Below, one piece after another: positions 1 through 64,000 of a stretch of DNA of 64,000 nt. Each line of letters starts with the position of its first letter. The stretch's first letter is position 1. Below the pieces are notes generated by a model. It saw only the letters and a program-made list of their open reading frames with translations, searched no databases and was not told where the DNA came from. The position numbers were made by a program, and so were the translations under genes. The stretch covers positions 1 through 64,000 of the forward strand of contig NIVC01000941.1 of assembly GCA_002269645.1 (NCBI GenBank), read 5' to 3'. The stretch is from Macrostomum lignano (taxonomy: Eukaryota).

Positions 1-3000
1 TGGCTACCAGTGCTGGTGCGGCAACCACTATGGCAGGTACAGAATCCGATCAAACTTGGAGTGCAGAGTACAGTGCAGAGGAGACAAGTCGACCTACTGC
101 GGAGGCGCGTGGAGAAACAATGTCTACGCGACGGGTGTTGTCGTCGCCAGCAAAGGTAACCGAGTCTGTCAACAGGTTTACGCTTGTAGCTTTCTGGAGA
201 TCCAAGCAATCCTAGTGTACTGCTGTTTTTCGTTGCGCCATCTAGCCATTTAGCCAGCAGCACTACTAATAGATGTCTCAATGAACAATGGTTTATAGAC
301 TAGACTAATCCAAGAGAGGTGGGCGATGCCAGCCGATTGAATCTAGTTGGAGCCTTTAATATCGTAGTCGTAACTAAAATGACGCCCTTCTGACCTTCCA
401 GCGGCCGGAGTGAAGTACGTCGGCTGCTTCAAGGACAATCGCTACAGGGATTTGCCGGTAGTTTACACTGCCAACTACAAGACGACAAAGGCTTACTGCT
501 TCCGCTATTGTCGAGCAAGGGCTACAGGTACTTTGGTCTGCAAAACGGCAATGCGTGCACCTGCGGAAACACCGTCGGTCGGTATGGAAAAGCGAAGAGC
601 AAGGATTGCGCCAGGTCCACCTGTAAGGGCGACAAGAGGTCCAAATGTGGTGGACCATGGAGGAACAGCGTCTTCACAACCGGACTGAAGCCCAAGAGCT
701 TCAAGAGTAAGTGTGCAGTCAAGCAGAAAATTCGCTTTCCACGCTCGCTCGTAGGCTCGTACGGTACATTAGATATTTTTGAATGTATAAAACGAGATTG
801 CTCTGTACGGTTTGGATGGGGTTTTGCTGACCTGCATGTGCCCACTATTTTCTTTTAAGCACCTGGAATGTCTCACATTGGCTGCTTTGTTGACGGCCGG
901 AGACGCGATCTTCCAACTCTGGGAGGAAAAGGCAGCATGACTGTTGGAAGGTGCTACGGACTATGCAAGAAAAAGGGATTCCGATTCTTTGGCGTTCAGA
1001 TAGGAAAACAGTGCTGGTGCGGCAACCACTACGGTCGCTACGGCCGACGCGACAAACGCGAGTGCCGCTACCAGTGCAGAGGAGACAAGACGACCTACTG
1101 TGGCGGCTCCTGGAGAAACGACGTGTACGCAACGGGTGTTGTCGTCGCCAGCAAAGGTAACCGAGTCTGTCAACAGGTTTACGCTTGTAGCTTTCTGGAG
1201 ATCCAAGCAATCCTAGTGTACTGCTGTTTTTCGTTGCGCCATCTAGCCAGTTAGCCAGCAGCACTACTAATAGATGTCTCAATGAACAATGGTTTATAGA
1301 CTAGACTAATCCAAGAGAGGTGGGCGATGCCAGCCGATTGAATCTAGTTGGAGCCTTTAATATTCGTAGTCGTAACTAAAATGACGCCCTTCTGACCTTC
1401 CAGCGGCCGGAGTGAAGTACGTCGGCTGCTTAAGGACAATCGCTACAGGGATTTGCCGGTAGTTTACACTGCCAACTACAAGACGACAAAGGCTTACTGC
1501 TTCCGCTATTGTCGAGCCAAGGGCTACAGGTACTTTGGTCTGCAAAACGGCAATGCGTGCACCTGCGGAAACACCGTCGGTCGGTATGGAAGAGCGTCGA
1601 GCAAGGATTGCGCCAGGTCCACCTGTAAGGGCGACAAGAGGTCCAAATGTGGTGGACCATGGAGGAACAGTGTCTTCACAACCGGACTGAAGCCCAAGAG
1701 CTTCAAGAGTAAGTGTGCAGTCAACGGAAAATTCGCTTTCCACGCTCGCTCGTAGGCTCGTAGGGTACATAAGACATTTTGTAAAGTAAAACGGTGAAGT
1801 GATACATTTTGGCCCTGAAAGTTTCAATCCAGTTTGAATGTATTTCCAACCAATGAACGCGCTCCAGCAAGCAAAAGCTGAGCACACGATCCCAGTCTTA
1901 GCTAATGAAAAGTAGACATCCTTTCCCTACAACAGACTGAACCTTCGGTTCCCCCGAACAATTAGAACCTACCATAGACTTGAGTTAATCTCGAGATTGC
2001 GAACACCAAATACAATACAACGGTCAGTAAGTTAACATCAATTGATTGCATCATCAGGAAAAGTTAGTCGAATCCGCCGCCTTAGTTATTTGGCTCTCAC
2101 ATTGGTAATTGAAGTTATTATTGAGCTTAGTAGTGAGAGATCAGAAGACCAAAGACACCCAAGTTATAGACATATATAAAAAATTTCAACGGGCTGGCTC
2201 TGTCCGTGTCTTGGATTAGGAGCCAACCAGCTGGGGTTTTACTGACCTGCGTGTGCCCACTATTTCTTTTTTAAGCACCTGGAATGTCTCACATTGGCTG
2301 CTTTGTTGACGGCCGGAGGCGCGATCTTCCAACTGTGGGAGGAAAAGGCAGCATAACTGTTGGAAGGTGCTACGGACTGTGCAAGAAAAAGGGATTCCGA
2401 TTCTTTGGCGTTCAGATAGGAAAACAGTGCTGGTGCGGCAACCACTACGGTCGCTACGGCCGACGCGACAAACGCGAGTGCCGCTACCAGTGCAGAGGAG
2501 ACAAGACGACCTACTGTGGCGGCTCCTGGAGAAACGACGTGTACGCTACCGGACTCGAAGAGCACGCCTCCGGAGTTACCCTACTTGGCTGCTTCCGCGA
2601 CAATTCGAAGCGCGACTTGCCCCTTGTACACGGCGCCGGTCACCGGACCACAAAGGCGTACTGTCTGAAGTACTGCAAGTCTCGCGGCTACAGGTACTTT
2701 GGCCTCCAGGCTGGATCTGCGTGCACCTGCGGCAACAAATATGGCAGCTTTGGCCGAGTCAATGCAAAGCAGTGCAGAACGCGCTGTAGAGGCGACAAAA
2801 GACGAACCTGCGGCGGCTCTTGGAGAAACTCTGTCTACTCGACTGGAATCGGCAGCAAGCCTGTTCGTCGTGAGTACAACAGTACAGATTCGCAATTGAT
2901 TGCTTTTTTGTCCACCTAGCTCGTGTTTATATTAGTTTGCAGCTCTCAGTTGAGAACTATGCGATGCCTCACTAATTGCGCGCGCCGTTTCTCTTCCTTC

Positions 3001-6000
3001 CATAAATACGAGTAGTTTCAAGCAATATAAGGTGGCTATTTGAAATTGTGCGCAAATTAGTCTGACATCTTGAAACTTTAAATGCATTAAATATCATCAG
3101 CGAAGCGTGGGCGTCCAAGAGTTGAGCCTTTCTCATAAGTTGTTTACATAAACGACAGCAAATAATGTGTACAGTAGTAGTCTGTCGCTACCGCTTTCAG
3201 TGCCCGGATTGAAGCATCTCGGCTGCTATCTGGACAAGAGCTCCAGAGATCTTAGAAAGCTGGTTCTCTCCGGATCAGTTACTGTGCCAAAGTGCTACAA
3301 GGCGTGCAAAGCCAGGAAATATCGCTTCTTCGGTGTGCAAAATGGCTACCAGTGCTGGTGCGGCAACCACTATGGCAGGTACAGAATCCGATCAAACTTG
3401 GAGTGCAGAGTACAGTGCAGAGGAGACAAGTCGACCTACTGCGGAGGCGCGTGGAGAAACAATGTCTACGCGACGGGTGTTGTCGTCGCCAGCAAAGGTA
3501 ACCGAGTCTGTCAACAGGTTTACGCTTGTAGCTTTCTGGAGATCCAAGCAATCCTAGTGTACTGCTGTTTTTCGTTGCGCCATCTAGCCATTTAGCCAGC
3601 AGCACTACTAATAGATGTCTCAATGAACAATGGTTTATAGACTAGACTAATCCAAGAGAGGTGGGCGATGCCAGCCGATTGAATCTAGTTGGAGCCTTTA
3701 ATATCGTAGTCGTAACTAAAATGACGCCCTTCTGACTTCCAGCGGCCGGAGTGAAGTACGTCGGCTGCTTCAAGGACAATCGCTACAGGGATTTGCCGGT
3801 AGTTTACACTGCCAACTACAAGACGACAAAGGCTTACTGCTTCCGCTATTGTCGAGCCAAGGGCTACAGGTACTTTGGTCTGCAAAACGGCAATGCGTGC
3901 ACCTGCGGAAACACCGTCGGTCGGTATGGAAAAGCGAAGAGCAAGGATTGCGCCAGGTCCACCTGTAAGGGCGACAAGAGGTCCAAATGTGGTGGACCAT
4001 GGAGGAACAGCGTCTTCACAACCGGACTGAAGCCCAAGAGCTTCAAGAGTAAGTGTGCAGTCAAGCAGAAAATTCGCTTTCCACGCTCGCTCGTAGGCTC
4101 GTACGGTATATTAGATATTTTTGAATGTAAAACGAGATTGCTCTGTACGGTTTGGATGGGGTTTTGCTGACCTGCATGTGCCCACTATTTCTCTTTTAAG
4201 CACCTGGAATGTCTCACATTGGCTGCTTTGTTGACGGCCGGAGACGCGATCTTCCAACTCTGGGAGGAAAAGGCAGCATGACTGTTGGAAGGTGCTACGG
4301 ACTATGCAAGAAAAAGGGATTCCGATTCTTTGGCGTTCAGATAGGAAAACAGTGCTGGTGCGGCAACCACTACGGTCGCTACGGCCGACGCGACAAACGC
4401 GAGTGCCGCTACCAGTGCAGAGGAGACAAGACGACCTACTGTGGCGGCTCCTGGAGAAACGACGTGTACGCAACGGGTGTTGTCGTCGCCAGCAAAGGTA
4501 ACCGAGTCTGTCAACAGGTTTACGCTTGTAGCTTTCTGGAGATCCAAGCAATCCTAGTGTACTGCTGTTTTTCGTTGCGCCATCTAGCCATTAGCCAGCA
4601 GCACTACTAATAGATGTCTCAATGAACAATGGTTTATAGACTAGACTAATCCAAGAGAGGTGGGCGATGCCAGCCGATTGAATCTAGTTGGAGCCTTTAA
4701 TATTCGTAGTCGTAACTAAAATGACGCCCTTCTGACTTCCAGCGGCCGGAGTGAAGTACGTCGGCTGCTTAAGGACAATCGCTACAGGGATTTGCCGGTA
4801 GTTTACACTGCCAACTACAAGACGACAAAGGCTTACTGCTTCCGCTATTGTCGAGCCAAGGGCTACAGGTACTTTGGTCTGCAAAACGGCAATGCGTGCA
4901 CCTGCGGAAACACCGTCGGTCGGTATGGAAGAGCGTCGAGCAAGGATTGCGCCAGGTCCACCTGTAAGGGCGACAAGAGGTCCAAATGTGGTGGACCATG
5001 GAGGAACAGTGTCTTCACAACCGGACTGAAGCCCAAGAGCTTCAAGAGTAAGTGTGCAGTCAAACGGAAAATTCGCTTTCCACGCTCGCTCGTAGGCTCG
5101 TAGGGTACATAAGACATTTTGTAAAGTAAAACGGTGAAGTGATACATTTTGGCCCTGAAAGTTTCAATCCAGTTTGAATGTATTTCCAACCAATGAACGC
5201 GCTCCAGCAAGCAAAAGCTGAGCACACGATCCCAGTCTTAGCTAATGAAAAGTAGACATCCTTTCCCTACAACAGACTGAACCTTCGGTTCCCCGAACAA
5301 TTAGAACCTACCATAGACTTGAGTTAATCTCGAGATTGCGAACACCAAATACAATACAACGGTCAGTAAGTTAACATCAATTGATTGCATCATCAGGAAA
5401 AGTTAGTCGAATCCGCCGCCTTAGTTATTTGGCTCTCACATTGGTAATTGAAGTTATTATTGAGCTTAGTAGTGAGAGATCAGAAGACCAAAGACACCCA
5501 AGTTATAGACATATATAAAAAATTTCAACGGGCTGGCTCTGTCCGTGTCTTGGATTAGGAGCCAACCAGCTGGGGTTTTACTGACCTGCGTGTGCCCACT
5601 ATTTCTTTTTTAAGCACCTGGAATGTCTCACATTGGCTGCTTTGTTGACGGCCGGAGGCGCGATCTTCCAACTGTGGGAGGAAAAGGCAGCATAACTGTT
5701 GGAAGGTGCTACGGACTGTGCAAGAAAAAGGGATTCCGATTCTTTGGCGTTCAGATAGGAAAACAGTGCTGGTGCGGCAACCACTACGGTCGCTACGGCC
5801 GACGCGACAAACGCGAGTGCCGCTACCAGTGCAGAGGAGACAAGACGACCTACTGTGGCGGCTCCTGGAGAAACGACGTGTACGCTACCGGACTCGAAGA
5901 GCACGCCTCCGGAGTTACCCTACTTGGCTGCTTCCGCGACAATTCGAAGCGCGACTTGCCCCTTGTACACGGCGCCGGTCACCGGACCACAAAGGCGTAC

Positions 6001-9000
6001 TGTCTGAAGTACTGCAAGTCTCGCGGCTACAGGTACTTTGGCCTCCAGGCTGGATCTGCGTGCACCTGCGGCAACAAATATGGCAGCTTTGGCCGAGTCA
6101 ATGCAAAGCAGTGCAGAACGCGCTGTAGAGGCGACAAAAGACGAACCTGCGGCGGCTCTTGGAGAAACTCTGTCTACTCGACTGGAATCGGCAGCAAGCC
6201 TGTTCGTCGTGAGTACAACAGTACAGATTCGCAATTGATTGCTTTTTTGTCCACCTAGCTCGTGTTTATATTAGTTTGCAGCTCTCAGTTGAGAACTATG
6301 CGATGCCTCACTAATTGCGCGCGCCGTTTCTCTTCCTTCCATAAATACGAGTAGTTTCAAGCAATATAAGGTGGCTAATTTGAAATTGTGCGCAAATTAG
6401 TCTGACATCTTGAAACTTTAAATGCATTAAATATCATCAGCGAGAGCGTGGGCGTCCAAGAGTTGAGCCTTTCTCATAAGTTGTTTACATAAACGACAGC
6501 AAATAATGTGTACAGTAGTAGTCTGTCGCTACCGCTTTCAGTGCCCGGATTGAAGCATCTCGGCTGCTATCTGGACAAGAGCTCCAGAGATCTTAGAAAG
6601 CTGGTTCTCTCCGGATCAGTTACTGTGCCAAAGTGCTACAAGGCGTGCAAAGCCAGGAAATATCGCTTCTTCGGTGTGCAAAATGGCTACCAGTGCTGGT
6701 GCGGCAACCACTATGGCAGGTACAGAATCCGATCAAACTTGGAGTGCAGAGTACAGTGCAGAGGAGACAAGTCGACCTACTGCGGAGGCGCGTGGAGAAA
6801 CAATGTCTACGCGACGGGTGTTGTCGTCGCCAGCAAAGGTAACCGAGTCTGTCAACAGGTTTACGCTTGTAGCTTTCTGGAGATCCAAGCAATCCTAGTG
6901 TACTGCTGTTTTTCGTTGCGCCATCTAGCCATTTAGCCAGCAGCACTACTAATAGATGTCTCAATGAACAATGGTTTATAGACTAGACTAATCCAAGAGA
7001 GGTGGGCGATGCCAGCCGATTGAATCTAGTTGGAGCCTTTAATATCGTAGTCGTAACTAAAATGACGCCCTTCTGACCTTCCAGCGGCCGGAGTGAAGTA
7101 CGTCGGCTGCTTCAAGGACAATCGCTACAGGGATTTGCCGGTAGTTTACACTGCCAACTACAAGACGACAAAGGCTTACTGCTTCCGCTATTGTCGAGCC
7201 AAGGGCTACAGGTACTTTGGTCTGCAAAACGGCAATGCGTGCACCTGCGGAAACACCGTCGGTCGGTATGGAAAAGCGAAGAGCAAGGATTGCGCCAGGT
7301 CCACCTGTAAGGGCGACAAGAGGTCCAAATGTGGTGGACCATGGAGGAACAGCGTCTTCACAACCGGACTGAAGCCCAAGAGCTTCAAGAGTAAGTGTGC
7401 AGTCAAGCAGAAAATTCGCTTTCCACGCTCGCTCGTAGGCTCGTACGGTATATTAGATATTTTTGAATGTAAAACGAGATTGCTCTGTACGGTTTGGATG
7501 GGGTTTTGCTGACCTGCATGTGCCCACTATTTCTCTTTTAAGCACCTGGAATGTCTCACATTGGCTGCTTTGTTGACGGCCGGAGACGCGATCTTCCAAC
7601 TCTGGAGGAAAAGGCAGCATGACTGTTGGAAGGTGCTACGGACTATGCAAGAAAAAGGGATTCCGATTCTTTGGCGTTCAGATAGGAAAACAGTGCTGGT
7701 GCGGCAACCACTACGGTCGCTACGGCCGACGCGACAAACGCGAGTGCCGCTACCAGTGCAGAGGAGACAAGACGACCTACTGTGGCGGCTCCTGGAGAAA
7801 CGACGTGTACGCAACGGGTGTTGTCGTCGCCAGCAAAGGTAACCGAGTCTGTCAACAGGTTTACGCTTGTAGCTTTCTGGAGATCCAAGCAATCCTAGTG
7901 TACTGCTGTTTTTCGTTGCGCCATCTAGCCAGTTAGCCAGCAGCACTACTAATAGATGTCTCAATGAACAATGGTTTATAGACTAGACTAATCCAAGAGA
8001 GGTGGGCGATGCCAGCCGATTGAATCTAGTTGGAGCCTTTAATATTCGTAGTCGTAACTAAAATGACGCCCTTCTGACCTTCCAGCGGCCGGAGTGAAGT
8101 ACGTCGGCTGCTTTAAGGACAATCGCTACAGGGATTTGCCGGTAGTTTACACTGCCAACTACAAGACGACAAAGGCTTACTGCTTCCGCTATTGTCGAGC
8201 CAAGGGCTACAGGTACTTTGGTCTGCAAAACGGCAATGCGTGCACCTGCGGAAACACCGTCGGTCGGTATGGAAGAGCGTCGAGCAAGGATTGCGCCAGG
8301 TCCACCTGTAAGGGCGACAAGAGGTCCAAATGTGGTGGACCATGGAGGAACAGTGTCTTCACAACCGGACTGAAGCCCAAGAGCTTCAAGAGTAAGTGTG
8401 CAGTCAAACGGAAAATTCGCTTTCCACGCTCGCTCGTAGGCTCGTAGGGTACATAAGACATTTTGTAAAGTAAAACGGTGAAGTGATACATTTTGGCCCT
8501 GAAAGTTTCAATCCAGTTTGAATGTATTTCCAACCAATGAACGCGCTCCAGCAAGCAAAAGCTGAGCACACGATCCCAGTCTTAGCTAATGAAAAGTAGA
8601 CATCCTTTCCCTACAACAGACTGAACCTTCGGTTCCCCCGAACAATTAGAACCTACCATAGACTTGAGTTAATCTCGAGATTGCGAACACCAAATACAAT
8701 ACAACGGTCAGTAAGTTAACATCAATTGATTGCATCATCAGGAAAAGTTAGTCGAATCCGCCGCCTTAGTTATTTGGCTCTCACATTGGTAATTGAAGTT
8801 ATTATTGAGCTTAGTAGTGAGAGATCAGAAGACCAAAGACACCCAAGTTATAGACATATATAAAAAATTTCAACGGGCTGGCTCTGTCCGTGTCTTGGAT
8901 TAGGAGCCAACCAGCTGGGGTTTTACTGACCTGCGTGTGCCCACTATTTCTTTTTTAAGCACCTGGAATGTCTCACATTGGCTGCTTTGTTGACGGCCGG

Positions 9001-12000
9001 AGGCGCGATCTTCCAACTGTGGGAGGAAAAGGCAGCATAACTGTTGGAAGGTGCTACGGACTGTGCAAGAAAAAGGGATTCCGATTCTTTGGCGTTCAGA
9101 TAGGAAAACAGTGCTGGTGCGGCAACCACTACGGTCGCTACGGCCGACGCGACAAACGCGAGTGCCGCTACCAGTGCAGAGGAGACAAGACGACCTACTG
9201 TGGCGGCTCCTGGAGAAACGACGTGTACGCTACCGGACTCGAAGAGCACGCCTCCGGAGTTACCCTACTTGGCTGCTTCCGCGACAATTCGAAGCGCGAC
9301 TTGCCCCTTGTACACGGCGCCGGTCACCGGACCACAAAGGCGTACTGTCTGAAGTACTGCAAGTCTCGCGGCTACAGGTACTTTGGCCTCCAGGCTGGAT
9401 CTGCGTGCACCTGCGGCAACAAATATGGCAGCTTTGGCCGAGTCAATGCAAAGCAGTGCAGAACGCGCTGTAGAGGCGACAAAAGACGAACCTGCGGCGG
9501 CTCTTGGAGAAACTCTGTCTACTCGACTGGAATCGGCAGCAAGCCTGTTCGTCGTGAGTACAACAGTACAGATTCGCAATTGATTGCTTTTTTGTCCACC
9601 TAGCTCGTGTTTATATTAGTTTGCAGCTCTCAGTTGAGAACTATGCGATGCCTCACTAATTGCGCGCGCCGTTTCTCTTCCTTCCATAAATACGAGTAGT
9701 TTCAAGCAATATAAGGTGGCTATTTTGAAATTGTGCGCAAATTAGTCTGACATCTTGAAACTTTAAATGCATTAAATATCATCAGCGAGAGCGTGGGCGT
9801 CCAAGAGTTGAGCCTTTCTCATAAGTTGTTTACATAAACGACAGCAAATAATGTGTACAGTAGTAGTCTGTCGCTACCGCTTTCAGTGCCCGGATTGAAG
9901 CATCTCGGCTGCTATCTGGACAAGAGCTCCAGAGATCTTAGAAAGCTGGTTCTCTCCGGATCAGTTACTGTGCCAAAGTGCTACAAGGCGTGCAAAGCCA
10001 GGAAATATCGCTTCTTCGGTGTGCAAAATGGCTACCAGTGCTGGTGCGGCAACCACTATGGCAGGTACAGAATCCGATCAAACTTGGAGTGCAGAGTACA
10101 GTGCAGAGGAGACAAGTCGACCTACTGCGGAGGCGCGTGGAGAAACAATGTCTACGCGACGGGTGTTGTCGTCGCCAGCAAAGGTAACCGAGTCTGTCAA
10201 CAGGTTTACGCTTGTAGCTTTCTGGAGATCCAAGCAATCCTAGTGTACTGCTGTTTTTCGTTGCGCCATCTAGCCATTTAGCCAGCAGCACTACTAATAG
10301 ATGTCTCAATGAACAATGGTTTATAGACTAGACTAATCCAAGAGAGGTGGGCGATGCCAGCCGATTGAATCTAGTTGGAGCCTTTAATATCGTAGTCGTA
10401 ACTAAAATGACGCCCTTCTGACCTTCCAGCGGCCGGAGTGAAGTACGTCGGCTGCTTCAAGGACAATCGCTACAGGGATTTGCCGGTAGTTTACACTGCC
10501 AACTACAAGACGACAAAGGCTTACTGCTTCCGCTATTGTCGAGCTAAGGGCTACAGGTACTTTGGTCTGCAAAACGGCAATGCGTGCACCTGCGGAAACA
10601 CCGTCGGTCGGTATGGAAAAGCGAAGAGCAAGGATTGCGCCAGGTCCACCTGTAAGGGCGACAAGAGGTCCAAATGTGGTGGACCATGGAGGAACAGCGT
10701 CTTCACAACCGGACTGAAGCCCAAGAGCTTCAAGAGTAAGTGTGCAGTCAAGCAGAAAATTCGCTTTCCACGCTCGCTCGTAGGCTCGTACGGTACATTA
10801 GATATTTTTGAATGTATAAAAACGAGATTGCTCTGTACGGTTTGGATGGGGTTTTGCTGACCTGCATGTGCCCACTATTTCTTTTTTAAGCACCTGGAAT
10901 GTCTCACATTGGCTGCTTTGTTGACGGCCGGAGACGCGATCTTCCAACTCTGGCAGGAAAAGGCAGCATGACTGTTGGAAGGTGCTACGGACTATGCAAG
11001 AAAAAGGGATTCCGATTCTTTGGCGTTCAGATAGGAAAACAGTGCTGGTGCGGCAACCACTACGGTCGCTACGGCCGACGCGACAAACGCGAGTGCCGCT
11101 ACCAGTGCAGAGGAGACAAGACGACCTACTGTGGCGGCTCCTGGAGAAACGACGTGTACGCAACGGGTGTTGTCGTCGCCAGCAAAGGTAACCGAGTCTG
11201 TCAACAGGTTTACGCTTGTAGCTTTCTGGAGATCCAAGCAATCCTAGTGTACTGCTGTTTTTCGTTGCGCCATCTAGCCAGTTAGCCAGCAGCACTACTA
11301 ATAGATGTCTCAATGAACAATGGTTTATAGACTAGACTAATCCAAGAGAGGTGGGCGATGCCAGCCGATTGAATCTAGTTGGAGTCTTTAATATTCGTAG
11401 TCGTAACTAAAATGACGCCCTTCTGACCTTCCAGCGGCCGGAGTGAAGTACGTCGGCTGCTTTAAGGACAATCGCTACAGGGATTTGCCGGTAGTTTACA
11501 CTGCCAACTACAAGACGACAAAGGCTTACTGCTTCCGCTATTGTCGAGCCAAGGGCTACAGGTACTTTGGTCTGCAAAACGGCAATGCGTGCACCTGCGG
11601 AAACACCGTCGGTCGGTATGGAAGAGCGTCGAGCAAGGATTGCGCCAGGTCCACCTGTAAGGGCGACAAGAGGTCCAAATGTGGTGGACCATGGAGGAAC
11701 AGTGTCTTCACAACCGGACTGAAGCCCAAGAGCTTCAAGAGTAAGTGTGCAGTCAAACGGAAAATTCGCTTTCCACGCTCGCTCGTAGGCTCGTAGGGTA
11801 CATAAGACATTTTGTAAAGTAAAACGGTGAAGTGATACATTTTGGCCCTGAAAGTTTCAATCCAGTTTGAATGTATTTCCAACCAATGAACGCGCTCCAG
11901 CAAGCAAAAGCTGAGCACACGATCCCAGTCTTAGCTAATGAAAAGTAGACATCCTTTCCCTACAACAGACTGAACCTTCGGTTCCCCCGAACAATTAGAA

Positions 12001-13485
12001 CCTACCATAGACTTGAGTTAATCTCGAGATTGCGAACACCAAATACAATACAACGGTCAGTAAGTTAACATCAATTGATTGCATCATCAGGAAAAGTTAG
12101 TCGAATCCGCCGCCTTAGTTATTTGGCTCTCACATTGGTAATTGAAGTTATTATTGAGCTTAGTAGTGAGAGATCAGAAGACCAAAGACACCCAAGTTAT
12201 AGACATATATAAAAAATTTCAACGGGCTGGCTCTGTCCGTGTCTTGGATTAGGAGCCAACCAGCTGGGGTTTTACTGACCTGCGTGTGCCCACTATTTCT
12301 TTTTTAAGCACCTGGAATGTCTCACATTGGCTGCTTTGTTGACGGCCGGAGGCGCGATCTTCCAACTGTGGGAGGAAAAGGCAGCATAACTGTTGGAAGG
12401 TGCTACGGACTGTGCAAGAAAAAGGGATTCCGATTCTTTGGCGTTCAGATAGGAAAACAGTGCTGGTGCGGCAACCACTACGGTCGCTACGGCCGACGCG
12501 ACAAACGCGAGTGCCGCTACCAGTGCAGAGGAGACAAGACGACCTACTGTGGCGGCTCCTGGAGAAACGACGTGTACGCTACCGGACTCGAAGAGCACGC
12601 CTCCGGAGTTACCCTACTTGGCTGCTTCCGCGACAATTCGAAGCGCGACTTGCCCCTTGTACACGGCGCCGGTCACCGGACCACAAAGGCGTACTGTCTG
12701 AAGTACTGCAAGTCTCGCGGCTACAGGTACTTTGGCCTCCAGGCTGGATCTGCGTGCACCTGCGGCAACAAATATGGCAGCTTTGGCCGAGTCAATGCAA
12801 AGCAGTGCAGAACGCGCTGTAGAGGCGACAAAAGACGAACCTGCGGCGGCTCTTGGAGAAACTCTGTCTACTCGACTGGAATCGGCAGCAAGCCTGTTCG
12901 TCGTGAGTACAACAGTACAGATTCGCAATTGATTGCTTTTTTGTCCACCTAGCTCGTGTTTATATTAGTTTGCAGCTCTCAGTTGAGAACTATGCGATGC
13001 CTCACTAATTGCGCGCGCCGTTTCTCTTCCTTCCATAAATACGAGTAGTTTCAAGCAATATAAGGTGGCTATTTTGAAATTGTGCGCAAATTAGTCTGAC
13101 ATATTGAAACTTTAAATGCATTAAATATCATCAGCGAGAGCGTGGGCGTCCAAGAGTTGAGCCTTTCTCATAAGTTGTTTACATAAACGACAGCAAATAA
13201 TGTGTACAGTAGTAGTCTGTCGCTACCGCTTTCAGTGCCCGGATTGAAGCATCTCGGCTGCTATCTGGACAAGAGCTCCAGAGATCTTAGAAAGCTGGTT
13301 CTCTCCGGATCAGTTACTGTGCCAAAGTGCTACAAGGCGTGCAAAGCCAGGAAATATCGCTTCTTCGGTGTGCAAAATGGCTACCAGTGCTGGTGCGGCA
13401 ACCACTATGGCAGGTACAGAATCCGATCAAACTTGGAGTGCAGAGTACAGTGCAGAGGAGACAAGTCGACCTACTGCGGAGGCGC
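1..13485 (+). repeat. ~3.34-kb higher-order exon+intron tandem repeat (4 full units plus a partial)
   Basis: Equivalent exon-D starts at 2276, 5615, 8960 and 12309 (spacing 3339, 3345, 3349). Exons and introns are near-identical between units. Identity ends inside the last exon A at about 13486. Confidence 0.97.
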
Positions 13486-14902
13486 ATGGAGAAACAACGT
13501 GTTTACAACTGGATATAATCCGAAAGCCTCAGGTGGGTCGGTTGTACAGAATTATTCAGGAATATAAAGTAGTTTCAAATGTGCGAATATTGCTTATATT
13601 TCAGTGAAAACCTGCCCATCGGGATCGAAGGCAAAGACTGTGAAGCGCCTTGTATGTGGCTGTGCCCCCGCTTCGGGATCTCAGAGGCTTGGTTCTTTGG
13701 TGATTGTTGTCGACACAACGGGCAGCATGAGCAGTGTTTATAAATCTGTCCGCCGTAGCATTTCAAGGATTTTGTCGGCAAACAGGCGGTTCCAGAATTT
13801 TGTTGTTTCAAGCTACGGGGATCCTTATAAGCGGCACGTCATTCGAACAAAATCCATTTCGAGGGTTCAGCGATTTCTCAACGGGCTTAAAATTAGAGGT
13901 GGTGGCGATTGTCCTGAGTATTCAATGTCTGCCGTGATTGACGCGGCGAAATTGGCTGATAAAGATTCTGTTTTGCTTCTGTTTACTGATGCATCGGCTA
14001 AGGACCGCAGTTTGACGTCTAGTGCAGCGAAGTTGTTGAAGTCGAAACGAATTCGTTTTATCGCAATCGGCAGCGGTCGTCTTTGTGGCCGCGGTGCTGA
14101 GTATGATGTTCTCGCGAAAAATACTGGTGGACTGGTAGCCAAGTTGAACCGTCGAGTTTCCGATAAGGTGACAGTTGAAATGGTATCTCTGTGACTGTAC
14201 TTTTCCTTTCATTTTACATTATAACGTATTCGGATTTTTTAATTTTTAGGTGATGAAACTAATTGAACTAGCAGCTAAAGGGAAAATGAGCTTCAGTGCT
14301 TTCCCGAAGAATACTCGCGATCTTGCTAATGCTCTGAGAGGAAGTAAGTTTTTAATCCGGGTTTATTGCTTCTACGAGCTATTTCTTATATTTTGTTGCG
14401 GCTGACGCTGCTTAAAGTTTCCAAAATTATTTTCAGAATGCCCGTGCCGAACCGTGACGCGTCATATCTGCGCGATGCCACATTCAGGTGAGAGTCTGTA
14501 ATAGTCTTTATTCGGGTTGTGCATGTTAAGATTCTATGCTCAAAGGTTAATTTATTTTGCGGCTTTAGCGTCAGTGGTAATTAGATTACTTTCCTTTTAC
14601 TTTAACAGTATGATTTTTGTTCATTTTTAGCTTCGCTTGGGTGCTTCCTGGACGATCCCAAGTACCCAGACTTCTCGGTTGTTGCTGGCCGGGGCAAGAT
14701 GACAGTGTGGAAGTGCAACAACCTGTGCAAAGCTAAGAAGTTCTCGTATTTCGGTCTAAAGAACGGCTCGAAGTGCAGCTGCGGTGACAACTACGGAAAC
14801 AGTGGCGGTGCAAAAGAGTCCAAGTGCAACAAACGCTGCTCTGGAAATTCCAAAGACAAATGCGGCGGCACCGCGACCAATAGCGTCTACAAAGTTGACT
14901 AA
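1..14902 (+). CDS. Multi-WSC / vWA / WSC protein, probably secreted; 5' end lies upstream of the window
   Basis: Phase-1/phase-1 exons with GT..AG: <1-155, 402-706, 860-1156, 1404-1708, 2276-2869, 3201-3497, 3743-4048, 4201-4497, 4743-5047, 5615-6208, 6542-6838, 7085-7390, 7543-7838, 8086-8391, 8960-9553, 9887-10183, 10430-10735, 10891-11187, 11435-11740, 12309-12902, 13236-13532. Then 13605-14167 (vWA), 14250-14343, 14437-14487 and 14631-14902 (WSC, TAA). Each domain has the WSC pattern GC(F/Y)xD..C..C...Y.YFGxQ.G..CxCG..CxG....CGG.W.N.V(Y/F). Spliced junctions read through cleanly (SK-AAGVKY, KSFK-TPGMSH, KPVR-LPGLKH). 25 complete WSC domains plus 1 partial in the window. ATTAAA at 14989-14994. 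Four exon copies carry 1-bp deletions. Confidence 0.93.
13605..14167 (+). CDS. vWA domain exon (hemicentin/VWA7 type) of the WSC gene
   Basis: LVIVVDTTGSMSS (MIDAS DxSxS variant DxTGSM), GGGDCPEYSMSAV, LLFTDASAKD and YDVLAKNTGG match the hemicentin-1/VWA7 vWA motifs DVTGSM, GGGDCPEMS, VFTDA and YEEIASTSSG as recalled from those families. Confidence 0.88.
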
Positions 14903-16058
14903 TTAAGATTCAATTTACACTTGTCAACTCAAACGTTTAGGTGATGGTACAAAAGACTTGAGCAACTAAAATCACTAGAGATAAATACATTAAATACAAA
15001 ACAACCGTCTATTACATTACTGGTTCCGGTTATTGCTTCGAATTGTTTGAACGCAAAAAGATTTTTTGACTTAACAGTGCGGCCGCAATTTGAAACCCCT
15101 CGGAGCCTGATAGCTCGCAGTCGGGCATTACAACGCCAGTAAAATTAGCTGGCTCTAAACCCGTTTCATACTGGAAATATTTTGATTTTGCTATAAAAAT
15201 TCAATATTTTGAAACTAGTTGATATCATGTAGGTCGTCATCAAACTCCTGTGAAACGATCGAAACTGAGTCATGCATGTGCTACACAAGGATGAATTATT
15301 AGCCCGTTCCTCGCCCCAAATCGTGAGTGAGTTGTTGAGAACTCAGGCTTGCGTTGGGTTGGTCTGAGTCTGCCTTACTGCAGTATAATTCACTTACTGT
15401 AGCTGTTTGCACCGGGCTGCAGCACAGAGTTTTCTCACAGTGCACTGTGTGCCAAGGCAGTCCAGCGTATGCTTGGACCAGGGACGTTTTAAGTTAGACA
15501 TCTGGATAGGCGGCGAATCTGCGATTTGGTCATTGTAGTACAACTATAGGAATTAATAATTACATTTACAGAGCATCCAGATTCATATTATCGCTGATTG
15601 CGAGCAGTTTATTGAGCATTTAAATGAGTCAGAAATTCTAAATATCAGATGCAGAGCTGCCAAGTCAATGCAGAACTTCGTAAGGTGCTCACTATTATAT
15701 TTTAGTGAATTTCTTGCAATACAAATGGGCGAAATTCCGGTGCCGAGAGTAATAGAAAGAATGATAAAGCTCCAGATTCACTCTATTAATACTCCCTGGT
15801 TGTGCGGCTGAGTTTGTGCTTCGGACAAAAAACGATGTAAAAATGCGAAGTCTTGTGTGTACAGAGGGTGCAGAGGGACACAGAGAAGGGGGCGTCAACA
15901 TGAGGGGTGGAGGCTTGTCAGAGCCGAGCAGAAAAGCGCGTGACACGAGGGCAAGGCAAAAAGACAGAGGCCACACTTCTTTCGGTTTGTGCAAGTCTCA
16001 CTGCGCTTCTTTCACTCTTTCGTTAGCGCATAGCAGCGCTCAGAAGAAACCAAGTTCG

Positions 16059-19000
16059 ATGCCAGGCCGCGCCAGCGCGCTTTTCCTCATCGTGGCCTCC
16101 TTGTGGGGGGCCTGCTCTGCGGCTTCGATTCACGTTGGTAAGCTTCCTCTTCTTCAAAGCTTTCACAGGGATTCATTTTCACACTAAATTCAATGGAATT
16201 CACTGGAACTAGTGACTCCAACTTCAGGTGTTAGCGATCAGCAGAGCGTGCTGGACGAATTTGCGGCTATGAACAGCAGTCAGTTGAGCAGCCTATTTGG
16301 AAACCATACCGTGACCTTTAAGCCAATCAACGTGCCTTCGGGAAGGACTAGCGCAGATATTACAACTTGTGAGAGCTCTAACCAAAAATAATTAAGGTTG
16401 CTCATTTTACTCGTCATCTTCCCTCGCAATTTACCTTTGTTGTTTTGGGGTAGTTCGTGCATTCGTGACACAAGTGAAAGTACGAGCTAAAGACTTTGCT
16501 TACTTCAATAAAGGTCGCACATTCCTCTTCTTTGATAAAAATATAAATCAGTAGCCATAGCCACAGTGGCCGTAGCTGGTCTTTGTGGTGCAGTTCTGAC
16601 AAAACCGACCCTCTTTCAGTTGTAAACTCCATCCGAAGCGAGTCATTCAGCCTAGTAATCGGCACCTTCAACGAGTTGCTCGCGTCTGCCTGCTCTTTTC
16701 TGACAATCCCATTCTATTCGCTGAGCGAGAAGACGCTGGACCCGGCGCTAACTTCTTCTAGCTACCTGAGCGACAGCACGACTCTGCTGGCAAATGCTCT
16801 GCTGGATGAGCTGATGCTAGCTTCTGTTAACCTCACGACTCAAGTCGGAAAGCGAGAAACCATCGTCATGCTCGTTGACGATGTTGGAGCAAGTGAGTTT
16901 CACCGGGTCCGAACAAATACTCGTAGCTATGTTGAGCTTCCGCGACAACTAAGAACCAAAGCATTGTACCTCAAGCTAAGTGCAGGGTCTTTTCTACTCA
17001 CAACTAAAAATCAAAGCATTGTACCTCAAGCTAAGTGCAGGGTCTTTTCTACTCACAACTAAAAATCAAATCATTGTACCTCAAGCTAAGTGCAGGGTCT
17101 TTTCTACTCACAACTAAAAATCAAAGCATTGTACCTCAAGCTAAGTGCAGGGTCTTTTCTACTCACAACTAAAAATCAAATCATTGTACCTCAAGCTAAG
17201 TGCAGGGTCTTTTCTACTCACAACTAAAAATCAAAGCATTGTACCTCAAGCTAAGTGCAGGGTCTTTTCTACTCACAACTAAAAATCAAATCATTGTACC
17301 TCAAGCTAAGTACAGGGCCTTTTCTACTCACAACTAAAAATCAAAGCATTGTACTTCAAGCTAAGTGCAGGATCTTTTCTACTCACAACTAAAAATCAAA
17401 GCATTGTACTTCAAGCTAAGTGCAGGTACTTCAAGCTAAGTGCAGGATCTTTTCTACTCACAACTAAAAATCAAAGCATTGTACCTCAAGCTAAGTACCA
17501 TTTGCTTCACTGCTCTCAATCTTACCCGCAGGGCTCAACATCCTGTTTGAGAGGAACATCACGCTGGAGTTTCGCATATCTGTGGTGAACTCCAGCAATA
17601 GCCCGGAGATTCGACAGCAGCTGTATGAAACAACTCTGTATTCACCTGTAGATTCCACTGTCTACATGATTGTCTCAAAGCAGCCCGGGTTCGCGTCGAG
17701 CATCCTAAAAGAAGTATGATATAATCTAAGTTAGAAAATAGGCAATTTAAATGTGCATAAAACACAGAACCACTTTTTCACAGACATCCTTTTCTCTCAT
17801 AGAAAGGGGTATTAAAATAAATATCTTTAGCCATAAAGCAATAAAATGTTTTTGTTTTTGGCCAAAAAGTTAGGATCAAATGTGAATACAAGCTAAAATC
17901 GCGAGTTTTTCCCTATCCTTTTTGGGAGTTATTGGCGGATATTAGCCAATAAAGGTCTGTTTTGTCTGCTTTTGGGGGACATAATGTTGAGACTTTTGCA
18001 TCGGTGTTCTGCTGCATGAATAATGGCTTCTAAAAACGCACCTATGTTTATATCCTCGAGTCATTAAAAAACTTTGGTTGCGTCAAAATCAGGTCCAAAA
18101 CTCGTTTTAACTTGTATACGAGCTATTTGCATATGAATCCTGTGTGACGAAACGAATGTGTTTCGATGGAATCAAAGTTTTATTGAAAAACAACCTTTGC
18201 ATCTTCATGCAGGCTGTATACCTCAGCATGTTGAAGAGCTCTGCCATCTGGATCGTTCCGGAACTGGTAAAACTGCTCAATTGTATTAATTTTTACTCAG
18301 ACATGTTTCGTGTATATATACTTTTTAATGTGCTCCACTGCCTCTATGCTACAGTTTCTTGATCAAAGCGAGATTCTCCCCTTCTATGCCACGGGAGCGA
18401 GCATCATCACCTTCCGGCTGCCGAACCCTGCAATCGCTAATGATGCCCAGCTCAACATGTCCCTGGCTAGTGACGTCATCTCTCACTTCATCGCCAGCTA
18501 TGAGAAGAATGTCACTAACGCCACTATTATGGAAAAAATTTTCATGGTACGCTCATCATTTTTTTGAATGCGCGATGCAAAGAAAACCCAGAATCTCTTG
18601 TGATCTATTTTGATAACGAGTTAGTACCCAAGGACCAATCAATTAGAAAAACACGAAACTACGGTCCTTGGAAATTTTTAGGAGGCAGGTTTTACCGAAA
18701 AAATACATTACGAAGAATGGAGCTTCTTTTTTTGTAAGCAAAAAATGTAAATTTCTTTTGATAGCAGACAAAATTTTCCTATTTTGATACGACTTAACTT
18801 TCTAATAACTCAATTGACATTTGTAGAGCTTTTTGTTTGAAAAATTTGAATTCTATGTTAATTTGATGTTTATGTCCTACCATAAAATTAAATGGAAATA
18901 AATTAAGGTATATCAAAAGTTAAAAATTGGGTCTGCCTTCTACTAAAAGCAATTACAAAATTTTGCTTACAAAATGAGAACTTCCATTCTCCGTACTGTA

Positions 19001-22000
19001 TTTTTCAGTAAAACCGGCCTCCTAAAAGTTTCCAAGGACCGTAGTTTCCTGTCCTTCTACTTGACTAGTCCCTGTCAGTACCACGATTCAGACTATTGAA
19101 GCATCCCATCACTCTGAGGGAGAATCTGGGAGACTGAAATCGCAGTGACTTTGTCTTCCTGTTGGTTGCCAGCTGCTTCTAAGACACTTCTACCCATCTA
19201 GCCATAAATGAAAGTCTTGCAGGCCTCAGATGTCACAATATACTCACCGTTTCGCTTGTTGCTCCGCAGACAACCACCGTCGGATCAGTGTCGATAATGC
19301 ACTTTAACTCGGTGGACAGACGTCTGGACATGTTTGCTGCTGATCTGATGAGCGTGGATTCTGGCTCGGCGACAAATCTGACGCTGGTAATTCGGACACT
19401 TAATTTGCCAGCTGCATTTTCAAACTTTAAATCACAATAATGCTATGCATATGTGAGTGTCTGATTCGGCCAAGCACTGGAAAGTGGGATGTCAACTGCA
19501 GTTGGAATGGAGCCAGAAGTTTAGCTCTGGACCAAACCGACTGCAATGACCGGACCTAACGTGCCCGACCAGTGCACAGGCTCGCTGGGAATTGAGTTAT
19601 TGATTGCAGTCGGTTTGGTCTCGAGCTTTACTTTGTACTGCATTCTAGAGCCTGAAGTTCGACTGAAATCCAAAGGAAGCAATTTGAATGGGGTGTCTCG
19701 GTGTTTCTACCGGTAGTCTTTAGTTGCCAGAGTTAACATTCCCTTTACCGATTACTTCTGTTCTATATTTGAGCTGAAACTGAATCAACTTGTTCTGCTC
19801 TGCAGTACGCCACGTGGAACGAGTCGGTGTCAAACAGCCTCCCGTCCTCGAGAACGAAGGAAACTCTGAAGTTGCCGGTGCTGCGCCTCGCCGGAGATTT
19901 GGTAAGTGAATTTCGCATTGCTGCAAGAATTGAGTTTAAATCAGCTGATTTATTGGTTACAAGCTGTTGAAACCCGCGGATTTTGAACCCGGGGAATTCC
20001 AATACCCGGAACTACTTTTGCATGTATTCTGAAATCTAAGGCCATACACAAACAAAAACTTGTTAATAGTTAGGAATTTAGGATAGAGTTAAACATAAAA
20101 TAGAGTACATTCGTGTACAATTAGTATTTAAAGCAAACATTAATATTGTTGGTTGGGGTGCTGCACAGAATGTCAGGCAAACTCATGGCCTCTGCCTCTC
20201 CTTGTGTCCCTTGGAAGTTGGATCCTTAGAAACTTCTATCTTTACCTTTTCTTCTGTTTTCTCTCTTCTCTGGTCTATGGTCTCTTCTCTCTCTCCTCTA
20301 TCCCCTCTTCTCTCGTCTATTCCCTCTTAATAATTTCTCTCCTCTCCTCTCCTCTCTGCTCTCTTATCTCTCCCTTTCTCCTGTTTTATCTCTTCCTATT
20401 TCTCTCTGCTCTCTATTCTATCTTCCCTCTGCTCTCTACTCTCTCTTCTCTCTCCTCTCTACTCTATTTTCTCTCTGCTCTCTACTCTCTCTTCCCTCTC
20501 CCCTCTTCTCACTCCTTACTCTACCCTCTCCGAACACTTCTCCTCTCTCCTTTCTCCTCTCCTCCCTCCTCTGTACTCTGTACTCTCTCGTCTCTCTCCT
20601 CTCCTCTCCTCTCTTCTATCGTCTCTTCCTTCGCCTCTCCTCTCTCGTCTTTGCTCTCTTATCTATCTCTCCTTTCTCTTCTTTTATCTTTTCTCTCTTA
20701 TCTCTTCTCATTTCTCTCTGCATGCTCTCTACCTCTATCTCTCTCTCTCTCCTCTCCCCTCTCTCATCCTTTCCCCTCTTTCCCCTGTCCTCTCGATTCT
20801 CTCCCCTCCCCTCCTCTTTCTTCACTCACTTCTCTCTCTCTCTCTCTCTCCCTTTGTCTCACCTTTCATCTCTCATCTCTTATTTCTTATCTATCCTTTT
20901 TCTCTACTCTCCCATCTCTCGTCTTTGCTCTCTCAGTCTTATCTTCCCTCTCTCATCTGTCATCTTTACTCTCGTATACTCGTATGTTCTCACCTCTCTC
21001 CTCTGTACTCTTCTCTTTCCCCTCATCTGACTCCTCTCTCCTCTTTCCTCTCAGATATCGTGTTCGCTCTCATCCCCTCTCTTTTCTGTCATCTGTACTC
21101 TCCAATTTTCAGTGTACTCTTCTCTTTACCCTCTTCTGATTCCTCTATTTCCTTACTCCTCTTCTCTCTACTATACTCTCTCCCCTCTATTCTCTTCTCT
21201 CGCCTTTCTGCACTCTGCTCTCTCCTCCTTCATCTCTCATCTCTACTCTCTTCTCACTCTTGTCTACTCTCCTCTGTCATCGATCCTGTCTCATCTCTCC
21301 CATCTTCTCTCTCCCTCTTCTCACTTCTACTCTTTCCTCTCTCTTCTCTCTCTTCTCCTCTCGCTTCTTACTCCAATATTATCTGCTCACTCCTTATCCT
21401 TACCCCATCATCTCTCTTCTTGTCTTCTATCTTTTCTCTTATCCTCCTCTCGCTTCTCCTCTCTTCTTATAGTCTATTGCTTCTCCTTTTAACTCTCATC
21501 TCATCAGCCATGAGCTGCATTCTTTATCTGGCATTTGAGGTTAAAGTCTGCCAATCCCCGCTTCGAAAGCGTTTGTGGGACGTAGTACTCTCATGGTTGT
21601 TATGCTTTAATCACATCATATTTCTGGCCAATTAGCAGCCCTGAGAGGAATTTGTGTATCTCCCTCCAGCCCAGCTCCACCAGACCACCACCACTCTGCA
21701 GCAGTCTAACAACCAAGGAAATACGTATTTCTTAGGAGCCATTTAAATTTTAAAGTACCTTATGCGAATCTTAATGTTAAAATTTTCATGGTGTAACTAA
21801 TTTAGTAGGATTGCATTGTAATCACTACTAATCAGTTATTAATTTTTCGCTTTTACAAACCATCCCATATCGCCTTGATTTGCCATCCACTGTTAAACTG
21901 CTGCAGACTTGTCTATACAGAGGACACTGGTTTGAATCTCTCGCTAAACTGTCATGGCTAAACGTAGCCTCTCCACGCGCGGGGTGCGGAGAAGGCTATT

Positions 22001-25000
22001 AAAAAGTTATTCCAAAACACTGTAGATTCGCTATGTACATTGAGCCCTATCGCCTGACCCTTCGTCTGGGCTGGGGGAATGAGTGAGTGAGTGGCACAAA
22101 CAACAGAAAAAGCAGACAAACTTCACATGCTTACAGTTTCCGTCCTGATTGAGATATCCGTCCTAGTTGAGACTTTACATGTAGGCAGATAATGAGTCAA
22201 TAAAGAATAGTGTCAAATGTGAAGTCAATCGCTTCACGTGGAGCAAAACTATGGCAGCCGAAAGTTAGGCATTTTAAAACCTATTCACACCCTTTGCCCA
22301 GATCGGGAAAGAGAGGCAGGCGGGTGGAGGTTGGGGTAGGGATTCCAAAATCCCGACATTTTACAATCCCGGGATTGAATAGTCCCGAAATCCCGATGCT
22401 GTTGAAATCCCGGGATTCAAAATCCCGGAATCCCGGTGCTTTTGCAATCCCGGGATTAAAAATCCCGGGATTCGATTCCCAAAAAAATCCCGGGATTCAA
22501 ATCCCGGATTTTTGGCCCCAATCCCGGGATCCCGGGATCCCGGGATTGGAATCCTAAGACGGACTGTGCGGCGTGCCGCGTGCAGTAGTCATGGTCTCGC
22601 GACTCTCAGAGTCTCAGGGCCTTTTCATATTACCAATTCCAGAACCAGAATCGGTTTGGAATTCCAAGAAAAACAGCAGTATAACTATTAAACTCTGTTA
22701 ATATTTGACTGCCTTAACAGCCTCACTTTGCACGATTTTTCACTTTCTTTTTGGCGACTGTCATTCAATGATAAAAACTTTATAGCACGTATCTCCCTCT
22801 AGTTATGGAGACAAAAAGTTATACTTCACAAATTGGTTCGGTTCTGGAACCAGAACAAGCACTATGAAAAGGCCCTCAGTCTCGTCTCGTGGTGGAAAAC
22901 GAAAAAAAGTTAAAATTATCTATCATTTACAGTTCACATTAACAATTTTTAGCTCAATTAGGACAGGAGCTTTGCAAAATGTTTAACGTTTCATTGAGAA
23001 ACAGCAAAAACAAATAAATGTTTTATTATTCAAATAAACGTTTAGACTTTAAATTATCTAATTTAGGCATTGAAAGGTTGTTCTAATCCCGGACCAATCC
23101 CGGGATTAAGGCCTTGAAACCCCGGGATCCCGATCCCGGACTTTTGCAATCCCGGGATTGGAATCCCAACCGTTGGGGTGGCTGCCTCGCTGAAAAAAAC
23201 AGCCTAACTTTAAAAGTGCACAGCGGCTTTCAGGATTAACTTTGAGACTCGAAATTTTACATGATTGTGCCAAAATAGTTTAAGATTATCTGTGTCAAAT
23301 TTGAAGCGAATCGGTAGAAGTGGAGCGGCGCTATGGGGGATTTAGTGAAAAAATCGCGCATTTTGAGCAGTTTTTTGTACTTTTAGGTAGGAAGACTTGA
23401 GTCTAGGAAATTTAAAGGTAGCCTAAGACATTCTCCGTAGTAAGTTTAGGGTGGGTGTAAAGTTTGGTGTCATTTGGTTTAGCGGTTTGGGAGTCCATAG
23501 CGATCAAAATTGTCCACACACAGACAGACACACAGAGTTTTGATTTTTATAGGTAGAGATTTGCTCAGGTACACTCAATGCCGTAACGTCAGCCTTTTTT
23601 CTCAGGGCACTTTCATCTTTTAGTATGCTATGAGCACATTAGCTAATATGCGACTTCGACATCGTGTGCCGTAAATTCTAATCAAGTGATGCAACTTGTT
23701 CCTCCCCGTTAGGTAAAGCCTTACCTGATGGGAGTGTCTGGTGGATATTCTGGCTACAGCATTAGTGTGCTGGAGAAGATCAGTAAAGACTTGTTCACTT
23801 ACGACCTAACCAGCTTGAAGCTTGGACCCAACTACTTTGAGTTGGTCCAGAAAGGGGTGAGATGCTGCAGCAAAGTTTTTCGCATTCATTTCTTTAATAT
23901 TTTGTCAGAGCCAATAGAATAACTAGATATGTCATTCGCAATAAATGTAGTGTAAAAAAACTGGGTGCCCATCATCATGAGCCTCCTACTCTATCCTTCA
24001 ATTGGGCGACGAGTGACTGGAAGTTTTTGAGAAACATATCGTCAGCCCCGCCCTACTGGGGGTTACCTCTCATTCCGCCGAAACGCGTTTTGCCGGAAAG
24101 GTCATTTCACAACCCGCGACGGAAAATTATTGCTCTATGGGTGGGACGCAGCTAAGACAGTCGAGAGATGTCTATGATCTAAAAGCGAATTCGCACATAA
24201 GAGCAGAAAATCCTGCTGTGCTCGCTTTTAGAGTAGAAGATAAACTCGTAATAACACTGAGAGCACCATGGCTCAAGCAGCTATTATACGAGCTGAGTGT
24301 ATATCTTCCATCTATCTACAGTATCGGTCTGATACGCTCGTGGTTAGAAACTATTGACCTTTTCGGCGAAATGCGTTTCGGCAGTACCCCCCCTACTGGG
24401 GGTTGTGGGAGCTTCAAAAGCTTTGAATATTCCAAAATTAAAACCATTTATTTCCCTTTTATGGTTAAAAAAGCGACTACATCTTTTTTAGACTGAAAAA
24501 CATAATCGGCATTGAAAAAGCCACCCTAGAGAATTGGCAGAAGTGGCGGTTTTCAATGTTGCCGAGTATCAGATGAACGCATTTTTCGGGAGTGACATAC
24601 CCAGTTATTCTAGTATCTGTGGTTTCCATAAGCACAACACTCAGCTCATTCGCTCCGTAAACCTTAGGAAGCAGACATGACAGTTAACCTGGTGGAGCTG
24701 ACAACAGCCCATATCAACGACACGCGCGTCTCATTTAGTGAGGTCCCATTGATGAGCAGCGGTGTCGCCGCCATGGGAAGATCGGCCATTAAAGAAGTGG
24801 ACTTCCTCAGCCCCTTGTACCCGCTCACATGGAACGTTTGGTTCGCCATTATCGCAGCCTTCATTATCTTGTCGGCCACGCTATACCTGACGGACAAGAT
24901 CAGCCCGAACGACTACAAGCGACCGAAATTCAGCGTTGCCAAGGCGGCCTTTTTTGTTTATTCCTCATTCGTAATGTCGAAGCTGAAGTCCTCGGCAGTG

Positions 25001-26690
25001 AAGCCAAGCTCTCGGATTTTCATTCTAATTCTGTGGTTCGCCTCCCTGATGTACTGCACAACGTACGGCACTAATTACTTTTTCCTTCTGATTCGCACCA
25101 ACCCGAACCTACCGTTCACGAACATGCAAGGCCTGTACGATGAGAGAGACAACTACGAACTGCTGATGGTTCAGAACAGCACGGAGTACGCTTTGATGCG
25201 AGCGCAGAACTCCAGCTCTGTGTACTGGAAATTGGCCGCGTCCCCGCCAACTTTCGTCCCCAGCATCGAAGCGGCTGCCAACATAGTAAAGAACTCGACC
25301 CTGCCAGGTCGGAAGAAGCCGATCTACATCGGCGATGAGCTCTCGGTGAATTATTACGCGGCTGGCGTCTGCGAATTAAAATCCGCCGGCAAGGGGGAGC
25401 TCTCCCGGAGTATGCACATCGTGCTCAGCAGCTCTTTGGACAAGAATCTCATTAGTAACATCAATAACCGCATCCAGGAGCTCAGCGACCGAGGCGAGCT
25501 AGAGCAGATAAAAAATAAGTAAGTAAATTGATGGATAGTTACAATCAAAGCTGATAGCGTGTCGCTCCCGACCTTCGTAATTGTGCTAAGTTACTACCGG
25601 CCTACCGGCACTTTTGTGACCTGAGCTACAAAATTTTGAACCCATTGATGTTGATAAATGGAGAAGCTTTCGAACCGACACGAATTCAATCGCTCCTTTT
25701 CAGTTACTGGTCCGTGCTGCTCTGCTCAGCTAGTGAGAACCTGATCACCTATTCCGAGCTAACAGAGGTGACAATCGACCAAGTTGCGGGCATCTTCATG
25801 GTGCTTGCGGGCGCTTTTGTCCTGTCATTCCTCGTAGTAGCAATGGAGTACATTGGCTACATAATCGGGCTTCAGGTTCAGCGAACTGTAAGCTGCCATT
25901 ACTGAATGCTTTTTTATTGCTTCATGGCAATTACATTTCTGATTGCTTCCCTCGGATAGTCTTACTACCCACACTACCCAGGGGCTGTAGCCTAGTGGTT
26001 AGAGCGTCGGACTCGCGACTGAAAGGTCTGGGGTTCGATTCTCGATCCCACTTGGAATAATTTGTGTCCTTGAGCAAGACTTTAACTCTTCATTGCTTCA
26101 GTTCACCCAGCTGTAAAATGGGTGCCAGCATTAGCTAGGGTAACTGAGGGTGTGTGGCGACACCCCAGTCCTTGTACTGAACAGCCGTACGCAGCCTTCA
26201 GATGCGCCGCGCAATAGCTGCGGCTGAGCTATCGGTTGCACATCTGCTGATTGGTGCAGGTGTAATCAATTATTGTTATGTCACTACCCATGCTACTTTG
26301 TAAGTAGCATATTGTGTAAATAGTATGATGTCACAGCAACGTTTTACTCTGGCAGAGAGCCGACCCGGACTTGGAATTCAACAAGGCCTACCGCGCCCTC
26401 GTCACCAGCATCACCCCGACCGGAGTCTACGTGAAGCTGCACGGCGAGAAGGAGTTCATACCGAATCAGATGCTGTCCCCAGATGCGTCCAAGGTGAGGC
26501 CTTATGCTCGCATGCTATATTTGGGCTTGAATCCAAAATTTGCAGACTGCTTACCAACTCTTTAAACAATCACACAATTGCAGGGCATGACAGCCTCGGA
26601 TCTGCAGATTTCATGCGGCTCTTGATCGAGATCACCTACCTGGGCAACGATCCCGCCGAAGGCTACCGAATCTTCCACAGGCGTGGCTGA
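16059..26690 (+). CDS. Divergent ionotropic glutamate receptor-family subunit with a C-terminal PNPase-type S1 domain
   Basis: Exons 16059-16137 (signal peptide MPGRASALFLIVASLWGACSA), 16228-16368, 16620-16892, 17532-17713, 18213-18266, 18355-18546, 19270-19386, 19806-19901, 23713-23856, 24668-25518, 25704-25887, 26356-26493, 26584-26690. All GT-AG with matching phases; about 852 aa if a 1-nt gap near 26621 is corrected. iGluR hallmarks: GYSISVLEKISKDLFTY (S1 lobe), FLSPLYPLTWNVW (pre-M1/M1), RIFILILWFASLMYCTTYGTN (M3), LBD cysteines (GVCEL..LLCS), VAGIFMVLAGAFVLSFLVVAMEY (M4). AATAAA at 26706-26711. Confidence 0.88.
16957..17497 (+). repeat. 55-bp minisatellite, ~10 copies, iGluR intron 3
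   Basis: Unit AACTAAAAATCAAAGCATTGTACCTCAAGCTAAGTGCAGGGTCTTTTCTACTCAC, with one truncated unit near 17420. Confidence 0.95.
18624..19081. mobile_element. Foldback/MITE-like element with long imperfect inverted repeats
   Basis: AAACTACGGTCCTTGGAAA (18656-18674) is the exact reverse complement of 19029-19047. Inverted similarity continues inward for about 100 bp; the spacer is AT-rich with no ORF. Confidence 0.75.
20230..21515 (+). repeat. CT-rich low-complexity tract
   Basis: About 1.3 kb of degenerate (CTCT/CTCTC)n. The overlapping Leu/Ser-rich ORFs are compositional artefacts. Confidence 0.95.
22337..23168. mobile_element. Nested non-autonomous DNA elements: ATCCCGGGAT-rich element interrupted by a 261-bp MITE
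   Basis: 22337-22556 starts TAGGGATTCC, ends GGAATCCTA and is packed with palindromic ATCCCGGGAT motifs; the motif block recurs at about 23095-23168. An inner element at 22616-22876 has perfect 14-bp TIRs AGGGCCTTTTCATA / TATGAAAAGGCCCT. Confidence 0.7.
25981..26280 (+). mobile_element. tRNA-derived SINE with CORE-like central domain (copy 1)
   Basis: A-box-like TAGCCTAGTGG, B-box GGTTCGATTC (26032-26041), then TGTGTCCTTGAGCAAGAC..TTAACTC..GCTTCAGTT..CAGCTGTAAAATGGG, resembling the MIR CORE consensus. Homologous copies at 35267-35590 and 59122-59418. Confidence 0.85.
26356..26690 (+). CDS. S1 (OB-fold) RNA-binding domain exons, PNPT1-like
   Basis: DPDLEFNKAYRALVTSITPTGVYVKL...NQML...DLQISCGS[1-nt shift]LIEITYLGNDPAEGYRIFHRRG* aligns by eye with the recalled PNPT1 S1 sequence [23 protein letters not shown]...HNTQL...[29 protein letters not shown]. 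As assembled, frame 0 stops at TGA 26623-26625. Confidence 0.8.
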
Positions 26691-27169
26691 GACACTCGGG
26701 CGCTGAATAAAGTTGCTGCTATTGCAAACGGTTGTTGACGTTGAGGACTGAATTGAGGTGCACTTTTAAAACTCATATGATCTCAAATGTAGTATTTATT
26801 CAGCAAAAGTATCATCTTTGATACCTTTGTTACCAATATTTACTGATGATTAAGAGCGTACTATCGGTAACAAGTATTTATTAACGCTCATATTAATGCA
26901 AAACTGGTCAATAAAATATTCTTCACTATATATCATGCTACTATGCCAATATATTATAAAAACAGGCTGTTCGTATGAACTTTCCATGCGGTGAATCCGC
27001 TATGCCGGATAGAGTATGCACAAATGAATTTGAGTTGTATAAACAGAGCGTTCACTGCACTAGATTCAAGTCGAACGGTTAGTGGATGCCGTACTTAAAG
27101 CTATGAGCATATGCCAACGGCCCCGAAATACTTCGTACGGCTCGTATTTTGCCTTTAAAGCTCTCTTCG

Positions 27170-28420
27170 CAGTGTTGGGCACTTCCGTTACCGAGTAACT
27201 TGTAAATGGTAACGCAAGTTACTTTTTCGTAAAGCGTTCCTTACGCAAGTTACTTTCCTATTTTGGTAACGGAGTAACGGTAAGTTACTCAAATTTCGGA
27301 AGTCCGTTACAGTTACTTTGCAACAATCGCAATATTTAAATTTAAAACTGATATGCTTAGCTATTACTCCAGTTGTCACATTTTTAGCATTTTTCATTCC
27401 TAAATTCAAAACTAAGTGAATAATATCATACGGTATTACGCTGTAATTAATAAAGAAATACTTGAAACATGTTTTTACTTTGTTATTTTCGGTAAAATAT
27501 TTTTGCTTTTTGTTTTTAAGTTAATAAAAATATTTTGTTTAGTTCTTAGAAACAAACAACCAAAGAAAGAAATTCATCTGTAGTCTCCACAAATCCACTC
27601 AGTGATCGACGTAGCCAGGAATTTTAATTGGGGGGGGGGGGGCGTTGGCCTGGCTGGCCATGCCTCATGCCATTGCCACTTTTAGCGCCGCAGGCACTCA
27701 TTTAAGCGCCGCAAGCACTCATTTAAGCGCCGCAGGCACTCATTTAAGCGCCGCAGGCACTCAATCGCCTCATGGTTTTTGGTACCCGCCACGCCCAACC
27801 CCACCCCCCCAGGTGGGGTGTCTTGCAGGTGGGGTGAAGTTGCCGCCCCAACGATTGTTAAGGCGGCCTCCCTGGCTACACCACTAAAGTCCACTGGCAC
27901 TGCACTGCACTGCACAATAATTTAATATTATGATAAATTGAAAATAAATAAAAAGACTAGTAAAGCAGACTATAGAGTGGAGTAAAGCCAGGTACTTATT
28001 ACGAGCGATGTATTATCAAGGACAACTGAAGTTACGTTAAGTTGTCCTTGTGTATTATAACTTATAATGTTATTAAAAATTAAATTGCGTTTTGCCTTTA
28101 ACGTTTCTGACCTTCAGCTTCTCTTCTTTTACGGAAAGGGCCTAAAGTGATTAAAATTTAATACAGTTACTGAAATTAATGTTGTTTTATTCTTCCTCCT
28201 GGCTTTCGCGATCATTTGTGCTGTTCCAGCGCATTTGCAATGTTAAAAAAGCAGAAAATTTTGTTAATAACATAGGTAACGGAAGTAAGTAACGGAAGTA
28301 ACTTAAAAGTTACCGGGTTTTTGTATAAAGTTACTAGGCTAACGTAAGTTACTTTTTAAAAAGTGGTAACTTAAGTTACAGTAACGCAAGTTACTTTTTT
28401 GAGTAACTTGCCCAACACTG
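27170..28420. mobile_element. Non-autonomous hAT transposon
   Basis: TIRs CAGTGTTGGGCA (27170-27181) / TGCCCAACACTG (28409-28420). Perfect 8-bp TSD TCTCTTCG (27162-27169, 28421-28428). Subterminal GTAAC/GTTAC motif clusters; no transposase ORF. Confidence 0.92.
27600..27885. mobile_element. Small TIR element nested in the hAT, carrying a 21-bp tandem repeat
   Basis: Ends CAGTGATCGACGTAGCCAGG / CCTGGCTACACCACT are imperfectly inverted. Poly-G run; about 4 copies of CACTCATTTAAGCGCCGCAGG at ~27682-27764. Confidence 0.6.
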
Positions 28421-29589
28421 TCTCTTCGACTCCGCACAAGTTAATCTTTCCTACGATTGAATGACAAAAGATCTTGCATCGAAAGTTTACGTTGCATTCG
28501 AAAATCGGCCCAATGCTTCCCAACGAAAACCTTCGCTGCAAAGTTTTCACAGGCTTAGGTATTTACATAAGGTATGTTTCAACCATGTTTCCTTATACTG
28601 CCACCCTTGCTTCTCGTAAAATCGAAACAGTCACTGCAGAGGCGGAGTCTCCGTGCAGACTTAAGGCTGACACGCCCAGACACTGGGAGCAGTAGAAGCA
28701 TGCGGCAGAGACAGCAGCTGCCATGTAGTGAAACAAGCCCCGTGTCGACCCCACTTCACTTTGCGTCGCTCCTGCAATTATGTCCCCCACCCCACCTCTA
28801 AAGTCAATTGTTGGGCCTACGCTCTGACTTAACTCTTTAGCTGAAATGATTTTGCCGAGAGCCTCTGAATTGCGTCTAGCTGGACTGGAAATCTTGGAAG
28901 CAGCCTCGCGATCCTCTGACTCTGTGGGCGTCAGCGTCAGCGTCTGGCAAACTTCTTTTGTAACAAAAGATGTTGGGGGGAGCCAGCATGAAAGCAAGGT
29001 ATGCGAGGTGTTTTCTGAATGACAGCAGGTTGGAAGCTCTGCTTGGTTGCTTTAGAAAGTAGATTTCAATGTTGAACAGCAATACTTTACGTGTACTTAC
29101 TGAATGAGAGGCTACGGTTGCAAGTGAAAAGGGGAGCGAGAGACACACAGAGAGAAATATATCAATCGAGAAGATAGTAGCAAGCCAAGATAAGTGCGAA
29201 AATGGGACAAACAGACGAAGAAGAAAGGGAGAACAAGCAAGGAAAAATATAGGGAAGGATTTAAGGCCGCATGCGAGTGGAGCACGTCATTCATGCATGC
29301 TGCCTGTGCTCTGTAAAACAAGGAAAGGACAGGAATGCTAGAAAGAAACAAGAACAAGACAGGAGGCCCGGACCCCGCCCCTTTCATTGGCAGTCAGCAG
29401 AGCTGTCCAATCGCCGTTTCCCATGCTTGGTAGCGCCTGCAGTAGGGAAACCAGCGCCTTTGCTCGACAGCTGCTTGCCTGCCTCCGGTTAGCTTTATTT
29501 CTCGCCCGTCTCTCGCAGGCTACTGATAGACCGCGTAAGTATTGAATCGGAAAAGCTTCTTGGTCCTCGGCATCTTCAGCACCTGCACG

Positions 29590-32500
29590 ATGTGGTCTTC
29601 CGTTGCCATGGCAACCCCTGGTCAGGGTATGACGCTACCGATGCAGCGAAACGACAGCAACGTGTCGACAGGAACGGTTGCGTTACCGGCGGGTGACAAC
29701 GTAACTGCGCTGGCATTTCAAGCCCGCTACGGGTATTTGCACATCGTTCTGACCAGCTGCATCCTGGGAGTCATCATTCTGTGCACCATAATTGGCAACG
29801 TGTTTGTAGTGGCGGCTATTATCCTGGAGAAGAACTTGCAGGTAAGGTCTGACTCCCCGACTTGTTCAATGCATCGATATTTTGAAGACAGGGTATTCCA
29901 AAGTTTATAAGCGCTAAGTTGTACGTAGCCATTCATTTTCAAGGGTGGAACTGCTTGACTGGCATTGTATTGATTTTTCTGACACTGATTCTTTTAAGTA
30001 CTTCTGGTCTGTTGAAACTCTTTACAGGGTATGGACGTCTCAGGGTGTGTTGAAAAACTGTTAAAGCTTTGAGCTCTACAGCAAATAGACTACGTCAAAT
30101 ATTCAAAATATACTCCTATTTTACTTATAATGCGGTAGAAAAAGCGAATTTCTCCCCTGTAATTCGTCAAACATGGTGTATAGAAAGTTTCTCCCATACA
30201 CGTACAACTACAACTACAAAATACAACAAATAGCAAAAATATGCTCTCATCAGTAGGTCTGAAAACAGCCCTGAAATGACAGTCAGTCAGAAACCCTTGC
30301 TACTGCTACATCCTCGGTTTCAAATGCATAATGAGAAGGCATTTTTGGTGAAAATTGGAGAAAAACTCTTGAAAAGTGGTCCAAAATTGCCCGGGTTGTG
30401 AAAGCTTCTCGAACTTCTTCAGAGTTTTCCAAATCACGTTGTGCTTATTCTTGCGATAGCCAGTTTGCATCAGTTCAGAGGATTTAACCTTGTGTAGAGA
30501 ATATTGCAAGACTTGAGCTTTCATTTATTTACGATAAAATTATTAAAGAAACATAAGCCACGAGTTTCTTTGTGATCGCGTGAGGAGTACAATTTCTGCT
30601 CCAAAAATAAATTTGCTCTATCTGAGCAACTCGACTCCTTTGTGCTTTTCGGTTCACTACTCCATTGCTCATGTGAGCACTTGAAGCGAGCAATGGACTG
30701 CACGCGGAAGTCTTCATTGATATAGCTTGAACTCTAACGATGGGAAAGCATGGCATCATAAATGATGGCCCTCTTGAGATCCGAAAAGCATGACAATCAA
30801 GCAACGGGGCGTCACTTGCAGTATAAAAATGTTTTCACGCCAATTTCGCATCCTTCTTCGCTGCCCAGCCTTTGCTTGTCTCACCGGCTCATGAGCACTT
30901 GTCTAATCTTTGCTTGGCTCACCTGGCTCATGAGCACTTGTCTAATCTTTGCTTGCCTCATCGGCTCATGAGCACTTGTCTAATCTTTGCTTGTCTCACC
31001 GGCTCATGAGCACTTGTCTAATCTTTGCTTGTCTCACCTGGCTCATGACCACTTGTCTAATCTTTGCTTGTCTCACCTGGCTCATGACCACTTGTCTAAT
31101 CTTTGCTTGTCTCACTGTCTCATGACCACTTGTCTAATCTTTGCTTGTCTCACCTGGCTCATGAGAACTTGTCTAATCTTTGCTTGTCTCACCTGGCTCA
31201 TGACCACTTGTCTAATCTTTGCTTGTCTCACCTGGCTCATGACCACTTGTCTAATCTTTGCTTGTCTCACCTGGCTCATGACCACTTGTCTAATCTTTGC
31301 TTGTCTCACCTGGCTCATGACCACTTGTCTAATCTTTGCTTGTCTCACCTGGCTCATGAGCACTTGTGTAAATGGGGAAACCCGGTGGTGAACCTCTGGC
31401 CTCAGCTCAGAATTGTGCAATTTCTCACCGAGAGAAGGCATTTTCAGCCTCCCTCTGGTGATCGGAGTACCGTTTCACTTTTTCGTCAACTGCTACTCAA
31501 AACAGCCTCCGTTCCCACCTGAACTCAGAGTTCTGCCAGTCCAGCATGCAATGCTGTGAGAAGGAGGAAGAAAGGAAAGGTGGAGAGCAAGAGAAGAGAT
31601 GGAGAGTATTCCGATGCGGCAGTAAATTGGCTGATGCTTGATGAATAATTGAGAATCTAATCGGTATCCAGCCTGCTTCACCCATTCTTCTGCCCATCTG
31701 TGCTTCGGTTTTAACTTCAACTTGGTCCTTCCTACCTAGCAACCTTGCTTGCGATCGCGACTGGCTCGCTGTTGATCTTTACGAGTATGCCTCCTTGCGA
31801 CGGTAACTGGACCAGACTTTGACGGATTATACACAATAAAATCACGCGCTCGTAAAAATCAATCGACTTCTACGAGTCACAAAACGTCATTTCTTGAGCT
31901 GTGACTCGCTGCAAACAGGAAGCAGTAGATTTAACAGGCCCGCAGTTGGCTGAAGAGGCTTCGCGAGGGAGGAACACTCCGCCGGATTGCAGTTTTTCCT
32001 TCTCAGCAAGATGCCATTGCATTGTACCCAACCTGCAATATTTTTGCGCAAGAAACTGCAAAATTTAGCCGGTTTACTTCTTGCTGTGCAGCTTGGAGAC
32101 AAGACGCGGCACTTTTACGCCATGCCTTCAGATGCACTTCCAAGCCTCTACTACGCTCGTACACGTTTAGACTTAGTAAAAGTCATATAAAAAGAAAAGA
32201 AAGGCATAAAAGTGGTCATAAAATCAACCGTTAGCTTTAAATTGGGACTGGTGCAAAGAACCTACGGTCCAGATGGTTGCGATGCTTCCATCGGCCCGGC
32301 GGCCTTCGCAGCCGATCAAAACGATCCCCCGTTTGTGTGTAAGGAGATGAAAAAGAAAGCCGATTAAACCCTGCCTGTCCATTTGCTTTTTTGACTTGGC
32401 GGCGGAATCCGCAGTTCTGGCAGAGAACTGTTCAGCTAAAACTACTCAGTAATTCGAAAATCTTCTTTGGTGGCAGCATCCGTAAAGGACATGGCTACCA

Positions 32501-34121
32501 TCTGCATTTCAATCTATTGAGACTGGAATTTTAGTTACTGAAGCAGAAGAGGAAAAAATGGCAGCGAGTACAAAAATTGGCGAGTTTGGTGTGGCCAAAC
32601 CGGATTAATAATAGGAAGCCTACGAAGAGCGACTTAAGCAATTCCTCGTCGTGAATAAAGTGACTGAAGCGAGCGAGCCTGATCACTGTGATAGCCAATG
32701 ACTGATATCAATTGCTACGCAGCTTGCTATCGCCTGCTTGCTATGGATGTGGCTTACGAAGATCAAGTAAAGATGCTGAGGGAACACTTTAGCCAAGGGG
32801 TCGGCCAAACCCCGGCCCGCTCGAGGTTTTTGTCTCTTCTCAGATTTCCTCCATTTTTTCTCCTCTCCTCCCCTCTCCTCTCCTTTATTCCCTCGCATCT
32901 CCTTTCTCCTATCTCTCTACTCTATTCTCTCTTCTCAATTCCCTCTCCTCTCTGCCCTCCCCTGGTCAGCAGTCATGCACTAGGTTCCCTATCTGGCCCG
33001 TGAAAAAAGAAAAGTTTGCCGACCCCTGCTTTCGCTCGAAGCCGAAGATTTTCGTCAGATCCGACATGAATGAGAAACAGTGAGTGACTTTGTTGCAAGT
33101 CTGCGGAGTTTGACAGCCACTTGCGACCACGAAAACTTTCTGAAAGACGGGTTCGTCGTTGGCCTCAGGAACAGGCTCATCAAGCGGCGTTGGCTACAGG
33201 AAGAGAAGCTGACCCTGGCATGCGCACTAACGTTAGCGACTGCGATGGAAGCAGCAGAGCGAGATGTCGTGACTATCGCCTCCTCCAGAAACTTGTCGGT
33301 CATGGTGTCAATTTCTCGAAAGAAACTAACAAATAATCTACTTCAGTGCAACATGGGAAAAGGAGCCGCATCCAAGATGGACTCCGCCCCATCAGTATAT
33401 CATCAAATTCAAAAGAACAAAGGATCATTCAAATGCTGACGCACTTTCGCGTCTATCAGTGCCTTGTGTCTTGGAGGTCAGGCTAGAACTGCTACCAGTG
33501 AATACAGAAAAGATGCAAATCGAAACGAAGATTCACAGCTTCAGATAGTTGTTCGATACTATCAAAATGGTTGGCCAGAAACCTGTGAGCAAGAGTTGGA
33601 ACAGTACTTCAGGAAGCGGAACGAGTTGTGCATTGAGCATACTTTGGGGAGTACGAGTCATTATTCCAAGGAGCGTACAACAGATCGTGTTAGAACTGCT
33701 TCATGGTAGACATCCAAGAATCTTTGCAAAGAAATCCATTGCTAGACTGTATGCATGGCTCCCAGGAATCGACAAGGCCATAGAAGCCCTATTCCGTAGT
33801 TTTGAAGGCTGTCAGCTGCAAAGGAATTTGCAATAGCCATGAAAGAGAAATGGTATTGACGACTATACTTTCGACAATTGGCTTGTTTCAGCTCAATTTA
33901 TAATCAATGTCAAATTCACTTGAGCACGTTGTTTATTGTTTTTTTCCAGTATAATTTTGTCAATAAAACGCTCAAACACTCTAAGGACTTTTTTAAGGAC
34001 TTTTTCGTAATTATATAAGAAACTGAGAAAATTTGCAGAACCCCAATTCCGAAAATTCATCGGGATCCCGATCCCGAACCCCGACCTAACCCGAACCCTG
34101 AGCACTCCTGCTCTAGACTTT

Positions 34122-34159
<38 letters not shown>

Positions 34160-37100
34160 AGATGGATTCCTGCTGAAGCTGTGGTCCAGTATTCTATGGA
34201 CTTCTGGTCAACAGGCAAGTCTGGAAGCGACACATCGATCAAATCATCAGAGCATTGTCCAGCCACCGCCCAGTCTGAAGGACTCAGAGCAACTAAACTA
34301 ACTCAGAGCGAGAGCGGCAACTCAACAAATCAACTCAAATGACGTCAAGCCAAAAAGAGACCCAGGCAAGGATGACTAGGATCACACTGATGGCAAGGAT
34401 GACAAGGATCACACTGATGGCAAGGATGACTAGGATCACACTGATGGCAAGGATGACAAGGATCACACTGATGGCAAGGATGACAAGGATCACACTGATG
34501 GCAAGGATGACAAGGATCACACTGATGGCAAGGATGACAAGGATCACACTGATGGCAAGGATGACAAGGATCACACTGATGGCAAGGATGACAAGGATCA
34601 CACTGATGGCAAGGATGACAAGGATCACACTGATGGCAAGGATGACAAGGATCACACTGATGGCAAGAATGACAAGGATCACACTGATGGCAAGGATGAC
34701 AAGGATCACACTGATGGCAAGGATGACAAGGATCACACTGATGGCAAGGATGACAAGGATCACACTGATGGCAAGGATGACGCTGATCCTGGTCAAGAAG
34801 CATGAACGCGAGGACCTTGGGGGATAGAACCAAGTTGAGCAAACCGCATCGTTCGCAATACAGTTGCTAAATTTGGATTACTGACAATGCCACTTTTTAT
34901 TGAGAAAAGGGGGAGTGCACGAGTATATGAGCTGCATTACACATTAAATTTATACATTATACACTACAGCGCCCAGCTCCATGCTCTTGACAAGCTGCGA
35001 CTAAAGTAGAAACAAGCAGTTCAAGTCGAGGCCGCTGAATAAAATTTAAAATAATTCGCTTTGCCCAAAACATTACGGCCAGCTCATGGAAGTCTCTCAA
35101 GACTGGAATCGCAGTTAATACAGAAGTAGAAGCATACAGGCCCTCAGTAAAGAACGTATCTGAATAGTGTCGGTTGTCAGTCAATTTGTCACTATAAACA
35201 TTGCCTCCTGACATATGACGTAGTTTCTAAGATGCAACTACGAGTATTAGCTACCCTAAAAATATAGGGGATTGTAGCCTAGACAATCCCAATTGTAGCC
35301 CAGTAGTCAGAGCGTCAGACTCGCAACTGAAAGGTCGGGGGTTCGATTCCCGATCCCACTAGACACAATTTGTGTCTTTGAGCAGGACACTTAAATCTGC
35401 ATTGCTTCAGTTCACCCAGCTATAAAATGGGTGCCAGCATTAGCTGAGGTAATTGAGGGTGTGTGGCGACCCCCCCCCCAGTCCTTGGACTGAACAGCAG
35501 TACGCAGCCTTCAGATGCGCCGCGCAATAGCTGCGGCTGAGCTGTCGGTTGCACATCTGCCAATTGGGGCAGGTGTAATCAATTACTATTAATATTATTT
35601 TTTTATTATTGTTATGAAGAGGCAAAAAGTTCACTGAGCTGAGCTTACTGAGTGTAGCAAGAAAGTGGAAATTGCTGAGATTCGGGTCATTAATCTTTAA
35701 ATTTCTTTTACTATTTTGCTCAGAAACCCGCCATGGGAGCAGGGGTCTGCGGGTATAAACTAGCAGCCGGAGAGACTCGGCTCATTCCCAGTCCACGTCT
35801 TCTCCGCGAGAGCTGGAACCGGTTTTTGAGTGGGGTTCAAATTTGCATTCACGTCTCGACTGCCCGACCTGCAACTCGAAGAGGAGGCCTTGGCTGGAAC
35901 GCGGGGGGGGGAGTTTTAAAATTCAAGCTGATGCAGAGATGCACTTCTCCCGTTGTGTCTGTGTTTGTGACTCGGTTTATAGTGAATTTCAGTTGAGGTC
36001 ATATTAGTCAATTCACTTTCTCTCCCATTTATCTGGAGCGCAACTTTCATGCCAGCGGCAACTTTCTCCTCAACACAGCAATTCAACAAGCTCTAAAGGA
36101 GAAACCCTAAAAAGTTACGGAATGCACGAAGCAGGAAAAACAGTCCACACTGAAAGCAAGGTGTGGACCACACTGAAACAGGCAGAAAGGAAGGAGTGGC
36201 TTGCATCACGAGGGTGCTGAAAAGTGAAAGCGAAAAGAAAACTGGGCGGAGAAGCCAACCAAGCTCTGCTTCTTCCATTATTCTAGAAGCAAGCGGGAAT
36301 CAATCAGTTTGGCTGAATTAATTATTAAGCGACTGTAAATAATGACGGCCAGGAGCAGCTCACCGGCTGACGCACCTGCCGTCCCAGTCGCAACATGCGG
36401 CATTTCTCCCCTCCCTCTCCTCCTCTCTGTCCATCTCTTTCCACAGGAAGAAACACACTTGAATGCCGCAAGAAGTCTGCGCAGATAATAAGGAAAAAGC
36501 GATTCTACAAAAGGGAGAATAAAGGAAAACAGTCCGCTCCGTAGGCGTGGCCTTGTTATCTTTCTGATTGCAAAACAAACTCGTGCAGCTCCTCAAGTCC
36601 CTCCCCGCCTCCCTGACCAGCAGCTCCTTAGTCCCCGAAGTGCAGCCATACTTGGATCTTAGCCTATAGTTTTGCGAAGTACAAGCAAATCATTTCTGAA
36701 CCAACCAACGCCTCAGCAGCAATTGCAGCCTATGTTAAAAGGGTTCCTCATGCCTATGAAGACGTTGGGTTAGATGCAATTTTTGTGAAAATGCACTGCA
36801 GTTCCGACTATTTCAGTCTGTTCCCATGCCTCAATCTTCTCTGTCTCACTTCAGCCCCTTGAACTTCTGTCAGCCACCTGCTTGTGTGAAATGATGAGGA
36901 CTGGCCTCTCAGCAGCCCATTGTCAAACTCGCGAACGGCTCTCCTCTCCCTCACCTGTTCTCACATGAGCCTGGGAAACTTACCACTCTGCCCATGGGGG
37001 GAGGGGCTTGATGCAGCTGGGGAAAATATGTGTTGAAAAGATGGAAACAAACAAAGTCTGATAATTCACAAGGCTTTGCTTTATTGATTTCTATTCCCAA

Positions 37101-40100
37101 GCAGGTTTGGAAATTGAGGCATTGAGATCCAATCCAGACTATTCTCACAATCAGGATTTAGCGTGCAGTCCACAACTACACTTTCCAAAGTGTTATGGAT
37201 TCAATCAAAGAACATTCAAATACTCTCATTATTTGAGAACATTCGTTTCACCCGAAACTCGCTTTTCCAGAGCGTGTCCAACTACCTGATCGTGAGCCTG
37301 GCCGTGGCCGACCTCATGGTGGCCACCCTCGTCATGCCCATCAGCGCGCTGAACGAGCTGTCGAAGTACTGGTGGCTTGGTAAGGCTTAGTTGTGCCCGC
37401 CGCCACTTCAAGCCCTGTGCCAGGCCTTCTGGAAGGCCTCGATGATGTGGTGGTGACTGTGGCCTGACTTTTGATGACGCTTGAAAAATTTCTCCCTATC
37501 GCTAAGCCCAGTGCAGTCGGGACGCTGCACTCGACATCAACTAGTCCTCCCCCATTCTCTTTCTCCCTCGGGCTATCGTTGCGAAGTCCCAATGGGATCA
37601 GCCAGTTGGTCCCGCGCTGCACTTGCTCGCATGCATGCCAAGCTGCTGGATTTCTCCCCCTCTCACTCTCCCACATTTGCTCTGCGCTCGTCTTCAACCG
37701 TCGTGGCCGCTTATGACAGCTGAAGCTTCCCGTTGCTTCTCTCGGCTCTGCCCCTTCCCTTCTCCCTCTCTCTCGGTCCTGACAACAGTAAGACCCTCTC
37801 GCATGCTAGGGAGATTAGCAGACAGAAAAGTTGCCGCCCTGCCGAGGGAGAGCAGGGGAGTGAGAGCAGGAAAGGGGAGAAAACCGCGAACTGGCGGGGC
37901 CCCATTTGAAAATTGGAAGCCCGGAGCCAAAGTCTTTCTTGATCGAAAGAGCCCTCCCTCTGAACTGGCAGCTAAGCGGGAGACGAAAGGCCCGCAGCAA
38001 CTGCCACCCTCACTTTTAGATATGGGGGAAATTTCTGCAAAAAGACAGACCTACGCAACTTTGAGTTTGGGGATTTTTACCAGAAATTTGCTTCCTCACT
38101 GGTTGGCGGGAAATGACTGGCTGGAGGCAGTCAAGCAGGGGAGGCTTCGATCAGTTGTTTTGTCGCGCGCGCGTGCCCAACCGCGGACCCCGGGATTATA
38201 AGCAACTGGACTGGAAGGCTAAAAATAACCCATACCACAAGGGGGCATTAGTTTCCTACACAGCTTATCTGCAGAGGGGCATGAATTGCTAACACAAATC
38301 ACATAAATGCACTGGATCGAACAGCAAAAAAACAGGCTGTCCAGTTACTTCATCCATGAAGCAAGGGTTGAAGTTGTTGCCGCACAGGCCTCTGACAAAC
38401 TTGCGGTTCACTGCGGCATTATCAACGCACACTGCACAAACGGTGAAATTCAACTTTCTTAAGACACTCATCGCCTGGTGAAACCATTCTGTAAGTTTCT
38501 TCGCAGTCAATGTTGCAACGGCATGCATCGCAATCATGTCCTTGTATTGACTCGCTACAGAGCGGATCATGAAGCAGCAGAGTGTCTTTGCTGTAGCTCC
38601 ATCTGCATCCAGTCCATTCAACTGACCATTGTTGTACTCAACCCGATTGGCAATGTAGATCTCATCGATCGCAAGGACGACAACTTTCTCAACTTGTTCA
38701 AGCTTAGATGCCCGAAGTTTAAGATAGCCTTCGTTATCCAGACCTACCTTAGAACCAACTCTAGCTGTGATGGACCTCAAAGTGCGATCAGATGGCAGAC
38801 AAAGTGCCTCCTGCTCCAGCATGGTCTTGTATGCAGCGGCACTGATTGAGTAAATTAAATACGCAAAAACGAGAAGCTCCTGCGAGTACCTGCGAGCAGA
38901 GGCTGGCTTCCTACTCAACTTCAATTGCTCCAAAGCAAAGCTCACCGTTCGGTTATCTGCCAGCTCTTCCACCTCTTCTAACAGGTCTTCAGCCATATCC
39001 AGCAGATGCGAAACTTTATCGTCAGACTCGGCCGTATCCTCCTTTAAAATCTTGATTCTCGACATGATGTTAACAAGCTGGCTAAGGGTCGAGACCTTGC
39101 CATTAGTCAACAGATCGACAAACCTATTCATCTTCAGAGGCAATCCACGGAATCCAAATGTGACGGTGAGGTCTTCAGCCAAGCAAATATAGCACGCAAC
39201 ATGAAAATTGGGCTCCATCTCAAGCATGTAAATGCACAGCTTGCCGTCACACAGAGAGAATTGAAAACCTGCTGGCTTACTCTCCTCCTGATCAAGTCTG
39301 GAGCGCACGTCGTGTAGGCTGCAATCAGCAATTGAGTCGGCTTCCTGAAAGGTGTCGATGCTGCTTTGCAGGGCACTGAGTTCCCGCTCCAGACGTTCAG
39401 AAGAAGTCGCCGCTGTTGATCTCTGCGGCTTTTTTTCAGAGGACAGGTAGGATGGAGCGTTGGGAAAGATGGACGGCACAGCCCCTTGTTTCAAAAGGCG
39501 TCTTAGTAGTTGCTCCTTGCTCTTCTTACGTGCGACGTTTGTATCCATGGAAGTCGTCCGGATGAAAATGTCTGGAGCAAATCCTTGAGCTTTTTGTTGG
39601 CTCAAACTCCTGACTTGGGTTGGCTCGCTTCCACTTTTCCAGAAGGGCGGGGTCCTTCCATGGAAAACTATGGAAGCTGACTCCTGCGACAGTTCCATTT
39701 GCTCGATTTGAGCATCCGTACGCTGAGCAAGCCTTCACCATTAGTCGTCTTCACTCTCAGAGTCGATCAGACAATTATGAGTGCTAGTTAGCAAAAACAA
39801 GGAGAGATCGTTTTTAGGACATGCTGTACAGTGCAGCGATTCTTGTAGTCCACTATAGGCCACAACCCCGGCCGAAATACGAACAGGGACGAATTGGAAT
39901 GTACATTGTAGAGAGAGCTTTTTAGTGTACAACGAAAGCTTTCCTTCCCTCGTGGAACAAACACCCCAAGCCCCCAACTGGGGGACAGAAGGGAGAAGCA
40001 GTGCCCCCCTGTGGTATAGGGTGGAAAATAAAATTATCTCTCCTTCCAGTCCAGTTGCTTATAATCCCGGGGTCCGCGGCCCAACCCGCTTTGGAGACTC

Positions 40101-42565
40101 TGAACAGCAGGCAGAGAGGCGGATCGAAGTCATTCACGGAATAGGGAGGCGGGCATGGGGACAGCCGGAATGGGAAAAGAAGATCACTTATCAGGGAGGC
40201 CCTCATGCGAGCTAATGCGCGGTGACACTGTCTGGGGGGCTGGCAGGGGCTGTCTGGATTTGTCAGCTGGTGGCGCAGTAGGGCAGAATTAAGAAGCCAG
40301 TCGGCCTTGTTGATATGGGATTTTTGAGTTTACAGATTTTTTTCTCCCGCAACCACCAGCAAATCCCAAAGAAAATTGTTTGTGTTCTTGAGCAACAGCA
40401 TTTTTCTAAATATTAGTGCGCCCAACTCTATGCTTTGTGATTTGGGATAAAACTCTCAGGTTTTTTAGCTCAAAACTTTTGGCAAGAAATGCATACAATT
40501 ATCTTTTGTAAATGGTAAAAATGACTAAATCGAAGCATTAAAAATGGCTCTATAAAACCAATAACAATGACTCAATCAAATCAGTAACAATGACTCAATC
40601 AAACCAATAACAATGACTCAATCAAATCAGTAACAATGACTCAATCAAATCAGTAACAATGACTCAATCAAATCAGTAACAATGACTCAATCAAATCAGT
40701 AACAATGACTAAATCAAATCAGTAACAATGACTCAATCAAATCAGTAACAATGACTCAATCAAATCAGTAACAATGACTAAATCAAATCAGTAACAATGA
40801 CTCAATCAAACCAATAACAATGACTCAATCAAATCAGTAACAATGACTCAATCAAATCAGTAACAATGACTCAATCAAATCAGTAACAATGACTCAATCA
40901 AATCAGTAACAATGACTCAATCAAATCAGTAACAATGACTAAATCAAATCAGTAACAATGACTAAATCAAATCAGTAACAATGACTAAATCAAATCAGTA
41001 ACAATGACTCAATCAAATCAGTAACAATGACTCCATCAAATCAGTAACAATGACTCCATCAAAGCGTGGATTATGAAAAAGGACATTAGCCAGTTTTATT
41101 CATGAGAACAGTCAAAACGCTAAAGGATTGATAATCTGTCTCCGATCCCGTGGCCAAGATGGTTGCCTAAAGGATTTCTTAATCCGGAATCAAGCAAAGA
41201 CCCCACTGAATTTTGCATTCGTTACGGACCAGCTTGTTAGAAATGACTAAAATTTCTAAGAATTCTCTCCGAGCAGCTGTGCCAGCAACCGTGGCGCTTT
41301 GAATAAGTGCTAAAAATACAAAAAAGTCGTAGCACTGCTAGACGCTCGGATCTAAGATTGCCACTGCATCAGGGAGGCTGGATAGTTATAATATAGTTAC
41401 TTTAAATCAAGTTGACTTTGGGAGGACTTTGACTTTTAACCTCGATCCCTCCAATAATAAATCCCACCATGGATGTTCGTCCGTTCTTGAACCATTACTT
41501 TAGAGTCTTGCCCCACCCAAACATGTTTAAGTTATTTTTAAGTATCAAATTAAGAGTACATTTAAAGCCTTCGAAGCCCCCTCCCCACCCGGCACAGGTA
41601 TCCACCTGTGCGACCTGTGGATCTGCTTCGACATTCTGTGCTGCACGGCGTCCATCCTGCACCTCGTAGGCATTGCGGTTGACCGCTACTGGGCTGTCAC
41701 CAATGTCAACTACGTTCGGGTGCGCAGCGGCAAGCGCATCGGCCTCATGATCGGCGCCATGTGGGCGATCAGCATGGCCATCAGCATCCCGGCCAGGTAC
41801 ATGAACGAGGAGAAGCGACGAGGGGCGATCCGCAAAGGCGAGTGCAACATCAACGACGGCTGGTTGTACACCATTTTCAGCACGGTGGGCGCCTTCTACC
41901 TACCCATGCTGTTCATGATCGCCATCTACATCCGCATCTACCAAGCGGCTCGAAAGCGCATTCGGAAGAAGGCCTTCAAGCACCCGCAGGCCACGTCCGC
42001 CACCGCCACTGCCATCCCTATGTCTGTCAGCGGCTGTCGCGGCGGTCACTCAGCAGCCGGAGAAGATACTGACGCTCCTGACGCCGATGACGACATTGAT
42101 GGCGATCCCGCTGGCGACTCAGGCGGCGGCGGCAACGGCGGCGGTGGCGGAAGCAGCGGTGGAGGCGGCAACAACCGAGGCAACAGCGGCAGAGGCAAAT
42201 GCGACAGGAGTCACAATGGTCGCCAGGCGTTGCTGATGACGCCGCAGACTCCACAGTCCCGGGCCGCTCAGAGAAGGGAGCGGCTTGAGCAGAAACGAGA
42301 GCGGAAGGCGGCGAGAACCCTGGCAATCATCACCGGCTGCTTTCTGGTGTGCTGGTTCCCCTTCTTCCTGAGGGCGGTGATCTGTCCTTTCCGCAGTGCC
42401 CAGTGCCGCAGCCTCATCCCGGGCTATGGACACTCGCTGATCCTGTGGCTGGGCTACATGAACAGCCTGCTCAATCCCATCATCTACACGATCTTCTCTC
42501 CAGACTTTAGGAACGCCTTCAGCAAAATTCTATTTGGTCGGTACCGAAGGCGAGGCTTCCGCTGA
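29590..42565 (+). CDS. HTR1: 5-HT1-type serotonin receptor (class A GPCR), 3 coding exons
   Basis: Exons 29590-29841 (TM1 IIGNVFVVAAIILEKNLQ), 37271-37379 (SVSNYLIVSLAVADLMVA, TM2), 41598-42565 (CDLWICFDILCCTASILHL..DRYW; STVGAFYLP; ERKAARTLAIITGCFLVCWFPFF; GYMNSLLNPIIYTIFSPDFRNAF). Phases 0 and 1 match. The TM3 Asp and these motifs are typical of invertebrate 5-HT1 receptors. Confidence 0.93.
30870..31368 (+). repeat. 39-bp minisatellite, ~13 copies
   Basis: Unit CTGGCTCATGACCACTTGTCTAATCTTTGCTTGTCTCAC. Confidence 0.95.
32556..34330 (+). pseudogene. Degraded Ty3/Gypsy LTR retrotransposon (gag and integrase fragments)
   Basis: gag: MAASTKIGEF..EAYEERLKQFLVVN and ETVSDFVASLRSLTATC..GFVVGLRN..LTLACALTLATAMEAAE. 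Integrase Zn-binding region: LWGVRVIIP..VLELLHGRHP..KSIARLYAWLPGIDKAIE..C. C-terminal GQVWKRHIDQI. Many stops and deletions; RT/RNase H absent. PBS-like TGGTGGCAGC at 32468; polypurine tract AGAAAAGGGGGAG at ~34903-34915. Confidence 0.85.
32795..33028. mobile_element. hAT-type MITE inserted into the Gypsy gag
   Basis: Ends AAGGGGTCGGCCAAAC / GTTTGCCGACCCCTG; degraded 8-bp TSD CTTTAGCC / CTTTCGCT. Removing it rejoins gag-like LREHFS..EAEDF. Confidence 0.7.
34365..34781 (+). repeat. 27-bp minisatellite, ~15 copies
   Basis: Unit ATGGCAAGGATGACAAGGATCACACTG. Confidence 0.95.
35267..35590 (+). mobile_element. tRNA-derived CORE-like SINE (copy 2)
   Basis: Collinear with 25981-26280, including GGTTCGATTC and GCTTCAGTTCACCCAGCT.TAAAATGGGTGCCAGCATTAGCT. 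Confidence 0.85.
38182..40078 (-). mobile_element. THAP/P-element-superfamily DNA transposon, internally deleted
   Basis: Perfect 37-bp TIRs (38182-38218 / 40042-40078) and 7-bp TSD GCCCAAC (38175-38181, 40079-40085). ORF 39741-39526 is a THAP finger (MVKACSAYGCSN..FHSFP..W..ICSRHF). After a frameshift near 39550 it continues GAVPSIF..LPSDRTL..LAIDEIYI..CVDNAAVN..LFDPVHL, then stops at 38289. Confidence 0.92.
40554..41063 (+). repeat. 23-bp minisatellite, ~22 copies
   Basis: Unit ATCAAATCAGTAACAATGACTCA. Confidence 0.95.
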
Positions 42566-44249
42566 ATCAATCGGTGGCCGCAAAGATTTTCTGGCATAGC
42601 GGGCTCCTGCAGAGAAATTGAGGAGTCGGAGTTGTCGATGTTGATTTCACAGTTGACAATAAAAGTCCGCACTGCGAGTCAGATTGTAGAACCGCATGAC
42701 TCTGTTTTCATTCGTCCGCCCCTATCTATCTTCCATCTCTCCGCTTTGTGTTATCCTCCCTTCTTCGATTTTGACCGCCTCCTTTGCTCAGTCCGCAGAT
42801 TTGCTCTAGCATCAGCTCAGCCGGGCCATAAAGCCTAGTAAAGTAGGCGTCAAGTCAGGCAGGGGGCTTAGGCAGCTGGGAAGCGGCAGACATTTCGCCT
42901 TGATCCTGGCGGCTAAGCGGCGATCAGCTATCACGCGCCTCCAGATCCCCGTCTGCCGGCTTCCCACCAAAGTTCTGTTCTGGTCGAAGGATCCTCAAAT
43001 GCCAGACGGTGAGGCGGCAGCCGGAGAGGCGCGGATAATTGGGACGGCTTTGCGCGCCATTTCGGAGCGAGCGCGCGGCAGTTCGGAAATTCCCGGGATT
43101 TGCGGCGACGAAATGCGGGCAAAGCCGGAGAGAGAGGGAGAGCAAATGCGGAGAGTTGGCCCTGGCCGGAGAGCGAGTTGCGCATCGCTCACACAGACAG
43201 CCGGGCCCTATTAGTCACCAATGCGAGGATATCCAGCCAAGCTAATTTCCTGCGCGCTCCTGAGGCAGATAGAGGGCAGGAGGAGAGGGTGAACCAGAGT
43301 TCGAGGCTAGAGAATAGAACGTGCTCAGGACCGCTTGATTGACAGCCGCGGTTTCTCTGTGGCCCTGCTAGCACTCTCCAATCACCTTCGCTTCGTCAAG
43401 TGGTACTTTTAGCAGTTCGTTGCCCACACAGCGGATGTGAAATAAGAATATTCAGACGGGTATTAATTAGCCCAGACCCGTCAAAGGATCCCCGTGTCCC
43501 ATCTGCGCCTGTTTGCACTGCGCTCACTAGGCTGTGGGATCGCATCCGGCAACATGGTATTAAGAAATCCAAGCAGTCAAGCTAAAAGCAGAGGTCGAAC
43601 TGACCAGAATTCTTAAGCATACATAACGATGTTTATCTTCTTGCTTTTTTTACATTCTCAACCCATTTGCTGTTGTGTTTGTTTCCTTTCCTTATACTCG
43701 AATTTCTTACAGTTTCCATTGAATTGAGCTCGAATCCGTCAATGAATATCCCAGCTGCTTGTTTTACACGTTATGAGCATGCAGAGTGTCTGAAGTTCCC
43801 AGTGTACATAATCCTGTCATGCACATACTAATTTAGTCTAAAAATACTCGTAGCTCCGACCCAAGATTTTGTTGCAACTGACCTTGCCAGTGTTGATTTC
43901 TTGCTTAGCGATAGAGTTGATGGTGACCTTCGGCCCCCACGCTGATAGCACCGCTTTATTGCATAATGAGACTTCTCGCTCACCGTGGCGCCACTGAAAT
44001 ATATCTATGTGCAAGAACTTCGCTACTAGCTTGTATTTTTTTGTTTTAAAGCCCACAGAAAACAACAGTGTGGACTTTGACGCTCATGTACATGTATCTT
44101 TATTTTTGTGGCTGGGCGATTTATGCATTTTGCTATTTATTATGCACTTGTACGCTGGGCAGAGAAGCTCTAGCGGCGTCCGTCTAGCTCTCCCCAGGCC
44201 AAAGTACCAAGGCTCGGTACAAAACATTGGCCCTGGGGCTTGTGCGACC

Positions 44250-44375
44250 CTCGTCCAGGAAGGTCAACCCTCAAGGAGCAGAGAGTGTACATGGCCGATG
44301 ATTAAAAGTCAAGGCCGCTGTACAGTCTGTGTGAGCGTGTGCCTGCGTACGTATCGGTGTGCGTGTGCGTACTGA
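44250..44375 (+). repeat. Dispersed repeat shared with ~60245-60365
   Basis: GG(T/C)CAACCC(T/C)CAAGG..GGCCGCTGTACA..TGTGTGAG(C/T)GTGTGCCTG occurs at both loci. Confidence 0.5.
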
Positions 44376-44421
44376 GAGGTCAGCGAGAGGGGCATGACTA
44401 AGGATGACGTGCACATCCTTC

Positions 44422-44887
44422 GAACAACAACAACAACAAAAAACATTGTCAGCCAATCAAGTGTGGGACAATGTCACCAGGCGCGTTTAAGGGCCTGGGC
44501 GCGAACGTAGGCCGCACCGCCGGGGCCAGCAGCAGGGAGTCGACGAAACGCCGGGTGCGCGCCTGCCCCGCCGGTAGGGTGCCTGCAGCGTCAGCAGCAG
44601 CACCTCCTGCACCGGCTGTGGATAGTACGACTCAGCTCGGATAATATGGCCTGGCAGCTGCATTCGCCGACGGCGCAACACTTCACTGGGGGTGGAACAG
44701 GCCGGTGCGGCGATAGAGTGCCGCATTGGTGACTCGCTCGTAGCTGATCTTGAAGGCGGCGCGTAGCAGGCCAGCGTGCGCCGCATCAACCTGCTGTTCG
44801 AGCGACTCCGTCAGCGTCCAGGTCTCGGCGTTGTACAGCAGGACGGTCTCGATCACCGCCTGGAACAGCAAGTATGCTATTGTTGAT
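44422..44887 (-). mobile_element. 5'-truncated RTE-clade LINE (3' end of ORF plus (GTT)n tail)
   Basis: AVIETVLLYNAETWTLT..VDAAHAGLLRAAFKISYERVTNAALY and RRRRMQLPGHIIRA match the RTE RT C-terminus. (AAC)n at 44422-44438 is the 3' tail on the minus strand; frameshifted. Confidence 0.85.
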
Positions 44888-44895
44888 CTAAGGAT

Positions 44896-45103
44896 GATGT
44901 ACACATCCTTGGAAGCCATTGTTGATCATCCTTGGGCATGACTAAGGGTGATGTACACATCCTTGGAAGCCATTGTTGATCATCCTTGGGCATGACTAAG
45001 GGTGATGTACACATCCTTGGAAGCTATCGTTGATCATCCTTGGGCATGACTAAGGGTGATGTACACATCCTTGGAAGCTATCGTTGATCATCCTTGGGCA
45101 TGG
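44896..45103 (+). repeat. 54-bp minisatellite, ~4 copies
   Basis: Unit GATGTACACATCCTTGGAAGCCATTGTTGATCATCCTTGGGCATGACTAAGGGT. Confidence 0.92.
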
Positions 45104-45750
45104 CTAATTTCCCGTTCACTGGCTACGGGTGAGCTGTCGCCATGGTTAAAATTACTAACTATGAGGTATCGAACCCGAATGTAAGGCATTGCATCAGCAC
45201 ATTGTCATTATGTTTCATCTACAGACAGTTGAGCACCTGAAGCTGCACATGCATACGGCCGGCTGTATGATCGGTTTTCAAAAAAAAACATCTCCACCGA
45301 TTTTCACCGAACTTACACCATTGGATTGTTGAAACTATTATCTACTTACTTCTGTCAAACTCTTACTACTAGGGATGAGTAGTATTGATACCTTACCCTA
45401 GCATCGAATCGAACTGTGTGGCAAATGGAACAAAAAAGATGCTTCACTCATTTCATTTGCAATGTGACCGATGGAAGACATTGAAACCAGAAGCTAAGCT
45501 ATCATGAACTAACAGCTACAGGTGCAAAAGCAAAACAAAGCTGCTTTTGTACTTGAAAGCTACTCGAAGTTTGAATTTCTTCAGGCCATGACTTCTCGTA
45601 GATCAAAAGAAATAAGTTAAAATCACGAAATGCTACTCTTTTATCAGTAATTTATTTTGGAAATTTTGAAATACTGCACAAAAGCCAGAAACCAAGCTAA
45701 TAACAAAATCATTCCTAAGCTTTAATAACAATTTGACGTTCAGTAGCATG

Positions 45751-46236
45751 CTAATGGTCACTAGCAAGCTAATGGTCACTAGCAAGCTAATGGTCACTAG
45801 CAAGCTAATGGTCACTAGCAAGCTAATGGTCACTAGCAAGCTAAAGGTCACTAGCAAGCTAATGGTCACTAGCAAGCTAATGGTCACTAGCAAGCTAATG
45901 GTCACTAGCAAGCTAAAGGTCACTAGCAAGCTAATGGTCACTAGCAAGCTAATGGTCACTAGCAAGCTAATGGTCACTAGCAAGCTAATGGTCACTAGCA
46001 AGCTAATGGTCACTAGCAAGCTAATGGTCACTAGCAAGCTAATGGTCACTAGCAAGCTAAAGGTCACTAGCAAGCTAATGGTCACTAGCAAGCTAATGGT
46101 CACTAGCAAGCTAATGGTCACTAGCAAGCTAATGGTCACTAGCAAGCTAATGGTCACTAGCAAGCTAATGGTCACTAGCAAGCTAATGGTCACTAGCAAG
46201 CTAATGGTCACTAGCAAGCTAATGGTCACTAGCAAG
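45751..46236 (+). repeat. 18-bp minisatellite, 27 copies
   Basis: Unit CTAATGGTCACTAGCAAG; rare variant CTAAAGG. Confidence 0.97.
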
Positions 46237-46968
46237 TCAGTCAACACGAAGGAGTGCTGAAAAATTAATCAAACAGAGTAGCGCTTTTTGTACTAATAGT
46301 AAACATCAAAGAAACGCATTATTGGAACAATGACTGCTAGAAGCCTATGTTGAAAATAAGTGCGTGAGACGCAGCTGAGTGTAAAACATCGACTGTTTCT
46401 AATATTGTTTACGCTTAACACTATAGTTGTGCTAGCAGTAACACTAAACACTAGCAACGCTAACACTAAACAGGTGCAAACACAAGCAGCGAAACAACGG
46501 GACGGGTTTGGTGCCAAGAGCTGCGATAAACCTTCGAATTAATACGAACAAGACTTGAACTGTTGTCCAATGAGGTGAACACAATGGGCGTAAAAAAGAC
46601 AAAAAAGTTGATTATGACGCAGGTTGAAACGTGGCTTGTTTGGTCAGCTGCTCAATTTCGATTGCACTCATACAACAAGTACCACGACAAAAACACTCCA
46701 AGCAATACGGCTATCGCATCTTATCCCCGGGACAAAAAGGTCGCACTCTGTCCAATGTTTTTATGAGCTAAGAATACCCAGCCATAAAGGAATTTTCACA
46801 AAGATAAATTTAGCTCCGCATATTCGCGTCAACAACATTTATGAACGATGAGATAATTCAACGGTTGTGTCGGGTTCTCCGTCAGAAAAATTCAGTTTTA
46901 AAAGAAGCGAACTCGCTATTTATCCGGTTTCAATGCGTTTCACGCGTCAAACTGCCCAGCTCGTTTCC

Positions 46969-49900
46969 TCAGTCGTTCGGACTGCCACCGGCCAGTGGAA
47001 TGGCTCGATGGTGGCGCCACGGTTGCCGCACTCGCCACTCGGGCGGCTGCACCATCAGCATCATAGCCGGCGGGGTGGCGGCTTCCCCTCCCGCCGCTGC
47101 CGATGACATTCGGCGACGCCGGTGACGGCGCTGCCTCCGGCCGGCGGGTAGGAGTTTTCTGGCCACGGCTGGACAGCAGAGGCGGTAGAGCGCGGCGCGG
47201 AACTGCCTACTGAACGAGTAGTAGAGTAGGATGTTGCAGGCGGAGTTGAGGATCACGAGCAGGTTGGCTACGTCGCCAAAGCAGACGAAGCCGGGGCTGA
47301 GCTTGGACCGAACCGGAGCGGGCGTCTCCATGCCGGTCATGTTGGCGAAGGGCCACAGGATGTGGTGCACCCCGGATTGCGACTCTTGAGTGCTGGACAG
47401 ATTGGCGAGCGGCCACGCCAGATGCGGCACGGCAGTGGGCGAGTCCGGCTCCGACAGGTTGGCGAAGGGCCACAGAATGTGGTGCACGGCAGCCGGCGTC
47501 TGGCAGAATATGAAGAAAAAAACCACCGCCACCAGCATCCGGTTCGTGTCGCGACGACCAGAAGAGACGCCGCGACCGCCGTCACGGCCGCCGCCGCTAC
47601 CTCTGTCACGCCGATCGATGCGCACGGCTCCGGCGCCTCGGATGGCGCCGGCGCGCCGCATCTCACACATAAGCAGCGCGTTCATGATGCCAATGCAGAG
47701 CAGCGGACCGAGAACCACCAGCAGCAGCCATACTATCAGGTGGTAGCCAATGCGGAAGGCTCCAGACGATCCGACAGGTGAGATAATGTACCACTGCAGC
47801 TTGGAGACTGACAGCGGCTCCATCACCTGCCCGAGCAGCTTGCTGCTGTTGTCCTGATGCGTACTGTTCAGGTAGAAAAGCTTCATATCGTTGGTGAAGA
47901 GAGTATACTCAAAAAAGCGAGGCAGGCCGATTAGAAAGGCGCAGACCACAATCAGCACCACGGCCACGTGGGTGGTGCGTCGGGTGCAGTGTCGGTCGCC
48001 AGCAAGGCGGTGGCAGATCATCACGTAGCGGTCTGCCGTCAGCGCCACGGTCAGCCAGTTTGACATAACCTGAGCAGCCAGACGGTCGGAGATGGGCATC
48101 CTTAGTAAGATGTAAGATCTAGGATGGTGTCCCTGGACTTGACTTGGGGTTCAGCATCCATGGCGGCCAAGACCTAAGACACTCAAGACGTGTGATGAAG
48201 CAATGCGCAAAGAATTTGGATTCACACTAAATTCATTTTTATTTCTAAGAAGTTTAAGAGTTCTTTCTGGAATTGATCTATTTTAATCGCTTGGCAGATC
48301 CAACTTGGTGGCTACCTTGGTCAGTGTGGCAATGCTGCCTCGAAGGGGGGTTCAAATAGTTTTTGTCGTTCGGCCAGTTAAAAAGCTTTTTTGATAATTT
48401 TTAGGCATAGTAAAATAACTTTAGAATGGAATATATAGGATACAGCGTTTTTATGTCTTTTTAAGTGCATCTTTTTACATGAATTCCAAGAACCCCCCAT
48501 CGGATTTTCAGCGAAATGGACAGTCAATCACCCTCGCCAACCAGCGGCATCCGGGCGCTGCGCGACCGACGGCAGAAGTGCATTGATTGCCAAGGGGACT
48601 ATGGTGAAAATTTAAAGTTGAGTTCAAATGCTCTAATTATGTAAACGACAAAAATTTTTGAACCACCCCTCGTAAATAAATCGAATAACAAAGAAATGTA
48701 GAGCAAATTGTACTCGTAGGAATGTTTCTAAGAGTGAGTGAGCAAGCACTGCTCGGGATTCGTGAAGGGCTTCGGACTACCGGGCTTCCCCTATGAAATT
48801 TGTAGCCACGGAAACTTGCGCGAGAAATTTGCAGGCAGTTCAAATGCTTCCAATTTTCTTCAACATTTCAAAATCAAAGCCAATGCCAATGCTAGACGGG
48901 TAAAAGGTACATGCTTTTTAATCTGCGCTAGTCGGAAGAGCTTTTTTTACGAATATTTTACTTCCGAGGTGCAGTGAAAGCTAGAAAGAAGTTTGCTTAA
49001 CTAAAATTTACTCAGCCTCAGTATGGCCAATTCGCATCAATATTCTTCTATCTCAAATGGAACCAGCCAGTCGTTATATTTCGAGAAAGCACCACAGAGC
49101 GTCCGTCTCCCTGCCCCCAACTCAACGGGAAGTGAATGGCTTCGGGCCGGGTTTGCTTAGCGAATGAATGGATCCTGCCTTTCCGGAACCGAGCCTGCAT
49201 ATACACAGTAGCTCTGCTACAGTTCCCGTTCCGGAGGAATTCCCCCGGGAAGAATCTCGCCAGCTCGTGCCAAGTCACACGTGACGTCGTCAGCGGGCCA
49301 GTCCGCTAAATTGCTGTGACATCCGCGATGAGGGCGCTGGGGGCGAAGGATCAGGGGAGCAGGGAAGAGGCGATGGGTGTGATAGCCCGACCCGCCTAGA
49401 CACTAAGAACTGATGCTTATCCTTGGCATAAGTTCCCGGAGAGAGCTCACGTCTCAGCCCCCAGGGCGATGCGCGGATGATTTTTGATGAGGGATTTTAG
49501 CGCAAACAGCGTGCCTGAGTCTGGAATTCGAATAGGCATATGTACGAGTACATGTTATGCAAGCGAGAGACAAAAAACTCAGAAGCGAAAGATTGGGACG
49601 AGTGCAGCTGCTAGACTGACGTAGGCGACTATGATTGAACTATGCTGAGACACTTACGAGTAGTATGCCTTTACCTGAAACACCTGACTAAGCGCATGGA
49701 TATAGATGTACGCGTGAGGCAGGGCCGACCAGCCCAGCCAGACGAAGGGCTCGGCCACGTGGAACTGCGTCGACGTGTCCTTGATGAAGATGACCAGAGA
49801 GGAGAGCAGCACGAGACTGTCTGCGATGGCCAGGGCGCACAGGTACAAGCGGGTGTTGTAGCGGATCCTGGAGCGCTGCACAAGAACGGTGAGAGCGGTC

Positions 49901-50010
49901 AGATTGGCCAGAATGCCGGCGCAGCTCACAGAGGTTCCGGTGACGCCGAGCACAGCGAAGCTGAATCGCCGCATCTGCAACTCGTACGGCGTGGCCTGCA
50001 TGTCCGCCAT
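46969..50010 (-). CDS. Class A peptide GPCR, FMRFamide-receptor-like
   Basis: Exons 50010-49675 (GILANL TM1; YLCALAIADSL TM2; phase 0) and 48069-46969 (VMSNWLTVALTADRYVMICH; LPRFFE; DTNRMLVAVVFFFIFCQTP; LLVILNSACNILLYYSFSRQFR). About 478 aa. A strong acceptor 15 nt before the ATG implies an upstream exon. Confidence 0.9.
48339..48674. mobile_element. Tc1/mariner-like MITE in the GPCR intron
   Basis: The reverse complement of the right end is TACGAGGGGTGGTTCAAAAATTTTTGTCGTT; the left end is a degraded CGAAGGGGGGTTCAAATAGTTTTTGTCGTT. TACGAGGG-type termini are typical of mariners. Confidence 0.55.
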
Positions 50011-51734
50011 GGCTGCGTATGGGCCCTGAGGTTGGAAAGAGGCTTCAGGTTAACTAGCAATCCAGGCTGCTTCGCTGTTGCAATAACTGATAAGACACCA
50101 CAGTACGTATCGCATTGATTTTTTAATTACTGACCAGTTATCAAACGCATGAGTAAAGCTCACGACAAGTCATGAGTATAAAGAAAGGCAGCATCTAGGA
50201 ACCTAGTTGAGTCAAACTCTGCCATTCTAGACTTGTTTGCCGTTTCTGAAAGTTCTAGAAGTTGCAAGGAGACATGCACTGCAAGGGGCGGGCTGCATCA
50301 ATACGAGTGTATAGTTTGGGATTCGTGCGCAGAAACTGGCCCGGTGTTTGTTGAGCGATTTACGCCCACTAGAGCCAAACCCAATGGCACAGAGCGGGTA
50401 CAGATCTGGCCACGAGAAAGTCAGGGCCGCGGTGCGTGCTCAGGGTCAGCGAAATTGACGTTTCAATTGACGTTGATAATTGCACCAACATGATGTTTAT
50501 ACGAGCGTAGAACTTTGCATGACAGGTAATCATAACATCTGTACTGAAAACCCTGGATGCCTTCAATCTGATGCCAGTAATCTATCTATCAAGCATGGCA
50601 GGATACGCGCTCTCGCCTGTCCCCAAAGCAAACACAGACCGTCTGCATGCGATGTCAGGAGGAACACAAACGGAACAAATAAGGAGGCTTGAAACTCACG
50701 CTAGTTGAAAGTCGATAGGCGCTGGGGCACCGGGCTGAGCACTAGTCTGATGCATAGGCAGATCACTGCATGTGAGCTCAGGGCGGGACTAAGCTACGGG
50801 CTTGGCTCAGAAATTAAACTCGGAACGGGAGATGGCGAGTGGCTGCACCCTGCAAGCCAATAACCCGCCGACAGAGCAGCTTTCCTAGAACTCGACTTCC
50901 AGCCCCTGTGCGCCCAACCCTGAGGTGGGCAGTGTCTCTCTCTTTGCAGTTCGGCGGAGCAGCTGGGACAGAATATTCATTGTTAGCCAGTTAAGCGGAG
51001 CATGACAAAACAGCTGGCGCTACAGCCAGGAAGTAATGAAGCGGGTTCGGGCGAATTAAAGAGATCACAGGAAGCTGCTTCTGTGCATTACTATATGCAA
51101 CTAAGTGAACTCCGAAAGGAGCTTTATTCGATTAACTTGGCCGCAAACGCTGTCACTACCCTACACAGGCATGCGATGCGGATTAGAAATGAGGGGCTTC
51201 AAAGAGCATGGCATGGAATGCTAAATCTGGCATCGATCTACGCAATCTGTGCGGCAAGGAACTCAAAGGACAGTCAAGAGCCGGAGAGCAAAGGACCCCA
51301 ATGGAAGTGAGCCGCTGTTAAAGTGCAAATTAAGAGAAATTCAAATCAATTCGATTCAAGACAACGAGTCGATCACGAGCGTCAAAGCAAGAAAACAGAT
51401 TCCCTAAAAATAACACGCAGCAGGTGCAATAAAAAACGCCGGAGGGATCATTAAATTTGCAATGAATGCTGGATCACAATCATCCATAGCTGGTCAATGC
51501 GTCAATGCCTTCTGGGCTGACTAAGCCCGTCTGTCTGACAATTCCACTGCATCATGCGATGCCGATAGTCAGTCAGGCATATTTAATCAGAAGTGTACAA
51601 ACTTTCCCAAAAACAGGAATATAGAAAACAAGTGAACTATTTACTCGTAGTATTTAATTAATGTTGAAACAAACTGAACTAAATAACCAGGAGTCAGACA
51701 GGTAGGCCTAAATCTGTGTATTTAAGGCATTTGT

Positions 51735-52203
51735 TTAGGGGTTTCAGTGTGATTAGATAAGACGAGGAGGGGTGAAATGCGCGACTGAGGAAAGAGGCGA
51801 GAACGGAGAGCCAATCAGAAGTCAGCGAGGGAGAGAGAGATAACAATAACATGATTGAACTAGACAGAGAGGGAGAGAAAACAGATTAAATATTTAGGGG
51901 TTTGAGTGTAATTAGATAAGACGAGGAGGGGTGGAGTGCGCCACTGAGGAAAGAGGCGAGAACGGAGAGCCAATCAGAAGTCAGCGAGGGAGAGAGAGAT
52001 AACAATAACATGATTGAACTAGACAGAGAGGGAGAGAAAACAGATTAAATATTTAGGGGTTTGAGTGTAATTAGATAAGACGAGGAGGGGTGGAGTGCGC
52101 CACTGAGGAAAGAGGCGAGAACGGAGAGCCAATCAGAAGTCAGCGAGGGAGAGAGAGATAACAATAACATGATTGAACTAGACAGAGAGGGAGAGAAAAC
52201 AGA
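51735..52203 (+). repeat. 159-bp tandem repeat, 3 copies
   Basis: Units start at 51735, 51894 and 52053; each has GAGCCAATCAG and GA-rich stretches. Confidence 0.93.
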
Positions 52204-52606
52204 GTAAACAGAGAAGTGAAGGTGAAATCAGAAATGACTAAGAAAGTCGCGACAAGGGAACTCATGGTTTGATCGAATAACTGCCTAATTCAATCAGGGC
52301 ATGAGATTCTTGTGAGAACTTTGAAAAGCAGCTCAAAGCCTTCTCTGCTGTACAGAGTGGCCCAGACAAAATAGGTAAGTGGCAGCTAAAAGTCGATAAG
52401 CTAAAAGAGGTGCTAATTTTCTGAGTCTCCGAGGCTCGATGACGAGCCACGTCTACAGTTTGGCACAGAAAGAAAGCCGCGCACAGAAAGGATTCAGTAT
52501 CGTGGGAGCTCTTACAATGGACAAGTAGACAAATAACGAGACAAGACGGGGAAGCAATAAAACTTGCAGCAGTTTCTTAAGAGGTGTACTTATAGATGTG
52601 CCTAAG

Positions 52607-52752
52607 AGTGCTAGCAGGGGTTGCCAGAGTGCTAGCAGGGGTTGCCAGAGTGCTAGCAGGGGTGCCAAGGAGTGCTAGCAGGGGTCAAAGAGTGCTAGCA
52701 TGGGTGCTGAAGAGCGCTAGCAGGGGTGCTGAAGAGTGCTAGTAAGGGTGCC
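52607..52752 (+). repeat. 21-bp minisatellite, ~7 copies
   Basis: Unit GAGTGCTAGCAGGGGTTGCCA, degenerating 3'. Confidence 0.88.
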
Positions 52753-53339
52753 CAGATTTTGATAATGCATGTATCTCTGAGATGCTTTGTTTGGACGCAA
52801 CTGGCATGGATGCCGCCACCAGAGTCTATCTGCGGGATAAGTAGTTGAGAAAATAGCAAAAACATTCCATTACAAAAAGCAGAATACAACACGCCAGTGG
52901 AATAAAACTCAAGGTCAAACAAAGAAGGGAGCAGTTACGAATGCAAACGACGATTTGTACAGAGGAAAAATAGCTGATAGCAGAGAAAGGGCGTTGCTGG
53001 GACATGCCAGTCGCATTATAAATCTTGATGAGCTCGAATCTCTGAACTACACTCTCCATTGCATTTGACAACCGGGCGGAGTTGAAACGCATGAACGATC
53101 CGCTGCAATTAGCTGGCGTGTCCGCGCCACCCTGACTAGCGCAGCCGGTCGGCCTCAGAGCCCCACTGTGGATGACGAGGGCCAGTAGCAAGAGGAATTT
53201 AATTTAAAACAAGATGAGTATCCGCGTTGGGAACTACATCTGGGTAGCAATCAGCATGTTCAGGCACTTCTGATACTAGAGAACGTGCTGAAAGTCCGTG
53301 ATGCCAGTGAGCGATGCTGCATCTCTATGAATAGTGTGT

Positions 53340-53981
53340 GTAACACAATAGTGTGGTTGTAACACAAAGTCCCCGTGTGACACCAACACCATCAAGTGTG
53401 ACTGTAACACTAAAGTTCCCGTGTAACACCAACACCATACAGTGTGATTGTAACACTAAAGTTCCCGTGTAACACCAACACCATACAGTGTGATTGTAAC
53501 ACTAAAGTTCCCGTGTAACACCGACACCATACAGTGTGATTGTAACACTAAAGTTCCCGTGTAACACCGACACCATACAGTGTGATTGTAACACTAAAGT
53601 TCCCGTGTAACACCGACACCATACAGTGTGATTGTAACACTAAAGTTCCCGTGTAACACCGACACCATACAGTGTGATTGTAACACTAAAGTTCCCGTGT
53701 AACACCGACACCATACAGTGTGATTGTAACACTAAAGTTCCCGTGTAACACCGACACCATACAGTGTGATTGTAACACTAAAGTTCCCGTGTAACACCGA
53801 CACCATACAGTGTGATTGTAACACTAAAGTTCCCGTGTAACACCGACACCATACAGTGTGATTGTAACACTAAAGTTCCCGTGTAACACCGACACCATAC
53901 AGTGTGATTGTAACACTAAAGTTCCCGTGTAACACCAACACCATAAGTCTGGTTGTAACACCAAAGTCCCCGTGTAACACC
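53340..53981 (+). repeat. 46-bp minisatellite, ~14 copies
   Basis: Unit AACACTAAAGTTCCCGTGTAACACCGACACCATACAGTGTGATTGT. Confidence 0.95.
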
Positions 53982-54464
53982 CTAGTACGAGTACGATTAA
54001 AACATGCTTGGACCAGACGCCAACGCAATTAACCATAATTTTTTAACAATGACCAACATAAGCAATAAATAACAAGAATAGTAAGTCACTATGCGAATTG
54101 CTGCAAATCAGAATAATTTGATTAATACCGTTGATTATTCGTAAAAAGTACTTAATCTATTTATTCTTATAAGAAAATATAAAAAGGACAAACGGGCCGA
54201 TCAGTACAAGCGAAAAAAGCTGCCGCAAAAAATAGAATAACACACAACGTACAGATCAATCAACTTGGAAAATATGAGCCTCAATTTATACTGAATTGCC
54301 CAGCACTCGAGAGTCAGGGCTCGCAGACCATGACTTGGGCTCCACAAAAGCACAGAACACGCTTGGCAATACTGCAGAGTATACGGAAAGTCATCCTCAT
54401 GAACTTATTGACCTTGCCCTGATCTTACCTTCTTTGCTTGTATTACCTTTCCTTCTGCAACTAT

Positions 54465-55385
54465 AACTCCCCATTCACTCCTTCCCTCTGCCAGTCCGCC
54501 TCTCCCCAATTCACTCTCACTGCGTGCCTCTCCCTTCCCAATACACTCCCTGCCTCTCCCCAATTCACTCTCACTGCGTGCCTCTCCCTTCCCAATACAC
54601 TCCCTGCCTCTCCCCAATTCACTCTCACTGCCTGCCTCTCCCTTCCCAATACACTCCCTGCCTCTCCCCAATTCACTCTCACTGCCTGCCTCTCCCTTCC
54701 CAATACACTCCCTGCCTCTCCCCAATTCACTCTCACTGCCTGCCTCTCCCTTCCCAATACACTCCCTGCCTCTCCCTTCCCAATTCACTCTCTCTGCCTG
54801 CCTCTCCCTTCCCAATTCACTCCCTACCTCTCCCCAATTCACTTTCTCTGCCTGCCTCTCCCTTCCCAATTCACTCCCTACCTCTCCCCAATTCACTCTT
54901 ACTGCCTGCCTCTCCCTTCCCAATTCACTCCCTGCCTCTCCCCAATTCACTCTCACTGCGTGCCTCTCCCTTCCCAATTCACTCCCTGCCTCTCCCCAAT
55001 TCACTCTCACTGCGTGCCTCTCCCTTCCCAATTCACTCTCACTGCTTCTCCCTTCCCAATTCACTCTCACTGCTTCTCCCTTCCCAATTCACTCTCACTG
55101 CCTGCTTCTCCCTTCCCAATTCACTCTCACTGCTTCTCCCTTCCCAATTCACTCTCACTGCTTCTCCCTTCCCAATTCACTCTCACTGCTTCTCCCTTCC
55201 CAATTCACTCTCACTGCTTCTCCCTTTCCAATTCACTCTCACTGCTTCTCCCTTCCCAATTCACTCTCACTGCTTCTCCCTTCCCAATTCACTCTCACTG
55301 CTTCTCCCTTCCCAATTCACTCTCACTGCTTCTCCCTTCCCAATTCACTCTCACTGACTCTCCCTTCCCAATTCCCTGCCTCTCC
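54465..55385 (+). repeat. Compound pyrimidine-rich minisatellite
   Basis: Modules CTCCC(T)TCCCAATTCACTCTCACTGC in longer composite units that simplify to a ~28-bp unit 3'. Confidence 0.92.
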
Positions 55386-55386
55386 T

Positions 55387-55705
55387 AGGAGAGGAGAGAA
55401 GGAGGAGAGGAGAGGAGAGCAGAGGAGAGCAGAGGAGAGGAGAGAAGAGGAGAGGAGAGAAGAGGAGAGGAGAGGAGAGCAGAGCAGAGAGGAGAGGAGA
55501 GAAGAGGAGAGGAGAGGAGAGCAGAGCAGAGAGGAGAGGAGAGAAGAGGAGAGCAGAGGAGAGGAGAGCAGAGGAGAGGAGAGGAGAGGAGAGGAGAGCA
55601 GAGCAGAGAGGAGAGGAGAGAAGAGGAGAGCAGAGGAGAGGAGAGCAGAGGAGAGGAGAGAAGAGGAGAGGAGAGCAGAGGAGAGGAGAGGAGAGAAGAG
55701 GAGAG
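55387..55705 (+). repeat. (GGAGA)n-type pentamer microsatellite
   Basis: GGAGA/GCAGA/GAAGA pentamers, directly abutting the pyrimidine-rich array. Confidence 0.93.
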
Positions 55706-56527
55706 ATTGTAGCGGCCGGATTGCTATTGTGAAGTTTCAAAGGACCCCCGAGGGCCGGTTAGCTCTGCGGACCGGAGCTAACCAACCCCTGTGTTAGGTG
55801 ATCAGTTAATCTTATAAACCGCATTCACCCCAAATACTAAGCTCGACTTGAAAAAGAAAATGTCTCAAATGTCGTGCTCGAGATCCCGAGAGCGGAAGGT
55901 AGTTCAGCTGCTCTCCAATGTATCAAAGAGTCACAAGACAAAAAGTTGAAATAAACATGGTTAATTCGTTGAAAAAAACTAATCCCGTCTATTAGTTTTT
56001 GAGACTGAAAACCGTTTGAATTAATAAATGTAGCAGGCCACCTTGAAAACTGTAAATTTGTGCTACAAGATAGGCTATTGCCATGGGTCTCTAGACAGAT
56101 AGCTAAAAGCGTAAGGAAAGTGTTATTTTTTGCAAATTTCCCATTTTCGGCAGATTTCTCTGGTGACAGAAAGAAACAAATCCGGGCTTCTTCTGACGAT
56201 CTAAACTGAGACTTTAGTCTAACAAAGCGAGGCTACATATGCTCCCTATACAAATTCAGCACAAGTGATGTTAGACATAGGCTATGCCCGTATAAGCCAA
56301 ATGGAGAATCAAAATGAGACGCAGCCAATCAATACGGGGCTGAACTGAAAGTAGCCAATTTATTTGGAAATTCGCGGCGATCCTATAAACGGATGCTCAC
56401 TTGATTTCAATAACTTGAGCGGCAGCTAGAATGGATGATCCGGTATTGACAGGGTCGGTCAGACGTTGACGGTCTTCTGTTGGAGTCGGTGGAGCCATAA
56501 CAGTGTCCAGTTCGGAACGGACTCAGC

Positions 56528-56945
56528 CTTTTACTCGCGTAGTCTATGGCTTTTACTCGCGTAGTCTATGGCTTTTACTCGTGTAGTCTATGGCTTTTAC
56601 TCGCGTAGCCTATGGCTTTTACTCGCGTAGTCTATGGCTTTTACTTGCGTAGCCTATGGCTTTTACTCGCGTAGCCTATGGCTTTTACTCGCGTAGCCTA
56701 TGGCTTTTACTCGCGTAGTCTATGGCTTTTACTCGCGTAGTCTATGGCTTTTACTCGCGTAGTCTATGGCTTTTACTCGCGTAGTCTATGGCTTTTACTC
56801 GCGTAGTCTATGGCTTTTACTCGCGTAGCCTATGGCTTTTACTCGCGTAGCCTATGGCTTTTACTCGCGTAGCCTATGGCTTTTACTCGCGTAGCCTATG
56901 GCTTTTACTCGCGTAGTCTATGGCTCTTACTCGCGCAGTCTATAG
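56528..56945 (+). repeat. 22-bp minisatellite, ~19 copies
   Basis: Unit CTTTTACTCGCGTAG(T/C)CTATGG. Confidence 0.96.
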
Positions 56946-58133
56946 CCATGTGTTTCTTAACATCGCTCCTGCTGGTTTGTATGGGGAGCTTATAGAATCT
57001 TGGTTTGTTTGACTAAAGTCTCATTTAGATGGTCAAAAGGACAGCTTTGAAATTGTTTACTGTGCCTTTGCTGGTCTATTCCCGGCAAATGGGGCATTTC
57101 ATTGATTAGCTAAGAAAGTTATAGGGAAAAGCTCCTTGTACACCTTTTCTCGTTCAATTTCAACAAAACAACAGTTCTTTTTAGACAAGACGATGTTCTA
57201 TTTAGACACTATGGTTTAAAGCAGTATAAGTTACTGCTTGCAAACGAACTGTCATTCAATTTAGACAAGCAACATTCTATTTCGCCACAAGGAAAGGGCC
57301 GGACTGGCTAAAAACGTGTACGAACCTAAAAACCTGTCGCTTCTTTCAAACCACCATTTGAGTAGTTTTTTACTGTTTTTTTTTAAAACCGAATGAGAGT
57401 GAGAGAGAATAAGACAGACAGACAGACAGAGAGACAGATTGTGAAAAAAGCAAAAAACTTAACAGTCAAACAAACACGTACAAATAAGAAACAATGCAGC
57501 CAGCACGTAGACTGTGCAGTCATCTCAAAAGGCAGATCATCCCGTACACGTACATCACCGAGCTCTTCTTCGTCTTCTTCTTCAATCTCTTCAATAATCT
57601 CCTCTTCATCTTCTACATGTACCACAGCGGCTATCTTTTTCTTATAATATGTGCGAAGTCGATTTTTTGTGTGTACTTTTAAAAATTAATCTTTGGATGA
57701 GTTAGGAGAGGGAGAGTGAGCCTGTGATTGGTGTCTAAAATGAATGTTGGCTGTTTAAATTGAACGTGCCAACACCCGATCAAAGTGATTTCGGGCTCAA
57801 AAGAATTTCAGTTTGTCTAATTTGAATGCTTTGAGCTGTGCTCCAAACCCTTAAATGTCAAGAAAATTGGGTCTAAGATGAACACATAATCAGCACCACA
57901 GAGAGCACAGGACAGTCGGACAGTGTTGAGCTCAGCATGCCAAAAGCCACTGTAGAAAAAAATGCCACCAATCGATTAGCAATAACTAAAACAGATTTGG
58001 AACAAGCAGCGGACCTAGCTGACTCGGCTACTGACAGTAGTATGCAGCAGATATTTATATATATAACAGTCAAGGAATGTTTGATTTGAATGCAGGCAAG
58101 GTGAACGTTGTGAATTCTTTCTTAGAAGCAGAC

Positions 58134-61100
58134 TTAGACCGACTTCTGTTTATTCTGCACCGAGCGCACATTCCAGTGGAAGCAGTCGGCGAGGCCGCTG
58201 AACCAGTCCTGCAGCGGACTCCTGGCCGATATGGAGGGCACCATGTACTCTGAGGTGGTGATGCTCACCGAGTCGCCCGGGAGCAGCTCCTGACGGTCGC
58301 GACCATCGAAGCTGACCCAGGCGGTGCCGCGGGCGGCCTCCGCCAGCCGTACCTGGATATTAATCAATGATAATGCAATGAAAAGTTGAAAGCTTGCAAA
58401 TATTGATTTATGGCTGCCAAATCATTATTCTAAAGTGATAGCAGCTAAACTGGCACTCACTATTCTGAGTGATGGCAGCTAAACTGGCACTCATTATTCT
58501 GAGTGATGGCAGCTAAACTGGCACTCATTATTCTGAGTGATGGCAGCTAAACTGGCACTCATTTTTCTAAGTGATGGCAGCTAAACTGGCACTCACTATT
58601 CTGATTCAAGTGTATAAGTAAAAAAAAATACGAATCAACCAATCTGCACCGACGGCAGGCCCACCTTGATGCTGGTGCTGGCCGGCAGGACCACAGGCCG
58701 GAAGCTGAGCGAGTGCGGGCACACCGGAGCCACAAGGAGGGCGGGCACAGACGGGTGCAGCATGTTGGCACCGGCCGCCATGGCGTAGGCGGTGCTGCCA
58801 GTCGGGCTGCTCACAATGAGGCCGTCGCCCTGCACCGTGGTGACTGTGCGCTCCTCGATCAGCACGTCAATGATGCAGAGGTAGCCAGATGGACCACGAT
58901 CGATCACAACTTCGTTTAGCACCTGTGCGTAATATACAGTACATTAGGCATTAGAGACAACCTTGTAAACTAGATCAGAAAACTTGCAATTGAAAAGCAC
59001 TAAAGCCTTAGGTCTCGAAAGCGGTGGTCGGAGCCAACGTTCAAGGGTTCGAATCAACACTATAATTTCGCTCCTGGGGTTCGGATCACAAAGATTCACG
59101 TATGCGTTATAAGAGGCCAGTTTATTTATTATACATGCCCTGATGAGCAGACGAGCAACCGACAGCTCAGCTGCAGCTATTGCGCGGCGCATCTGAAGGC
59201 TGCATACGGCTGTTCAAGTCTAAGGACTGGGGTCGCCACACACACCCTCAATTACCCCAGCTAATGCTGGCACCCATTTTACAGCTGGGTGAACTGAAGC
59301 AATGCAGAGTTAAGTGTCTTGCTCAAGGACACAAGTTTTTCCTAGTGGGTCGAGAATCGAACCCACCCTCGACCTTTCAGTCGCAGGTCCGACGCTCTCA
59401 CCAGTAGGCTGCAATCCCTCCCCTAAATCGAATTCGTACCTGCTTGAAGTCGCTCGCGCCGCTGTTTGCGTGGGACAGTCTGCAGGCCAGGCGAGACCGC
59501 ATGATGAAGTGGCTGCGGCTGTCCAGCACCGAGCGCAGGTCAGCCCGATAGTTTTCAAACCGGTGCGGCGACAGCAGGCCCAGGCTGTTGTGATGGTGGA
59601 AGGCCAGGATGGGCGGCACATCGGCCTGGAACAGGTTGCTGGCGTACAGGAGGCTGCCGTCCCCGCCGATGCACACAATCAGATCGACTGTCCGGTCACT
59701 GAAGCTGAACTCCGCGTACACAAACGTGCGCAGCTGGCTGATGACGCTGTCCAAGGAGACTGCCGCCTCGTCTGCTGCCGCCGCTGCCCGCAGCTCCGAC
59801 ACGGCGTTGATCTCAACCAGCACCTCCAAGTGCAGATCCTGGACAGTAGTTTTGCAGTTTAAACTAGCAGCTTTGGAGGCCGGATATACGGCTTTATCTT
59901 CTGAGCGATAACGATTCCCCTTGGTTATCTGATGGATTTCCCTTGATTATCTGATGGATTTCCCTTGATTATCAGAAGGATTCCCCTTTGATTATCTGAG
60001 GTATTCCCCTTGATTATCTGAGGTATTCCCCTTGATTATCTGAGGTATTCCCCTTGATTATCTGAGGGATCCCCTTTGATTATCTGAGGGATACCTTGAC
60101 CATCTGAGGAAAGGGGGCCGCAGCCTAATGGTCCAGCGCGGCGATCTGATGTGCCAGCGGCCCAGGCTCGATTCCAAGTGCAGTCATTAATCTGAAGCTG
60201 AATCAGAATCTCGGCTTGGCTCTGCTCGTGCAACTAACGCTCTTGAGGGCCAACCCCCAAGGCACAGTGAAGTAAGTGTTCACGCCTAACGATAAATAAA
60301 TCAGGGCCGCTGTACACTCCTGTGTGAGTGTGTGCCTGTGCGTATGACTGTGCATGTATCCGCGCGCTTGTGTGCCTGCTCAAGGGAGTCGGCGGAATGG
60401 GCGTAATGCCTCTTGCCGGTTGTGTGACAGTGTCGCTTAAAGTGCGCCATGGTGCACACAGCCCCCCTGCCTCTGGTCTAGTAGTAGTAGACCATGTGAG
60501 CAATTCCCCTGAAGCCCTTGACCTCCTGAGCTCTTATCCTAGAGTCATGGACCGCTTCTCTTGTATACAGTGATCCCCCCCAAAGGCAGAGACAAAACAG
60601 CGGAAGGCCAGTCCGCTGAGCCTTGCTACCCGCACAGAACAATCTGTAGAAACGGAGAAAAAGTTCGCAGAGGCAGTGGGTTAGTCTTCAGTAACAGATC
60701 AAGTTTTACCAACGAGAGAGATAGAGAACAGGAGAACAAGCCCTAGCACTGAACACTGTGCGCTCGAACTTCTCTCACGCTGATAAGAATTGAGCAGTAG
60801 GCCCAGTCACCCCGGCACAGTTGCAGCCATGGAGATCGAGATGCAAAACCTGGAGTAGCGACCCAGAACTGCCCGGGCTGGGTAAGATCCACTGTACGGT
60901 TTGATAAAAAACATCAAAAGAAAACGCGATTGTGGGAAACTCGAAAGCGAAAGTTTGGCGTAGAATTTTTTCGACTTCAGGCTTTGAATTTTTCGAATTC
61001 GAGTTTCCACTCCAGACTGTCTGTCTAGAACTCCAGGCCTAGGGTTCGGTCACTCACCGACCAGTGAGTTTCCACTCCAGACTGTCTGTCTAGAACTCCA

Positions 61101-63430
61101 GGTCTAGGGTTCGGTCACTCACCGACCAGTGAGTTTCCACTCCAGACTGTCTGTCTAGAACTCCAGGTCTAGGGTTCGGTCACTTACTGACCAGTGAGTT
61201 TCCACTCCAGACTGATTGTCTAGAATTCCAGGTCTAGGATTCGGTCACTTACTGAGACTAAATGAGTCAGCAGTTCGATGAAGGCTGGCAGCAGGGTGGG
61301 GTCGGGTTTCTTGACGGCCATTACCCGCCTGGGCAGACTGTCGGCCCACTTCAGCAGGTGGTTGTCCAGCTTGCTGTCCTTCAGACCCCTGGCAACGGAT
61401 GGAGTTGAGATCAAAACTCAACGAGCACCCAATGACATTTTCAACAAGCCTTTGCCAGAATTATCAACAATATTTCCTAGCTTAAATCATCACTGTAAAC
61501 CAGAACGGTCTGATTAGGCCAAAGCACTCACCGTTGAAAGTAGGGCTTCCACCGAAGAGTTATGCTGCTCCTCGCGTGCTCCCACTGTCCCTCCTCATCC
61601 TCCCCGCCGCCGCTGCAAGTGTTAGGCACGTGAACTCGGCCGTTGCAATTCATGGCTTCCTGGCAGGCTCAAGCAGTTCAACTGCTACTCAAAGTAATTT
61701 TCAATGGAGTTGTTGACTTCACAAAGTGCGAGGCAAGCAGGCGCTTAATAAATGCATGGGGCTTCTCAACTCCGACTCCACCCTGTGCTGCAGGCCTTTA
61801 TGTCCAGCGGTTGGTTGGTGCAGCGCCAACCTTTGTACTGTGTCAATTGGCTGCAATTTCAACAGCAGCAATAATGAGCCAATTAAAAGACTCTCAGCTA
61901 TGGTAAGTATTTTTACTTTGCTATTTTACTTTTTTATCAGAGAAACTACCATAAGTACTATATAAAGGATATGTAAATGCAAGTATATTCTGAATAGAGT
62001 TAAAAGTCAAGAGCACACAGACCAAACATTTTTCAAATGCTAAGTCATCCCACTTTGGTCTCTCTCTCTCTCTCTCTCTTTTTGGGCCCTCTAATGGCCA
62101 CTTAGACATCCTTAGGATTGACTTGATGATTACTAAGACAGGCTAAGCTAAAATAGTTTCATTGGTCAACATTTTTACCTTGAGTGTAACAACAGGTAAG
62201 ATTTTGTCTGCCTGCACCTTTTGCTCGCGTTGGGTAACAAGGAATTGAACTCGAAGCACAGTATTTCTGGGCCCAGGCTGCTGCAGTCTATAGCCCAGCC
62301 AAGGCAATGGCCATTGCCTTTGGGCCCGAAGATGCAGGCGAGAGAAAATTAAAGCGAGTGCCTCCACTGTCTCTCCTTTTTATATAAAACACTGAAGAAC
62401 ATGCGCGTGGGAATGAAAAGCTACATAGAATAAAATGCATTCTATGCAGCTCATATTGAGGGCCAGATAAAAAATCTAGCTAATGGCTATAGAACATGAA
62501 GAAAAGAAAGGGAAGAAAGAGAGAAAATAGGAAAAAGATAAGAGATGGGATGGGATTTAGGATAAGAAAAAAATGAGAGAAGATGAAAGAAGAAAAGAAA
62601 AAAAGAGAAAGAAAGTATGAGAATTAAGAAAAAAACTTGAGCAGGCTAGATTATTATTATAAAGTTTCAAAGGACCTAAAGGCTAGATAAAGTGATTTCA
62701 TGACCCATGTTTGGCTTATAGACTACTAGAGTTTTATAAACTTTTTCTTTGGACCCAAAATAGAGACTAAGTTAGAGAATATACATTTGTATATTATATA
62801 TTTCTAATCAATTGATTTACAAAATTCAAATTTAATTGCTTTGGTCTGGAGTCTAGGCTCTAACTTTGAGCTCTCTTCTAGGACTTAAGTTGACATATCT
62901 TTCTTGCTATAATGAATACAGTGACCATACTCCAGATCATGTAGTATATGCCAAAAATTTGGGAGTGCATTGGCCTTGTATGCCAAAAGTAGGCATGCAC
63001 AGTTGGCGTGCATCATTCCTAAGAAAATAGTGTGCATGCGCCATGCACACCTAGCGGGCACCAGAGACCAGAGAAAGGGTTGGAGCGGCACTGTGGCATC
63101 ATCAACCACCTGGTGGCTACTGGAGAGCGAGATCGGCTTTTGAGAAGTGAGTTCAAACCGAGTCTGGTAGCATTTAGCAAGATCATTAATTCACAGTTTT
63201 CCAAAAAATGCATGCCATTTCAGGTACTTCAACCCTCCCAAGAGCGAGCTGCCTAACTGCACCGATAAGCCTTTCCCTTACGCTCTCAACAACTGGATAC
63301 CCCAAGAACCGAATATTTTCAACACTCGCCACGGTGCTCTTACCCTCAGCAACACTCTGGGGATCGCCGTCATCAACTTGGTTGGCTGTCTGCTCACTCT
63401 GCTGCTGGCATTGCTGGAGAAGGCCTGCAT
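58134..63430 (-). CDS. NADK: NAD+ kinase
   Basis: Confident exons: 61612-61532, 61388-61253 (..RRVMAVKKPD), 59838-59440 (DLIVCIGGDGSLL), 58922-58665 (VLNEVVIDRG..QGDGLIVSSPTGSTAYAMAAG..PVCPHSLSFRP), 58352-58134 (SFDGRDRQEL..DWF..HWNVR, TAA). Tentative 5' exons 63430-63344 and 63163-63051 are phase-consistent but lack motif support. About 430 aa in total. Confidence 0.93.
58433..58603 (+). repeat. 34-bp minisatellite, ~5 copies, NADK last intron
   Basis: Unit GCAGCTAAACTGGCACTCATTATTCTGAGTGATG. Confidence 0.92.
59122..59418 (-). mobile_element. tRNA-derived CORE-like SINE (copy 3), just inside a NADK intron
   Basis: Reverse complement of the 25981 element; starts about 20 nt after the donor at 59439. 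Confidence 0.85.
59914..60090 (+). repeat. 22-bp minisatellite, ~8 copies
   Basis: Unit GTATTCCCCTTGATTATCTGAG with variants. Confidence 0.9.
61001..61256 (+). repeat. 65-bp tandem repeat, 4 copies, overlapping a NADK splice donor
   Basis: Units start at 61001, 61066, 61131 and 61196; each contains CACTCAC or CACTTAC. Confidence 0.93.
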
Positions 63431-64000
63431 CAACCTCAGGCCGCGTTTGAATCAGTTAAGAGGCAACGCGTTAAAGGACTGGCGACGACACAGGGCTGGG
63501 ACTGGTGAAGCTGCGCAAACAGCTGCCAAAAATCAGACAAAAGAGAAGATGGAGTCATACGTCTAACGCTTGAATTTTCACTTCTTCCATTATGAAGTCC
63601 AATGATTAATAAATCTGTAAATATTTGATTCACAGTTTATTCTTTTATACGAAAAACGAAAAGAAAAGATGGTTACTTATTGATCATGTGCCTCATTGAT
63701 TAAGCTGCTAGGGATGTCATGATCCCAGCTGGCTCAATTCAACTCAGATAATTTATTCGTTTAGTTGGACAATCCGACAATAATACTTTACCGATGCGAA
63801 GCGCCATATGACGTAAATTTTAATGCGATGCAAAGCAAGGAAATATTATTCTGCAAAAGTCGTTTAGACATTTCGGCCAAAGCAAGAAAGTGCCAATCGG
63901 TATTGTTTTTTTATTATGTCATGGCAACCCACGCCTGACCTATCCGTTAGTGAATTGTTATGACACTCTGACCCTTGCGTCACTGCTAAAGCTTCACGCA

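Follow-up and report, generated by a model that had tools for sequence, protein, structure and literature searches.

A divergent iGluR-family gene of Macrostomum lignano whose C-terminal tail appears to derive from the S1 domain of polynucleotide phosphorylase

RESULTS AND DISCUSSION

An iGluR-family gene in the window.

The stretch of DNA analyzed here, referred to as the window, is a 64,000-nucleotide segment of Macrostomum lignano contig NIVC01000941.1, and its host gene is BOX15_Mlig012789g4 (copy g4). The protein annotated for this gene, PAA74530.1 (P0005), is 100% identical to the window, and contig coordinates equal window coordinates. Exact mapping of this protein placed the upstream, iGluR-family part of the gene at 15969 to 25518 on the forward strand, which also carries all other features described below. 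The initiator methionine lies near 16059, and ten coding exons in this region encode a signal peptide and amino-terminal domain, the ligand-binding lobes, and M1 to M3. A single large exon (24668 to 25518) supplies M1 to M3 and lobe S2, and within it the Pfam Lig_chan model matched 24677 to 25519 (E = 4e-14). Lig_chan (PF00060) scored 53 bits against the window exon and 58.8 to 68.2 bits against full proteins, where the threshold is 30.8 bits, which places the protein in this family. ANF_receptor gave a weak Pfam match on a full-length copy, and the candidate N-terminal exons, too short and divergent, gave no match when submitted to Pfam one by one.

The last transmembrane segment is encoded by an exon at 25704 to 25887 that reads (N)YWSVLLCSASENLITYSELTEVTIDQVAGIFMVLAGAFVLSFLVVAMEYIGYIIGLQVQRT and aligns to M4 of GluA2. 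Base 25704 finishes a split codon, codons run from 25705, and the phase-0 donor 25887|GTAAGC marks the end of the exon; reading through this donor leads to a stop codon at 25903 to 25905. Both the phase-0 donor and the read-through stop ending at 25905 had been noted in a preliminary description of this DNA, and the sequence agrees.

Among solved structures, the best sequence matches of the receptor were GluA2 (E = 7e-19) and GluD1, and GluN2B was also matched. These classical AMPA (GluA2), delta (GluD1), and NMDA (GluN2B) receptors have in common with the flatworm protein the Lig_chan domain, the order M1-M2-M3-S2-M4, an amino-terminal domain, and a KxxYW motif before M4. However, the flatworm receptor is very divergent from them. 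For example, the SYTANLAAF gating motif of M3 is absent, and the aligned sequence, TTYGTNYFF, does not vary among the two paralog families and the contig from a relative described below (L001). In lobe S1 of the ligand-binding domain, the alpha-carboxylate arginine of GluA2 (R485) faces an asparagine in HMMER alignments (..AHINDTR.. versus LVR), with an alignment uncertainty of 1 to 2 residues. A divergent pocket without the canonical arginine, and lineage-restricted expansion, are also traits of the variant ionotropic receptors (IRs) and other lineage-specific iGluR clades, but the flatworm receptor differs from these in keeping an amino-terminal domain (the weak ANF_receptor match) and in bearing an S1 tail; to our knowledge, no S1 tail occurs in any IR. 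The protein is predicted from its sequence to be a strongly divergent iGluR-family channel subunit with putative ligand-gated cation conductance.

Two exons after M4 are spliced to the receptor.

Beyond an intron at 25888 to 26355, exon A (26356 to 26493) encodes RADPDLEFNKAYRALVTSITPTGVYVKLHGEKEFIPNQMLSPDASK, the N-terminal half of an S1/OB domain. It is flanked by the acceptor ...ctggcag and the donor GTGAGG and is in phase 0 at both ends. A second phase-0 intron, at 26494 to 26583, interrupts the S1 domain at a position shared with the paralog Mlig026429. Exon B (26584 to 26690; acceptor ...attgcag) in its assembled frame encodes GMTASDLQISCGS, followed by TGA at 26623 to 26625. The polyadenylation signal AATAAA at 26706 to 26711 lies 16 nt past the stop of the intact frame and is the only A[AT]TAAA between M4 and 26800. 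As the preliminary description had it, exon A is in phase 0 and this AATAAA is the first after M4. S1 homology begins about 14 residues past the end of M4. The first intron also contains a tRNA-like element (25981 to 26050), which ARAGORN and Rfam rejected as a functional tRNA (Rfam tRNA score, 17.6 bits, under threshold).

The Mlig_3_7 gene models were built from RNA-seq data by StringTie/TACO assembly (PMC5730564). In the RNA-seq-guided model PAA74530.1, the junctions are 25887 to 26356 and 26493 to 26584, giving the order M4, exon A, exon B. A second line of evidence comes from L001, a 1,369-nt Logan contig from SRR28338165 that represents a relative (80% identical). This cDNA-like contig is intron-less, with both introns absent, and joins M4 directly and in frame to exon A (...GLQVQRN|RANPNLEFNTSYRALVTSITPAGVYVKLHGEKEFIPNHMLSPDASK). 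The joining of 25887 to 26356, which had been postulated from splice signals and phase, is thereby borne out. L001 then continues across the donor of exon A (..DASK|gtagag.. VES*), and exon B was absent from the remaining 166 nt beyond DASK. This final stretch suggests intron retention or an alternative 3' end, and because L001 runs past the donor without exon B, a short-tail isoform may exist.

The receptor-S1 arrangement is conserved and under purifying selection.

A paralog family in the same genome, Mlig026429, is 39% identical to the window family over the whole protein, has the same two introns, and has an intact tail. Identity between the families is 52% in the tail versus 39% in the whole protein. 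The Mlig026429 locus is unlinked to BOX15_Mlig012789g4, and M4 followed by the S1 tail is found at both. Nei-Gojobori estimates of omega (dN/dS) were 0.051 for exon A, 0.04 for M4, and 0.09 for the remainder, at a dS of about 1.4. The tail is kept under purifying selection of the same strength as the transmembrane region, and the receptor-S1 arrangement is older than the split of the two paralog families. So far, the fusion is known only from Macrostomum-type sequences. Taken with the junctions of PAA74530.1 and L001, the paralog family and the purifying selection uphold the receptor-S1 architecture first proposed from the window.

These observations bear on whether the S1 exons could belong to another gene and have been merged with the receptor by artifact, either as the end of a PNPase gene extending beyond the window or as a downstream gene in a trans-spliced polycistronic unit. 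About 7% of assembled M. lignano transcripts are polycistronic precursors (PMC5730564), and a repeat element lies within the intron. Against such a merger stand the in-frame phase-0 junction in an independent cDNA-like contig from a relative, the identical arrangement at a second, unlinked locus, the lack of an in-frame ATG before LEF in exon A, the absence of RNase PH or KH coding sequence from the window, and selection on the frame read from M4 (omega = 0.05). We consider a separate S1 gene highly improbable, and a nested PNPase gene, a polycistronic artifact, and a chance open reading frame were all rejected as the source of these exons.

The tail is homologous to the S1 domain of PNPT1.

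When a profile of the tails was compared with the PDB, the sole significant match was to residues 630 to 705 of human PNPT1 (E = 4.3e-7), in keeping with the resemblance to the S1 domain of mitochondrial PNPase that led to the original proposal. The match, to an S1 domain of solved structure, is full length, spanning profile positions 3 to 78 of 81 (76/81). BLASTP aligned tail and PNPT1 S1 at 34% identity over 71 ungapped residues, and a second comparison gave 32%. With the Pfam S1 model (PF00575; gathering score, 22 bits), the paralog tail scored above threshold (24.7 bits; E = 3e-5), and the window tail, as assembled or repaired, scored below it (16.6 bits). The S1 similarity anticipated in the preliminary description was found in the PDB comparison and, with Pfam, for the paralog tail but not for the window tail by itself.

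The likeness to PNPT1 S1 (PF00575; PDB 9kjr, 9kjt, and 9njb) is whole-domain homology, with C-terminal placement in both proteins and two motifs in common, LEF..Y.A.[IV]T.I..TGV.VKL and Y[FL]G.DPA[DE]G. The settings differ: in PNPT1, S1 follows an RNase PH-RNase PH-KH core and is mitochondrial, whereas the flatworm S1 is attached to a membrane channel and is expected to be cytosolic and juxtamembrane. A tblastn search of the window with E. coli PNPase matched exon A alone, with no coding sequence for RNase PH or KH domains, in keeping with the earlier reading of the window, and Pfam detected neither domain in the full proteins. The receptor itself was rejected as a PNPase, as it lacks the two RNase PH domains and the KH domain before S1; only the tail is PNPase derived.

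A phmmer search of 1.84 billion representative sequences at E <= 1e-3 returned no PNPase, only two proteins (P0001 and P0002) and a spurious WD40 protein; 13 residues in the middle of the query were in the wrong frame, slightly lowering sensitivity. It follows that the tail was not recently copied from any of the PNPases in that library. A protein search by word index that used only the tail as query returned nothing, even though P0001 shares many of the query words, a limit of the tool rather than evidence of absence. AlphaFold2 models of the tail from 3- and 4-sequence alignments were all-beta with 5 to 6 strands, at low confidence (pLDDT, 40 and 62), and Foldseek comparison of these models with the PDB gave nothing significant (best E = 0.66). 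The nonsignificant top matches include the S1-containing proteins Rpb7, RNase II, RNase R, and Dis3L2 and were given no weight. Because model confidence was low and Foldseek returned no significant match, the predicted OB fold of the tail is based on sequence homology.

A one-base deletion in copy g4 is probably a consensus error.

Exon B of the window is not one open frame. Its phase-0 frame ends ...ISCGS*, and LIEITYLGNDPAEGYRIFHRRG* lies in another frame. The start and phase of exon B given in the preliminary description hold, but its single open frame does not: the slash in its translation hid the loss of one nucleotide between 26622 and 26623. At this site near-identical copies g1 and g2 read GGCTCTATGATC and the window reads GGCTCT-TGATC, an A having been lost after 26622 (GGCTCT^TGATC; deletion-bearing form, GGCTCTTGATC). 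As assembled, the g4 tail keeps about 59 of 81 residues and loses the last 22. Restoring the A after 26622 yields GMTASDLQISCGSMIEITYLGNDPAEGYRIFHRRG and a TGA at 26688 to 26690. The tail of g1 and g2 ends ...ISCGSMIEITYLGNDPAEGYRIFHRRG*, and the single A is essentially the sole difference between these copies and the window here. At this site copy g3 carries one extra nucleotide, which is among three indels within 380 nt at a contig end. Proteins predicted from another assembly have an intact tail, one of them with the g4-diagnostic residues AIANDAQ, SLPSSR, and YRALV.

The genome was assembled from PacBio reads with Canu, polished with Pilon, and is heavily duplicated (PMC5730564). We regard the deletion as probably a consensus error of the assembly rather than a true lesion. 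If the GGCTCTTGATC allele were real, g4 would be a duplicate gene undergoing decay in a genome that is partly polyploid, with a truncated and probably unfolded tail (...DLQISCGS*). The stop is present in both the window and the annotated protein, the deletion lies outside any long homopolymer, the tail of another copy (g3) is disrupted too, and the several near-identical copies in the DV1 genome (PMC5730564) could tolerate a loss. However, the remaining 66 nt are the same as in the intact copies, the alternative-assembly proteins with g4-diagnostic substitutions are intact, and the g3 indels, together with a local double frameshift in the ML2-derived protein P0012, show that these assemblies commonly contain consensus indels. 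A genuine frameshift is the less probable explanation.

Origin and topology of the fusion.

The best explanation, to which we assign a probability of roughly 0.8, is a genuine expressed fusion: a strongly divergent iGluR subunit ending in a cytoplasmic S1 (OB-fold) domain that originated as the C-terminal S1 of PNPT1. The subunit would be composed of an amino-terminal domain, a clamshell ligand-binding domain, M1 to M3, M4, and then S1. Origin by exon shuffling from PNPT1, which we infer to be the donor gene, is plausible. The terminal S1 exons and polyadenylation signal of a PNPase gene would have been captured 3' of an ancestral receptor gene, after which the M4 donor would have been used in place of read-through to the nearby stop.

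Under iGluR topology, four small folded beta-barrels would sit directly beneath the corners of the tetrameric channel. Their most likely role would be that of a cytosolic module that binds single-stranded nucleic acid, another polyanion, or a protein partner, and such a module would govern localization, assembly, or modulation of the channel. The C-terminal tails of classical iGluRs are disordered and regulatory, with PDZ or kinase motifs, whereas the tail of the flatworm receptor is a folded-domain homolog.

Possible functions of the S1 tail.

The classical RNA-contact positions of S1 domains, which are reported from NMR work on E. coli PNPase S1 to be F635, F638, H650, D680, and R684, correspond by alignment to T, Y, P, D, and Y in the window family and to S, R, P, D, and E in the paralog. 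The aspartate alone is kept in both families, and the window family adds one conservative Phe-to-Tyr change; neither has the conserved set of two aromatics, His, Asp, and Arg. The His and Arg contacts are kept in human PNPT1 and replaced in the flatworm tail. Acidic residues are about as numerous as basic ones, and the tail is not basic. In the place of GLVHIS of S1 domains is an invariant, family-specific motif, F[IL]PN[QH]MLSPD, which includes a Ser-Pro site.

Two functional readings of the tail can be weighed against these data. The first, to which we give roughly even odds, is that the S1-derived tail has lost nucleic acid binding and instead mediates protein interaction, assembly, or trafficking or provides a regulatory site, standing in for the disordered PDZ-ligand tails of classical iGluRs. 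The replacement of RNA-contact residues (4/5 in the paralog and 3/5 in the window family), the invariant Ser-Pro-containing motif in the GLVHIS position, and the near-equal numbers of acidic and basic residues all point this way. Against it, human PNPT1 S1 itself lacks both aromatics, OB folds bind nucleic acids through varied surfaces, and any protein partner is putative.

The second reading, which was raised in the preliminary description and which we consider possible but doubtful, is a functional RNA-binding S1 that would tether RNA or RNPs at the receptor or allow the channel to be modulated by RNA or oligonucleotides. The tail is a full-length homolog of an RNA-binding domain, it experiences purifying selection equal to that on the transmembrane region, and it retains the conserved aspartate and a YLGNDP..G.R motif common to PNPT1. 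However, the canonical contacts are mostly substituted and net positive charge is absent, and four tails at the corners of a tetramer, as suggested by iGluR architecture, would not form a PNPase-like ring.

A precedent for part of this scheme is TRPM2, a cation channel whose cytosolic C-terminal NUDT9-homology domain was copied from a mitochondrial enzyme and became a ligand sensor. The likeness is that of a channel gaining the C-terminal domain of a mitochondrial nucleotide- or nucleic acid-handling enzyme; the channel superfamily and the domain are different. If the tail were a working nucleic acid-binding module, the flatworm proteins would be the first ligand-gated channels with a built-in RNA-binding domain, used for RNA or RNP docking or for TRPM2-like modulation of gating by cytosolic RNA or oligonucleotides, an outcome we rate as rather unlikely. 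A sensor role of the S1 tail is pure conjecture.

Significance.

No paper noting the fusion came up in literature searches, which also took in the locus tags and the SRA run, and the preliminary description likewise knew of no iGluR-S1 protein. Public database entries of the fusion proteins are named "hypothetical" or "PBPe domain-containing." With the fusion so far restricted to Macrostomum-type sequences and the function of the tail putative, its significance is limited in scope. Within that scope, the locus offers a clean natural case of 3'-exon capture giving rise to a new channel architecture, in which a domain copied from an RNA-processing enzyme is carried about 14 residues below M4 and has been kept through a gene-family split. 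Transgenesis, RNAi, and in situ methods are available in M. lignano, making the question testable. If the tail binds RNA, ion-channel signaling in this flatworm would be tied directly to RNA localization or sensing.

Splicing of an iGluR-type gene to S1 exons

The M4 exon of the iGluR-type gene lies at 25704 to 25887 on the forward strand, its first base completing the split codon AA/T, and translates as (N)YWSVLLCSASENLITYSELTEVTIDQVAGIFMVLAGAFVLSFLVVAMEYIGYIIGLQVQRT before ending in phase 0 at GTAAGC, in agreement with the preliminary description. If the exon is read through past this donor, a stop is reached at 25903 to 25905. Two more exons follow on the same strand: exon A (26356 to 26493; RADPDLEFNKAYRALVTSITPTGVYVKLHGEKEFIPNQMLSPDASK), which has a good acceptor (ctggcag) and stops before GTGAGG, and exon B, which starts at 26584 after attgcag. 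Both start in phase 0 as proposed, but exon B is not open throughout. Its phase-0 translation, GMTASDLQISCGS, is cut off by a TGA (26623 to 26625), and the peptide originally given for it, LIEITYLGNDPAEGYRIFHRRG plus stop, lies in another frame, with the frameshift at the slash in that peptide. The AATAAA at 26706, correctly identified as the first after M4, is the sole A[AT]TAAA up to 26800.

A 100% identical protein was found by profile search: PAA74530.1 ([quoted passage not shown]). The gene is annotated at 15969 to 26625 of NIVC01000941.1 (GCA_002269645.1, assembly Mlig_3_7), where numbering equals that of the window, and the protein mapped back as 13 exons with exactly the proposed junctions and the C-terminal end ...DASKGMTASDLQISCGS.

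The receptor-S1 fusion is real on four independent lines: annotation, a cDNA-like contig, a second gene family, and selection. First, the Mlig_3_7 gene models, built with StringTie/TACO on RNA-seq plus a de novo transcriptome (PMC5730564), carry the M4-to-A-to-B junctions. Second, a 1,369-nt Logan contig from a relative (L001, SRR28338165) encodes a protein 80% identical to that of the window, lacks both a 184-nt and a 468-nt intron, and reads ...EYIAYIIGLQVQRN joined to RANPNLEFNTSYRALVTSITPAGVYVKLHGEKEFIPNHMLSPDASK exactly at the predicted M4-to-exon A junction. Beyond DASK, L001 continues as gtagag..., giving VES and a stop; exon B was absent from its last 166 nt, and this stretch is a retained intron or alternative end. 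Third, the paralog family Mlig026429 (P0002, P0004, and P0016) shares both phase-0 introns, with a GC donor on the first, and has an intact tail, KVNSRLEFMKPYQAEVTNVTPSGIRVRVQGWVEFLPNQMLSPDPTK followed by KMTAADLEIRIGDSVEVVYLGNDPKTGERLFRRNAESVEVGKIGI and a stop. Fourth, Nei-Gojobori dN/dS between the window and L001 was 0.051 in exon A, 0.04 in M4, and 0.09 elsewhere (dS, ~1.4), and the two M. lignano families are 52% identical in the tail versus 39% over the whole protein. These data show that the fusion is expressed, conserved, and under selection.

The four lines exclude a polycistronic artefact as well as a nested PNPase gene owning the S1 exons, an alternative raised in the preliminary description. 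Exon A has no in-frame ATG upstream, and E. coli PNPase matched exon A alone in a tblastn search of the window, consistent with the reported absence of RNase PH and KH exons there.

Exon B frameshift and gene copies

The assembly contains four copies of the gene, the window carrying g4. Across 381 nt at the tail, g1 (L003) and g2 (L007) read GGCTCTATGATC, ending in ...ISCGSMIEITYLGNDPAEGYRIFHRRG at a stop equivalent to window 26688 to 26690, and g4 is identical to g2 over the 381 nt compared except for an A missing between 26622 and 26623. Copy g3 (L006 7240 to 7619, at the end of contig NIVC01002172.1) has three indels in the 380 nt around the tail, one being an added T at the exact site of the missing A, and its annotated protein has a frameshifted end, ...HGEKIHTESDAVPRCVQGHDSLGSADFMRLY. 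The intact tail is found in eight cluster members (P0007 to P0014), six of them A0A1I8J... entries from another assembly; P0009 carries the diagnostic residues of the window copy, and P0012 has its own local double frameshift. Mlig_3_7 is a PacBio/Canu assembly with Pilon polishing, in which duplicated blocks at 95% identity or more make up ~180 Mb (PMC5730564). The assemblies commonly carry consensus indels, and the window deletion is probably one of them; in a redundant genome, it may also be a real truncating allele.

Identity and possible function of the tail

By profile and pairwise matches, the tail appears to be a PNPT1-type S1 domain. An S1 profile match had been expected; with Pfam S1 (PF00575), the paralog tail gave one (24.7 bits, E = 3e-5), while the window tail, also when repaired, scored 16.6 bits, under the threshold of 22. 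Searched against all PDB sequences, the tail profile matched human mitochondrial PNPase alone (9kjr, 9kjt, and 9njb; E = 4.3e-7, profile 3 to 78 versus residues 630 to 705), in line with the preliminary description, and no bacterial PNPase, ribosomal S1, exosome, eIF2alpha, or RNase II/R S1 up to E = 10. BLASTP identity to this human segment was 34% over 71 ungapped residues for the window tail and 32% for the paralog tail. Predicted tail models were all-beta with 5 to 6 strands at low pLDDT (40 and 62) and gave no confirmation of the barrel; with these models the best Foldseek E value was 0.66.

When 1.84 billion representative proteins were searched exhaustively with phmmer, the tail occurred in two, P0001 and P0002, and the fusion is therefore known solely from Macrostomum-type sequences. 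No PNPase among these representatives is similar enough for a recent donor. The fusion would have arisen by capture of PNPT1 terminal S1 exons, which also form the C-terminal end of PNPT1, downstream of an ancestral M4 exon. Homology to M4 stops at ..AMEY, and homology to S1 starts at DPDLEF, ~14 residues on.

The five classical RNA-contact positions are reportedly Phe, Phe, His, Asp, and Arg in an NMR study of the E. coli PNPase S1 domain. By alignment, they are T, M, H, D, and R in human PNPT1, T, Y, P, D, and Y in the window, and S, R, P, D, and E in the paralog. The tail is not basic. Where canonical S1 domains have the RNA-contact segment GLVHIS, the tail has F[IL]PN[QH]MLSPD (window 26452 to 26481 in exon A; residues 814 to 823 of the Mlig026429 protein P0004), a family-specific motif that contains a Ser-Pro site and is invariant across the two paralog families and L001. 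Because most of the contacts and GLVHIS are replaced and the tail is not basic, canonical binding of RNA, as originally proposed, seems unlikely, and a repurposed protein-binding or regulatory module has roughly even odds (about 0.5). TRPM2, a channel with a NUDT9-derived sensor domain, offers a useful analogy.

The receptor and its surroundings

In intact copies, the full protein is 852 amino acids from Met, with a weak ANF_receptor match and a Lig_chan match; its best PDB relatives are GluA2, GluD1, and GluN2B (E = 1e-15 to 1e-18). The receptor is highly divergent: M3 reads TTYGTNYFF versus SYTANLAAF in classical iGluRs, and an Asn aligns to the ligand-binding Arg of GluA2. The transmembrane region is near-invariant across the two paralog families, and the protein is therefore constrained and channel-like. 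By established iGluR topology, its C terminus is on the cytoplasmic side.

The gene spans 10.7 kb in g4 versus ~6.9 kb in g1 and g2, and much of intron 19905 to 23715 is therefore copy specific; this intron contains a low-complexity stretch rich in CT whose GC and AT skew are extreme (~20150 to 21650). An early intron holds a 55-bp tandem repeat (16945 to 17426; 8.8 copies, 96% identity) that yields a ladder of spurious 45-aa ORFs. Within the M4-to-exon A intron, a tRNA-like element (25981 to 26050, forward strand), identical in g1, scored 17.6 bits against Rfam tRNA (threshold, 29) with no ARAGORN call and probably represents a tRNA-derived SINE or pseudogene. In Mlig026429, the M4-to-S1 intron (L002 5104 to 5430) is GC-AG (cgaatg/gcaagt) versus GT-AG in the window gene, and the S1-internal intron is 1.3 kb and packed with short tandem repeats. 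The upstream neighbor (1 to ~14900, forward strand), a large gene with several domains including VWA and WSC, also precedes g1 and g2, so the duplication extends beyond the receptor gene. Downstream are a 21-bp tandem repeat (27680 to 27763, 4 copies) and an ORF with a hydrophobic segment (29542 to 29910, forward strand) that looks like a class-A GPCR start and has no Pfam match.

The fusion sequences are public, yet unnamed, and no description came up in literature searches on the fusion, its locus tags, and flatworm iGluR tails. The fusion is real, unusual, and lineage restricted, and the animal is tractable enough for it to be tested.
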